Below, piece by piece: positions 1 through 64,000 of a stretch of 64,000 bases of DNA. The stretch is from Rhina ancylostomus. Taxonomy: Eukaryota. The notes beneath the pieces are model-generated. The model was not told where the DNA came from and searched no databases. It worked only from the letters and a program-made list of their open reading frames with translations. The translations under genes and the position numbers were made by a program. The first letter of the stretch is position 1, and each line of letters starts with the position of its first letter. The DNA is taken from NCBI GenBank assembly GCA_030265395.1, contig JARFYF010000002.1, positions 58,946,478 to 59,010,477 of the forward strand, read 5' to 3'.

Positions 1-710
1 GCCTCTCAAAGCACTACATGATGGTGGATGTCAGAGCCACTGTGTGGTAGTCATTAAGGCACGTTACCTTGTTTTTGTTTGGTTTCTGGGATGATATTGG
101 TCTCTTTAAAGCAGGTGAGAACCTCATATTGAAGCAGGGAGAGATTAAAAATGTCTGCAAATACCCCTGCCAGCTGATCAGCACAGGATCTGAGGACACG
201 GGCAGGGACACCATCCGGGCCAAATGCTTTCCACAGCTTCACTCTCTGGAGTGATTGTACATCCTCAATGATGACTATGGGTTCAGGTGCATGGAGGCTG
301 TGGGCATGGGTAAAATAAGATAAGATAAGATTTCTTTATTAGTCACATGTACATCGAAACGCACGGTGAAATACATCTTTTTGCGTAGTGTTCTGGGGGG
401 CAGCCCGCAAGTGTTGCCACGCTTCCGGCACCATAATAACATGCCCACAACTTCCTAACCTGTATGGCTTTGGAATGTGGGAAGAAACCAGAGCACCCAG
501 AGGAAACCCACGCAGATGCAGGGAGAACGTACAAACTCCTTCCAGACAGTGGCCGGATTTGAACACGGGTCGCTGGCGCTGTAAAGCGTTATGCTAACCA
601 CTACACTATTGTGCCTGCCAATCCACTTCTGTTCAAAATGTGCATAGAATATGCTCAGCTCATTGGGAAGGGATGTGCTTTTTTTGGCGATGCTGCCCGA
701 TTTTGTTGAA
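1..710 (-). mobile_element. Rex1/Babar-type LINE ORF2 (RT N-terminal region) fragment, degenerate, interrupted by a SINE at 311-619
   Basis: Minus-strand translations SLPNELSIFYAHFE (620-700), KAFGPDGVPARVLRSCADQLAGVFADIFNLSL and CLNDYHTVALTSTIM*CFER match Rex1-type ORF2 motifs; frameshifts and stops present. Confidence 0.85.
311..619 (-). mobile_element. tRNA-derived V-type SINE with Rex1-like 3' tail
   Basis: Minus strand: tRNA-like head (AGTGTAGTGGTTAGC...GTGTTCAAATCC), central GGGTTTCCTCTGGGTGCTCTGGTTTCTTCCCACA domain, tail CATGTGACTAATAAA followed by (ATCTT)n. Confidence 0.8.
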
Positions 711-738
711 TGAATGAATGGAGCAGGATTATGCAAGA

Positions 739-1072
739 GGGGCAGCACAGTTGCACAGCTATAGGAGCCACTGCTTTGCAGCAGCAGACATCTGGGTTCA
801 TTCTTAAACTTGGATGCCGTCTGTGTGAAATTTGCATGATCTCCCTGTGATTACATGGGTTTCCTCCAGGCCCTTTGATTTCCTCCCATATTCCAGAGAC
901 ATGCAGGTTGGTAGGTTAATTGGCTACTATAAATTACCCCTAGTTTGTATATGAGTTGTAGAATCTGAGGAGAGCTGATGAGAACATTGGATTAATATAA
1001 ATGTATGGTTCATGGTTGGCACTGACTGTAGGCCAAATGGTTTATTTCAGTGCTGTATCACTCGATGACTAA
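739..1072 (+). mobile_element. tRNA-derived V-type (HE1-like) SINE with CR1-like tail
   Basis: Head GGCAGCACAG...GGGTTCATTC, central GTCTGTGTGAAATTTGCATGATCTCCCTGTGA...GGTAGGTTAATTGGC, tail GGCCAAATGG...GTGCTGTATCACTCGATGACT. Confidence 0.8.
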
Positions 1073-3284
1073 GTACTCCATGATGATGATGATGTGAAAA
1101 CCACAAAGAGGTTCATTTCAGTTCTTTTTAATGATCTTCAAGTATCTCCTAAGATCCAGAAAACTAGTCAGAGCTCAGATTGATCTTAAGTAATTAAACA
1201 ACTGCAGTCAAAAATAGACATAGGATTTTAATTATGACATTGAAAAGAGGTCACACTGTGCTTGTCTCATGTGGGCATTGGGACTATTTAAAAGAAGCAT
1301 TTAGCACTGGTCTAAATACACATGCCAGTTGGCTGTGAATTTGTCACTGACACCCCGTAAAACCGGAAGAACAATGTTGGCTTTCTCACACAGAGTGTAA
1401 AATAAATCCCAGGGTTTGATGTAGAATCACAGCTTTAAAGTAATCAGTCAGTATATTTGCCTATTTACTGAGGATGAAAGCATTTCATCATTTCTCGGAT
1501 GTCTGAAACTTTTCCTGTCAAATCAGAAGTAGAGAAAAGGGCTGAAGAGCAAGATGCACATCAAGGTTTCGATTAGTGAAGTAATTGCTCAAAGCAATCC
1601 TGACATGAGATATAATGTTCACATGACCATGATTGCTTCACTACCAATATGTCACACTTCCTGTTTCCAAGACAAGTCCAAGATTACCTAAAAGTTAATC
1701 AAGACTGAAGGCAGACACAGAATAATCTGATTAATTGGTCTGGGAAGGAAAGAACTGACAGATTACACTGGAAATAAGATTCAGTAACAGATAGCAGAAG
1801 TCTATGTTCCTTCCCTTTCTTTTGCTTTGAATATAGTCAGGCTAGGCTACTGCTCCCATCAATAACAGGGTTCATCCAAGAAAGCACACAACTTCAGATT
1901 TATTTACTCCAAGCTCTTACATTTAGTGTATAAATTATAGAGAGTTTGTAGCACTCACAATGTTCAGACTATGTCCAATGCCTGTGACGCAGCCTGTTTT
2001 ATATCTGTTCTATTTCTCATCAAGTGCTTTGTATGATATCAGGGGCAGCAGATTTTAATATATGACAAACGATATCATCCATATTTTTTGCATTCTCTTT
2101 CCAACTGCCCCCACTCACAACAGATTTGGAGTGAATAAAATCAAATAAACACAATATAGAGATAGCAAAGTTTAAATTTTGCTTTTATCAATGACAGGAA
2201 TGATGCTTGACCTAATGCAAGTTAGACTAAACATTTCTTGTTACGCAAGGTTCAGTGAACCAAGCATTTCTAGAATAATATTTTTTTTTGCTCTCTTAGG
2301 CTAAGGGTTGCTCTTAATGAAAAATGAGAGATAATTCACTTTGCATCTATCGATGGCATTAAGCACTTCCAGGTCAGGTTGACAAATGGTGTATGCTCTG
2401 TTATTGACTTCACAGTGCAACCTCAAATTAAACTCCTGCCATAACAGAGGATATGTCAAAATGTGTTTATGCTGGTGAGTTAGTAGCACTCCACTTGACT
2501 CTACTCCAATTGTGTTCACAATGAGTCTACTACATGGATCTAATGGTAGCAGTTCTAAGGATAGGTCAGACTTCAGATGAAGATTATATTGACAAAGCTA
2601 GTTGTGACATTGAGCACCATAGAGCACCAATATCCTCTTGGTTGCTTCTAACAAATGATAACAAACACGATGCTGGTTAAATTATGGGAGGAATACAAAA
2701 GGAAGCAGTTTCGAACTAGCAACAGTTAGTTTTTGGATTTGTATCAGGAAGTTCTTATTCATAGTGCAGATGATCAGAACTTAAGAACGATAGCAAACAA
2801 TGGGTGCATTTAAAAGGTTAAATACTGTTCTGAGGGATTGGCAGAATGCATCTAATAGATGTACTAATATAGACCAAATGTTTAGAGAATGGGAGCAAAA
2901 TTCAAAAACTTGATTAAAAATATCAACTTTCATCTTTTNNNNNNNNNNNNNNNNNNNNNNNNNNNNNNNNNNNNNNNNNNNNNNNNNNNNNNNNNNNNNN
3001 NNNNNNNNNNNNNNNNNNNNNNNNNNNNNNNNNNNNNNTTTCTTTTCTCCTTGATTAATCTCCACGAGATAGTTGGTGCCATTAAAGAGATCCTGTTAAG
3101 GTAATAGCCAGATTCATTATTTTATCTAGTATTCCTTTTCATACTTGAAAGGTTATTGATGGCACCATCATTCCTCAGTTAAATTACTCCTTTCCCCTTG
3201 CTCTCTATTTATGTTTTCACTCAAAGTAAGCTTGAATGCAGCAATTTCAGATAACCAGCCTTTCCTGTCTGTGGTCAGGACTGG

Positions 3285-3990
3285 TTGTTTCTGATGTTAC
3301 ATTAACTCAGTTCTTCTCTCTTAATAAATGCTACCTGATCTACTGGGTATTTCCAGCATTTCTTTTAATTCAGATTTCCAGCAACCACTGCATTTTGCAT
3401 CTCTCAATTCCAGTATTATTTCCCCCCCTATCTATTGCCCTCTTTCGTCCACCTCTTTGTACTCCTCTAACCAGATCAGCTGTGATTGACAAACATTCAT
3501 AGTCCACTCCTTGATGACATCAACAGCGTTTACGTCACCTGGACAATCTTGGTCTCCACCCTTTGCAGACATTCCCTTTGTTCTTTCCACCCATCGCCTT
3601 GTAAAGCACAGTTGTTTTCTCCCTTTCCCAGTTCTGATGAAAGATCATCGACTTGAAATATGAGCTTCATATCCCCAGTTCCAGCATGTATTTTTCCCTT
3701 TCTGGTTCTCTCATTCATCTGCTTCTATTTACTATCATCCAGACAGATCAACTTTCTCTCTTAGTCAATGCCAAAAACAATTGTGTAACCTGGAGAGTCT
3801 TAGTCTGCACCATATCATAGACATTCCCTTTGTTCTCCCCATCCCTGACCCTCTGTACAACTTAGAACACACTTGTTTTCTCAACTTTCCAAATCTGATG
3901 AAAGGTCATTGAGCTGAAGCGTTAACTCTGTTTCCCCTCTCTGCGGACATAACCTGACCTATTGAGTACCCCAAGTATTTTCTGTTTTTT
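3285..3990 (+). mobile_element. Cluster of Penelope-type terminal-repeat fragments with two decayed hammerhead motifs (3629-3665, 3890-3930)
   Basis: Repeated unit ...CTGATGAAAGGTCATTGA(G/C)CTGAA(A/G)CGTTAACTCTGTTTC...GATGCT(G/A)CCTGA(C/T)CT...GAGTA...TTTTCTGTTTT; CUGAUGA/GAAA core visible. Confidence 0.65.
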
Positions 3991-6257
3991 CTCTTGGTGC
4001 ATGAACCTATTGGTGGTCACATGAGTTTGATTCAAGTTGGCAATTAGCTGAAGTTGACTCATGTATTATTGGCAGATTCTACCTATTTTATATGATGTCC
4101 ATGTCTTTATTCTGGATTTGTTTATCAACAAGTATAAACTTTCATTAACCAGACTTTAAGCTGTATTTTTCCACAAACAAAGGTTGCCTGTGCAAACTGT
4201 GTTTTCTTCATACAGATGTCTTCATACAGTTCTCTGCTTAGAATCTACCCTTCCTATTTAAGTGATTAGCTGTTGTAATATTGTACATTTTAACTGCTAA
4301 AAGCACTGTTTTCCAACTTGACACACTGTTCACAGACAGAATATGTCAATTAAAAGACAAAACATCTTTAGAATTACTAGAACAGACGCGGTTCATGATA
4401 ACAATTGGAGGGAGTCTGAGTAATTGCGGCTGTCCTGATTTTGCCACTGTACATACCCATGATAAAGTTAACTTTCATCATTTTCTTTTAATCTTTAGTG
4501 GTTTTGGATTTCTGTGAAAGCAAGCTGATATCAAGAAACATAAACTTTGAAGAAGTGGTGTGTTTTGCAAAGCATGGTGTGAAAGCATACAACTTCCAAT
4601 TTGTGTTGCTAATATGATCTTCATGACTAAGAAACCCAGGAAACAATGGCACAGAATTGCTGCTTTTGTGTAGTTTAGAAGGCTAGTAACCAATTAAGGG
4701 AAGGAGTGGCCTTGACTATTACACATCGGTGTTTTCAGAGCACTCTGGAGACTTTGTTGATTTTATTGGCATCACTGAATTTAGATTGTGTAAGAAACAT
4801 CCCCATACAGTTTCAGGAACACCATAGCAACAAACAGAGTCATTTTAGTTTGGCATTGGTGTAAAAAAAGTCAGTACTCTTTGAATGACCATTGTATACT
4901 TTATGTATTTTCTTTGATTGACATCAATAAAACTGAAAATCAGATGTATATAATGTCCAATTTACAATTCCAACCTCTTATGGTGATATAACTTCTGAGC
5001 TGTAAGGATAAGAAGCCCAACAATTCTTAAATGACCGTATTCTTGAAGGGCCACCTAACACAGACATTTTTAATAATGGCTGACTGTCCTGCATACTGTG
5101 AGTGAAGAAATGGGGCAGAATGAGCTGCCTCTTGGGATTTCTATCCTGCAGAGATTCCATGATTCTCAAACATGGTTTGGATAACAACATTCCTTCTGCT
5201 CATAGCCTCCTCTCCCTCTACCTTGTATGCTCTAATTTGATGGACCAAGACTATCTGTGTCTAACATACCAATTGACATGGCACACTCCACGTTTATGCC
5301 TTTCCAAATTTGTGAAGCCACAGTTAGAGCACTTCAAACAGAACTTGCTGGCTTCCTGTTGCTGCTATCAGTTTTTATGTAGACCAGCCTGTGTTGTTGT
5401 GTTTCTATCACTCCCTAAACATTGCTTAACCGTGGCTTTTCCCCATTCATAAATTACACAAAAAGTCAAGGTGGAAGGAAAGAAGTTTGTTGGGGAAAGA
5501 GCAGGCTGAAACAATGGGTCTTCCCTGACAATGCTTCTTGTGGATCTTGGGCAGGAGGTAGAAGCAGCCTGCAGGCTATGGAGGGAAGATCTCCTGAGGA
5601 AATGAGGTCCATGGGTGTCCTGTGGCAGATTTATCAAGGGAGATCATCATAATCTTCTCAATTTGACATATACTGTTTGTGTTGCTTGTATATTTTTAGA
5701 GAATGTTGTCTTTCAATTTTAAATTAAAGGACACTGGTGAAGGGTTAGCTGTAAAACTAAAGAAAAAAATGGATTACTGTTTTGGGCAGAATTTTCCATC
5801 AGGACTGTTAGTCACATGTACTGTTGAGAGTAACATTCTGCAAAGTGACTTTTTTCTAGCTCTTCCTTGATTTGTGATGGTGCCTTATCTGTATGTCTCT
5901 GTTTAGTCATCTTTGCTCACAGTCTAGTTCAAGTCAGAAACTTATCATAAAGTTCTGGTGGGTACCAATACAATCTATTCACTGACACAGACATTCCCAG
6001 CAACACCCATTAAAAGTGTTTTATTTATATAATATAAACAATTTTTTTCCATCAATAATACCTCTATGGTCTGTTATCTATCTATTTGCTTGTCAAATCT
6101 GTTGCCAACTTTTTTTCTCATTGGTTAAATTCCAAAGATTTCTCCTTTAGAATTATTATTTTTGTCTACTTTTGGCATTAATGCAATCATATTGCACAAA
6201 ACATTTTCTCCCGAGCACTAAAAATTTTCTACATACTTGTAATCCAGAAACTGTTTG

Positions 6258-6502
6258 GCCCTCTCTCCCTCTCTCCCTCTCTCCCTCTCTCCCTCTCTCC
6301 CTCTCTCCCTCTCTCCCTCTCTCCCNNNNNNNNNNNNNNNNNNNNNNNNNNNNNNNNNNNNNNNNNNNNNNNNNNNNNNNNNNNNNNNNNNNNNNNNNNN
6401 NNNNNNNNNNNNNNNNNNNNNNNNNCTCCCTCTCTCCCTCTCTCCCTCTCTCCCTCTCTCCCTCTCTCCCTCTCTCCCTCTCTCCCTCTCTCCCTCTCTC
6501 CC
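6258..6502 (+). repeat. (CCCTCTCT)n octamer microsatellite spanning an N gap
   Basis: Direct perfect tandem repeat on both sides of the gap. Confidence 0.97.
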
Positions 6503-6864
6503 CACACTGAAAGCATCTATTTCTCGTAATAAACATAAAAAGTCAATTCAGATCACAATCTCTTCCTCTTTTTCTGTTGCTGTAACTTTGCTGACAGTTC
6601 AGTGGAAGCCTTCTTTATGTGTTTAGAATGAAGGACCAATTTTAATTCTGGATCAGTTTAAGGCATGTGGGCATTTTGTTTCAGTTTAAAACTTATGTAC
6701 CCAGCCAAAACCAGACCGAGATTGTTAAAGGAGCAAAACTGAGCCTGGAAGGACACACATTTTGGTGTTGCAAGCTCCTTGATCTCCAAAATATGGCTCT
6801 GCATTGCATGTACAGTTCTGATGCGAAGAATTCAGGATTGCATCTTCATAAAAGTCCAGAAGGA

Positions 6865-6990
6865 AACCATTGCAGACGTTGGAAATCTGAAATTTAAAAA
6901 TAGAAAATATTGGGACTACTCAGCAAGTCACACAACATATGTAAGTTTCCTGCTCCTTTCTGGCTGAGTATCTCCATTATTTTCTGAATT
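6865..6990. mobile_element. Fold-back (inverted) pair of Penelope-type terminal fragments
   Basis: AGAAAATATTGGGACTACTCAGC (6902-6924) is imperfectly complementary to GCTGAGTATCTCCATTATTTTCT (6963-6985); same motif as the 3285-3990 and 22490-23075 units. Confidence 0.55.
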
Positions 6991-7149
6991 TAAACTTTGT
7001 AAATGTGTTTGCTTGCCTGCACATTTGATGGCAAGATGCAGAGGCTAATTGTGGTATCAATGAGCTTGTGTTGTTGATTTAACATCAGTTATTATATTTT
7101 GTAGTTGAGACTTCAGCCTGCGCATTTACTTAACTTACAGACAGCAGAA

Positions 7150-7985
7150 CATGATGGTATCTGGCATGAAATAGTCAGTCACTACCATCAAAAACACTAT
7201 TCAGAAGGATTAAGGGTTGTGTTCAGAGTAATAGCTGGTTTATTTCCTCTGGATTAGTGGGATGGAATTGAGGAAAAATTTCCTTACTCATAGGATGTGT
7301 TGTGCCACAGTTAAGTGGGATTGTTCACAGATCCGATAGAAATAAGCCTTGCACACGCAGTACTGCACACCACACACTTTATTGCTAAGTTACAACAAGT
7401 AGTACTTATCACGGAAGTGCGCCTGAGCCCGTTTAACTGCAGCGTCCCGTTCCAGTTGGTCCACAGTGTCAGTCGCGACCTGGGCTTTAGTGAGCCCAAA
7501 TGCAACAGAGACCTTACCACAGATGTGCTCACTCTTTTATGCCCTGGTCACTTCTCAGAACCCCTACCTGGGTCTATCCTTTGTTCAGGTTGACCCATCA
7601 CATGACCATTGCCTTGGGCACTGCAGGCTCACGTCTGCAGAGACAATACCTTGGTTACTGAGTACCCAGGTCAACCTCCCGCCACCCTACCACCACCCCC
7701 CCTCCACACACACACGCACACACACATTTGATCTCAGCAATTGTTCCTTGAGGTCTCTGGCCAACATTTCAAGATTTTTTCTGCATGATAATGACTGGAA
7801 TTCACTTCTCTGGACACTTATTCATTGATTTCATTCAAAACTGAGATTGATAGACTTTTTGTATACTAGATGAATTATGGGATATAGCAGGAAAATTTTG
7901 TTGAAGTGAAAGATCAGCCATGATCTTGTAGTGTATGCTTGAAGGGCTGAATGGCCTACACCTATTTCTACTTATGTTCTTGCTG
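7150..7985 (+). mobile_element. CR1 LINE 3' end, split by an LTR-like insertion
   Basis: GAGGAAAAATTTCCTTACTCATAGG (left) continues as TTCAAAACTGAGATTGATAGAC...GATCAGCCATGATCTT...GGGCTGAATGGCCTAC...TTATGTTCTT (right), the CR1 3' region of shark-type elements. Confidence 0.7.
7298..7766 (-). mobile_element. Candidate LTR (family C), about 469 bp
   Basis: TGTTG...CAACA termini; minus-strand TATA-like CATAAAAG (7534-7541) followed by AATAAA (7378-7383); CpG-rich relative to flanks; inside a CR1; no TSD resolved. Confidence 0.55.
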
Positions 7986-8683
7986 TGGCTGACATCTTAT
8001 TTATGTTAGGTCTTTGTTTAAAGTTACAATAATTTTCAGTGAAATGTATGGTAGCTTCAGAAATCCATTTCATGATTTCAATCTTTCCATACAAGCTAAT
8101 TGCTCCCAAATCCAAGTTGACAAGTAGGCCCTGCACAAGGAAAGTCATTGCAGAGAAGGGCAAGGTGTCACAGGAGAGAGGACAATGAGAGGAGAAGGTC
8201 TCTTGGCAGAAGGTCTTATCTACAGAGACCCTTTGTGAAACAATTCTCCTTCCTGAACTTAAGTGACAAGCAATGCTTGGGACGATTGCTCTGTATCCCT
8301 AAAGAGATCATCATTATAATACCACCTTCTGCAGCTGCAATTTTAGGGCCAATAACCAAAAGGTGATGCAGGACTTCTGTCCAAGATTTTCTACACAGTA
8401 TGCTACTATTTACGCAGTTAACTACATAACTGACCTAAAGGTTAAGGTGACTAAGAATATGTTACAATCCCAGACATGGTAATTGTTGTACATGCCACAG
8501 TACAACTTTTGTGTTATTCCACAGGGACAAGTAAATAAATGTACAAGACACTCAGTGGTAATTGTAATTAATTTAGAAATATTAGTTGTGAATTCATTGA
8601 TGTCAGCTTTGTAAATACAAATACAGGAGAGCTTCACAAAGCCATTCATGGGGTATCGTAATGTTGTGTTTGTTACTGGACTA

Positions 8684-8767
8684 TTTCTGCCTGTGATGCT
8701 GCTGCGTTAGTTTTTCATTGCACCTGTGCATACATATGCTTGTGTATATGACAATAAACTCGACTTT
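8684..8767 (+). mobile_element. Short 5'-truncated Rex1-type 3' tail
   Basis: TTTTTCATTGCACCTGTGCATAC...ATGACAATAAACTCGACTTT flanked by GACTA direct repeats (8679-8683, 8768-8772). Confidence 0.6.
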
Positions 8768-8851
8768 GACTAGCATCCAGAGGATTAGATCATTGATCCA
8801 GAATTTTGGCTTGAAACCCATCATGGCAACAGTGATTTTATATGACAGTAA

Positions 8852-8865
8852 TGTTACGGACTAGG

Positions 8866-8940
<75 letters not shown>

Positions 8941-9447
8941 NNNNNNNNNNNNNNNNNNNNNNNNNNNNNNNNNNNNNNNNNNNNNNNNNNNNNNNNNNNN
9001 NNNNNNNNNNNNNNNNNNNNNNNNNNNNNNNNNNNNNNNNGCAGACACGTCAAGATGAAGAAGTGGAGTTCACCTGGTTGTTGACCTGTCGAAGGAAACA
9101 GGTAGTTGGTGTGGACGTCCACGATACTCTCTATTATCTCTCTGCATCTACGTTTTATCTCCAGACAACGGTGGTTGTTGAAGAAGCCTTTACACATGTT
9201 TTACCTTATGGCATGCTGAACTGAACTTTAAGAAGCATTCCTGGATGTGGAGTTTGGGAATTTGCCACACACACACGACAAGTTTAGTTAGTTTTTGGGG
9301 GCTAATGTTCAAGGTTTAACATTTTTACTTCTAACGTTCTAACATTTTTACTTTTCTTTTACTTATTATCATAAGTAGTTATTAATAAAGTAGATTTTAA
9401 CACTTATACATGACTTGGTGTGTTTCTTTTGTTGCTGGTACGTAACA
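8852..9447 (+). mobile_element. Solo LTR (family B, Ty3/Gypsy-like)
   Basis: 7-bp inverted termini TGTTACG...CGTAACA, 4-bp TSD GTAA (8848-8851, 9448-9451), AATAAA near 9384; second copy starts at 53406. Confidence 0.9.
8868..8940 (+). repeat. (GT)n microsatellite inside LTR family B
   Basis: Perfect dinucleotide run ending at an N gap. Confidence 0.97.
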
Positions 9448-10319
9448 GTAATTAAATAAATCTGGAATAAAAAAGTTGGGAATGATTGTAAGTAATTTTT
9501 ATTTGAAATAACTACCAATCATAAAAAAAATCCATCCAATACACCAGCATCCTTCAGGTGAGGTAATCTGCTGTCCTTACTCCCACTGGCCTATATGTGA
9601 CTCCAGATTCACAGCAATGTGATTTATTCTTAACTACCTCCCAAATGACATTACAAGCCACACAGTTCAGGGTTAATTAGGCAAGGACAATAAATGCTGG
9701 GCTTGGCAATGGTGCCCATATTCTGTGAACAAATAAATAATAAAATAATAACACTGACACAAGGTGAACAGGGATAGAGTCATTTCCAAAAAAGTAATTT
9801 GCTTAATGTGAGTATTCTTAAAAGCAATAAACTGAAGAAGAGCACTGGCACCTAACCACTGTCCCACAAGCTAAGTCTGTACAACAGGAAGAAGCTGGCT
9901 CCAAACTCAGCAGTTGTTCCCCAGTCATCAGGGCATTCTGAATGTTCATTTCACTGGGGTTGGGGTAAAACAAGCTCAGAGCCCCACTCATGAAGCAGCT
10001 GTCAGTTTCCTTAAATGGTCTGACATACAAACAATGCAAAAACTATATAAAAACAATTATATTAAGACACTTGAAAAATTATTTCAGAAAGTCAGATTAA
10101 AATTAAAAAGCTAACACACAAAAACACTTAAACATTTCAATGCATTGAAATATACTCAAACAATAAACTACACTGTCAATTTCTTGCAGCCATTGGAATC
10201 AATAGAGGTTCTTTGAGTTTAAATACTGGGGTACTACACGTTTATGCTCCACTGATGGAGTACCTGAGGAATTCTGATTTGCAGCAAAACCATGATAAAT
10301 ACCATGGACAACTCTCAGA

Positions 10320-10880
10320 AAGTGTGAGAATATAACAAAAGAGGAACAGAAGTAGGCCAATTGACCCCTCAAGCTAGCTCTGCCATTCAATATGATCATA
10401 GCAGATCCAATCTTGGCCTCAACACCAGTTTCCCCCTCCTTCCTCAAACCCTCCAAATAGCTTAACTGTTTGTCAATCTCTGACTTGGATATATTAAATA
10501 ATTGAGTATGCACAGCTCTCATGGACAATTCCAAAGTTTCACAGCCCTCAGAGAGAAGAAATTCTTTCTCATCTCCATTTTAAATGGGTGACACCTTATT
10601 CTGAAACTATGTCCCCTAGTTCCTGATAATCCCTCCAGAGGAAACATCCCCTCAACATCCACCCTATCAATCCCCCTGAGGATCACTTCACATCCTTCTT
10701 ACTCCAATAAGTACTGGCCCAGTGTGATCAACCTCTCTTAAATGTCAATCACTTCATCCCAGTAATAAACCGAGTGAACTTACTCTGCCCTATCCCGAGT
10801 TCAGAACATTGTCCCTTAAGTATCAAGAACAAAACTGAATGCATGGGTATGCTACCAGCAATATGCAGAACTGCAGGAAA
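10320..10880 (-). mobile_element. CR1 LINE 3' fragment
   Basis: Reverse complement of CR1 3' end: GAAGTAGGCCAATTGACCCCTCAAG...CCATTCAATATGATCAT...GAGAAGAAATTCTTTCTCATCTCCATTTTAAATGGG...CTGAAACTATGTCCCCTAGTTC. Confidence 0.8.
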
Positions 10881-12677
10881 ATCTTAACAAAACTACTCTC
10901 ACTAAAGTTATTATCATTTTCATTTCATACTTAGTTTACGTATAGTTAGAAGATGAGATACACCTCATATTTTTCTGTTCAGGCATTCAAATATGGGACT
11001 GGCCCCACCGGGGTAATAGTCCATATTGTATTACTTGCTGATATAATTGAATGTAACCTGAATCAGTATAAACTGTTGTCTTGTATATTGCTCTATAGCC
11101 ATATCCTGTTTATAATTTTTGTTCAAAGTTATTATAACTATATACACACACTAGAGAACATAATATCCTTTTTTTATGAAACCAGGATATCTATCTACTT
11201 TTAAAAGACTTGCCTTTTTATTCTAGGGATTGACAGCAAGACAATTTATCAACTATACATTAATAACACATGCATGTGTTTAGACTGAAGGGGAACTTGT
11301 TTGAAATATTCACCAACAAGCTGTACTGGTGCCAGTAAATCTGGGTGCCAGAGCACTAATATTAGGATGGATGGTTCAGTAATCTTACATTCAGGAGTTC
11401 CATGTGTTGTTGAATTTTTCCTCTATGTTCTTATTTTTATTTGAATAATAACTCTAAAATAGCAATTAAACTACACTCAGAACATAAGACATTAACAGTA
11501 TACATTTACTTTTGTTATTCGTCCATTGGGAAAATATTCCAGATAAATTGTTTGGAAAATCAAATGTTTCTACAATTTCTGATTATTCTATCCAAATTAA
11601 AATCTGTTCACAATTCACAAAAGCATTAGCTGCTAAGAAGGAAGAAGAGATTTTATGTCTGTTATTCTTGTGAATGGACCATAATTCTCAAGGTATTTTG
11701 GACATTACCTCATTGATTGGATTATGTGAATGGAGGCAGTTAATATAAAGACTAGTACTCAGCCATGCTTATTTACAATAAGAAGTGGCTGAAGATTTTA
11801 CAGTTGTACAAAAATTCATTCCTACTTGATGGCACCAACTTTCCCAGATACAATCAAGAGAATAGAATTGTACTCTGCCTCTGAAATTCAGCTCCTTTGA
11901 CTTTAATGGGTTAAATTTCAAAGGGAACTTCAATACACTGTCCTTGCTATAATACTACCATTGCAGATTAATTTCTAGATTAGGATGTTTAATTGTAGAT
12001 AACATTAACATAACTCATCCAGTCAACCAATTTAGGCTTCATAGTAAAGTGCCAAGCTTCAGCAGCCAGTTTTATTGGCTAAATTAGAAGACATAATCCA
12101 ATTGTTTCTCTAACCTGAAGTAAAATTTCAGCAAATAGCAAGGTGCCCCAGCTTGCATTTCTGTGTTAATATTCTTCTTACAGAAAATAATCCAAAATAG
12201 CTAAAGGGAATTGCACACAAGTTTTGAACATCTGCAAACATTTGTGTAAAAAACAATGGTATGTATGAGTAAGTACACTGAATATTTTTTCACAAAGTTA
12301 ATGTATTCCTTAAAATAGATTCAACTTTTATATAATATGAACTTGTGTTTTGTGGTTATGACTTTTTTCAGTGTCTGGTCCATTACAGGTCTTAACTTTG
12401 GACTGTACTCAGCCAGCATTGTGTTGGGCANNNNNNNNNNNNNNNNNNNNNNNNNNNNNNNNNNNNNNNNNNNNNNNNNNNNNNNNNNNNNNNNNNNNNN
12501 NNNNNNNNNNNNNNNNNNNNNNNNNNNNNNGAACACTTTTACACTGTTTAGTTAATTTTCCAATGTTTAGTTAATAGTAACATAAACACTCCAAAATCAG
12601 GCATTGCAAATCAGCAATGTTCCCTTTCCCAGCCTAACATACCTCAACCTCAATGTAAGTAAAAAATACCCTGCTGC

Positions 12678-12866
12678 ATCAGCCTTAGTTCAGTGGGTAG
12701 TGCTCTCACAACTGAGTCATGAACTGGATGTGGATTGAAAACCCACTCCAAGCAGCAGGCCCAAAACTCCAGGGTAATACCTCAGAGTCCTGCATAATTA
12801 GTGGTGCCATTACATTGGACTTAATCTGCTCTTTCAGGTGAAAAGGAGAAAACACCTGGCCCTATT
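12678..12866 (+). mobile_element. Deu-type (SacSINE1-like) SINE fragment
   Basis: GCCTTAGTTCAGTGGGTAGTGCTCTC..CTGAGTCA head, CCCACTCCA, and degenerate Deu-domain GGTGCC...TCTGCTCTTTCAGGTG. Confidence 0.6.
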
Positions 12867-14261
12867 NNNNNNNNNNCAGGTTGTGTATTTTTCTGACATT
12901 TATCCAATGTTAGAGGATTTAAAAAAATGCATAATAATGTACTATACTGTTGAGCAGTCCACTTTTCTTTGTGTGGAATTCAGTCAGTCTGTCGTGATAT
13001 TAAATTCAGTGGTAACATTAACCCATTATTAATAGATGTGGGCTCTCTGCATTGCAGGAGTGTGGATTGGGGGTAATAGGGAGATGATCCTGGTAAATGA
13101 GTTTATTGAACAAATCCAGAAATTAGGATTTTTTATATCCTGAGCATGCATCTTTTCTTCTGTGGGTTTCCGGCTTGGCATTCCTTCAGATGGGATTAAT
13201 TCTGGAGGAAGCCACACTGCAGGAATGGGGAAGGAGCCTGCAGATAAATTAGCTGGAGCGAGGTAGGGAGGGTCCTTAACGTGGAGAAGTATTGTGATCT
13301 CCTCCTTTCAGATGATCAGAAAAATGTGGGACCAGAAAGGTTAGATCCCCAATCCATGGCAGCCCAGTTCTAGGCATCTTTAGGTGGTGTGGTGTCAAGT
13401 GGCAGAGATGTCATAAAACCTCTGGGGCTGGAGGGCTGTGATGCTTCAGTCCTGCTCCTGGGAAAAGGCACATAGCTTTTCCAGAAAGCAATTTGCTTCA
13501 ACTACTGAGTTGAATTAAACCTGTAAGAAAGTTTAAATCATGGACACTTGATATTATCATAATATTCAAATGGATAATCTGCTTCTTGGAGTGGGTGCTG
13601 GCCACCTAACCCTCTTTGTTCTCACTGGAGTGTGACTGGAGAGGAGATGGAATTATCTAGTCTTAAATGGGTTATTGGAGATTATTTGAGGTTATTTTTG
13701 AGATTTTAAAATTTAAATACCCCACCTGTTTTTGTTGGGCGTTACAATAACTTGAAACTGTCTGGTATTTTGTAAAATGTGTTTGTCCTTAATTTGACCG
13801 CCTTCTCCAGGTATCCGTGTTTTGCAATGAGGTGTTAACTTCCCCCTTCCATTTAGATTTCATTGAGAAGTATGCAAGCATTCCAAGGACCTTTTGGTTT
13901 TCATTATCCTCACCCTGACACCCCCTCTGACTGAAAGGAATCCAAGCTCATAACACAATCTGATCACCAAATGTTACATTGTCAACTTGGTCAAAATAGT
14001 CATTGTGACAGTGTTACAGATAATAAAGATGTTTTTGCAAGTTGAGCATGTGTTCGTCAGACTTCCCAGCTTCAACCAACATCCAGCATCATTAAATCAC
14101 CTCCCCCACACAACTCACCGTAATCTTACTCACCACCCTGACTCTACCAATTTTTAATATCACTTTCAGACAGAAGAAATGACCGGTGACTCCCTCTGAT
14201 TTTAGCTCCTGTGTAGTTTACTTTCTATTTCTTTCCAATTGGAGAAGTGTTAAAATATCTT

Positions 14262-14368
14262 CCATTTGACATTGATTTTCCACAAATGTTTTCTGATCTA
14301 CTGAGAATTTCCAGTGTTTTCTGCTTTATATTTCTGACTTCCAGTATCTGTAGTATCCTACTTTGGAC
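14262..14368 (+). mobile_element. Penelope-type terminal-repeat fragment
   Basis: CCACAAATGTTTTCTGATCTACTGAGAATTTCCAGTGTTTTCTGCTTTATATTTCTGACTTCCAGTATCTGTAG matches the recurrent unit. Confidence 0.55.
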
Positions 14369-15869
14369 CACATTCTCAATTGCTTTGTGAATGGGGAAAT
14401 GAAACCACATCTGGTAAACTGCTAATCCTTGATATACAGGTTAGTCTTTGTAAGATGGTTGCTGTAGATTTCAGTATAAAGTTAATATCAAAACAATATC
14501 ATGAAAATGCTGATGTTTCCTTCTTGCTGCATAGTTTGACATGCTTCTGCCCAACAATAACAATACTATTAATTGTTGCTGGCCCTAAACCAATAAATTC
14601 CATTTGGTTAGTTCATCTTTAACAACGTAAAGCTCATTCCAATTTACTCTCAATTACTTCATTTTCAATTTATGTTTTTCACAAGATAGTGCTATGGTGC
14701 AGTAGTAATTTAACGTTAATTATATAAGGCACTTTTTTTACTCCAAGGGAAATACAGTAAAGAAAAACAACTTAGCTCTATACTGTACACGTGTCTGTTG
14801 TTATTACACATGTGAGAAATTGTTTTACTCCTGCAGGATGTTATGTCATTTGCAACATTGTTCAAAATATCATAGCTGGAACTGTGCATTCCTCTAATTT
14901 TGTGGATGCACCCATGTGATTGAATTGATTGGTTGAGGGATTAATCTGTATATAAGCATTTCAAACCTACATAACTGATATCTTCATATCCACCCAGTGA
15001 GGAAATTTTCCTTTGTTGGTGATGGTTTGTTCCCAAGCAGAATTTTTTCCCATTGGCAATAGAACTAGAACACACTTCACTGCTTTTCCATTCTAGGTGT
15101 GGAATTGCGTGACTACATAAAGGTTTGATAAGGCATTTTATTTACAACGCTAGTGACAACTTAATGTTACCAATTGGAACATAAGGATGGTAAAAGGCTT
15201 TAAATAAAACTTTACTACCTGCTTTTTTAACCACCTGTAACAAAACACATTATAGTTCTGTTAATCTTTTGAAGAGTGTGATTGCAAATGCACAGGACTC
15301 AGATACTTATTATTCAATTCTGTATTGCATTGTACAAAACTGCCCCGATCACTTTTCTTATCTCCCTTGAAAAGCTCAGTTGGATCACCTCCTAATGCTA
15401 TCATTTCCAAAAATATCATACCCAGCATTTCTTTTCATAATTTAAATTCCTGATATTCACTTCTTCATTTAATTTTTACTCTTGTGCTAAAGTGATAGTT
15501 TCCTTCCTAAAACTAGCTGGCCACAGCTGTAGGCTTTATTCCAGTTGGAAGGGTGTAAACTTCAATAAAGTGTTTTCACATTTAAATATTAGTGTGCATT
15601 TTGTTTGTGTGCTTTCCTCAGGAAAATATTAAATTCTCATTAGGGATGGGTTAAACTCTGTGCCAAGGTAACACACAAAGAAATATAGTACAAGCATGTT
15701 AAACATTGCACACAGACCACCGAATAGAACCTCTGCCCCGGTGTCTAACCGACACTTTATTTAACAACAATATGCCTGATTATTGGCTATGTTCTCTTCC
15801 TCTGCCATTTAAATCCACCTGGTTTAAGTTAAATCTTATGAGGAAGGTTTTTACATGTTGGGCTTTCAT

Positions 15870-16250
15870 CTGCTGGAGTTTAGAGGAGTGAGAGGGGCCT
15901 TGATTTAAATGTATAAGATCCTGTGGAATCTTAATAAGTTGGGTGGGAAGAGGATACTTCACTTGTGGGGGAACCTAGAATTTAGTTCATTGCTTAAAAT
16001 TATTGTTGCTGATTTAAGACAGGGATGCAATACTCCTTTCTCTCAGAGGGTGAATCTCTCTCCCTTGAAGAATTGTGAAAGCAGTATATTTGAATAATTT
16101 TAAGGACAGGGTAGAAAGATTCTTGATTAACAAGGAGGTAAAATTGGGTAGATTGGAATTTGGGGTTGAGTTTTGAAGAGACCAGCCATGATTTTTTAAA
16201 TGATGGAGCAGTCTCCGGGGACCAAGTGGCCTACTCCTGCTTCTGTTTGT
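15870..16250 (+). mobile_element. CR1 LINE 3' fragment
   Basis: CTGGAGTTTAGAGGAGTGAGAGG...TTCTCTCAGAGGGTGAATCT...ACCAGCCATGAT...GGGGACCAAGTGGCCTACTCCTGCTTCT. Confidence 0.8.
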
Positions 16251-16309
16251 AGGCATCTCTGAGTCTAATTCCCATCACTGATATGCATCGAATCAAGAAA
16301 TCATGCCAA

Positions 16310-16563
16310 TGTCATGGTTCTGAGTTCTGGCCCTCAACTTGGCTCCATTAATGCCTTGTTGTCCAGCACATGGATTCCATGCTGGANNNNNNNNNNNNNN
16401 NNNNNNNNNNNNNNNNNNNNNNNNNNNNNNNNNNNNNNNNNNNNNNNNNNNNNNNNNNNNNNNNNNNNNNNNNNNNNNNNNNNNNNAAGTATCCTGACTC
16501 CAGTCTTGTATCAGTGTGCTGCATTTGGGTTCTCTGAGTTTGCTCTGGATCAACATTGTGACA
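16310..16563 (+). mobile_element. Solo LTR (family A, Ty3/Gypsy-like), partly in gap
   Basis: TGTCA...TGACA termini, perfect 5-bp TSD GCCAA (16305-16309, 16564-16568); reverse complement of the copies at 26564, 50246 and 53626; U5-like CTGCATTTGGGTTC near 3' end. Confidence 0.92.
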
Positions 16564-17487
16564 GCCAAATCTTTGAGGCAATGCAACATTCTTTTCTACC
16601 CACAGTGCCATTTCCCTGTCAGCTTTACATGTCGATCCTTTTACTTGGCTGTCGACTCTTGCACTTTGATCTTCCAGTTAAAATTACAAGCTAATACGAT
16701 GTTATAGAAGTGCTAAAGATCAATAGTTTGCCTTATGGTTTTGTCTGAGTAGATCTACATGCTAAAAAGAAATGTTAAAGTTTTTCCATGGTGCTTGACA
16801 TGATTTTAATATTTAAGTATCTGTAGATAGTACAGTATGTTTTACTTGTCAGTTAATCAATATGTTACATATATTCAAATAGAACTGCTGAAAATCCTAT
16901 GATTCTCCCCATTGCAAGACAAATAGATACTTTTTGTAAGATAAGTTACAAAAATCAGTCAATTATAATACGTGAGGACATTGTGGTATTTCTGTAATGC
17001 ACACTGTTCACGAAAGCCTGGTATTGTTTCAATGTAGGAAGAGGCTCTTGACTACTTAAGACAGAATGAGACAACTTTTGGCCCATTATATATTTTGATT
17101 AGAACCATCTTGCAAGAGCAGGCACTGTTAAGGAATTACAGCATCACATGTAGATATAGTGCATTCCTAGCTAAGGGTATGTCACTTGTGGAATCTTGCA
17201 GGTATCCTAGTGATGTGCCCTCTTTATGAATGAAATGCAAGACTGTGGTGGGGCACAGCATTGCAAATGACGTGAATATACAAACAGAAGTTAGGATCTG
17301 ACATAGAAAAAATAGGGCCTGCGGATGAACCCAAATACAAAGAGAATGGGACAATTTCAAGGAAATCTTTTTTGTGCAGAGAGATGCAGCATGCTGTTTT
17401 GAGCAGAGATATTCCAAGGATATGTAGAGTACAGTAGGTTGGAATAAGAATTACTTATCATCTGCTATCAAACAGATAATTAAGAGC

Positions 17488-17582
17488 CCAGCCAAAAGGG
17501 TCTCCAACTCGAAACAATGACTATTTCCCTTTCCACAGGTGCTGCTTAACCTGTTGAGTGTTTCCATCATTTTCTGATTTGT
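17488..17582 (+). mobile_element. Penelope-type terminal fragment with degenerate hammerhead
   Basis: AAGGGTCTCCAACTCGAAACAATGACT...CCACAGGTGCTGCTTAACCTGTTGAGTGTTTCCATCATTTTCTG. Confidence 0.5.
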
Positions 17583-19024
17583 TGGAACCAGCCTGTGGCT
17601 TACTGAAATATGACCTTGATCTCAATACACTAATTTATGTAAGTTGCTGACAGCTATCACATCCTGAGAAGTAGCTTCTTATTGATGACAGTGGGTAGAT
17701 CAATAAGAGAACCACCTGGTCTTCAAATACTGCCCGGGATCCAGTTGTACAAGCAGACCGGGTCTTGGCATAAAACTTAATCTGACAATATTGCATTCCT
17801 TCAGCACTTTGAAGAGTTTTTGAGATTATCTCAAAGCCCATTGTCTGGAGATACTCTGCACCACATTGCTGAATAAGGCAAAGTTCTTTTACCCAGCCTT
17901 GATCATTACCAGGAACAAATGCCAGCTACTTTTTGGTATTCTTCCATACTTTGGCTACCATTGAGGTGTAAGACTTCTGTCAGTAGATTTTGTGATGCAT
18001 AATTTTCTTAGATGAAACATATACATTGAACAATCTCTGATTTTTTTTTCAGATTGTAGATAAATTTTCTGATTTGAATTGCATAACATGGAGCACTGAA
18101 CATAGATGTTTTATAGTTGAAATTTTAGATGTTTTCAATTAATTATATTCCTCAATCATTGGCCTGTGCCATGCAGCAGCATTGTACAACAAAAAGGAAT
18201 ATGGAAAAAGATATGCATTTGAGCAACACTGATTTAAAATCAGTAGGCTTGCCAATTCAGTGAGTAAGTTACTTATTGGCATTGGGATATCTAATTACTA
18301 GTTTTCAATTCAGTTAAGATGTTCTTTGTACTTTCATAAGATGGCTACTACTAAATATCACCATATTACATATGGTTTCTTGGAATAATTTTCATTGCTG
18401 GGGAAATGAAGAAACTTCAGATCTTTTTCCCCCAAATAGACTAGGATTTTGAAAATAAAAAAAAACTTCAGATGCTGGAAAACTAAAACAAAAACAGAAA
18501 TATACCAGGAGCTGCACAGACTCAATAGGACCAATAGGCTCCTGTAACCATTCATATAGCATGAAATGATCTTCTATGAGAGAGGGAAAATGAACCATAA
18601 TACAGAATTTACCAGCTACCATTCCTGAAATGTGACCACTTTCTAAATGCAGTGAGGTCTTCAGAATGTGTGTTTTTTTTACATTCAGAAGTAAACTCTA
18701 AAAGCAACACTCCAGGTCATTCAGAAAAAAGTAGTTAAGTAATTGTTTTGAAAGAAAGTTGTTCATAAATTTTTCTCATGGAGTAAACATTTTCTTTTCC
18801 CCAGAGTGAGGAAACTGGGCTCATTTTCTTCTTGTCCACTCTCAATATTTCACTATGTACGCCATTCATTGCATCAAGGAGTTGCTCAAGTTCACGTATA
18901 CATGCCTACTTCTGATGAGAGTAAATCCTGGCAGTGAGGCCTCAGCAGGAATGGTGATTCAAAGAATCAGACAGTGTACCTATTTTTAAAAATAGTCTCT
19001 TAAATTACAGTTAATAGTAGCAAG

Positions 19025-19335
19025 AGACTCGTATCTACAAGTACAATGCCCTACTGTAATATAATGACAGATCATAGTACCATTGTTCAGTGTTATAGAG
19101 TGACTGATATGTACTGCCAATACTATACCTCAGTATTACTGAGTAATAGATTAGTACTCACCAGTACTGTACCCCAATATTATTGACTAACCTATGGCCA
19201 GCAGTTACATACCCCAGCATTAAGTATGGCAGATGAATGCCCAATATTGTATTCTAGTGATGTACAGTGACATATACCAACTTATATTGTACCCATGTTA
19301 TAGCATGTCATTTGTCTGACACTATCATACCCTGT
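19025..19335 (+). repeat. Degenerate minisatellite, roughly 40-45 bp unit (CCAGTACTGTACCCCAGTGTTATA.AGTGAC.GA...)
   Basis: Recurrent CAATACTATACCTCAGTATTA / CCAGTACTGTACCCCAATATTA / CATACCCCAGCATTA / CAATATTGTATTCTAGTGATG / ATATTGTACCCATGTTATAG. Confidence 0.55.
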
Positions 19336-20559
19336 GTCCAGAGATGGATATTGGCTCAGGCCTGAAAGATCAGTCTAGGCATGATATTCACTGGTCCTGG
19401 GTCTTGAGTCCCTTTGCCTGGGTTCAGCAGTGAGCGACTGAGGGGTGGAGTGGGTATTGATGCCCACCTCCAGCATTCAGCTCAGATTCAAAGTGTAGGA
19501 ATTCCAACTGAGCTGGAAACTGTGCAGCGATGTCACCAGCTGTTCTTTTTGAGGAGTTGGTTTATGCTGGGGATTTTTGGCTATATTCCTTATAGAAAAA
19601 CTGATGTCCTACATCAATATCTTAAAGGCAGCCAATTTTCCATTTAGAAATAGGAAGCTTTGAACTAAACAACACTGTTGGGAGCCCAGGTGGAAAACAA
19701 CCCTTCATAGGCATTCATCAATCAAAGACATGCTCTTTTAAATACTGGGGGGGTATTTCAAATTTTTCTGAGGAATTATACAGAATACAATATCACACAA
19801 TGCAATATTTTATCAGGTGCTAGAAACAGGAATGTTAAAATTGCTGTTCTGCCTATGCAGTACACTTTGTCATTCAAATTTCATTTCCGTTCCAGTTGGC
19901 TTCTCTTCATCTCAGCTTTCAGTTTTGTGGTTCTACATGAGTTCACAGTAGCACAGACCACTTCTTGAACTGTCTCTGCACTTTGGCACAGACATTTTGC
20001 TTAACCCTCTATTTCTGAGTCACTTGAATTTGTTCCTGTTATTTCTCAAATGTCAAATTCCAAAGAGAGGTTTTGTGTATCCCAGTGGGAAGTTGGGGAA
20101 ACTGTTGGAAGCTCTCCAGAGCCTGGTGTTGCACAATGCCTGGTTTTACTTAAGGGAAATGCTACTAGAATTAAGTGATTAATTCAAGTTTGGACTATAG
20201 ATTAGAGTGGTCAGTGAATATACTCATTTGTTCCATTTGAAGCGTGGGCTGGGATTTGTAGGACACTCTGGTGATGTGGAAGTATTCATCACCATCCCAC
20301 CACTTCATGCTGCAGCAAGCTGAGACATGGGTTCTCTATCCACTTTCAAATTTTAGCCTCCCCAAGAAAAAAGGATCGAGAACATTGGGGTGATGTTTAC
20401 ATACCAAGATTGGCATTAATGGCAAGAGAAAAGCCTCAAAGTGGACTCACTGGACTTACCACCCCAGTATTGACAACATGCTGATTACTGCATCTTTACT
20501 CGAGCTAATGACACCTACATATCCATGTACAAATGATATGTAGCAAGTAGCATCTTCAA

Positions 20560-21140
20560 CATCCTTCACCAACTACTCTTGATGCTGAGTGACCTTATCA
20601 CCAAGTTCATCACTATTAACATTTTGGGCATCACCACCGATCAGAAACTCAGCTGGATGAGCTGGACTGTGGCTACAAGAGCAGGTCAGTGGCTAGGTAT
20701 CCTGCTGTGAGTGAGTCAGCTCTTGACACCCTAACTTCTTTCCACCATCTAGAAGGCACAAGGAGCTGGATGGAAGGCTGTCCGGATTAATGTAGCTTTA
20801 ACAATATTCACAAAATACACTCCATCTAAAGCAAAACAACCTATTAGATTGTTACTTGATTTACCAAATTAAACATTCATTCCCTGCATCACTAGCAAAA
20901 TGTAGTCGGAATGTATGTTTTCTACAAGATTTATTACAGTTACTCACTTAGACTATGACAGTATCTCCCAAATCCAAAACCTCTATCACCAAGGAGGACA
21001 AGGCCTGCAGGCACATAAGATCACCTCCACCTGTAAGCTTCCCTCCAACTCACACACCATTCTAACTTGGAAACATATTGCCATTCTTTCATCGTTGCTG
21101 AGTCTGACTCCTAGAATTCCCTACCGACACTGTGGGACTG
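20560..21140 (+). mobile_element. Crack/L2-group LINE 3' ORF2 fragment
   Basis: CACTATTAACATTTTGGGCATCACC..ATCAGAAACTCAGCTGG...GTGGCTACAAGAGCAGGTCAG...TTTCCACCATCTAGAAGGCACAAG; homologous to 46600-47110. Confidence 0.7.
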
Positions 21141-21379
21141 CAGGAGTCTATAATCAAGGAAAAATTACTTGGCCATTTCGTGGAAGTTAACGCTATAAAG
21201 CCAATTAAACATGGTTTCATAAAAGGGAAATCATGATTGACAAATTTGCAAGAGTTCTTCAAGGATATAACAAGCCAAGTCAATAAAGAGGAACCCGTGG
21301 ACTTAGTCTAAATAGGAATTTGCTAATGTGCCACATAAAAGGCTTGTGCATAAGATAAGTGCTCACCATTTTGAGAGTT

Positions 21380-21497
21380 ACTCTCTTTGTACTACCTCAA
21401 CGTACTTATATTCTGAAATGATCTGTAAGGATGGCATGCAAAACAAAGTGTTTCACTGTACCTTGGTACATGTGACAATAATAAACCAATTACGAAT
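21380..21497 (+). mobile_element. Rex1-type 3' tail fragment
   Basis: GCAAAACAAAGTGTTTCACTGTACCTTGGTACATGTGACAATAATAAACCAATT; same tail at 36885-36932 and (minus) 60571-60625. Confidence 0.7.
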
Positions 21498-21825
21498 TAA
21501 ATGATTTTATTTCCTACTGGGAAGATATAACAAGTGGAGGGTCCAAAGATCAGTTCTTGGCCCTCAATTGTTTACAATCGATATGGATCATTTAGAGGAG
21601 ACAGAGTATAAGGTATTCAAGTTTGCTGATGACATGAGAATAGATGGGAGGGCATGTACAATGAAGATAGAGTGACCCTGCAGCAGATTATAGATGGGTT
21701 CAGTGAGTAGGTGAAAACTTGGAAAATGAAGTTCAATGGAAGAAAATACTGAGGTCATGCACTTTGGTAGGAGGAATCAAAAGGCAGATTATTATCTAAA
21801 TGGAGGGAAACTCCAAATGGACAGA

Positions 21826-22220
21826 TTAATATCAATAAAACTGCTGGTTTTTAAGATGCCTTTTAAAAACAAAAGTTTTGTTTTTAATGCTATCGATAAT
21901 TCTCTTCTTAATTAAAAATAAGATTAGTTACGTTGGCACCAGGATTGATCTTCGGTTAAGGTGTTTCAGGTGAATAGAGTGTTAAACTCGAGGGATGGGG
22001 TCAACATTTCCTGAGGGCAAGGTTTGCCGACCGGAAGGTAGGATTATTTAAAACATACTTCATTCCCCCATTTTACTCCTTGGTTTTAAACAAAGCATCA
22101 CAATTCAATTGGATGATATTATAAGAAGGTTTGTCAAAGAGTATCAACATTTGCCAAGATGTGTCAGAAATGAACTCCCTTATTCTGGGATTAGGGATGG
22201 TGGTGCGGCGATTCCCGTAC
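21826..22220 (+). mobile_element. R2-type (RLE-clade) non-LTR retrotransposon RT C-terminal/thumb fragment
   Basis: Frameshifted translation INKTAGF / KISYVGTRID / KLEGWGQHFLRARFADRKVGLFKTYFIPPFY / LDDIIRRFVKEYQHLPRCVRNELPYSGIRDGGAAIPVL resembles R2 motifs (KCHGF, YLGV, LKP.QK..LL.TY..PR..Y, LD..IR..VK.WLHLP...LYS..RDGGLG); flanked by TGGACAGA repeats. Confidence 0.75.
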
Positions 22221-22489
22221 TGGACAGAGTGAAGTACAGGGGTTCAAGGTGTGCTGTGCATGAAGAACAAAACATTAGCATTCAGGTGCAGGAGGTAATT
22301 AAAATGCAAATGGAATATTGGTCTTTATTGCAAGTGGGTTGGAGTTTATAAATAGGAAATGTTACAATTGTACAGGATGTTGGCGAAGCCACATCTGGAA
22401 TGCCACGTATGGATTTGGTCCCCTTGGTCCCCCTCTCTAAAAAGGATATACTGGCACACATGACTGTCCAGACAAGATTTACAAGGCTA

Positions 22490-23075
22490 AATCCTGGAAT
22501 GGAATGTTGATGTCCATTTCCCTCTACAGATGCTGCCTGACCTGCTGGGTACTTCCAGCACCTTGTTTGTGGTTCCACATTTGAGCATCTGCAGTCTCTT
22601 TTGTCTCAAATTATGTTTATCCAACCTATATTTAAGGGATTTTGGAGCAAGTGCATTTCCTGGAATAGTTTGTTTTATGATCCTTATTATTAGAACTGCC
22701 AAAGTTCTGCTGAAGTGTCTTTGTTCTGAAACATTAATTGGTTTCTCTGTCCACAGATGCATCTTGACTGATTGAGTTCTTCCCACATTTTTGTTTTTGA
22801 TTCAGATTTCAGCATCTGTAGTTTTATTTGTTTTCCATGCTGTGAATGTATTTTAACAATGTAGGCACTCAACTGCTACATTACTTCACCCTATTACAGA
22901 CATGCCTTTTGTTTTACCCATTGCCTTCCACAACTGTCTCTGTTACCTCGACTAACTTGCTTTCTCTCTTTCCCAGTTCTGATAAAGGGTCTTTGACCTG
23001 AAACATTAACTGTTCCTCTTTCCCCAGATGCTGCTTCAGCTGCTGAGTTTTTCTGGTATTTTCTCTTTTTATTAA
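22490..23075 (+). mobile_element. Three tandem Penelope-type terminal units, two with hammerhead motifs (22702-22740, 22974-23012)
   Basis: Three copies of CAGATGC(TGCC)TGAC..(G)CTG(A/G)GT..TTCC..CA; CAGTT-CTGATAA-A-GGGTC-TTT-GACCT-GAAAC-ATT-AACTG at 22974-23012. Confidence 0.7.
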
Positions 23076-23654
23076 CTATTGATTTGATACCTTGCTTCAT
23101 CAAAGTTAAAAATTGCATAACATTAGAATGAGTTGCTGACGACATACTTTCCACACCCAGCTTTCCAGTTCTAGATTATTCTTCCTGACACATTATCAAA
23201 ATTTTTGGGTGATATTTATTTCGGTTGATGAAGTACGCAGAGTGTATTCAGTCAGGTTGTCACCTTATACAAAGTGGGCAGCAGTTTAAAGCTGAGACGG
23301 AACATGGCAGGGATGGCCAACCTTTCTTAGTTCAGGAGCTCAGTAAGGCAATCTGTATATGACTGAGAATGACAGTTGACCCTTTCCTTTTATATATGAA
23401 TCATGCCATCAAACATGGGTCTTATTGGATATATTTTCGAAGAGGCTGGCCCATTTATGGCCATGTCAAAAGCATGAGAAAAACCCATTGGGATAAAGAA
23501 GAATTGAACTGTAAAGTGTCAATGGGTTATTTTCAAAAGAACTCTGTTGCACTTATTCATTGAATAGACCTCCAGTAAAATTGTAAACATTAAGTGCACA
23601 TTATTAGTCCCAAGAAGTTGCAATAATTTTAATAAGAATTAATAAGGAAAGTAT

Positions 23655-24010
23655 TATAATCATAGAATCTTATAGCATGCAAGGTGACTATTTGGCACAT
23701 TGTCCTTGTTCTACCTTTTTGAAAGGGCCACTCAGTGGTCTCTCTTCTCTGATACTTTACATTGTTTTACAAATGATACTTTTACAAGTTTTTATCCAAT
23801 TCAAATGAAACCATTGTAATAAGAAGGCCACAATAACATATCTAAGTAAAACTATTTTGTTGTCAGCATGATGAATAAAGGAGTATTTTAACCTGAGAAT
23901 TGACAGTGGTATTTCACTGTTTTGTGGACCAGACAACTTCATACAATTTATTAATTTCCCCACAACATCTTCTGAGGATCTGCTCCACCATTCAATCTCC
24001 ATGTAGCTTC
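23655..24010 (-). mobile_element. Old CR1 3' end fragment
   Basis: ATCATAGAATCTTATAGCATGCAAGGTGACTATTTGGC... is the reverse complement of a CR1 tail; highly degenerate. Confidence 0.5.
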
Positions 24011-25799
24011 TGGATTATTGGAAAATCTTGGGTGCACAGACGTGGTTTCAGTTGGCCACTCAGTGAGCTCAAGATACAGTCAATGGAGCATCAGAAAACA
24101 TTAAAAATTCAGTTAAAACGTCATGTAAAATTATCTTGATGGCCCAGAAGTGATTCAGTTCTATGACTCTCCTTTGATGTTACAAATTACTTGACTTCTG
24201 TGCTTCAATTTGCTCATGTTGGACAGGTTAGGCTTCTTGATAATAATGAGGAGGCTTTATGAAAAGCCACTACCAATTTCATTTTTAATTGAACTTCCAG
24301 ATCAAATTTATCTAAATGCAACATCATCTCTGCATTGCCACTGGGGATTGTATGCATATCTAAGTTACAGTGCAAAGACCCAAACAGCTTGCATTGGCAT
24401 TATTTGGTGATGGGAACAAATTAAAGTTATCCATGCTGTTCTCACATTATTCAAACATGTTTCCTTCTCACATTCATCCAATGTAATTTTAATAGCTGGC
24501 ACTGTGTGAATGAAAAGCTTACAAGGTTACTGCCAAAAGCCAGTGGTGTGAAACCAAGTACAGGGCAGAATAGCCTTCATCTGTTCTGAAAGCTTCCATG
24601 ATCGTATAATCATTTTCCCTTTTTCTTCATCAATGTTTACACAGGATTGAGCAATTACGAGAAAAAAAGATTAATTTCCCTTCAGAATGTCAATGGCTTG
24701 CACAGAAAAGCACAAGATTTACACAGAGACTTGCAGCGTTGATCAGTGGTTGAAACAGGCTGATTAGAAAGGTTCATTTCCCATAAAACAAATGCACTGA
24801 ATTGTTCCCAATGAATTGTGTATTTATTTTAATTGTAGTTGGAGATCATAACAAATTTGAGATATGAATGTGCATTAGCTACCCAATGATCAACATGTTA
24901 CCTAAATAATCTCATCCTACTGTTTATAGTATTGAGGTAAATATTACAATGTTTAAGTTAGATCCTGGATTTACTATTTGCAATAAGCTAATCTATAGAG
25001 TTCGAACGGTGTGGTTCCTTTATGCTCCAGCCCAGGAAGTTGCTGAGTTGTGTGGTTCTTGCCTGCAATTTAACCAGCTGCATAGCATCTCCCATTCCAA
25101 GTATCAACTGATGGAGATTTGTTGAGCAAACATGTTATTGGAACATAAATAAATGAATGGTAAAAATCAGAATATCTAAACAATTACTCATGGCCCTTGC
25201 AATTTTCATGCAGACTATATTAATTTGGAGATTTTATTGGTCACATCACTATCTGAGAAGGGAGTTTTAGAAGAGGCTCAGCAGGTTCAAAACAGTGCAA
25301 TTATTGCTGGAAGAATAATTCAGCAATAATTGAGTCTTAGTGCTTTGTCCATTTATGGATATATTTTCAGAGCACCACCCCATTACACTGCAAGTTGGTA
25401 TAGTATTTTTAATTAAGGAGCTAAGTCCTTGACTTTATCTGCTATGCCCAAGGAAATTCTCGAGGGAGGTCACTCAAGCCATAAAATAACTTACAAAGGC
25501 AAGAAGAGCTGGTTTATTGGATTGACTAGGTAATTGTGTATTACTTTTATTGATGGAATCCAACATGAAATTGATCAACTGTTTTAGCCTTAACAACACA
25601 CCAAGAATCACCACCTTGAATATTGTCAGACAACTCTGACCAACTTACTTATAAGTAAAATTAATCGCATGGGGATTGAGACATTGGTAATGATTTCACA
25701 GAATTTGGCTCTGNNNNNNNNNNNNNNNGAAACAGGCCAAGGGAGCCCTACAAATAACAGGTAACATTCGTGTCACTTATGTGTCAACCAATAATCTTG

Positions 25800-26200
25800 A
25801 TCAAAAGAAATTGCCTAAACTTCAGTGATGCCATGACTACCACCACTGGGGAGTCACCATTGGCCAGAAATAGAACCAAGTCAAGAACAGCAAGGATATA
25901 AAAGCAGAAGTAAATCTGCATATTTACCTTCTCACTCCTCAAAGTCTCTTCATCTTCTACAAGAAGCAAGTTAGGATTGCGAGGAAGTAGAAATTACTCA
26001 TTTAGATGGACACAGATGCAAGAATGTCAGAAAGCGGAACACTATACTTAGATTGACCAGTGCCCTTGTTACTGGATTCAATAATCTCCATCCCTCCTGG
26101 ACATAGACCATTCCGATGGAATGTATGTGGTGCATTCCTGTCTGAATCCTGCATCTCCTACCCACCACCATTGTGTATGCACTATCACCACAATTTCAGG
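25800..26200 (+). mobile_element. Old Crack/L2-group LINE fragment
   Basis: CTGGGGAGTCACCATTGGCCAGAAATAGAACC...TCATCTTCTACAAGAAGCAAGTTAGG homologous to 46610-46770. Confidence 0.45.
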
Positions 26201-26563
26201 AGAATTCAAGAAAAACACAAGGAGCAGGAATAGTTCACCTGGCCCCTCAGGCCTGTCTGACCATTCAATGTGATCATGGTTGGTTTACCCCAGTTCCTAA
26301 TTTTTCTTCCCATTGTTGCCTTTTCAGGTATATTGGAGATATGCATGAAATTAATGTAAATTGTAAGCTTTGCCCACTTCTCCGGAACAAATTAAAAGTG
26401 TCAAATGCCAATTTCAAATCATGCATTAACTTGTGATATTTGTAAATCCCCAGCAGGGAGAAATTGCTAGATGTCAATTACACCATATTCGGTTCCTGTT
26501 ACAAATCCAAATATTTTTTCAGTAACAGAAAAGAAAACCAAGAGTATTACAATAACATGTTTT

Positions 26564-27103
26564 TGTCACAATGTTGAGCAAAGAGCAAGCTCAAAGAGAA
26601 CCCAAATGCGGCACACTGGTACAAGACTGGAGTCAGGATACTTCTTCAGGATCAAACACGGGCAGTGACTGGAAGGAATCTTGCCTCAGGGATCTGAGGA
26701 GGAATTCCAACACAAACTGGATATCCAAAGAGAAACAGGACTGTGCAGCCAGNNNNNNNNNNNNNNNNNNNNNNNNNNNNNNNNNNNNNNNNNNNNNNNN
26801 NNNNNNNNNNNNNNNNNNNNNNNNNNNNNNNNNNNNNNNNNNNNNNNNNNNNCAGCCAGCAGCCAGCAGCCAGCAGCCAGCAGCCAGCAGCCAGCAGCCA
26901 GCAGCCAGCAGCCAGCAGCCAGCAGCCAGACGTTGACCAATACTCTAGCAACTAGTGCCAGAGAAACCCAGGTACTTATGCTAGGCCCCTAATGGGGCTC
27001 AGGTGTGTGTGTCGTTATGTAATCAGTCCAGCATGGAATCCATGTGCTGTACAACAAGGTATCAAAGGAGCCAAATTGAGGGCCAGTACTCAAAACCATG
27101 ATA
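26564..27103 (-). mobile_element. Solo LTR (family A) with internal heptamer expansion
   Basis: TGTCA...TGATA termini (plus strand), perfect 5-bp TSD GTTTT (26559-26563, 27104-27108); colinear with 50246-50643. Confidence 0.92.
26746..26929 (+). repeat. (CAGCCAG)n heptamer tandem repeat inside LTR family A, spanning a gap
   Basis: Perfect tandem units at 26853-26929. Confidence 0.95.
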
Positions 27104-30100
27104 GTTTTGTAATTCTCACATTTTTATTAAGTAACTGTAGTGGTTATCTACTCTTCTCAGTGAATATGGAATATTTTCAATTGTACACTGTGGAAGTTTT
27201 ATTCACAAGTCTGTGTTAAAGCAAAAAAGAATAAATGGACTTTCTAATAAAACTCCCATCTCTTGCTGGTGTAAAACCTTGCATCTACTATTAACAATTA
27301 TATATAGGTTTTAGTTTTGATAAGTCATTTCAATGTATGTATATATTAATGAGCAGGCCTACACTTTGAAGTACTGTTTTTTTCCCATTTGAAATATCCA
27401 TGGGTCAGATTTCAATAATTACATCAGCCATGACACCAACAGATGTTAAAACATTAGATGAAAACCAAATGTCGAAATGTGAATACTGTATCAGAAATAA
27501 TTAACAGTCATTTCTTCAATAAAGCCAGTATTTTGCATAAGCCTGGATTCAAAAACATTATAATGGTAAGAAAACTAAAGATTTCAGATTACACAAACTG
27601 ATTAGAAGTAGAAGTTGTCATCCTTTTGCAAAATTAAATGATTTCTATTTACTTAATGACTGCTGAGGGAATTTATATCTGAAATTAATGAACACTTCTC
27701 CAGGCATTTTCTCTGTGTTTTATCTGTGGGGGGAATGAGCAAATAGTAATAGTATATTTGCTTTGATTTGGTCTATAAAAATGAAAATTAAGAGTGTAGC
27801 TTCCTATTCAGTGTAGGTTGCATGTAAAAAAATTACTGAGTCAACAGAAGTAAATTTTCACAGAATGTTAAAGAACAACTCTATGACCTCCACTCCTTCT
27901 GGCTGTGTGCACTGGATGAGAGGCTTTCTCATATATGAATAGTTAGAAAACCATGTGGAATGTGCACACTCGTTGCCCAATATGAGCTCCTGATAGGGCA
28001 AGAATCTTTACGTTGAGCACAAAGCTGGCAAATTTCCTAATACTACAATTTTGACACTCTTAGTGCATCATGAGATACCAATCATGCAAGTAAATTTACA
28101 ATTCATATGTGCACAGATTCATGTAATGCTCGCTGTTGCTGGTTGCATGGTGATCACACTGCATATTCAACCCATTATCTCAGTATTTAGATGTTCTCAG
28201 TAATTAGTGCAGAAGTCCTTTTTTTGGGTAAACATTTCTCAAATTATTAACTTTTGTAAGCCAAATACTCTTGTCATTCAACCCTCCATATCATAAAGAA
28301 TAAACAAGCCTATCATTATAGCCAAAGATAATCCTCAAAGAAACATGGGATTACAGGAGCAGGAAAACTCTGAAGAACATTTTATCAGTCCCAAAAACTA
28401 GCATCTCTCGATTAACCACTCACTTCAATATCTATTTAATAATTTTCAACACTATCAGCCTCTTGGTTAGTCTGCTAACAGTGAACGTCCCCTTTCAAAA
28501 TCATTAAACAGTGTTTCAAGAGTCTGAAGCAATATAGATTTACAATCTAAGCTATATAATCTTGACTTGAAAGCAGGAAGAAGTTTACAGAAGTGGGAAG
28601 GGGCAGGCTGATTAGATGAGGACAATGAATGTCAAATACAATGTGGTGAGTGAAGGAGAGTCATTGGAGCTCAGTGTAATAAATAGTTGTGGCTGAATAG
28701 TTAGGTCGANNNNNNNNNNNNNNNNNNNNNNNNNNNNNNNNNNNNNNNNNNNNNNNNNNNNNNNNNNNNNNNNNNNNNNNNNNNNNNNNNNNNNNNNNNN
28801 NNNNNNNNNNNNNNNNNNNNNNNNNNNNNNNNNNNNNNNNNNNNNNNNNNNNNNNNNNNNNNNNNNNNNNNNNNNNNNNNNNNNNNNNNNNNNNNNNNNN
28901 NNNNNNNNNNNNNNNNNNNNNNNNNNNNNNNNNNNNNNNNNNNNNNNNNNNNNNNNNNNNNNNNNNNNNNNNNNNNNNNNNNNNNNNNNNNNNNNNNNNN
29001 NNNNNNNNNNNNNNNNNNNNNNNNNNNNNNNNNNNNNNNNNNNNNNNNNNNNNNNNNTTAGCCTCAGCAAATCAGCTGGGACATGACCTGTGTCAGATTA
29101 TGGATGAACTTTCTCCATAAGATTCCTACATATAGTTGACCAAGAACTGCATTAATCTATTATATGATGCTGGATAAACTTTTAGACAACATTGCAGTAA
29201 TTGTGTAGTGTTGATATTAGTAAAGATAGAATGAGATGTTATCAGTAAACTTGTGGATGCTCAGTGTCTGTTTCTAGGCAATGCTGTAAATGGGTATCAT
29301 GTACATAAGGGGAAGCAGAGCAAGGATGGATTTAGGAGACAAATTCACTGATGATTGGGGCAGGAAGAGAAACTATTGAGGGATACATGCTAATTATAAC
29401 AGGTCAATCAGATACAGTGAACTCTGTGGCAAAAACCTTTTCATATGCCTGCTGCCATCAGATGACAATTCATTGGAATCTTTGACATCCAGCAACTGAA
29501 GAGCCAATCATTTTAAAGAATCCCCACAGACAGGAAACTAGGAAGCATTTTTTTCACTAATTTCCAGAATGTTACATATTCTGCAAATAAGAGATTGGAG
29601 CAAACACACATAGTTAAAGCAGAAGTTTAAATACCATAAGTAAACACTTTAATCTTTTAATTTTAAATTGCTAATACTTCGAGATATTTACTTAAGGAAA
29701 TTACAATCTGCATATATATAATTAGATTTTTAGGGCTAGAGAGTTTACTAAGCAGCAATTATGGTGCAGTAGGGCATTAAAATTCACTTCTTGTAACAGG
29801 CTATACAATTTCAGGTTATTTTAACTTGAACTAGCATGTAAATAGCCTAAATCCTTGTCACTTCAAGTGATTTCAGATTGATTGTGCAGCATAGCCTGTA
29901 ACGGCACACTGGAACATAAATGGCAAACTCTAAATTTCCATATCAATCCACACCATCACAAAGTATCAATTAAATAATGCTTGTAAACACTGGTACTTTT
30001 CTTGTACAATCACAAAATTCAGGCCGAACCAAGTCAACTGCTGCATTTGCTGCTGAATACCTAATCCACCATTTTATTACTAGTGGTCCTAACTATTCCA

Positions 30101-30149
30101 AACCATTGCTAAGCGACTTCCAGACTTTCATTCTCCCAATAGAAATCAT

Positions 30150-30620
30150 CTAAGGATCTGCCAGCTACGACTCATCATCTCTTATAACTTTCACTCCTGT
30201 TGTTACTGACCTACAATTGCTTCCAGTTAAACAATACCTTACTTTTAAAATTCCCACTCATTTTCAAATCTCGCAATAGCCTCATCCCTCCCCTACCCCC
30301 ATAGCCTCCTCCAACTCTGTATCAACCTGGGATATCTTTAATTTCAGCTTCTTGACCATTTTCAAATTTAAACACTCCATCCTTGCTGGCAAAGCCTCCA
30401 TTTCCCAAGCCCCTAGGTTCTATCATTTCCTCTAAACCTCCACATCTCTCTTTCCTTGAAATGACTCGTTAAAAGTCACTTTCACCAAGCTTTTGATCAT
30501 CTACCCTCATGTCTGAGCTTATGGCTCAGTATCAGTGTTTGTTGCTAATGCTCCTGTGAGATGCCTTTGGACACTTAGTTACATTCAGCCTGCTAAATAG
30601 ATAAAAGTTGCTGCTGCTGA
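30150..30620 (+). mobile_element. L2 LINE 3' end
   Basis: TPVVTDLQLLPVKQYLTFKI resembles L2 HITPVL..LHWLPV..RI.FKI; tail GCTCCTGTGAGATGCCTTTGGAC...ATAGATAAAAGTTGCTGCTG. Confidence 0.7.
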
Positions 30621-32409
30621 GCTGAAGTGATTTTGTTTCTGTTATGCTTTGAAAAGTTTTTTTAAACTTTCAAGGACAAAACATGTTCCAAATGCAATCA
30701 AGCCAACTTGCAAAGAAGCTGAGCGTGGTTTCCTAATTGTCAATTCACTGGCTTATATTTCTAAAATAGATGACTCAATGATTTCACTGACCGAGCAATG
30801 ACTTTGTCCACTGTATCCAGCAGCTTTTCACAACAATACAAGACTCCATGAGGAGAGGATGAATGGATGAGAAGTTGCTCAGTTCCCCAGAGAAACTGGG
30901 CAAGACTGGCCGGCCCCACCTCAGCATGACACCTGGACCATGTCCTGATCTGAAAGCTGAAATGGATCAGGGACCACTGTCAGTTTATTTATTCTCCTTC
31001 TGTTTGGAGACTTTCCCTGATTAATTGCTGGCTTGTAATTACTGCTGTTAACTAATGTCAAACCTAATTAACCTGTTCTCAGTTCAGTACTTCAACAAGC
31101 CCAGTCTTAGGGAGAGGGTCTCAAGGCAAGAGTTTTCAGGGATGTGTGGTACTTACCCATTCGTTTATTTACCTTGGGCCTTGTTTGCTATTCCTTGTGC
31201 AAGCCCTGGCGACAGCTTTCTAAAATGCACCATTAAGCCTAATTGGCTTCAGTGAAACAGCAGTGAACACAAGGCTTAAGCAATGTTTTCTGAAAAAACC
31301 TCTGGTCCCTGAGACACTTTGAGATCATGTTACACTTAGGCTAAAGGCGCATAGTATTCTCTGCAACTTTCTTGAGAAATAATGGTAAGCAAAAAAAAAA
31401 GAAACAGGTTTCTTTGTGGTTTTTAGGAATTAGCAACCAGGGGAATGAAGGAGGTTGGTGGTAACACTGCAATGCATCAATAAAATCCTTATCCTGTGCC
31501 AATGTTAACAGATTCAAAGTATTTAATATCAAAGTTTTCCAATTTCTGGTTCCACAAATACAGATCTGATTGTAAAAACAAAATCAAGAGCTTCATGCTG
31601 ATTGTTTAAATAAAGCAATGTTTAATTATGAACATTTGGGAAATCTACTTGTAGAGTATTATCCAACAAGCCTCAGTTTCATTCTGGCCTTTGTAACTAT
31701 TGAAGAAATAAAAAGTCCCAGTCAGTTTTACTGCCAAATAATTTGTAAGTTTTCAAACACATCTCTGAGTCACATAAGGGAAGGTTAGGCTTCCCATGTC
31801 TTGGACAAACTGATCACAAGATCCTTGTGGAATAGTATCAGCAAGTTTACCTAATCTTGGTGGGCAAACTCTGGGCAGTATGTTTTCCACTATATGCCAA
31901 TGACACTTAAATGATGACTGCATGTTGAAATATCTTTTGGCTGATTTCTTAAGCAGCAGGTGAAAACTGACCTGGAGTTAAAAATGTACCAGATGTTTGT
32001 CATTCCATGCTGTGCAGCAGCCCCCAGACACCTATCCAGATCTTTACTAAATGAATATTTGTGTAAAGTCAACAGATCTAGCTTCACATATAAGAAAATG
32101 TGGTAAATACAGCAAATAACCAAATGAACATCTTGGCATCCTCACAGATACATTTCTTTTTATTCAGTTAACAAGCTTTGTTGCTCTAGAACAAAATAAA
32201 TTCAAGATTTTAAGGTAATGAGAATGTGTTATTTTGAAATAAGGAGAATTTTATGTCAATAACCGTTGGTTTGCCAAATACAATGCTGATGTATATTCAC
32301 TATGATGCTCAAAATGTATGCTAGCTCTGAGTTAATAATAATTCTGCATTATACACAACTTTTCAAAATATTTTATTTTTTATTGCTCTTCATTGTATTT
32401 CTACCATAT

Positions 32410-32740
32410 TTGTAAAATTCTGACCCTTGTTTTCAACTCCCCATTTGGTCTTGTCTCTCCATACCGCTGTAATCTCCTCCAGCTATAAAATGTCTGTGCT
32501 CTAATTCTGGCTTCTGCATCATCCTAACTTTACCATTGTCAACTCCACCATTGTCAGCTCTTCTTTCAGATGCCCCTCTGCAACTTCCTCCCAAATCATC
32601 TCCTTTCTTCCTTGAAACTTTCCTTTGACCAAGATTTTGGTCATCTATCCTAAATACCCTGTTCTTGTTTGATAATGCTTCTTTGAACTGTATTGTACTG
32701 TATTTGGTCTGTTAAATGTGCACTAAAAGTACCTGTTGAT
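32410..32740 (+). mobile_element. L2 LINE 3' end, degenerate
   Basis: AAAATTCTGACCCTTGTTTTCAACTCC...TAATCTCCTCCAG...CCTTTGACCAAGATTTTGGTCATCT; homologous to 30240-30560. Confidence 0.6.
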
Positions 32741-32865
32741 GGTAGCTTGCCCAAGACAAGAAACCTTCACCTAACCTTCCGACTTGTTTCTCTATAAAGG
32801 GCCACTTGAAGAAATATACAAGTAAAAAGGTTTTCTAACCTGACTTAACCTCAACTTTATTACAG

Positions 32866-33615
32866 ATTACAACACAGGAGCCATCAGGTCAAAGCCAGCT
32901 CTCAGCATTGCAATCCCACTATTCTCTCTCATACACCCATCAATTTCCTTTTGATTCTTACACTAGAAGTTATTTACAGCTGCTAATTAACCTACCAGCA
33001 CGTCACAGGGTCATAGCCCAAAGAAACACACCCTTCAACCCATTGAGTCTGCTAAACCTATGCTAATCCCACTTTATGCTCTCCACATTCTCATCAACTC
33101 CCCCCAGGCTCTACTTACACACTAGGGGAAAGTTACAGTGGCCAACTAACCTACTAACCTGCAAGTTTTTGGGATGTGGGAGGAAACCAGAGCACTTGGA
33201 GAAACCCCATGCAGTCACAGGGAGAATGTATAAACTCCACACAGACAGTACCAAAATTTAAGATTCAACCTGGATCACTGGAGCAGTGAGGCAGCAGCGC
33301 CAATAGCTGCACTACTGTACCACCCATCTTCTGCTTTGTCAATGTTCAATCCTTCCATCATGAGGTTAAAAATAGGTGTGTTCACTGATGATTGCACGAT
33401 GTTCAATTCTACTTGCAACTCCTCAGCAAATGAAGTAGGTCATGCTGTCATGTCACAAGGCCAAGACAACATTCAGGCAAGGCCTTTGGGAAGAGGGAGT
33501 AAACTAGGACACCCAGAGGGAACCTTTGCAGTCATGGGGAAACATGCAACCTCTTCAAAGACAACACTGCTCAAGCTGTAAGGGGGCAGTACTAATTGCT
33601 GTATCACTATGTGTC
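32866..33615 (-). mobile_element. Nested V-type SINEs (younger copy 33003-33325) plus a short Crack-like LINE piece (33340-33480, plus strand)
   Basis: GGATGTGGGAGGAAACCAGAGCAC...CACAGGGAGAATGTATAAACTCCACACAGACAG; older copy split at ...CCAGCACGTC / CTTTGGGAAG...; GVFTDDCTMF RT motif at 33375-33405. Confidence 0.75.
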
Positions 33616-35811
33616 TCTATCTCCAGCTTTCTATGAGGACTGGATCAGTATTTCTCATTCCTGAAGCCCAGTATGTAAACATAATATCATTTAAAGAGGT
33701 TCATGCTTGGAAATTGCTTGATGCTGTTTTTTTTTGGTTATAAATCAGTGTAGAGGGGTTTCCCAATGCTTGTGAAATTCAGGAGAAATTGTGAATTATG
33801 AAGAGCCGGAACTTCAAATGCAAGTTTCCCAGGACAGCATCATCATGTTTCTCTGTGTAGGGCTCTGCGGAACACATGGCTTTCCCTGTTGATGTTGCAA
33901 CTTCTCCTGGTTGGAAAATGTAACATAGCAGGTGCTATCTTTGCAGCCGGTGTATAAAGAAATGTAGCACAATGACACAAAAACACGCTCTTCTGTGTAC
34001 AGGGGAGTATTGCTTTTGAATGAATGGATGTGCAATGATGGGAGAGTGGTTGGGGAAATGCTTCCAGGAGATAGGAATTACATGCAATCTTGGTGAAGAA
34101 TAGTGACTGTGAGAGGCATCTTCTTTGTGCGTGGGGGTCATGGATATCCTCCAGGGCAGAGCCAGGTGTTCCTGGCAGAACATTTATCAGGGAAGTCTTT
34201 GTAAACTCATGAGTGCAATCCCTGAAGGCTTGCACTTTGGGGAAACTCACAGTGCAGGCCAACCCCTGTATCTCTAACTGCTCCTGTCAGTTGAAGGAAA
34301 AGTAGAGAAGGTATACTCTCCTTGAGTATTGAGTTTGGGTCACCTCCCTAATGCAGTAATGAACAATAAACTGTGAGATGTGGAAGAGATCAGCAGCAAC
34401 AGCCTAGAACGAGGCAAAGGTAAGGAAGTTGAGATTGGTCATAACCCTGGCCTCCATTGATTACATTTAATATTGCAGGAGATCATGGATCTTAGTGAGG
34501 ACAAAGCAAGCAATTTGAATGTTGTTTTTTTTTTAAAAGCATGGTTTCAGGAGAAACTGGACTAGCAACAGTTGGTTGTTTTGTGAGTAAATAAGAACTG
34601 TTATTTTTCAGATTAGTGGGGTTGAGAATCTCACCGTTGACAAATTGTGCCTGTTGCACTGCAGTTGACCTCATCTGGAGGGCTTTATGCTGGTAGAAAG
34701 GTGCTGTGGAGAATGAAAATATTCTTGTAAAATGAGAACTCAAATTTCCTGACAGATGCAAAAGGCATCCAGAAATATGCACAATCTTTCCTTCTTCTGG
34801 ATTTGCCAGGTTTTTAACGAGACTGTATTGATTTTTTTGGCATTGTCTAAATGAATTTCCATATTTATCAAGTAAAGTCAGGGTCAACAAATTACATTAA
34901 TTGGTAAGAATCGCTAGAAATTGCTAAGAGCATATTGAAGCTCTCAACTCACTCCCTCACTTCACCTGCCAAAGAGAGGATTAAGAATATTAGTGTAAAA
35001 TTCTAATGTTCTCTTCTGCAAAGAAGAGAACATTATTCTGATTAAACTCATGAATAACTGAAACAAAGACAAAGAAGGTCCTCGATTTGATTTTTATTCT
35101 GTGCCTAGTCAGCTAAAACAGTTAGCTATAGTTGGAGCTTTGTAAATGCTCCATGTGCCCCTTGGGGAGAAAAAAAATCAATCACTCCTGATCACTATCA
35201 AGGTACCCCTGCTGAAAGTATGATTGTGTGTATATCAATGCCATCAGGCTCAGGTCAGCTGTGAGGCAGCTTGGGTTAGAATAATCTGGTGTCAATGCTG
35301 TCAAAGCCCAAGTGAATAATAGTTAGTTGGATAAGATGTGAGGCAGTGTTTGGAGCCTGCCGATCTCTAGTCTTGCAAGAAAAAAATGTAAAAAAATCAT
35401 GTGATATGCACACCCCTATTTATGACAGCCTTTTCATGAAATTTTATAGATCTTTGCCTAATAATTATCCTTCTGTGCATAACATTTTACACATAAAAGC
35501 TATTTTACTCGCATTAGGTCATACTAGTAATCATTTCCAGGTCAATTAGTGACCATTGGGAAGTTGGAAATTGGCCTGAGCACTTCCAGGCACAGTAATG
35601 CCCCCACTCCACCCGCCTCTCATTCAACCTGCTCCCCACACCTATTTTCCTTTAGCACCATTGCAACCTTCTATTCTGCTGATCTTAAAGAATACTCATG
35701 CAAAGTATTCTTTAAGATCCGACTCACTTCCCGATGATTGGTGTGGCAATAAAGCAGCAGCTATGAGCTCAGAAAATAGCTGCCACCCGGAAATGCACAG
35801 GTAAAGATGTT

Positions 35812-35940
35812 GGATAGTCATACAACACGGAAACTGGCTCTTTGGCCAAACTGGTCCATGCTGACCAAGATTTCTATCTGAGCTAGTCCCATTTGCAGGT
35901 GTTTGGCCCATATCCTTCCAAAACTTTGTTTAATGTTGCA
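35812..35940 (-). mobile_element. CR1 3' tail fragment
   Basis: ATAGTCATACAACACGGAAACTGGCTCTTTGGCC...GCTAGTCCCATTTGC; similar to 55618-55716. Confidence 0.65.
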
Positions 35941-36614
35941 AGGGATTCAGGGTGAAAACCACCCGAATGACTTCTTAAACACTTAGCAGTTTCCCAACGC
36001 ATAGCAGATTACCTGATTAGCCAGCCTGTTCAATGCTCCAAAAATAATTGAACCCCAATTCTTTGGGGCTCTTCAAAATTGTAATGGAGCCCTTTGAGTC
36101 ATTGTATTAGTGGGGAATTTATGTTTCTTTTTCAACATATTGTCAACACTTTTCCATATTTCATGGATGTGGAAGTAATGGTGCTGAGCATTCATCCATT
36201 GTCACTCAGTGTATTGCACTGTATCAGTGATGTAGTTGGGAATCTCTTTTAGTGAACTGGAAGCTCAAAGCCAGAAGCATGCTGGTGCTGACAAACATCC
36301 ACCAATGGCAAATGGTCCACCAATGGTCATTCTTAGCTGGATGTTAAAAAGTGAAAATCATCAGCGCGCAAGAAGGTCACCCTAAATATACAGGAGAAAA
36401 TGAATGATTCACACCAGTACTATATGTAACAAATTCCATAATCCATTCTAATGTCATATATATTTCACCTATCAATTAAGGATAGGATGACAACATATAC
36501 AGTTTAATATTTTGAAAATGAACATTAATATTGCAAAATTGTATGTCTCTAATCATGCAATTGAATGTTCTTGTAAATGGCCAAAAGGATTTTAATTCTC
36601 TTCAAAACTGGGGG

Positions 36615-37345
36615 TCATTAATAGCATTCTTGGCTCTGAGTCATGTGGTTGTGGATTCAAGTCATTGTTTGGGGATTGAAAATAAGATGAAGGTTGGTTC
36701 TTAAAATATGAGTACCTTGTTGTGACCTTGCACCTTATTGCACTGCACTCTGTAGCTGTGACACTTTATTCTATACTGTTATTGCTTTTTTTTACCTGTA
36801 CTACATCAATGCACTCTGTACTAACTCAATGTAACTGCACTGTGTAATGAATTGACCTATACCATTGGTTTGTAAGACAAGCTTTTCACTGTACCTTGGT
36901 ACAAGTGACAATAATAAACCAATACCAATACGGCATATACACACATGCACATTGTAGTTGGAGAGAGTGGAATAAACAAGATGTATTTTACAATTTTCCA
37001 TGTCTCTTATATTCCTGACATTACATGCAGTTGGAATAAGAATATGAATGTATTGATGCGAAGTGAAGAAATGCTTTTTGATGAAGTATGAAACCAAAGC
37101 CCCATCTACCCTCTTAAGTTGGGTTAAAAGAAGCATTTCAAGTCAGAGCAGTTCTTCCTGCTGTCTTGCTCAATGCTAGTCTCTCAGCTGACATCATTTT
37201 CTGGTTGTATTTTGGGATATTGCTGTGTGAAATCGTCATCACAAGGCTTGGGGTTATAATAGTACTGTGAATGGGCTGTATAGCTCTTTGGGATTTCTTG
37301 TGGATTTGTAAGGTGCCATATAAATCAGAATCCTTCTTTCATTTT
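36615..37345 (+). mobile_element. Deu-type SINE interrupted by a Rex1-type 3' tail (36710-36932)
   Basis: Head AGCATTCTTGGCTCTGAGTCA...GGATTCAAGTC; Deu-like GATGAAGTATGAAACCAAAGCCCCATCTACCCTCTTAAG; L2-like tail AAGGTGCCATATAAATCAGAATCCTTCTTTC. Confidence 0.6.
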
Positions 37346-38053
37346 TATGTATTTAAAGATTGCAGACCTGGAAAGAGTGAGCAATAACTGCTGGTTTTGC
37401 TGTTGATACCTATACCTTAAAAATGATTAGTTAAAATATCCTGGAAAATGTTTGCTTTTTCTACTGGGAACAATTAAATCACCATGAATGACCTCAGTAA
37501 TTCTTGTGAAGCATCACTAACATGATCTCTGGTGAATGGTTACTTTGTTAAAAACTTGACAAAACAATATTTCATATACAATAAGCTATTGGTTACTTAT
37601 AACACAAGATTGAACAGTTAACTGCTCCATTTCTCAGTTAGCAGGAGTGAGCACTGCCAGGTTGATTGAGCCCTTTTTTGGATTTAACTCATCTACTGCT
37701 ACCAATTATGTTAAATACCGTGCCAGGAAAAAAAAATGTCAAGCCTCAATAAATTTCAATAGAAGTTGAGGAAATCTATGGAGACCATTGTAATTGAAAA
37801 GGGTTAAGTTCTATTCTAATCATCTTCCATAATACAGACACTTCTAACTATCTTTGGAAGATAATCACTTATAGGGAACAGCTGTAAAATGGAATCAGAA
37901 GTTATTGGAGGTGTACAGCAGGCCCATTAATATCTAAAAAGAAAACAGACAGATTAATACTTTGAGACATGCAAGGGAAGCCTTAACAAACTGGGGGCCT
38001 TTGCATTAAGCCATACAAATTGCAAAACATTATGATAAAATATTACATGAGGT

Positions 38054-38152
38054 GTTGGCCTTGGCTCAGTGCAAGCACTCTCACATCTGAGTCAGAAGGG
38101 TATTGAGTTCATCCCACTCCAGAAACTTAAGCACGTAATCTAGGCAGACAGG
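38054..38152 (+). mobile_element. Deu-type SINE head fragment
   Basis: GGCCTTGGCTCAGTGCAAGCACTCTCACATCTGAGTCAGAAGG...CCCACTCCAGAAACTTAAGCAC. Confidence 0.65.
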
Positions 38153-38364
38153 CAATTAGACTTTCACCTGAACTAGCTACTTTTCATTTATGCTACACAA
38201 TTGTCCGTGTCTCATTCTCAGCCACTTCAGGACTCATCCTCTCTTTGATAACTTTCTCCTCAGGTTTGAAGAGAACAAATTAGCAAATATGACCACCGTC
38301 ATTTGCTTCTCATCTACAAGTGGTAATGCGTTTCGGTCAGGTTCCACCTCCCCTTTTAACTGTT

Positions 38365-38520
38365 CATTTGCACAGATGTGCAATGTTTGTGGCAAAAAGC
38401 AAACTACTAGAGGAACTCAGCAGGTCAGGCAGATCTGTGGAGGCAGAGGGGTAGAAGACATTTCAGGTTGAGAGCCTACATCAGGACTGAGAGTGTAGAG
38501 GGGAGATAGAGGGGAGTAGG
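38365..38520 (-). mobile_element. Penelope-type terminal unit with degenerate hammerhead (38451-38490)
   Basis: Minus strand CAGTC-CTGATGT-AGGCTCTCAACCT-GAAATGTC...CCACAGATCTGCCTGACCTGCTGAGTTCCTCTAG. Confidence 0.6.
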
Positions 38521-39560
38521 ATACTGGTAATGGTCAGTGACTGGAAGATTATTTACATGGACTTGGTGTTCTATTGGACTCAGTGCTGGGTTCCCTTTTT
38601 GTGGTACATATCAATGCTTTGGACTTAAATACAGGAGTCACAATCAAGATATTTGACAATGATACCATAGAACCATAGAACAATACAGCACAATACAGGC
38701 CTTTTGGCCCACCGTGTTGTGCTGCCCATCAAACCACACCTCACACCATCTAACCCTTTCCTCCCGCATATCCCTCTATNNNNNNNNNNNNNNNNNNNNN
38801 NNNNNNNNNNNNNNNNNNNNNNNNNNNNNNNNNNNNNNNNNNNNNNNNNNNNNNNNNNNNNNNNNNNNNNNNNNNNNNNCTCTTAAACTCAATCCCATGA
38901 CTTATGAAAGCTAGCATCCCATAGGCCTTCTTAACTGCCCTATCCACCTGCGTGGCCACTTTCATTGAAAATCAAAATTGGCAGTGGTTTACTGGTGAGG
39001 AACATTATTGGACAGGTCAGTAGTATAGCAAATTAACAAACGAAATGCATTCCAGAGGGGTATGAGGTTAGAGGAAAGCAAACAAAGTAAGGTAATATAT
39101 GATAAAGGGAATGGTACTTGAAGGGAACAGAGGGACCTTGTTCACAGATTCTTGAGTGCTGGATTTTTGCCTTTAGTGGCCAGGATGGAGAATATAGGAA
39201 TGGAAAGGTTATGCTGGAGACACATTTATTAGGCTAAAGCTAGAGAACTGAAAACAGTTCAGGTCATCACGTTGCAAGGATGTGGCGAAAGGGAAGGGTA
39301 TGACAGCATCGGAAAATGTGTGCTGGCAGTGGAGATTCATGAGATTGTTTTCAGAGTTGGGTTGCCTAGTTGGTGTTGCTTTCTTTGAATTATGAAGGCT
39401 TAGATCAGGCAAATGGGAAGCATCTATCTTGCTTAGCAAAAGGTATTGATTTTAAGGTTGTTGCTAAAAGGTTTATGGGGAGTTGAAGAAAAATACTTTT
39501 ACCCCAAAGGTCATGGCATTCAATCTCTCTGCCAGGGAGGGTGATGAGGACAGAATCATT
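38520..39560 (+). mobile_element. Degenerate CR1 ORF2 fragment with an oppositely oriented younger CR1 3' piece at 38663-38965
   Basis: GVLLDSVLGSLF-like VPQGSVLGP remnant; nested minus piece has (ACCATAGA) tail and KVATQVDRAVKKAYGMLAFISHGIEFK. Confidence 0.7.
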
Positions 39561-42500
39561 AAAAAACAACACAGAATGTGCTGTAGCCTACAGGACCTCG
39601 GACTGAGAATTCAGAATAGATTAAATGAACGTGATTGGCTGAATGATATTTCTGTGATATTGTTATACAGCAATTCATACCATCATCACCTCTGGTTTCA
39701 CTCACACCACTGCTGCCAACAAACTCTGCAGTGGCTACTCTAAAGACAGTGAGCACCATTTATTCCACAGAAGTAGGGTCTTGGAATGCCAGTGAACTCC
39801 AGCCCTTCCAGTACTGGAATGTATAAATTCTGTTGCACACAAACATCAAATTCAAATGGCACCCATAAATTCACTTACATCCTCAAGTTACAATTAAAAA
39901 CACATAAAAGAAATCATCACTTCACAGCTCAAATTAAAAACTATTTAAACATCCTGTTCTGTGCTTAGAGCAGATGGCATGGTAATGAGTGAATGAAGCA
40001 TGACAAAATAGGTCGAGATTATGTTCGGCTCATTGATTGTAGTTTGAATATGCCTGTAGTCCTGGAGAGTCTGCAGTTATCAGTATTTCTTGAAATAATC
40101 AAAAAACTACTTGACTAGATAACTTGTTTCAGAGTCTGTCGTGTTGGCCACAACATGCCTCAGGCACTATCAGCATTTGCAGTGCTGTTGTCTAATTTTG
40201 TTATCATTTTGTTTCCTTTCGGAACTTTCGTAGAGGGTGTTTTGAGACATGATGACAGTGGTGTGTACTTTCTGCTCCAATGTCTTTCAAAATCTCACAA
40301 GAAATAAAGGAGAAAGTGGGAGAGTTAGAACAACAAAACTAATAGTTTGTTCTTAGGACAATATATTGTACTGTATACAAACTTCCTTATGGTTGGAAGT
40401 GAGAAAATAAGTGAAATTCCACAGTGGCTTTGCAGAATGGCAGATAAAGTTTATTCACCCCTGTTCTTGAATGAACTATCTTTATCTTTTAGGGCTGTTA
40501 AAGTGGAGAATGAAAATAAGCTTGGGATCTTGCAGTGGTAGTCTTTTCCCACAGCTCATGTATTCACATGCCACTTCGCTCTACTTTAAAAAAAAGATTT
40601 TCTCTCTTTTTCCTCATTTTTCTTCCTTTACAGACCACCCACCGCCACACATTTTTCACCATCCAGTAGGCGCACTGACCTTAACCACAGACCACTGTCA
40701 ATGCCATTCTGTTGCTGAGCAGCACAAGACACGTGATGAAACAGATGATATCAGTTTACCTCCTTCCCAGCCAATACAGAATGCTCAGCTTCTGTGCTCC
40801 ATGTAATAACCTGGCATAAATGGACATGAGTCAGCCATCTGAGGCAAGTGAGATTTCTGCCAAATATTTGAGAACTTAAGCCTGCAACCTGGCTGTCAAT
40901 CAAAGGCTGAACCAATAGAAAAAAAATGAAGCTCTGTACAGAGATGAATAGGTTAATTTAGGCTTTAGGATTATGAATCTCAGTTTGTTTTCTGATGAAT
41001 CTGACACCTGACAAAAGAATGATGACCAAAAGATATTGCAGAACCCTTCCTTAGGAACTCATTGTGTTGTATGGATTACATGTCTCAGTATACATATTCC
41101 CTGGAAACAATTGGCTAGATGGTTGAATGAACTTTTCATCATACCGGCTTGATGCTCACCACAACTGGCATAAAGCCATTAGAGAAATGAAAAGCCCTTA
41201 TACCAATGACACACATTATTAACAGAACTGAGATTGTCCTGTATACCTCCCACTCACAACAGAAGCTCAACGATATTAAATCCACAATTAGAGAGCATAT
41301 ATGTCATACAAAACTATGAATCCTTGTAGAATATTGGAAATTTGCATCAGTCCCATAGTCCGGATACATATGAACATGTTGCTAATAAAGTTATAATCTA
41401 CTTTCCTAAAAGTTCATAGTATAACATTTAGTTCTGCAAGGAAGATTCAGCCAAAAAGTACAGGTGCTCAATTTTGCATTTTAACCTTATTTTAGACAGG
41501 AGATAAAATAGTTATATTTGCTTTTTGATTAAACTATTGGAACCAGTAAGGCAGTGCATTTTCTCTAAGTAGTTAATTGGACGGCAAAATTGGGTAAAAT
41601 GTTAACTCAAAATATAGTGAGCCAGAAATTACCTTTGGACACACTAGTGAAATACTTTGTGTGCTTTTGCAGGTGAGTTAACCCATTTAAAATAAACAGG
41701 TTAATGCCTCCATTAAATTAGAAAAGAAGTGTTGTACAAATCTGATAAGTATTCCCTTGGTTATATCACCAGCTGTAATTGCTAGGCTCTCATTTAAAAC
41801 AGTGACTAAAATTTCCAGAGTAACCAATTGGCAGAAGGTGAATTTGTAAACTGAATTTAAGTGCTACACACAAGAACAGGAATGGTCTACATTCCTTAAA
41901 GTGAGAATCTGAGTTAAGTGGCTTAAATCAACAATTTTTAACTAGACTGGTTGGTCTTGATATCAGGACTTTACAGGAACATTTTGATTGAATGTGTAAT
42001 TTAACGTTGGTGGAGCTGATGACGAGAAGCTGTGCCCCTCAGACCAATTATCCAGGAGATGTTTCAGAAATAAATGGCAATGTGTTTTGCAGCCAAACTT
42101 TTGACTGCAGCAAAAAAAGTCCTTTGCTCTGCGTGGGTTCAGATTCCTGTATATCCAAAATCATATCCTTTGGCTCGTATTTTCATGAGACTGAGAATTC
42201 TCAGTTCCAACAGGCCTACTTTTGGCAAATAGAGGCCTTGCACTATATATAAAATTGGAGTTTTGAAACCTGATTGAGGTATGTTCTGCCAAAATGAGCT
42301 TTGTGATCTCTATATTTGATCACCTCCACTCAGGTCTGACCATTGTTAATCATTTTAGATTTCTTGCAAACTTTCAGGCTTACTAGTCACTGTATTACTG
42401 CTCTAGTAAAATTCACAGATTGTGGAACAATTTTGGAAATTCAGAATTCCCTCTGCCTTGTGGACCAAATTCTGACACCCACATGGGTGTGCTGCTTGGT

Positions 42501-45089
42501 TTGCGAAATTAACGGAGGTGAAGAGTGGGAGGAAGACCAGCAACTCAGCAAACCAAGCATGTAAAGTTACCAGCAATGGAATATTACATATCAGCCCAGT
42601 GCAACAGATGGGGTTTTGATTTTCTGTCTCTGCTTGTTGTAAAGCAGTCTGCGCAGTCACAGCTTAGTTTTTAACAAAAGCACTTGTTTACCCATGTCAT
42701 TCAGGGCACTGCACTTCCTGGTGTGGGAAATTAAAGTGCAGTATTGCTACATTGGGATGGACATTTCAGGAGTTAAATTACATTAGAGGCAGTGTCGAAG
42801 TATATTTAGTATGTATTTGGCATGTGCCAAACTTGGAATTTTGATATTGATGAGAGATACAAGAAAATGGATACATGTTTAGCTGACCAGCAATAATTTT
42901 CTTTATGTTTATAATACTGTAAAAACACATGTAACACAGCCCTCAGGATATCTAAGGACCTGATGAATAGGTGCTGGAACATTTTCTCAGAGCTCCTCCC
43001 ATACAGCCACGATACCTTCATCAAAATGCAACATTTAGTAACTAGGCTTACTAACACATATCCAGCTAAGTTTTGACAGTGCAGCTAGGCTAGCTCTGAG
43101 AATATTTCTGACCTATGGACTTTTTCAAAAGTTGTGAAGGAAACCTGTTATATTAACACAATTGCCTTGAAATATACCACTTGCCACATTTGTATATGAA
43201 CTCTAAAAGAAATAGGATTTTGCTGATATTCTGTTGCTCTTAATAAAAACCACACACATAAGGAATGACAGGAAATGTAGGATTTATTCTGTCTGGTCTA
43301 ACTTGAGTCTAAAGATAGCTAAATCATTCTAAAGAGGAATTAACTTGATCATCCCTGTTATATTTGTAATAGATTTTTCCAATGTTATTTTAAAATAATA
43401 TTCTTTCAATATTTAAAGAAGACTTTCACTGGAATTTTCTTAAAGAAAACTTGGCCAATGAGACTGTGTCTTCTAATTTGATAAACGTAACGGAGTCTGC
43501 TAAGAAAAGAATGTTTTATCTAATTTGAACGTTAATTTATAATGACGAGAAATTAAACCTGCTGAGGCAATGTTGAGTGAGACCAGCTGCATTAACAATA
43601 GCCAAGGGTTTCCTCAATTACTACATTATGTGGAGCAAGGTTGCTAACTTAATTTTGATTATAAAAAAGGAATTTCTCCCATTTTCCTTCCTTTTGTATG
43701 AGTAACGAGCTACTCTATATGAATGTGACTGTGTTTCTTTCACAAAGCAATGATGCTTTCTAGAAACAACAGCTTTTGTTTTGTTAATATTGTACTAACT
43801 GCTAGAGAAGCAGAATGCTCCAGTTGTGGAAGGACCAACACTCCTGGGGATGACTTAACATTTGCTTTCCACTTTGTACAGGTTTGTGGCAGTAAAGAAA
43901 GTTCATATGTGTAGTGAGGAGAAATAAAGTAATAGGTTCCTCCTTTTTTGGACAATCCAGTAAAGTCACAGACCTGTTACACATGTTTGGCTTTGTGCCA
44001 ATATGCACCACCTATCCATCATTTAACCCTCATTACCTAGATAGAGCACAACAAAAATTTTGACTCTTTCTACTGAAGACATAAATCAGTAAATTAACAT
44101 TTGTTGCAGAAAATAATTCAATTTGTGTTTTTGCGAATTATTTATTGTCATGAGTAAATGAAGGGTAAAACCGCACTTTAAAATATTACTATTCAATTTG
44201 TACCAAAACCAAAAAATATGAGAAGGCCCAGCTGCTCAGTCAATGTCTCAAACAGAGAAAGTAGATTACTCTTAGTAGTGATTCCATATCATGGAATATA
44301 AACTTACTTTCTCTCTCAAGTGCTGATGTCCTTATTTACTTTTACTCCAGATTTCTAATAATTGTGATTTTTCTTTTTATAGTAACTTAATTAATTCTGA
44401 AAATGTACATGGATTCTGCAAATACCCTGCCAGTGTACATGTCATATGTGGTCTGGCAGTGGTAGCTCTGTAAACATTACACCATCAAATCCTCAAAGCT
44501 TCTGTGACATCTTGAATAGTAGCAAAACGACGTGTCATTGTAATGATTCTGGTAAATAAATCCAAAAGTCAAAGTTCAAATATTAAAGGAAAACATTCTG
44601 AATTCCAAGCAATCTCTGCGAAGCACATGGAATTAATAAATTTCAAACTCCTGGTACTAATTAATTTTCACTCTTCCATCAATTGAGTAAAACTTAGTTA
44701 CTCAGTGACTATTCCAGGGTTAGTTACTCAGAAGCTGTTCTGGATTGTCTGAGTTAGTCAGTGACTGATCCAGCTTGTCTTCTTGCTTTGAGCCATAGGG
44801 GTTTAGTTATGGTGATAAACCTTGCCAGCTCTTGTTGTTGAGCTTGGCACTAGTGCCAGAAATACAACCATAATCAGACGTAGGATGTTAGGACTACCAG
44901 ATTATAGAATTATTGATTGAATACAAAATAGTTTGATTGAAATACCTACTCTTCTCTCCAACTCACACTGAAAGCCTCTGAACTAATCTCAACTTTGCCT
45001 TTTTACTCATCCATTTTCTCCTCTATCTTCTGAAGGCATTAACTCCTGTCTATTATTGCATTCTATATGCATGAACGCAAGCTCTGCCT

Positions 45090-45325
45090 GTATATTGCAG
45101 TTTAGCTACTGAGGTTGCGGTGACCTTGGTTCTGGAGTGTAGTTGTCATAGTTTGAACAGTTTCCATTAATTCTGAAGATTAGCTCCACTATCACTGGAA
45201 GTTTGTTGGTTGTGAGATGCAATCTCATGAAAAAGATTAAGTGTTGGGGCAATAATGCAGCCTTGTTTGACACTGGTCTTCACTGAGATTGGTTCTGTTT
45301 CAGACCACTTGACTGGTACCATGGC
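45090..45325 (-). mobile_element. RTE (BovB-like) LINE RT fragment
   Basis: Minus translation ETEPISVKTSVKQGCIIAPTLNLF matches RTE F.V.TGVKQGCV.APTLF. Confidence 0.7.
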
Positions 45326-45439
45326 TTACTTGCTGTCATGGAGCAACCATAGGATGGGAACAGAGTTTTGTTGGCAGCCAACCTTTGATCCATCCAGCAA
45401 TCTCAACCAATTCTTGATATCATGGAATGAATGAAATCA

Positions 45440-46045
45440 ACAAAAGTTTCAAGTTCCTGGACGTCAACCTCTCAGAGGATCTATTTTGGGCCCAACACAA
45501 TGATGCAGTCATGAAGGCAGCATGCCAGTGTGGCTCTGCTTCATTAGGAGTTTGAAGAGATTTAGTATGGCACCAAAGACTCTTGTAAATTTCTGCATTC
45601 TGACTGGTTGCATCATCACCTGGTATGGAGGTTCCAATGCTCAGGAAAGAGGCTGCAGAGTGTTGCAGACTCAGCCAGCTCCATCACAGGCACAACCCTC
45701 CCCACCATCGAGGCCACCTTCAAGAGGTGGTGTCCCAAGAAGGTGGCATTCATCATTAAGGACTGTCACCATCTGGAGCATGTCCTCTTCGCATTACTAC
45801 CATCAGAGAGGAAGTACAGGAGCCTGAAGACTCACACACAATGTTTTAGCAACAGCTTCTTCATTTCTCTCATCAGATTTCCGAATGGTCCAGGAACACT
45901 ATCTCATTATTCCTCTTTCACACAATCTATTTATTTATTTTTGCCACCTATAGCAATTTTTATGTCTTGCACTGTACTGATGCTGCAAAGCAAAAAAACT
46001 CATGACGTATGTCAGTGATAATAAACCTGATGCTGATTCTGGTTT
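45440..46045 (+). mobile_element. Rex1/Babar LINE 3' end
   Basis: SFKFLDVNLSEDL, ILTGCIITWYGGSNAQER, LFALLPSERKYRSLKTHTQCFSNSFF; tail GTCAGTGATAATAAACCTGATGCTGATTCT. Confidence 0.9.
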
Positions 46046-46149
46046 CTGGAGTTGGAGTACAAAAGGCATGCCAAAACCAATACCATACATCCTTAAAAAT
46101 GTTAAGATGCCAGCCTAGCGAAGCTGCAATATGTCTATGTGTCGTCCTG

Positions 46150-47245
46150 GTACAACTGATGTCAATGGGTATCAAAAGGGAAACACTCCAATGTTTGGAG
46201 TCATGCTTTTCACAAAGTAAAACGTTTGTGGTTATTGGAGATCAATCATCCCCACACAAGGACATTGCTGCAGACTTTCCTCAATCTCATTTGTCAATCT
46301 CAATATAAGCTCCATCATCTTCAATCAAAAAGGGTTCAACCGTGACCCTCCTCCCATCATGTCAGAAATGGGATTTTTCACTGATGATTGCATAATGTTC
46401 AATTCCATTTGCAGCTTCTCAGCAAGTGAAGCAGTGCATGACAGCACGCAGGAAGACCGAGACAACATTCAGGCATGAGCTGAGAAATGGCAACTAACAT
46501 TTGTGCCACAAAAGTGCCAGGGAATGGCCCTCTCCAGAAAGAGAGAACTGAACCATCTCCCCTTGATATTCAATGACATCATCACCAATGCGAAGATCTG
46601 CACCATCAATATACTGGGGTTCATCACTAACCAGAAACTCAACTGAACCAGCCACATAAACATAATGGCTACCAGAGCAGTTCAGAGGATGGGTATCCTG
46701 AGGCTAGCAGCTCATCCCCTGAACCCCAAGGCCTTTCCACCATCTACAAAGCAGAAGTCAGGAAGTGATGGAATACTCTCCTCTTTCCTGGGTGAGTGCA
46801 GTTTCAGCAACAGTCAAGGAGCTAGACGCCATCTAGTTTAAAGCATTTGTACCTCATCTCTTCCTCTAAATACTCATTCCCTCCATCATCAGCACACAGT
46901 TCCCACAATGTGCAACATCTAAAAAGTGCACTACAGCTACTCACCCAGGCTCCAATATCATCTGCCAAACACACAACCTCGACTACCAAGGATAATCGCA
47001 GCAAATGCATGGGAACGGAACACAACCACCTACAGGTTCCCCTCCAAGCTGCACGCCATTAATGACTTGGAAATATTATTACCAGCTGAGCCTAAATCCT
47101 GGAACTCTCTCCCCAACATCACCGTGGGAGCAGCTTCCCCAGTTGGACTGCAATTCAAGAAGGCCTTCTCTAGGGCAGTTGGAGATGGGTAATAAATGCT
47201 GGCCATCCAGAGATGCCCAGATCCCTGAAATTAATAAATAAAAAA
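46150..47245 (+). mobile_element. Crack/L2-group (CR1 superclade) LINE, 5'-truncated, with 3' tail
   Basis: LMSMGIKRETLQCLESCFSQSKTFVVIGDQSS..DIAADFPQ, GFFTDDCIMF (RT FADD), tail GGGCAGTTGGAGATGGGTAATAAATGCTGGCC...AATAAATAAAAAAG. Confidence 0.8.
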
Positions 47246-47734
47246 GATCATGCTTAGATGAAGAGAACCAATTCATCAGCTGAAGGAGGATGATAGAGTG
47301 CACTTGGTTGATGTTTTATCTGATACCATCGGACTTAATGAGGTCTGGAGTTAATGTCAAGGNNNNNNNNGTTAATGTCAAGGATCCTTAGCTCCACAGG
47401 ATGGGTGGATCAGGACTTACATGGGAATGGAAATGGAAGAGTTGGGTGCATTTAGCTTAAAGATATCAATCTGTGAGTGTATTTACATCAATTTATTATG
47501 TGACCAGTCTGTGGGATAGATTTTCCAATCTTGCGTTCATCCCCTAACATTATCAAGGAAGGCTTTGCAAGTTTAACTGGGGTGGATTTGTCTTTGTTGG
47601 GTCTGGTATCTAAATTAATGCTGGTTGGTCCATCATCTTTGTTTTTGTGAATGTTTTTTGTAGTGTATTGATTGCAGAATGGCTTGCAGGCCATTTAGAG
47701 GGCAACAAAAAATTATGTGTACCAGAGCATGTAA

Positions 47735-47900
47735 TGTGGCAAATCTCCTACCCCGAAGGACATTAGTGAACCAAACTGGCTTTTACCACAATCCGGTAGT
47801 TTCATGGCCACCTTTACTGATAATAATATTTTATTCCATATTTATTTAATTAACTGAATCTAAATTCCTCAGCCGCCATGGTGGGATTTGAACTCATGTT
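47735..47900 (-). mobile_element. tRNA-derived SINE fragment (same family as 8655-9745)
   Basis: GAAGGACATTAGTGAACC...ATTTATTTAATTAACTGAAT...GCCATGGTGGGATTTGAACTCATG. Confidence 0.7.
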
Positions 47901-48294
47901 CAAATCTCCTGTAAATGACCTCAAATTCATTGCCAGTGGGTTCAGTGGCTTTACTTATCAATGCTTATCTCTCCTACACAGAAAAGTCAAGGAGCCAGAC
48001 TATCAAAGCTTGGTTCCTTGTCTGATGTGATCTCAGAGCTGCAGGAGTAGTTATTTCCCAGTGGTTGAACCTGCGGTTTGTTAATCGTCTCCTTTCCTCC
48101 CTCTGTGAAGCACTATTTTTCCCATTAGTCGGACTTCCTGTCAGTGAGCTGCCTGCAATTTGCTCAGGTCTGCCTGCACCTCAGCAATAAGGGAGAGGAA
48201 GTGAGCACGAAGGAAAGTAATCTGGAGCAAGGTAAAACAAAGCAGGCAAAGAGAAAAGGGAATGACAATAGTTTTTTAAGAAGGGAAATTGAGA

Positions 48295-48642
48295 GATAGA
48301 ATCATAGAGAAATACAGAATGGAGATGGGCCCTTCGGCTCATCAAGTTGACACTGACTATTAACCACCTATTAATACTAATCCTTTATTAATCCTTTTTT
48401 TAATATATTCTCCCTACTTTGTCCCCAGCTGTCCCCAGATTCTACCACTCACCTACACACTTGGGATACTTAGTGGCCAATTAACCTACCAATCAACAGT
48501 TCTTTGGGATGTTGGAGGAAACCTGCACGATCACAGGGAAAATGTGCAAACTCCACACAGACAGCACCCAAGATAAGGATTGAATCCAGGTCTTTGGCAT
48601 TGTGAGGCAGTGACTCTACTAGCTGCACTAATGTGCTGTCCA
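48295..48642 (-). mobile_element. V-type (HE1-like) SINE with CR1-like tail
   Basis: TAGAATCATAGAG tail, GTGGCCAATTAACCTACC, GCAAACTCCACACAGACAGCACC, GGATTGAATCCAGGTC (B-box complement). Confidence 0.8.
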
Positions 48643-49002
48643 TGAGATGGAAGATGTACGTATGCAAGTAACAGAAATCTGAAGAAGGACTCCTTATTTA
48701 CTTTAGTCAAAGCTAGATTCTTCATTCACTATGCAGACCTTACATTTCAACTTCAGAATAGGGCTGGACTTTCAGTAATCAGATTGACAGTGGAGACCCA
48801 CCTTACAGAAAGAGTACCCCAATAAGGCTTAGCATTGGACTAGGCCTCTACCACTCTGGGGTACCCACTTGGGTGGCTGGGCAGCAGTGTGGTGAGTGAA
48901 CAAGAACAACATCAGAGCAAAGATCAAACTAGAGGACAGTGGAGATTAAGATGTTGGCTTGTTGCTGAATGCTGTTGCACACAGCTGGTTAAAATTACAG
49001 AA

Positions 49003-49085
49003 GGTGGTGGCGCAGTAGTACAGCTAGCAGAGCTGTTGCTGCACAGTGCCAGAGACTCAGGTTCAATCATGACCTTGTGTGCCAT
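49003..49085 (+). mobile_element. SINE tRNA-like head fragment
   Basis: GGCGCAGTAGTACAGCTAG...CACAGTGCCAGAGACTCAGGTTCAATC. Confidence 0.6.
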
Positions 49086-49089
49086 GATC

Positions 49090-50245
49090 TAACTACCTTG
49101 GAGTCCACTTTCCTGTCCTCTCCCCATAACCCTTCAATTCCCTCCTTGATTAAAAATCTATTTATCTGAGCTTTGAATATATTTAAGATTTAACCTCCAT
49201 GCCTTCCTGGAGCAAAATATTCCAAAGATTCACAAACCTTTAAGACTCTTTATTCTAAAACCAGGTCCTCTGGTCTAGACTTCAGCATGAGAGCATTTAC
49301 ATTGGTAAGACCCCTCAGAATCTTGCATGTTTTAGTAAGATCATCACTCATTCTTCTGAACTCCAGTGAGTAAAGAATCAACCAGTTCAACCTTTCCTCA
49401 TATATGGCAATCCCTCCAGACCCAGGATTATCCTAAGGAACCTTCTCTGAATTGTTTCCGATGATATTATATCCTTTCTTAAATAAGTGGGCCAGAACTG
49501 TACATCATAATTAAGATGGGCTCTCACAAGTGCCTTATTTATTTGCAGTAGGACTTCCCTTATTTTATACTCCCACCTCCTTGAAATTAAAGTTACCATT
49601 CTATTCATCTTCCCAATTACCTGCTGCTAGCTTTCTGTGTTTCATGTATAAGAACACTACAAATACCTTTTTGCTGACACTTTCTGCAATCTTTCTGCTT
49701 CATCATTCTTCCTTTCAAAGTCAAGAACTTAACATTTACCCACATAGTAAACTTTTGCCAACTCCTCTGTAAACTGTATCCTCCCCACAGCTTGCTTTCC
49801 CTTCTTCTGTTGTATCATCTGCAAATTTAGTTCAGCACATTTACTTCCTTCCTTTAAATCATTAATTTATATTGTAAACACCAGCCCTGCTGGTACAGAT
49901 CCCTGAAGTGCCCATCAGTTACAGGTTGTCAATCTGAAAATGACAGCTTTATCCTGACTCACTGCTTCCCATGAGTTTGGCAATTCTCTCTCCATGGCCA
50001 TATTTCCTCCAAGGCCATGAAATCTCACTTTGAAAAATAGCCTTTGGTGATATACCATGTTGAATGTCTTTTAAAAATCCAATTATATTATATCTACTGG
50101 TTCTTCTTTATGCACATAGAGAACTCCAAGATACCGTTTCCCCTTCATGAAGCCATAGTCAGATTATAACCTTACAAGTGTTTTGCTATGACCCACTTGT
50201 AATGGATTCTAACATTTTTTTCCAAATAATAGGCAGTAGGATAAC
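49090..50245 (-). mobile_element. CR1 LINE ORF2 3' part (continues at 53737-54115)
   Basis: Minus ORF WEYKIREVLLQINKALVRAHLNYDVQFWPTYLRKDI..ETIQRRF; KFADD complement (GTATCATCTGCAAATTT) near 49812. Confidence 0.85.
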
Positions 50246-50643
50246 TGTCACAATGTTGAGCAAAGAGCAAGCTCACAGAGAACCCAAATGCAGCACTCTG
50301 GTACAAGACTGGAGTCAGGATACTTCCTCAGGACCAAACACAGGCAGCAACTGGAAGGAATCTTGACTCAGAGATCTGAGGAGGATTCCCAACACAAACT
50401 GGATATTCAAAGAGTAACAGAGAACACAGGACTGCCCTAAGAGTAGGCCACTCTAAGCAGCCAGGAGCCAAAGATTGACCAATACTCTGGCAACTAGTGC
50501 TAGAAAAACCCAGGTACTTATGCTAGGCCCCTAATGGGGCTCAGGTGTGTGTCATTATACAATCAGTCCAGCATGGAATCCATGTGCTGTACAACAAGGC
50601 ATCTAAGGAGCCAAATCAAGGGCCAGTACTCAGAACCATGACA
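50246..50643 (-). mobile_element. LTR (family A), complete 398-bp copy; left LTR of a putative composite element
   Basis: TGTCA...TGACA; left flank ATAAC is not repeated at its own right end (AGAAT) but is repeated after the copy ending at 53736; minus-strand CACCTG and CATAAGTA TATA-like motif. Confidence 0.92.
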
Positions 50644-53405
50644 AGAATCCATTCCTGCACTAGAAAAGATTGGGGTTTAGACCAAATAAATTTTGTGTAG
50701 ATTTTAGGCAGCTGAGTATCCATTGGTGCCCTCAGGTAGTCCTGGAAGAAGGGGGTGGTAAGGATGGTGGCAACTGCGCAATTCTGTGCCTTCTACCTCC
50801 ACTGTTTAATCATTTCTTTCACTGCAGACCTCCAGTGGTCCTCTTGAGCTGCAAATAAGCATGTCTATGCAAGCAGGAAGCTGCTCTCAAGGCAGAATTA
50901 TAGCAAAGAATCTGATTTGATTTTGCAAAGGACCTGGTTGCTTGCTCCAGTCTTACCAACATGGTGCATGTTACGTGGTGCATGTCTGGTATCACCAAGT
51001 TTTCAGGCCCATGAGTTGGTCCATGACTCTACTCAGGTCATAAGCCTACATAAGAAATACCAACAAATAAACAAAAACCCGTGGGAGCTAGAATTATCTG
51101 CACTTTGAACTTTATTCTGGTAGGAGCCATTTGAAATTGTTTAACTTATCATGGTGTAAAATTTGAAGTCTGCCAATGCTTTTAACGCACTTTCATCAGA
51201 TTTACTCTGTTGTACTTAAATTTATTGAGAGAAGGAGCTGTTGGAATCTCTCACAATAGGACTGAGGTACTAAGGAAGACACTAATGAAGCACAGAGTAT
51301 GCCAGCTGGTTGCCACAAAATTGGGAGAAAGTAACTCATTGTTGGTCTGCTGCCTTTGGCTTTGAAGGTTTGGTTGAACCCCACTAGCACCTCCCCTGAT
51401 TTCACACATTTTAACTCAAGGCCTAACTTACAAACTTTTCTTTGGGTAACATGTCACTTCTGCAACTAATCATACTATTTCTGTCTCTCTGATATCTTAT
51501 TTAATACATCATGCCATCATCCTAATTAAGATAATCTCATTTGAGTGTTTTATTTTGATTCAGCAGGTGACACATCCTTCCCCAAACCCCATGTGTTTCC
51601 TATGTTCTGATTACAGTAAGTGCTTGTTCATCAATGTTTCCTCAGTTCCATTGTTGGTCTGTGTAACAAACTGGTCCTCTGCATAGGTTCCAAATAACCT
51701 ATTGTGTCTTTCAGGTGTTTGTGCCTGTTTCAGTCAGCAAACATGTGGATGATCTGCTGTTTAGGAGACTGATAGCCTGCATTTGTTTATCCATTTTCTC
51801 TCTCACTCTCAAAATTCTCTGTAATATCTCTGATTATTAACTGTGTTTCTCCCCAGGTTTCACTAAAATTGCTATACTTCCTTCTTTGGGAGACATTTGA
51901 GCAGTACTACCGATAAAACTGGGTAAAACAAACACATCACAAACCATATTTTCCACAGAGTTGTGCCCTAAAAGAGTGAAGTGTTTCTCTACTGTGCCAT
52001 GAGGCTCCTATTGGCATGTTGAAAGTATGTCTGCCCAGTGTTATTGTCTTTGTAGTGAAAGGATCATTGGGATGTATGGGTTGTGAGTTATATAGCTATT
52101 TTATCAACTCTATTTTTGCATTTAACCCAGCTTGGTCCAAATTAAAATCCACACCCATAGGCTAACACGGTAGGCCTTTCTAAATTTCAACACAAATACA
52201 ATATTTGTACTTGATAATGTTTGTACTTAATTTATCTGAGGCCTCCAATGAAATAGAATGAGGTCCTTAATATGTTGAACTGCTTTAATATCTTATGACT
52301 TTGACTGAACTTGGCCATTGCTTTAAGAACAACATTGTTGAAGGTGAGGCAGGAAGGTTGACTCTCCTTGAGATCTCCTTACATTACCTTTTATTATTTC
52401 TTCTTCGTTCCCTGAACAACTGTAACAATGTTCTTCAGCAATGATAATACTTAAATGCACTCCATTGTTCATGAAACAAATTACCCTTTGTCAGCAGATA
52501 CTATTGAACTACCAGTTTCACATGAATAATTTGGCGCATATTTGTTTTTCTTCTACTAGCTGAAAAATTTGAATTGGGTACATGATATCACAGATGAAAG
52601 AGGTTGTGAGGAAACGTCTTGGTCACATTCATACAGTGAAGCACATCAAAGAATTGCAGTGATATCACTGTGCTTGATTACACCTATATAACTAGGCAAC
52701 TCAGTGACATTTTAATTGATGTTGGCGCAAGGATAAGGGAACAATGGAAGACAGAAAAGGACACTATGGACATCAACACCAAGGAAGATTTCTTCAGGCA
52801 ATTATCTTTGGAAATAAATCTGGAATAATGGCAAGTTGGAAATGCGTCCAAGAATGCAATCCAAGAATCTGATAAGTGGGTATGAACGGATATGATTTGA
52901 ACAACCTTCTGAATAGATCTCTGAATAGGTACTGCTATCCAATGTTACTGTTTAAATTATTCTTGAAATGTTTGCCTTTTTTCCCATTGTATTTATAAAT
53001 CTGTTTTTGTTACCAAACAGTGTTGCTATAGGTTTTGCATTGAAGACTGGAAACTCTCCTGTAAAATTAAAACATTAGTATGATAAAATGAAATTACTTT
53101 GTGAACTATTTTAATAGAGGCCTTAACACATTATTTTAAAATGGTTGACTCTTGATAAAATAGTGAACATTAGCTCAGATCCACGTGTAGTTGAAAATCA
53201 TATAACCTAATTTGTAGATGGTAGTGAATTATGTACTCTAGTAGTAAATTTGGCATGTACATAATGCTAAGAAACATTTACAAAAAAAATCAGATTCCTG
53301 ACTTCATTATTGCCCATTTATAAAGAAAGTGCACAGTTGAGTACAGAGAATTTTTATCATGCGTATTATAATGACAGTGGATCGAAATTGCTCACTAAGA
53401 AGTAT

Positions 53406-53525
53406 TGTTACGGACTAGGACTATTAGTGAGTGTTCCTTTAAGATAGCGTGTGTGTGGCATGCTTACGTCAACAGAAGATAAAGAACGTCATGATGTTGT
53501 TGTTGAAACAACCAGTCAGAGTCAG
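53406..53525 (+). mobile_element. LTR family B, 5' portion running into gap
   Basis: TGTTACGGACTAGGACT start identical to 8852-8868. Confidence 0.8.
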
Positions 53526-53625
53526 NNNNNNNNNNNNNNNNNNNNNNNNNNNNNNNNNNNNNNNNNNNNNNNNNNNNNNNNNNNNNNNNNNNNNNNNNNN
53601 NNNNNNNNNNNNNNNNNNNNNNNNN

Positions 53626-53736
53626 GATGGGGCTCAGGTGAGTGTCATTATGCAATCAGTCCAGCATGGAATCCATGTGCTGTACAGCAAGGCATCTAAG
53701 GAAACAAATCGAGGGCCAATACTCAGCACCATGACA
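53626..53736 (-). mobile_element. LTR family A, portion right of gap; right LTR of the putative composite element
   Basis: Colinear with 50533-50643, ends CCATGACA followed by ATAAC (53737-53741). Confidence 0.9.
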
Positions 53737-54115
53737 ATAACCAGTTTTGGTATCCCACACTTTTCAAACAAGAATATCACAAAGGCAATATTTGTCCTTT
53801 AGTATCTCTGCAAAATCTAGGATTTTTGGAAGAATATAACCACTGTATCCACAATATCAACAGCAATTTCTACTTGGGCCCTAGGATGTAAATCAGGTCC
53901 AGGACACTTATCAGCCTTGAGCTCCAGTAGTTGGCCTAGTACTAATTTGACAAGATAGTGTTGGTATTCAATACTTGCCCCTTATTCTTTTTTAGGATCA
54001 TTGGGATGTCTGTAGTATTTTCTACTGTACAGACTGATACAAAATATCTGTTTAACTTCTCTGCCATTTCCTTGTTCCCCATTCTTTGATGGGCCTATGC
54101 TCACTTTGACCTCTC
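53737..54115 (-). mobile_element. CR1 LINE ORF2 continuation
   Basis: AAATCTAGGATTTTTGGAAG...CCCTAGGATGTAAATCAGGTCCAGGACACTTATCAGCCTT is the complement of the K..KS.GPD.LHPR region; follows on from 50200-50245. Confidence 0.75.
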
Positions 54116-54119
54116 ATTC

Positions 54120-55562
54120 AGGGACAGGGCCTGATTGTGTATCTGGCTGGGTACTGAAAACCTGTGCCAACCAACTAGCTGGGGTGCTCAAAGGACATCC
54201 TCAACCTCTCACTAATGCGGTTTGATGTTCCCACCTGCTTCAAAAGGGCAGCAATCATGCCGGTGCCCAAGAAGAGCAGGGCGAGCTGCCTCAATGACTT
54301 TCACCCAGTAGCACACATCTACCATAATGAAGTACTTTGAGAGGTTGGTTATGACTAGAAATAGCTCCTACCTGAGCAAGGGACTGGCCCTGCTGACATT
54401 TGCCTACCAGCACAGCAGGTCTGCAATCTCAGTGGCACTCCATTCTGCTTTGGAAATCTAATCAACAGCAAAACATACATCAGGCTGCTGTTTATCAATT
54501 ACAGCTCAGTGTTCAACACCATCATCCTATCAGTATTAATCAACAAGCTTCAAAACCTGGGCCTCTATAACTCTCTCTGCAACTGGATGCTCGACGTCCT
54601 TATTGGGAGACCACAGTTAGTGTGTATTGGTAGTAACATCTCCTCCTTGCTGACAATCAACACAGGTGCACCTCAAGGATGCACAATTATCCCACTGCTC
54701 CAATCTACGCTCATAACTGTGTGACTAAGCACAGCTCAAATGCCATCTGTAAATTTGCAGATAACACCATTATTGTTGGTAAAATCTCCACTGGCGACAA
54801 GGAGACATACAGGAGTGAGATAGTTTAGCTGGTTCAGTAGTGTCGCAACAACAACCTCGCACTCAACAACAGCAGGACCAAGGAATTGATTGTGGACTTC
54901 AGGCAGTACCCAGTGATGGGTCAGCAGAGGAAACGGTGAGCAGCTTCAAGTTCCTGGGCATTAACATCTTGGAAGATCTGTCCTGAGCCCAACACATTGA
55001 TACAATCACGGAGTAGACATGCCAGCAGCTCTATTTCATTAAGAGTTTGAGAAGATTTGGTATATCACCAAAGATTCTTGCAAATTTCCATAGATGTATG
55101 CTGGAGAGCATTCTGACTGGTTGCATCACCACCTGGTATGGAGGTTCCAATGCATGGGATCACAAGAGGCTGCAGAGGGTTGTAGACTCAGCCAGCTCCA
55201 TCATGGACGCAACCTTCCCCACCATTGAGGACATTTTCAAGAGGCGGTGCCTCAAGAAGGTGGCATCCATCACTAAGGACCCTTGCCATCCAAGACATGC
55301 CCTCTTCACGTTACTACCATCGGGGAGGAGGTACGGGAGCCTGAAGACCCACACTCAACGATTCAGAAGCAGCTTCTTCCCCTCCGGCATCAGATTTCCG
55401 AACAGTCCCTCAACACATGAACACTCCCTCATTATTCTTTTCTTTTAGCACTATTAATTTATTTTTGTAATTTACAGATTTTATGTCTTTGCACTGTACA
55501 GCTGCCACAAAACAACAAGCTTCATGTCATGTGTCAGTGATAATAAACCTGATTCTGATTCT
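54120..55562 (+). mobile_element. Rex1/Babar LINE, 5'-truncated (about 1.44 kb), degenerate RT and 3' tail
   Basis: [90 protein letters not shown]; tail GTCAGTGATAATAAACCTGATTCTGATT. Confidence 0.93.
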
Positions 55563-55617
55563 TCGCCAAGGATAAACTACAGGCCTCCCGACAGTCAGCT
55601 GGAGACAGGGGAGCAGA

Positions 55618-55716
55618 TATAGAGTCATAGAGCCACAGAGTCAGAGAGTTATACAGTCCCTTCAGCCCAACGCGTCTCTGTCGATCAGGATGTCAATCCA
55701 AGCTAGTCCCATTTGC
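55618..55716 (-). mobile_element. CR1 3' tail fragment ending at gap
   Basis: (ATAGAGTC)-like tail and CCCTTCAGCCCAAC...GCTAGTCCCATTTGC. Confidence 0.6.
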
Positions 55717-55816
55717 NNNNNNNNNNNNNNNNNNNNNNNNNNNNNNNNNNNNNNNNNNNNNNNNNNNNNNNNNNNNNNNNNNNNNNNNNNNNNNNNNNNN
55801 NNNNNNNNNNNNNNNN

Positions 55817-55925
55817 ATCCTGAAACTACTTACTAAACCATTTCCCTGTCTCCACAAATATTGCCTGAGCTACAGTGAACGTTCAACATTTTCTCTTTAT
55901 TTCAGATTTCCAGCACTTGTTCTGT
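55817..55925 (+). mobile_element. Penelope-type terminal fragment
   Basis: CTCCACAAATATTGCCTGAGCT...CATTTTCTCTTTATTTCAGATTTCCAGCA. Confidence 0.5.
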
Positions 55926-58009
55926 ATTCCTTGGCCCCAGCATTCTTTTCCCATTCTTTTCTTTGTTCTCATTTATCTCAGACATATCCATGGGAGTAAC
56001 TGGCATGTTATTTTAGTAGCCCCCTCCTCATTTTTGTTATGCTGTGGGGGATAAGGAGAAAGTTAAAACTGGGCTCATTGGCTCTTCCAGAGCAATCCTC
56101 CTAAGGCAACATTAACAGCATATTTTATGTTTGCAAATGTCTCCTTACGAAATGATTCATTAAGTAAACACTTATCTGCAGGACTTCTGCTCATTCCAAT
56201 AAGGACATAAGGGAAGACAAATACTTGACAACGAAAAGCAGAAAAACAGACTCATGTCCAACAATTGCAGTAGAAAATACAGCAAACAAACTAAAGAGTG
56301 AATGGGAATCCAAGTGGAATAGAGCAACTACTGATGAAGTGAAAAAAGTATATGAAGTTTCCTGCGCTGATCAGTTAGTTCCCTTCTTGCTTTGAGTGTT
56401 TAAGGATGATCAGACTTTCTGAAACAAAATCAGTCTACATACAACCATTTGTGTCAATCTATTCCAAAGCCTGATATCCATCAATATTTTGAATCACCGT
56501 GAAAAAGTGGGTGTATCAGAAATTAAGGAGTGTATTTTTCTTGGCAGTCATCAGCATGATGCCTAATAACTTAATAATGTGAGGATCCAGAGGGAGATCA
56601 GGTGTTTTGTCCAATAAAAACAGCCAGAGGGATAGCTCAAGTTGTATTTTAAAAATGTGATGAACCAAAGATATTTTTAAAGAAATGAACTTTTCTGAGG
56701 ATACAACCAAAATAGGTGAAAGCATTTTCCTCCCTCTGTGCAGGAATATTAACAACTGGAGGATTATAATTCATATTATTTAGGACAATTGGTATACAAA
56801 TACACAAATCTGCACTGAGCCTGTTTTGTTAGTTAAATCTTGTGTGGTTTGTACCAGATTGAATTCCAGCCAAGCTAGTCAAAGATCAGCTCAGGCTGTG
56901 ATCTTATATTTTTATAAGAAAACAGTAAATTTTAATCATGCCATTTTAAAATGAAATTAAACATAAGATGCAATATCAACTGGAAAATTATCTGAAAATA
57001 CAGTGAGAGTATTTGCAGTTCAATAGGGACATCAGTTTCAGCAATAAAAATGCAGAAATAGTTGGAAAATGGGTGTTGATCACAACTATCTTCCTCTGCC
57101 ACTTGCTGAAAGAATGTAAGTAAATCTGTATTATAGAGGCTGTGAGTGTGAGAAACATCATGGGAAAGAAACATTCGTTCAAGCATATCTTGTTGAAAAG
57201 TGTGGATATGTCAGAACTGCTGACATTGGAAAGATTGATAAATGAGTATAGAAAACATGAAATATCTCTCCAACAACACTGAGCACTCTAAATAAAAGGA
57301 TTAGAGAAAGGGCTGGTAACCCTTTTAAGACATGATCGAGGTGAGGAGTAGAATAATGCTTTTAACTGAAATCAAAACAAGCCAATAAGGTTTGAAATTC
57401 AGGAAACTTTTTGTTGATTGCAATGTAGTCTATTGCTATATGATCTAAAATGGTCCATAATACTTGTCAGTAAAGTTTGAATAGAATTAGCTCAGAAAGG
57501 CTGTGTTAACTTGAACATTGCTACTCAAATAAATAAATAAGAATTATTAGATTTGTAAACATCAACCAAGCCTTCAAAATTAATGTTTTAAAATCTTGTA
57601 TGTAAGGGTCTGATGACCTCTTTCCTTTCTGCATTGCAAAGTGAAACAAGTTGAAAGGCTCAGGCAAGTCAGAAAGGACTCTCAGTATATGGTAGAGATT
57701 CTGCATCTATGAAACTTTGCCTCAAATCATGGCCTTGGAATGAAAATAATAATATTAAAATAGAGGAAAATATTTGCTTCAAACTTTGTCCTCACCTACT
57801 AGTTCTAAAAGCCTGATTTAGTTAGTGATTATACATTCTACTCCACTTTTGAAATTCAGTTCCGTGGAAGTCTATGGATTTCATTTATGGAAGTGGAGAG
57901 CAATGCCTAGTGTTTGTTATATGGTGTGTTCAGGACTACCAATTAGCAATGAATTTCATTGTTTTGAAAAGAATAACCAAACTTACACTCCATAAAAGTT
58001 TGTTTATGT

Positions 58010-58158
58010 TGGTAGGTTAGTTTTAAGGGAATCAAGGGATATGAGGATAGTGCTGGAAAATGGCACTGGAATAGATCAGCCATAATCTAAATGATTGGTG
58101 GAACAAGTTCAAAGGACCATTAGACCTTCCTTTGTTCCTGTTTCTTACGTTCCCATAT
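58010..58158 (+). mobile_element. CR1 3' end
   Basis: TAAGGGAATCAAGGGATATG...GATCAGCCATAATCT...TGTTCCTGTTTCTTACGTTC. Confidence 0.7.
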
Positions 58159-58269
58159 TTCTAACCTTGACTGGTAATTGGAAGTGTACATTTAATTTTC
58201 ACAGAGGGGAAGTCAGGGAGAACCAGATAACTATACTTCTAAGTTCTTTGTATTAGCCATATCTNNNNN

Positions 58270-59300
58270 NAATATCAGGGATGCAATAGTAATCCATCAG
58301 GACAGAGAAAGTCATCTTAGGGCTATACAGCATGCCTTCTGGAAGAAAAAGTTTGTGTTATACTGAACCAAATCAATTTTTTGAGTGAGCCACCAATCTA
58401 GCATATGGAAGTAACTCAAAATTATTCACCTGCTTTTAAGAAAGCATTTGACATTACCTGAATTAAATATTATTGATAGTTAGGGGTCTCTTAATCAAAG
58501 AATCATGTGGAATCAGGAAATCTATTTCTGTGATTTGAGAATTGATGCATGCCATTTATCAGAAATGGTTATTTGTGGGTTTGGATGGGAGATTAGTTAC
58601 AAGTCATGTCCTGTAAGCTTCAATGTTAGCTCCTGTAATTCTTATTGTTTTATCACAATTAGCTAGATTTATAGCTCGTTGGTGGCTAATATTTCTCTTT
58701 TGAGTGTTTTGTCAGGGTTTTAATGGTGCCAGTAGTTCTAATAAAGTTAATAAAGATAGCAGTAATTTTAATAATGGTAGGGATCCTGTTAATACTGTTA
58801 GTTTGAATAATGTTGATGGACAAATCACTGATATATTAAAAAGAACACAAAATCAAAAGAAATTAAAAATTAAATAATATTAATAAGTGGAGATTAATAA
58901 CTATTGGTTCAATTTTACTGTATAGACTTCTACACAATGATGGCAAAAATAGTTGTTCATGAATATTGTTCTTAATCCAAGAGGGAAAAGGTTTTATTTC
59001 AGCTGCATCCAACTGTAATGAAAATATTGGCATTATTCAGAATATAATGAAGGACAGGAATGACATAGATGTGAGCTTGTGAGCATATTCAGGTACATAG
59101 CTGTGGCCTTTGATTCTGTGGGGCATAAATTATTAGTTAAGCCATCAAAATAATTTAGTGTGATGCATATGGACTGGATAAATGCTAAGCAAGCATAGAC
59201 TGTATGGGAATGTATTTAAACTATTGGTGGAAGAAAGAGAAGAGGATCACACGCTCATCATTCAAGATCCAAGGCCTAACTCAGGAAAAAGCAAGCAAGT
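58270..59300 (+). mobile_element. Old CR1 RT fragment interrupted by an R2-like 5' piece
   Basis: CAGCATGCCTTC (QHGF-like), AAGAAAGCATTTGAC (KAFD), GTTACAAGTCATGTCCTGTAAGCTTCAATGTTAGCTCC (VTSGVPQGSVLGP-like). Confidence 0.55.
58685..58818 (+). mobile_element. Second, short copy of the R2-like 5' region
   Basis: Colinear with 59982-60106 (GCTAATATTTCTCTTT...AGGGTTTTAAT...TTTAATAAT.GTAGGGATCCTGTTAATA.TGT.AGTTTGAATAAT.TTGATG). Confidence 0.75.
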
Positions 59301-59981
59301 TTGTTGTAAATGTTTGTAGGACAATTCATCTTGGCACCTCCATGTACCCCAAAACTCAGCAGTAAACTTGCCTGTGGAATGTACAGGGTAATTTCTCCTC
59401 AATTATTTTGAAGTAGAGGATCTAAGAATATCACAGGAGTTCACTGTTGTACAGAAGGAGCAGAATACCAACTAGCACAGGAAACCTGGAACAATCAAAT
59501 TAACTGAACAAGAATTGCTTGATTAGCCATTATTTAAAGAACTGATAGAACATTTTGAGAGAAACTAAACTTCATTTGCACATGTTTAGAAATTAACTAT
59601 GACAGACCTTGTCAAAGTCTTTAGAGATACATAAAATGATGCCTATTCATTTACCTAAGTAACCAAAAATAACAAGGGGCCATCAATGTGTTAACAATAC
59701 CAAAAAGTATACTGAAGAACACAAAAAGTGCAGAATTTTCAAAACAACAGATAATCTGAGATTAGCTTCGACGTCTCAGAATTAAAAGGGCAAGTCAACA
59801 CTTCCCCACGTAGCTGTCTGCAAATTTGGGAGTTACATGCAGCATAAGCTCAAACATCTCACACTGACCTCATCATCGCCAGAGGCAGGGAGAGATTCCC
59901 TCATTTAAACATAAGTTGAAGGAAGCTGGCAGGAGGTGAGGATTCTCATCACAGGCATTCCCAGTGAGATGCTCATGAAAT

Positions 59982-60570
59982 GCTAATATTTCTCTTTGGT
60001 GTGTTCTGTAAGGGTTTTAATTGATTTAGTAATACTAATAAAGATTGTGGTAACTTTAATAATAGTAGGGATCCTGTTAATAGTGTCAGTTTGAATAATA
60101 TTGATGTGGTTGACAGTAAAGAAGATAATGATGAGAATGACTTAATTGATAATAATTGGGAGAGTAATAGAGGTAATTATGATAATAATAGTGAAAGTAG
60201 TGGGAAGATGAAGGTAAAATATCCCAGTGATAGACTTTTATGTGGGTTCTGTGTCAAGGAATTTATAGCATTTAATGTATTTAAAAAGTACCTTGAGAGG
60301 CAGCATCCCAAGAGTGAGATTGTTGTTGAATGTGATAAGTGTGGTAAAGAGGGTAAATGTCATGGTATTGCATGTTATTACCCGAGATGAAGGATTGGTA
60401 TAGTATGTGCTGAAGAAGGAGTGGTTAAGGGTAGTATAGATAATGGTGATAGGGTTATGGTGGATACCAACAAGGATGCATTTCAATGCGAGTTGTGTGA
60501 TAAGTCATTTGGTTCCAGGATTGGTTGAAGTCAGCATGAAAGGCATGGACATCCTGTGTCTAGGAATGTG
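59982..60570 (+). mobile_element. R2-type retrotransposon N-terminal region: Asn/Asp-rich leader and three zinc fingers (pseudogenised)
   Basis: One frame: CGFCVKEFIAFNVFKKYLERQH, CDKCGKEGKCHGIACYYPR*, FQCELCDKSFGSRIG*SQHERHGHPVSRNV; the CCHH-CCHC-CCHH order and the IGL.QH.R..HP..RN signature are those of R2-A lineage proteins. Confidence 0.85.
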
Positions 60571-61370
60571 ATTTTGGTATTGGTTTATTATTGTCACATG
60601 TACCAAGGTACAGTGAAAAACATGACTTGCATACCATTTGTACAGATCAATTCATTACACAGTGCATTGAGGTAGTGCAGGGTAAAATGATAACACAATG
60701 CAGAATAAAGTGTTACAGTTACAGAGGAAGTGCAGTGCAGGCAGACAATAAGGTGCAAGGTCATAATGAGGTAGATTGTGAGGTCAAGAGTTCATTTTTA
60801 TCGTATCCGAGGTGTGTTCAACAGCGGGATAAAAGCTGTCCTTGAGCCTGGTGGGACATGTTTTCAGGCTTTTGCATCTTCTGCCCAATGGGAGGGGGGA
60901 GAAGAGGGAATGTCCGGGGTGGGTGGGGTCTTTGATTATATCGGCTGCTTTCCCAAGGCAGTGGGAAATGCAGACAGAGTCGATGGAAGGGAGGCTGTCT
61001 TTGCGATGGACTGAGCTGTGTCCACAACTCTCTGCAATNNNNNNNNNNNNNNNNNNNNNNNNNNNNNNNNNNNNNNNNNNNNNNNNNNNNNNNNNNNNNN
61101 NNNNNNNNNNNNNNNNNNNNNNNNNNNNNNNNNNNNNNCTCAGGCTCCTGTATCTTCTGCCTGATGGGAGAGGGGAGAAGAGAGAATGATCCGGGTGGGT
61201 GGGGTCTTTGATTATACTGGCTGCTTTACCAAGGTAATGAGAAATATAGACAGAGTCCATGGAGTGGAGGCTGGTTTCCATAATGCTCAGGGCTGTGCCC
61301 ACAACTCTCTGCAGTTTCTTGTGTTCCTGGGCAGAGCAGTTGCCATAACAAGCCGTGATGCATCCAGAAA
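60571..61370 (-). mobile_element. Rex1/Babar 3' end with tandemly duplicated segment, inserted into the R2-like fragment
   Basis: Minus ORF contains twice (S)LPSIDSV.ISH.LGKAA.IIKDPTHP.HSLFSPLP.GRR..SL; tail complement TTGGTATTGGTTTATTATTGTCACATGTACC. Confidence 0.88.
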
Positions 61371-61560
61371 GTTAAGAGAGTGGTGGTTGCAGATATTAAT
61401 GATGTTAATGTAGTGAATTCCGTAATGAAGTGGGGTAGATGTCGATTGGAATGGATATTAGAGGAATTTGTCAAGTTCCTTGAGCTAAATAGAAACTATA
61501 AAGGTTAAGAAAATATATTAATATGTTAATTGCAGAGGAGATGGCAATTAAGATGGATGG
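61371..61560 (+). mobile_element. R2-type Myb domain fragment continuing from 60570
   Basis: VKRVVVAD...EWILEEFVKFLELNRNYKG* then frameshift KYINMLIAEEMAIK; resembles R2 Myb W..EE...L..L...F.G.KNINKLIAE...TKT. Confidence 0.75.
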
Positions 61561-62587
61561 TAAAATGGGAGTGCACTTACTCACATTTAAAGAGTACCAG
61601 AGTACCAATTAATATGTGAACTTCTGAAACCTACAGGTCTTTAGACCAAGTATGAGAAATAGGATTTCACTGGATAATCATCTGGGCCAATCTAAACATG
61701 TTAGACTCATTCTATGCTAAAACAATCTGAGAGTCTACGAAGATCCTCCATGATAAAAGTGACTTGGCTGGCATTAAGCCACATTTTGGTAGAAATTTTA
61801 TCATGATTTGATCCTTCTAGACCTTCTGAGATAAAATTCTGCATGAAAGAAATCTGTTGGAAAAAATGTGTAGTTTGAATGTTAATCCAGATTAGAAACT
61901 GGTTAAAGTAATAGGAAGGAAAGAATATTTGCAAGAAATAGAATTTCAGGTGGTGGGGAAGGGACGAACCGAATTTCTCAGATGTAAAGGCATGTGAGCT
62001 ACATTATGTTCCATACAACCATTACTTGCTTAGAGCTTCTGCTAATATGCCACGGTAACTTCAGAACAAGACTGGCAGAACCACAGATGGATTTGCAAGT
62101 AGTGCTTCTGCCCATCTACCACCAATATACTAAGTTACTGTGCCTGATCAGGAGAAACCCAGAGGAAACACCTGGTGTAAGTATAAGCTTGATGAATTTG
62201 CTGACATGACCAAAAGTCAGGATCTCAGTAGAGAGGGAGGATGCAGCTGTGAGCTTATAGAGGAATTTAGGCTGGTAATGCAATTTGGTAAGCCGATTTA
62301 AAATTAAACATAATATTGATAAACTGCACGTGTTAATAATACATCATAATAATGCAACAAAAAGAAATGTCAGTATCTATCATTTGAAAATACTTTCAAC
62401 AATTAAACTTTAAAATTATGCTGGAGAAAGCAAACCAGGCAAGTCATCCTGGTTTCTGAATGCAGCCTGAAAAAGTAATTAAACTCTGATTTAGTTCATT
62501 CTATAAGTTCACTCATCAAACAAGAACACTCTGTTTGACCTCATGTTCAAATTCACCCATCAATCATATTCTCATTGGCCTTGGGAA

Positions 62588-62900
62588 CTATAAAACTACA
62601 GAAATTATAAGCACAGAAGGACCAATTGCATCAATATCAGTTCTTTACTAAAGCAATCCAAATCTAAACTCACAACTCTGTACTCTTCTTATTTCCCTGT
62701 ATCTTTCTCTGCTTCAGTGTTTCAACCTCTTTTCCCTTAATGGATGCATTAGCCATTAGCAATTCAACCATTTCCTGTGTCAGGGCTTTATTTGCTCCAA
62801 TAACATTTAACATATAGAAATGTCCATCCTCAGTCTCTTAGTGATAACTTTAACTTGATGACTTTTTGTCACTACCTTTCCAGCTTGAAGGTCTTTTTCT
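62588..62900 (-). mobile_element. Old CR1 3' fragment
   Basis: ACAGAAATTATAAGCACAGAAGGACC... CTCTTAGTGATAACTTTAACTTGATGAC degenerate CR1 tail complement. Confidence 0.45.
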
Positions 62901-63469
62901 AATCATTCAGAGGAGGACATAACACATGGACCAACAATGTACAAACTCCTTCACTGGCATTTCACGACCACAGGATCTACATGTCTGCCTCACCCCCCAG
63001 TCATAACACTGATTATGTTCATATCCTCCCCTTACACAAATGAAACATTTTAAAAAATGATCACTTTCATTTTATCTCCTTTTCCTGAATTATATTACAT
63101 TTACCCAATGGAGTCTTACAACCCTGCACAGCCCACTTCTGCAGCCTAACATCCACAAGAGAGGACTGTCTGGGACCCAATGAATTTATTTTGTCCAAAC
63201 TATACTCCATTCTTTCTATCTGAGTCCAGTTCTATTTTACTTCCAATTTTGCTGCCTCCAATGCCCTCTGCTGTTTTGTCAGTTTCCATTTTCCTGGCCC
63301 AACCAGCATATATATTTGACATGAATGTAAAAAACCCTCTAAATCTCCATCTCACACTAGAATGATTTGAGGGCTTCTCACTTTTTCCTTGAACAGAGGC
63401 CAAACCAGTTCCCCATCCACCATCCTATTGACCTGTTCTCTATGAGCTGCACCACTCTGCTGCCCTTAG

Positions 63470-63572
63470 GTTCTTTCAGGTTCTTTAACCTAAAATATTA
63501 ATGTTGATTCTTTCTCTTTGCAAATGCTGTCTGACCTGATGTGCGTTTCCAGCATTTTCCATTTTTATTATA
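63470..63572 (+). mobile_element. Penelope-type terminal fragment
   Basis: CAAATGCTGTCTGACCTGATGTGCGTTTCCAGCATTTTCCATTTTTATT. Confidence 0.55.
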
Positions 63573-64000
63573 CCCAGTGAAATATAATTGCTTTTGTAAA
63601 AGTGCATTAGGTTTGATTGGTTTAAAATAACTGCAGACATTTTGGCACATCCCTCAGATTTCAAATATTACATTTTATTGAAGGGAATAATTTTAAGGAA
63701 AAGGGAAAGTACTCATGTTATACATGTTGGTTTTGAGATGGAGACAGAAATGATTAAATTCATCTCAGCTGCGTATTTCCATCACCAACACTGGTGAACC
63801 TTACCCTTCCAAATTTAAAGCATCCATCTCTGTGACCTTAATGGAACAACTTAGCTGAACATACTTGCACCTTAACTGAAGAAAAATATATTGCCTTGAA
63901 CATTGCAAAATATTCCTGGTTTGTTATCCTATGATTCATCATCTGATCTGCAGTCAGCATTGCCCTAATGGATTTGTTATGTACTCAGAGTGACACGTGT

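Follow-up and report, generated by a model that had tools for sequence, protein, structure and literature searches.

Decayed R2 fragments outside the ribosomal DNA of Rhina ancylostomus as probable strays of an old 28S-targeting lineage

Introduction

Does R2-like sequence in a region devoid of ribosomal DNA indicate that its parent lineage had lost its 28S rRNA gene target? The question is raised by a stretch of 64,000 nt of Rhina ancylostomus DNA (hereafter, the window), for which an initial annotation, made from the sequence alone, proposed a dispersed, possibly non-site-specific R2-A family in a cartilaginous fish. Families confirmed as non-specific include R2NS-1_SMed and R2NS-1_CSi, some copies of which are over 98% identical to their consensus; in the accessible part of the same source, non-specific R2 is listed only for a planarian and a fluke, and an angel shark R2 is given with a 28S junction (PMC5035012). 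The accessible parts of PMC12247875 and PMC13188248 describe chondrichthyan R2s as inserted in 28S and sponge homologues as non-specific, and the R2-like BLAG elements of the cockroach Blattella are likewise presented as non-specific in the portion available of PMC7650587. Section 7 of PMC13580325 cautions that present-day locations can mislead on targeting; rDNA sheds copies faster.

Results

A decayed R2 fragment split by a LINE

The window holds the three R2-like pieces originally annotated, at 59982-61607, 58685-59150 and 21823-22224 (Table 1). The first of these preserves, in decayed form, the ZF3-ZF2-ZF1-Myb region of a lineage-A R2, split by the insertion of a high-copy LINE. The frame starting at window position 59983 reads as previously described, with an Asn/Asp-rich leader followed by CGFC..YLERQH, by CDKC..HGIACYYPR and a stop, and by FQCELC..IG, a stop and SQHERHGHPVSRNV, and contains two TGA stops within 60025-60570. 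The lineage-A order of fingers, CCHH-CCHC-CCHH and then Myb, is present in this copy, though in decayed form (Tyr for His, two stops, Myb frameshift). The joining of the two halves across the insert is in frame, as a natural uninterrupted homologue (L002) aligns over the junction. The damage had been attributed to single-base changes, which holds for the change from Cys to stop, read as TGT (Cys) in orthologues, but not for the Myb part, which is also frameshifted.

Table 1. Features of R2 origin, and the later insertion, in the window.
Positions	Strand	Feature	Remarks
21823..22224	+	R2 piece 3, from the C-terminal/thumb part of RT	Locus L072 is 69% identical
58685..59150	+	R2 piece 2: leader followed, after a large internal loss, by early RT motifs (about 58856-59150)	Leader matches 59982-60106 at 79% identity
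59982..60240	+	Asn/Asp-rich leader of the R2 ORF, the variable region ahead of the fingers	5' end of copy cut
60241..60306	+	ZF3, CCHH type	Tyr in place of the first His; FIAFNxF motif common to group II copies
60331..60390	+	ZF2, CCHC type	TGA stop in place of the final Cys codon, which is TGT in orthologues from two other organisms
60487..60552	+	ZF1, CCHH	TGA stop at 60526-60528
60571..61369 (about)	-	Later insertion, 3' fragment of a very high-copy LINE	100-N assembly gap at 61039-61138
61370..61607	+	ZF1-Myb linker and Myb domain	Frameshift near 61506; copy's end

The focal fragment itself has no RT, and none was found downstream of it in the remaining window or in the next 9.5 kb; RT sequence is present in the second and third pieces. 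A ribozyme remnant upstream of the focal copy was also sought, and the ribozyme-core profile had no match anywhere in the window. The 28S motif and the Rfam rRNA models were both unmatched across the window, in agreement with the earlier remark that no 28S lies beside the fragments, and no rRNA was found in 15 extended loci. Contigs from two other organisms (runs X2 and X4) contain the locus, including both insert junctions, at approximately 97-98% and 93% identity, and position 60390, the site of the first stop in the window, is T (TGT, Cys) in both orthologous contigs; a further run, X3, extended over just a small part of it, and for RNA no holder of the stretch was listed. To judge from these contigs, the window locus is an old, fixed fossil, and the copy has no evident function now. 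The sense strand of 60025-60570 contains only 8% C, versus 13% in the full-length copy L020 and 21% in the intact R2 ORF of contig C188; strong cytosine depletion is a feature of group II, the lineage defined below.

The two insert pieces that flank the assembly gap are 82% identical, and the repeat is present at very high copy number (28 3' ends in 574 kb). The initial annotation called the insert Rex1; the high-copy LINE insertion is confirmed, the name is putative, and Pfam had no match on the insert's frame. The same LINE fragment occurs in the same orientation, a few bases off the same post-ZF1 point, at L032:7881 (G000 C51, about 34.39 Mb), in an R2 copy only 33% identical to that of the window. 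The shared insertion point may reflect a local insertion preference or chance, the repeat being present about once per 20 kb.

Identity as a lineage-A R2

The R2-A identity assigned by the initial annotation was upheld by a protein search in which the best PDB matches were three vertebrate R2 proteins, 9NL2, 9DOU and 9NL3, with E values from 2.8e-7 to 3.1e-5, versus at least 0.0088 for host zinc fingers. In a search of 1.84 billion representative proteins, poly-zinc-finger proteins attained the top summed scores by way of many repeated short matches, and the eight inspected matches covering the query in full as a single stretch were all R2-like, with Pfam identifying RT in five and Myb in two more. 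Word-based protein searches using the decayed fragments returned no matches. Searching the genome at the protein level yielded 17 matches, 15 of them beyond the window. One of them, L020, is a full-length element in a decayed state, with an RT nearest to that of lineage-A R2; the RT piece of L020 gave in turn 71 matches, 30 of which were retrieved. The RT and RLE of L020 and 12 other sister copies nest among R2s.

Two R2 lineages in one genome

Contig C188 (locus L075) carries an intact R2 of 1291 aa with 28S on both sides, and the named proteins nearest to it come from Scyliorhinus and Chiloscyllium, in keeping with the cartilaginous-fish host deduced earlier. Trees were inferred from the region spanning RT to RLE, leaving out rows with fewer than 230 (C188-anchored) or 170 (turtle-anchored) filled columns; the cutoff for the finger tree was 70. 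With either anchor, the trees place group I, comprising C188 and relatives 65-95% identical to it, apart from group II, a clade of 13 decayed copies that retains 13 of 13 rows with support of 96/96 (C188 anchor) and 96/100 (turtle anchor) and has 15 group-specific columns. The sister of group II is group I together with the other shark R2s, a placement that covers only 13 copies per tree from about 60 loci tallied and that attraction among decayed sequences can affect. A clade with R2-1_CPu was marginally rejected (AU p 0.039); the identification of group II as R2-1_CPu itself was discarded on this marginal rejection and on summed scores that are similar to all shark R2s. About 60 distinct group II loci, a lower bound, bear out the claim of a dispersed family. 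Among long copies, identity ranges from 60 to 71%, with a median of 65% over 48 pairs.

The window copy presents 11 group II versus 2 group I residues over the 15 diagnostic columns, and the second piece 6 versus 2 among 12. In the finger tree the window copy falls outside a group I clade with 100/99 support, the tree being otherwise without resolution. By the 15 columns and this poorly resolved tree, the window copy scores as group II.

The long group II copies combine three fingers, Myb, RT, zinc knuckle and RLE with a predicted HDV-type ribozyme core at the 5' end. The coding architecture is that of the lineage-A vertebrate R2s R2Tg (PDB 9DOU/9NL3) and 9NL2 and of the 28S-inserted chondrichthyan R2-1_CPu, R2-1_CPl and R2-1_SAc (Table S2 of PMC13188248), and the canonical 28S 3' junction is likewise shared with these R2s, which have an HDV-type core of the kind predicted in group II. 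The C188 R2 belongs to the same clade, has the same target and is also dispersed as strays, but it shares only about 32% amino-acid identity with the window fingers, differs in its 3' UTR, and has left strays that are younger (65-95% identical) and mostly internal fragments. Unlike the intact shark R2s tested, to all of which it is sister, group II is known here only as decayed copies outside rDNA. No intact member was found in this genome, the rDNA array of which is barely assembled, such that group II copies surviving there could be missed. Group II would be a separate, apparently extinct and probably undescribed branch of vertebrate R2. The literature, as far as its text was accessible, describes neither this lineage nor a non-specific R2 in a vertebrate; Repbase and Dfam were outside the comparison, and a closer published relative is possible.

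Termini and leader of group II copies

A 5' core that aligns with the HDV-type ribozyme of C188 is kept in 12 group II copies. In the 11 copies aligned with C188, the predicted, decayed core largely retains P2 and P3 pairing, with 73.5% of cells paired versus 20-62% when slid, and 13 of 500 shuffles scored as high; Rfam yielded no ribozyme match. Partners for the P1 strand are found inside the element, at -100 to -129 (13.0, versus 11.0 in control windows), and the 28S leader is an almost equally good partner for the P1 strands (12.0). In our reading of the part of PMC13188248 accessible, the 28S-inserted R2-1_CPu likewise appears to have a G-rich P1-like strand at its own junction. A self-contained ribozyme was considered as proof of independence from rDNA and set aside as non-discriminating, since P1 also pairs with the 28S leader.

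The 3' UTR motif was dismissed as a group II-specific marker, being also present in the 28S-inserted R2-1_SAc; its pattern has 19 matches, about 9 of which are R2-related and the others due to chance or without assignment. No conserved 3' UTR structure emerged, RNAalifold giving zero pairs. The leader, described originally as an unusual low-complexity feature, proved to be neither conserved among group II copies nor unusual, the 28S-inserted bamboo-shark R2s having long, variable, Asn-rich pre-finger and inter-finger stretches according to Table S2 of PMC13188248. On the minus strand of L145 (835-1520), a 5' ribozyme region of group II and the 3' UTR motif stand together within about 700 nt; this is an internally deleted derivative, possibly non-autonomous.

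28S junctions of group II

On initial view, 12 group II 3' regions share a terminal motif and then diverge, with 0/12 matching 28S. Upstream 28S was absent from 12 of 12 group II 5' ends and turned up in no other group II copy either. The 600-nt flanks of the 12 3' and 12 5' ends are mutually unrelated by blast; three copies have both ends outside rDNA, and the full-length L020 (4269 bp) and L092 (4386 bp) lie in unrelated flanks. Two readings of these ends were tried and rejected: no alternative target repeat is shared among the flanks (2 of 66 pairs, weak, with z over 3), and the 5' ends resemble a degenerate 28S leader no better than controls do (7.0 vs 6.5 of 13; 9.3 vs 9.3 of 20).

A search for the 28S half-site directly 3' of the R2 site returned 19 places, 14 of which follow R2 3' ends, and 6 of the 19 follow group II-type ends. 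These six ends, recognized by profile match (L210, L211, L212, L220 and L225) or by the terminal motif (L221), are joined to the canonical 28S site and continue into 31-310+ nt of 28S. L211 has 16 group II versus 2 group I diagnostic residues and 260 nt of 28S, and L220 has 28 versus 5 and about 230 nt. The other four, with 31 to >300 nt of 28S, are group II by 3' UTR or terminal motif only: coding residues stand at 4 vs 4 in L225 and 1 vs 2 in L221, and L210 and L212 contain no coding part. Judged by coding residues, only two of the six joined copies, L211 and L220, are firmly group II.

The true group II 3' end lies 29-35 nt past the anchor used earlier. At +27 to +33, a range picked after the joined copies had been seen, TAGC occurs in 4 of the 12 free ends versus 5 of 228 control windows (p about 1e-4); the other eight have no TAGC at their terminus. 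The 3' end of L092 matches 10 of 12 28S bases. A comparison that had spoken for a non-specific family, 0/12 3' ends against 5/8 in the living lineage (Fisher p 0.0036), is void, both because its anchor fell about 30 nt short and because the 28S-joined copies were unsampled. Free and joined ends come from searches with opposite biases, and a ratio between them is invalid. Since the joined copies cover several different terminal hairpins, several group II subfamilies would have resided in 28S, and the six joined 3' ends together with TAGC at 4 of 12 free termini argue that the group II sources sat there. Canonical 28S insertion is hence seen for group II on the 3' side, and not for the window copy itself. 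The tabulation of 3' junctions suggested at the outset accordingly gave a divided result: unrelated, non-rDNA flanks do occur, but six group II-type ends are at the canonical site, and these same-lineage copies (L211, L220 and four more) leave the proposed loss of 28S targeting without support.

Discussion

Origin of the window copy

The window feature is a dead 5' R2-A fragment, a likely stray of an old 28S-targeting elasmobranch lineage, group II. Its source elements would have resided in rDNA and been co-transcribed with 28S, their RNA being copied occasionally into ordinary chromosomal DNA. Three routes could have led there. Off-target priming by the R2 protein itself would leave true-terminus ends carrying no more of 28S than TAGC or some 12 nt at most, and would also account for the full-length copies of 4.3-4.4 kb; the copying of R2-28S read-through RNA would carry along 30-400 nt of 28S; and the machinery of other LINEs may have acted in trans, a route with direct signs only in the living lineage. 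The route taken by the window copy is unreadable because both its ends are missing. As the lineage was replaced, array turnover would have purged the rDNA copies while strays elsewhere persisted and decayed, and the window copy would afterwards have gained its LINE insertion, stops and frameshift. Weighing against a strict version of this scenario are the 12 3' regions without long 28S tails and the 12 5' ends without upstream 28S; such free ends amount to much own-machinery-like insertion for a strict element.

These same ends invite a second explanation, which we regard as rather unlikely: that specificity was relaxed or partly lost, with 28S still in use and wide insertion by the element's own TPRT requiring only TAG(C) microhomology, or with one sub-branch having left rDNA. 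The number of dispersed loci, the full-length L020 and L092 in unrelated flanks, the four TAGC termini among the 12 3' regions and the P1 partners inside the element can all be accommodated by it. Nevertheless, the terminal hairpins of the joined copies place several subfamilies in 28S, the P1 strands match the 28S leader nearly as well as their internal partners and have a counterpart at the R2-1_CPu junction, the opposite biases of the two sets of 3' ends leave no valid ratio from which to gauge relaxation, and, following the caution cited from section 7 of PMC13580325, extant locations mislead where rDNA loses copies faster.

A fully non-site-specific, R2NS-like family, as first proposed, is very improbable. 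It would fit the lack of rRNA in the window and in the 15 extended loci and the initial absence of 28S from 12 3' and 12 5' flanks, but the 3' count relied on the anchor placed about 30 nt before the true end, and group II copies (the six described above) are fused to the exact canonical site. Like R2NS-1_SMed, R2NS-1_CSi, Blattella BLAG and the sponge R2-homologous elements, group II has R2-type proteins at unrelated sites and unrelated flanks; unlike the R2NS families, it is not absent from the 28S site and shows no young, near-identical copies, its long copies being 60-71% identical. That the fragment is a C2H2 zinc-finger pseudogene of the host or stems from a different RLE clade (Utopia/NeSL), a reading to which the top summed scores of poly-zinc-finger proteins and the weak generic finger matches in Pfam might point, can practically be discounted, given the PDB matches, the R2-like RT proteins among single full-length matches, the Myb that follows the fingers, and sister copies that run on into an R2 RT and RLE falling within the vertebrate R2s. 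Best matches of this kind were among the refuting cases named by the initial annotation.

A position outside rDNA is no evidence that an R2 piece comes from a lineage with lost targeting: the living lineage has shed copies into the genome as well as the old one, and each junction has to be followed to its true terminus. This is a tangible instance of the caution voiced in the cited section of PMC13580325. If off-target TAGC priming was common, the fossils would provide natural off-target site statistics for lineage-A R2, a class of transgene insertion tools. Should group II instead represent, as seems doubtful, an undescribed elasmobranch R2-A lineage of loosened specificity, inserting full-length genome-wide by way of only a TAG(C) match and continuing to use 28S, the natural off-target insertions of R2 would be preserved as dated fossils in shark-type genomes.

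Strays of the living lineage and other 28S remnants

The last 573 nt of the living R2 have 31 matches, with read-through tails. The 28S tails of dispersed copies stop after tens to hundreds of bases, and long upstream 28S was found on none of the dispersed R2 copies. One group I stray, L080, starts at the 28S leader; ribozyme cleavage up to 36 nt upstream is mentioned in the part of PMC3774820 available. L105 is an internal piece of the living R2 with a target-site duplication and an A-rich tail, in the group I piece L108 a LINE 3' end comes after the 28S tail, and other group I pieces are inverted. L105, L113, L119, L103, L104 and L114 contain short embedded pieces from the interior of the living R2; the last five lie within repeats with abrupt ends or form inverted mosaics, a pattern suggestive of R2 RNA fragments having been taken up by other LINEs or at broken DNA.

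Four old R2 pieces (L083, L220, L221 and L211), three of them with 28S read-through tails, lie within 140 kb at G000 C36:31.25-31.38 Mb, a cluster that may mark a hotspot or be left over from the vicinity of a former rDNA locus. At L129:4900-5150 and 7174-7520 (G000 C52:104.53 Mb) there are two tandem R2-28S junctions, where a longer truncated R2 with about 330 nt of 28S comes directly after a short R2 end that carries about 60 nt. A 28S piece of roughly 45 nt, with an intact R2 target site at its center, is found within another repeat at L044:1495-1541 (G000 C94:51.07 Mb). An 850-nt 28S stretch on a chromosome scaffold (L043/L209, G000 C7:38.23 Mb), adjoining a gap, shares only 78% identity with the C188 28S and has the look of contaminant rDNA from a foreign source. 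At L081:6963-7943, next to a young stray of R2, lies an intact ORF of 327 aa that by eye reads like a seven-transmembrane receptor.
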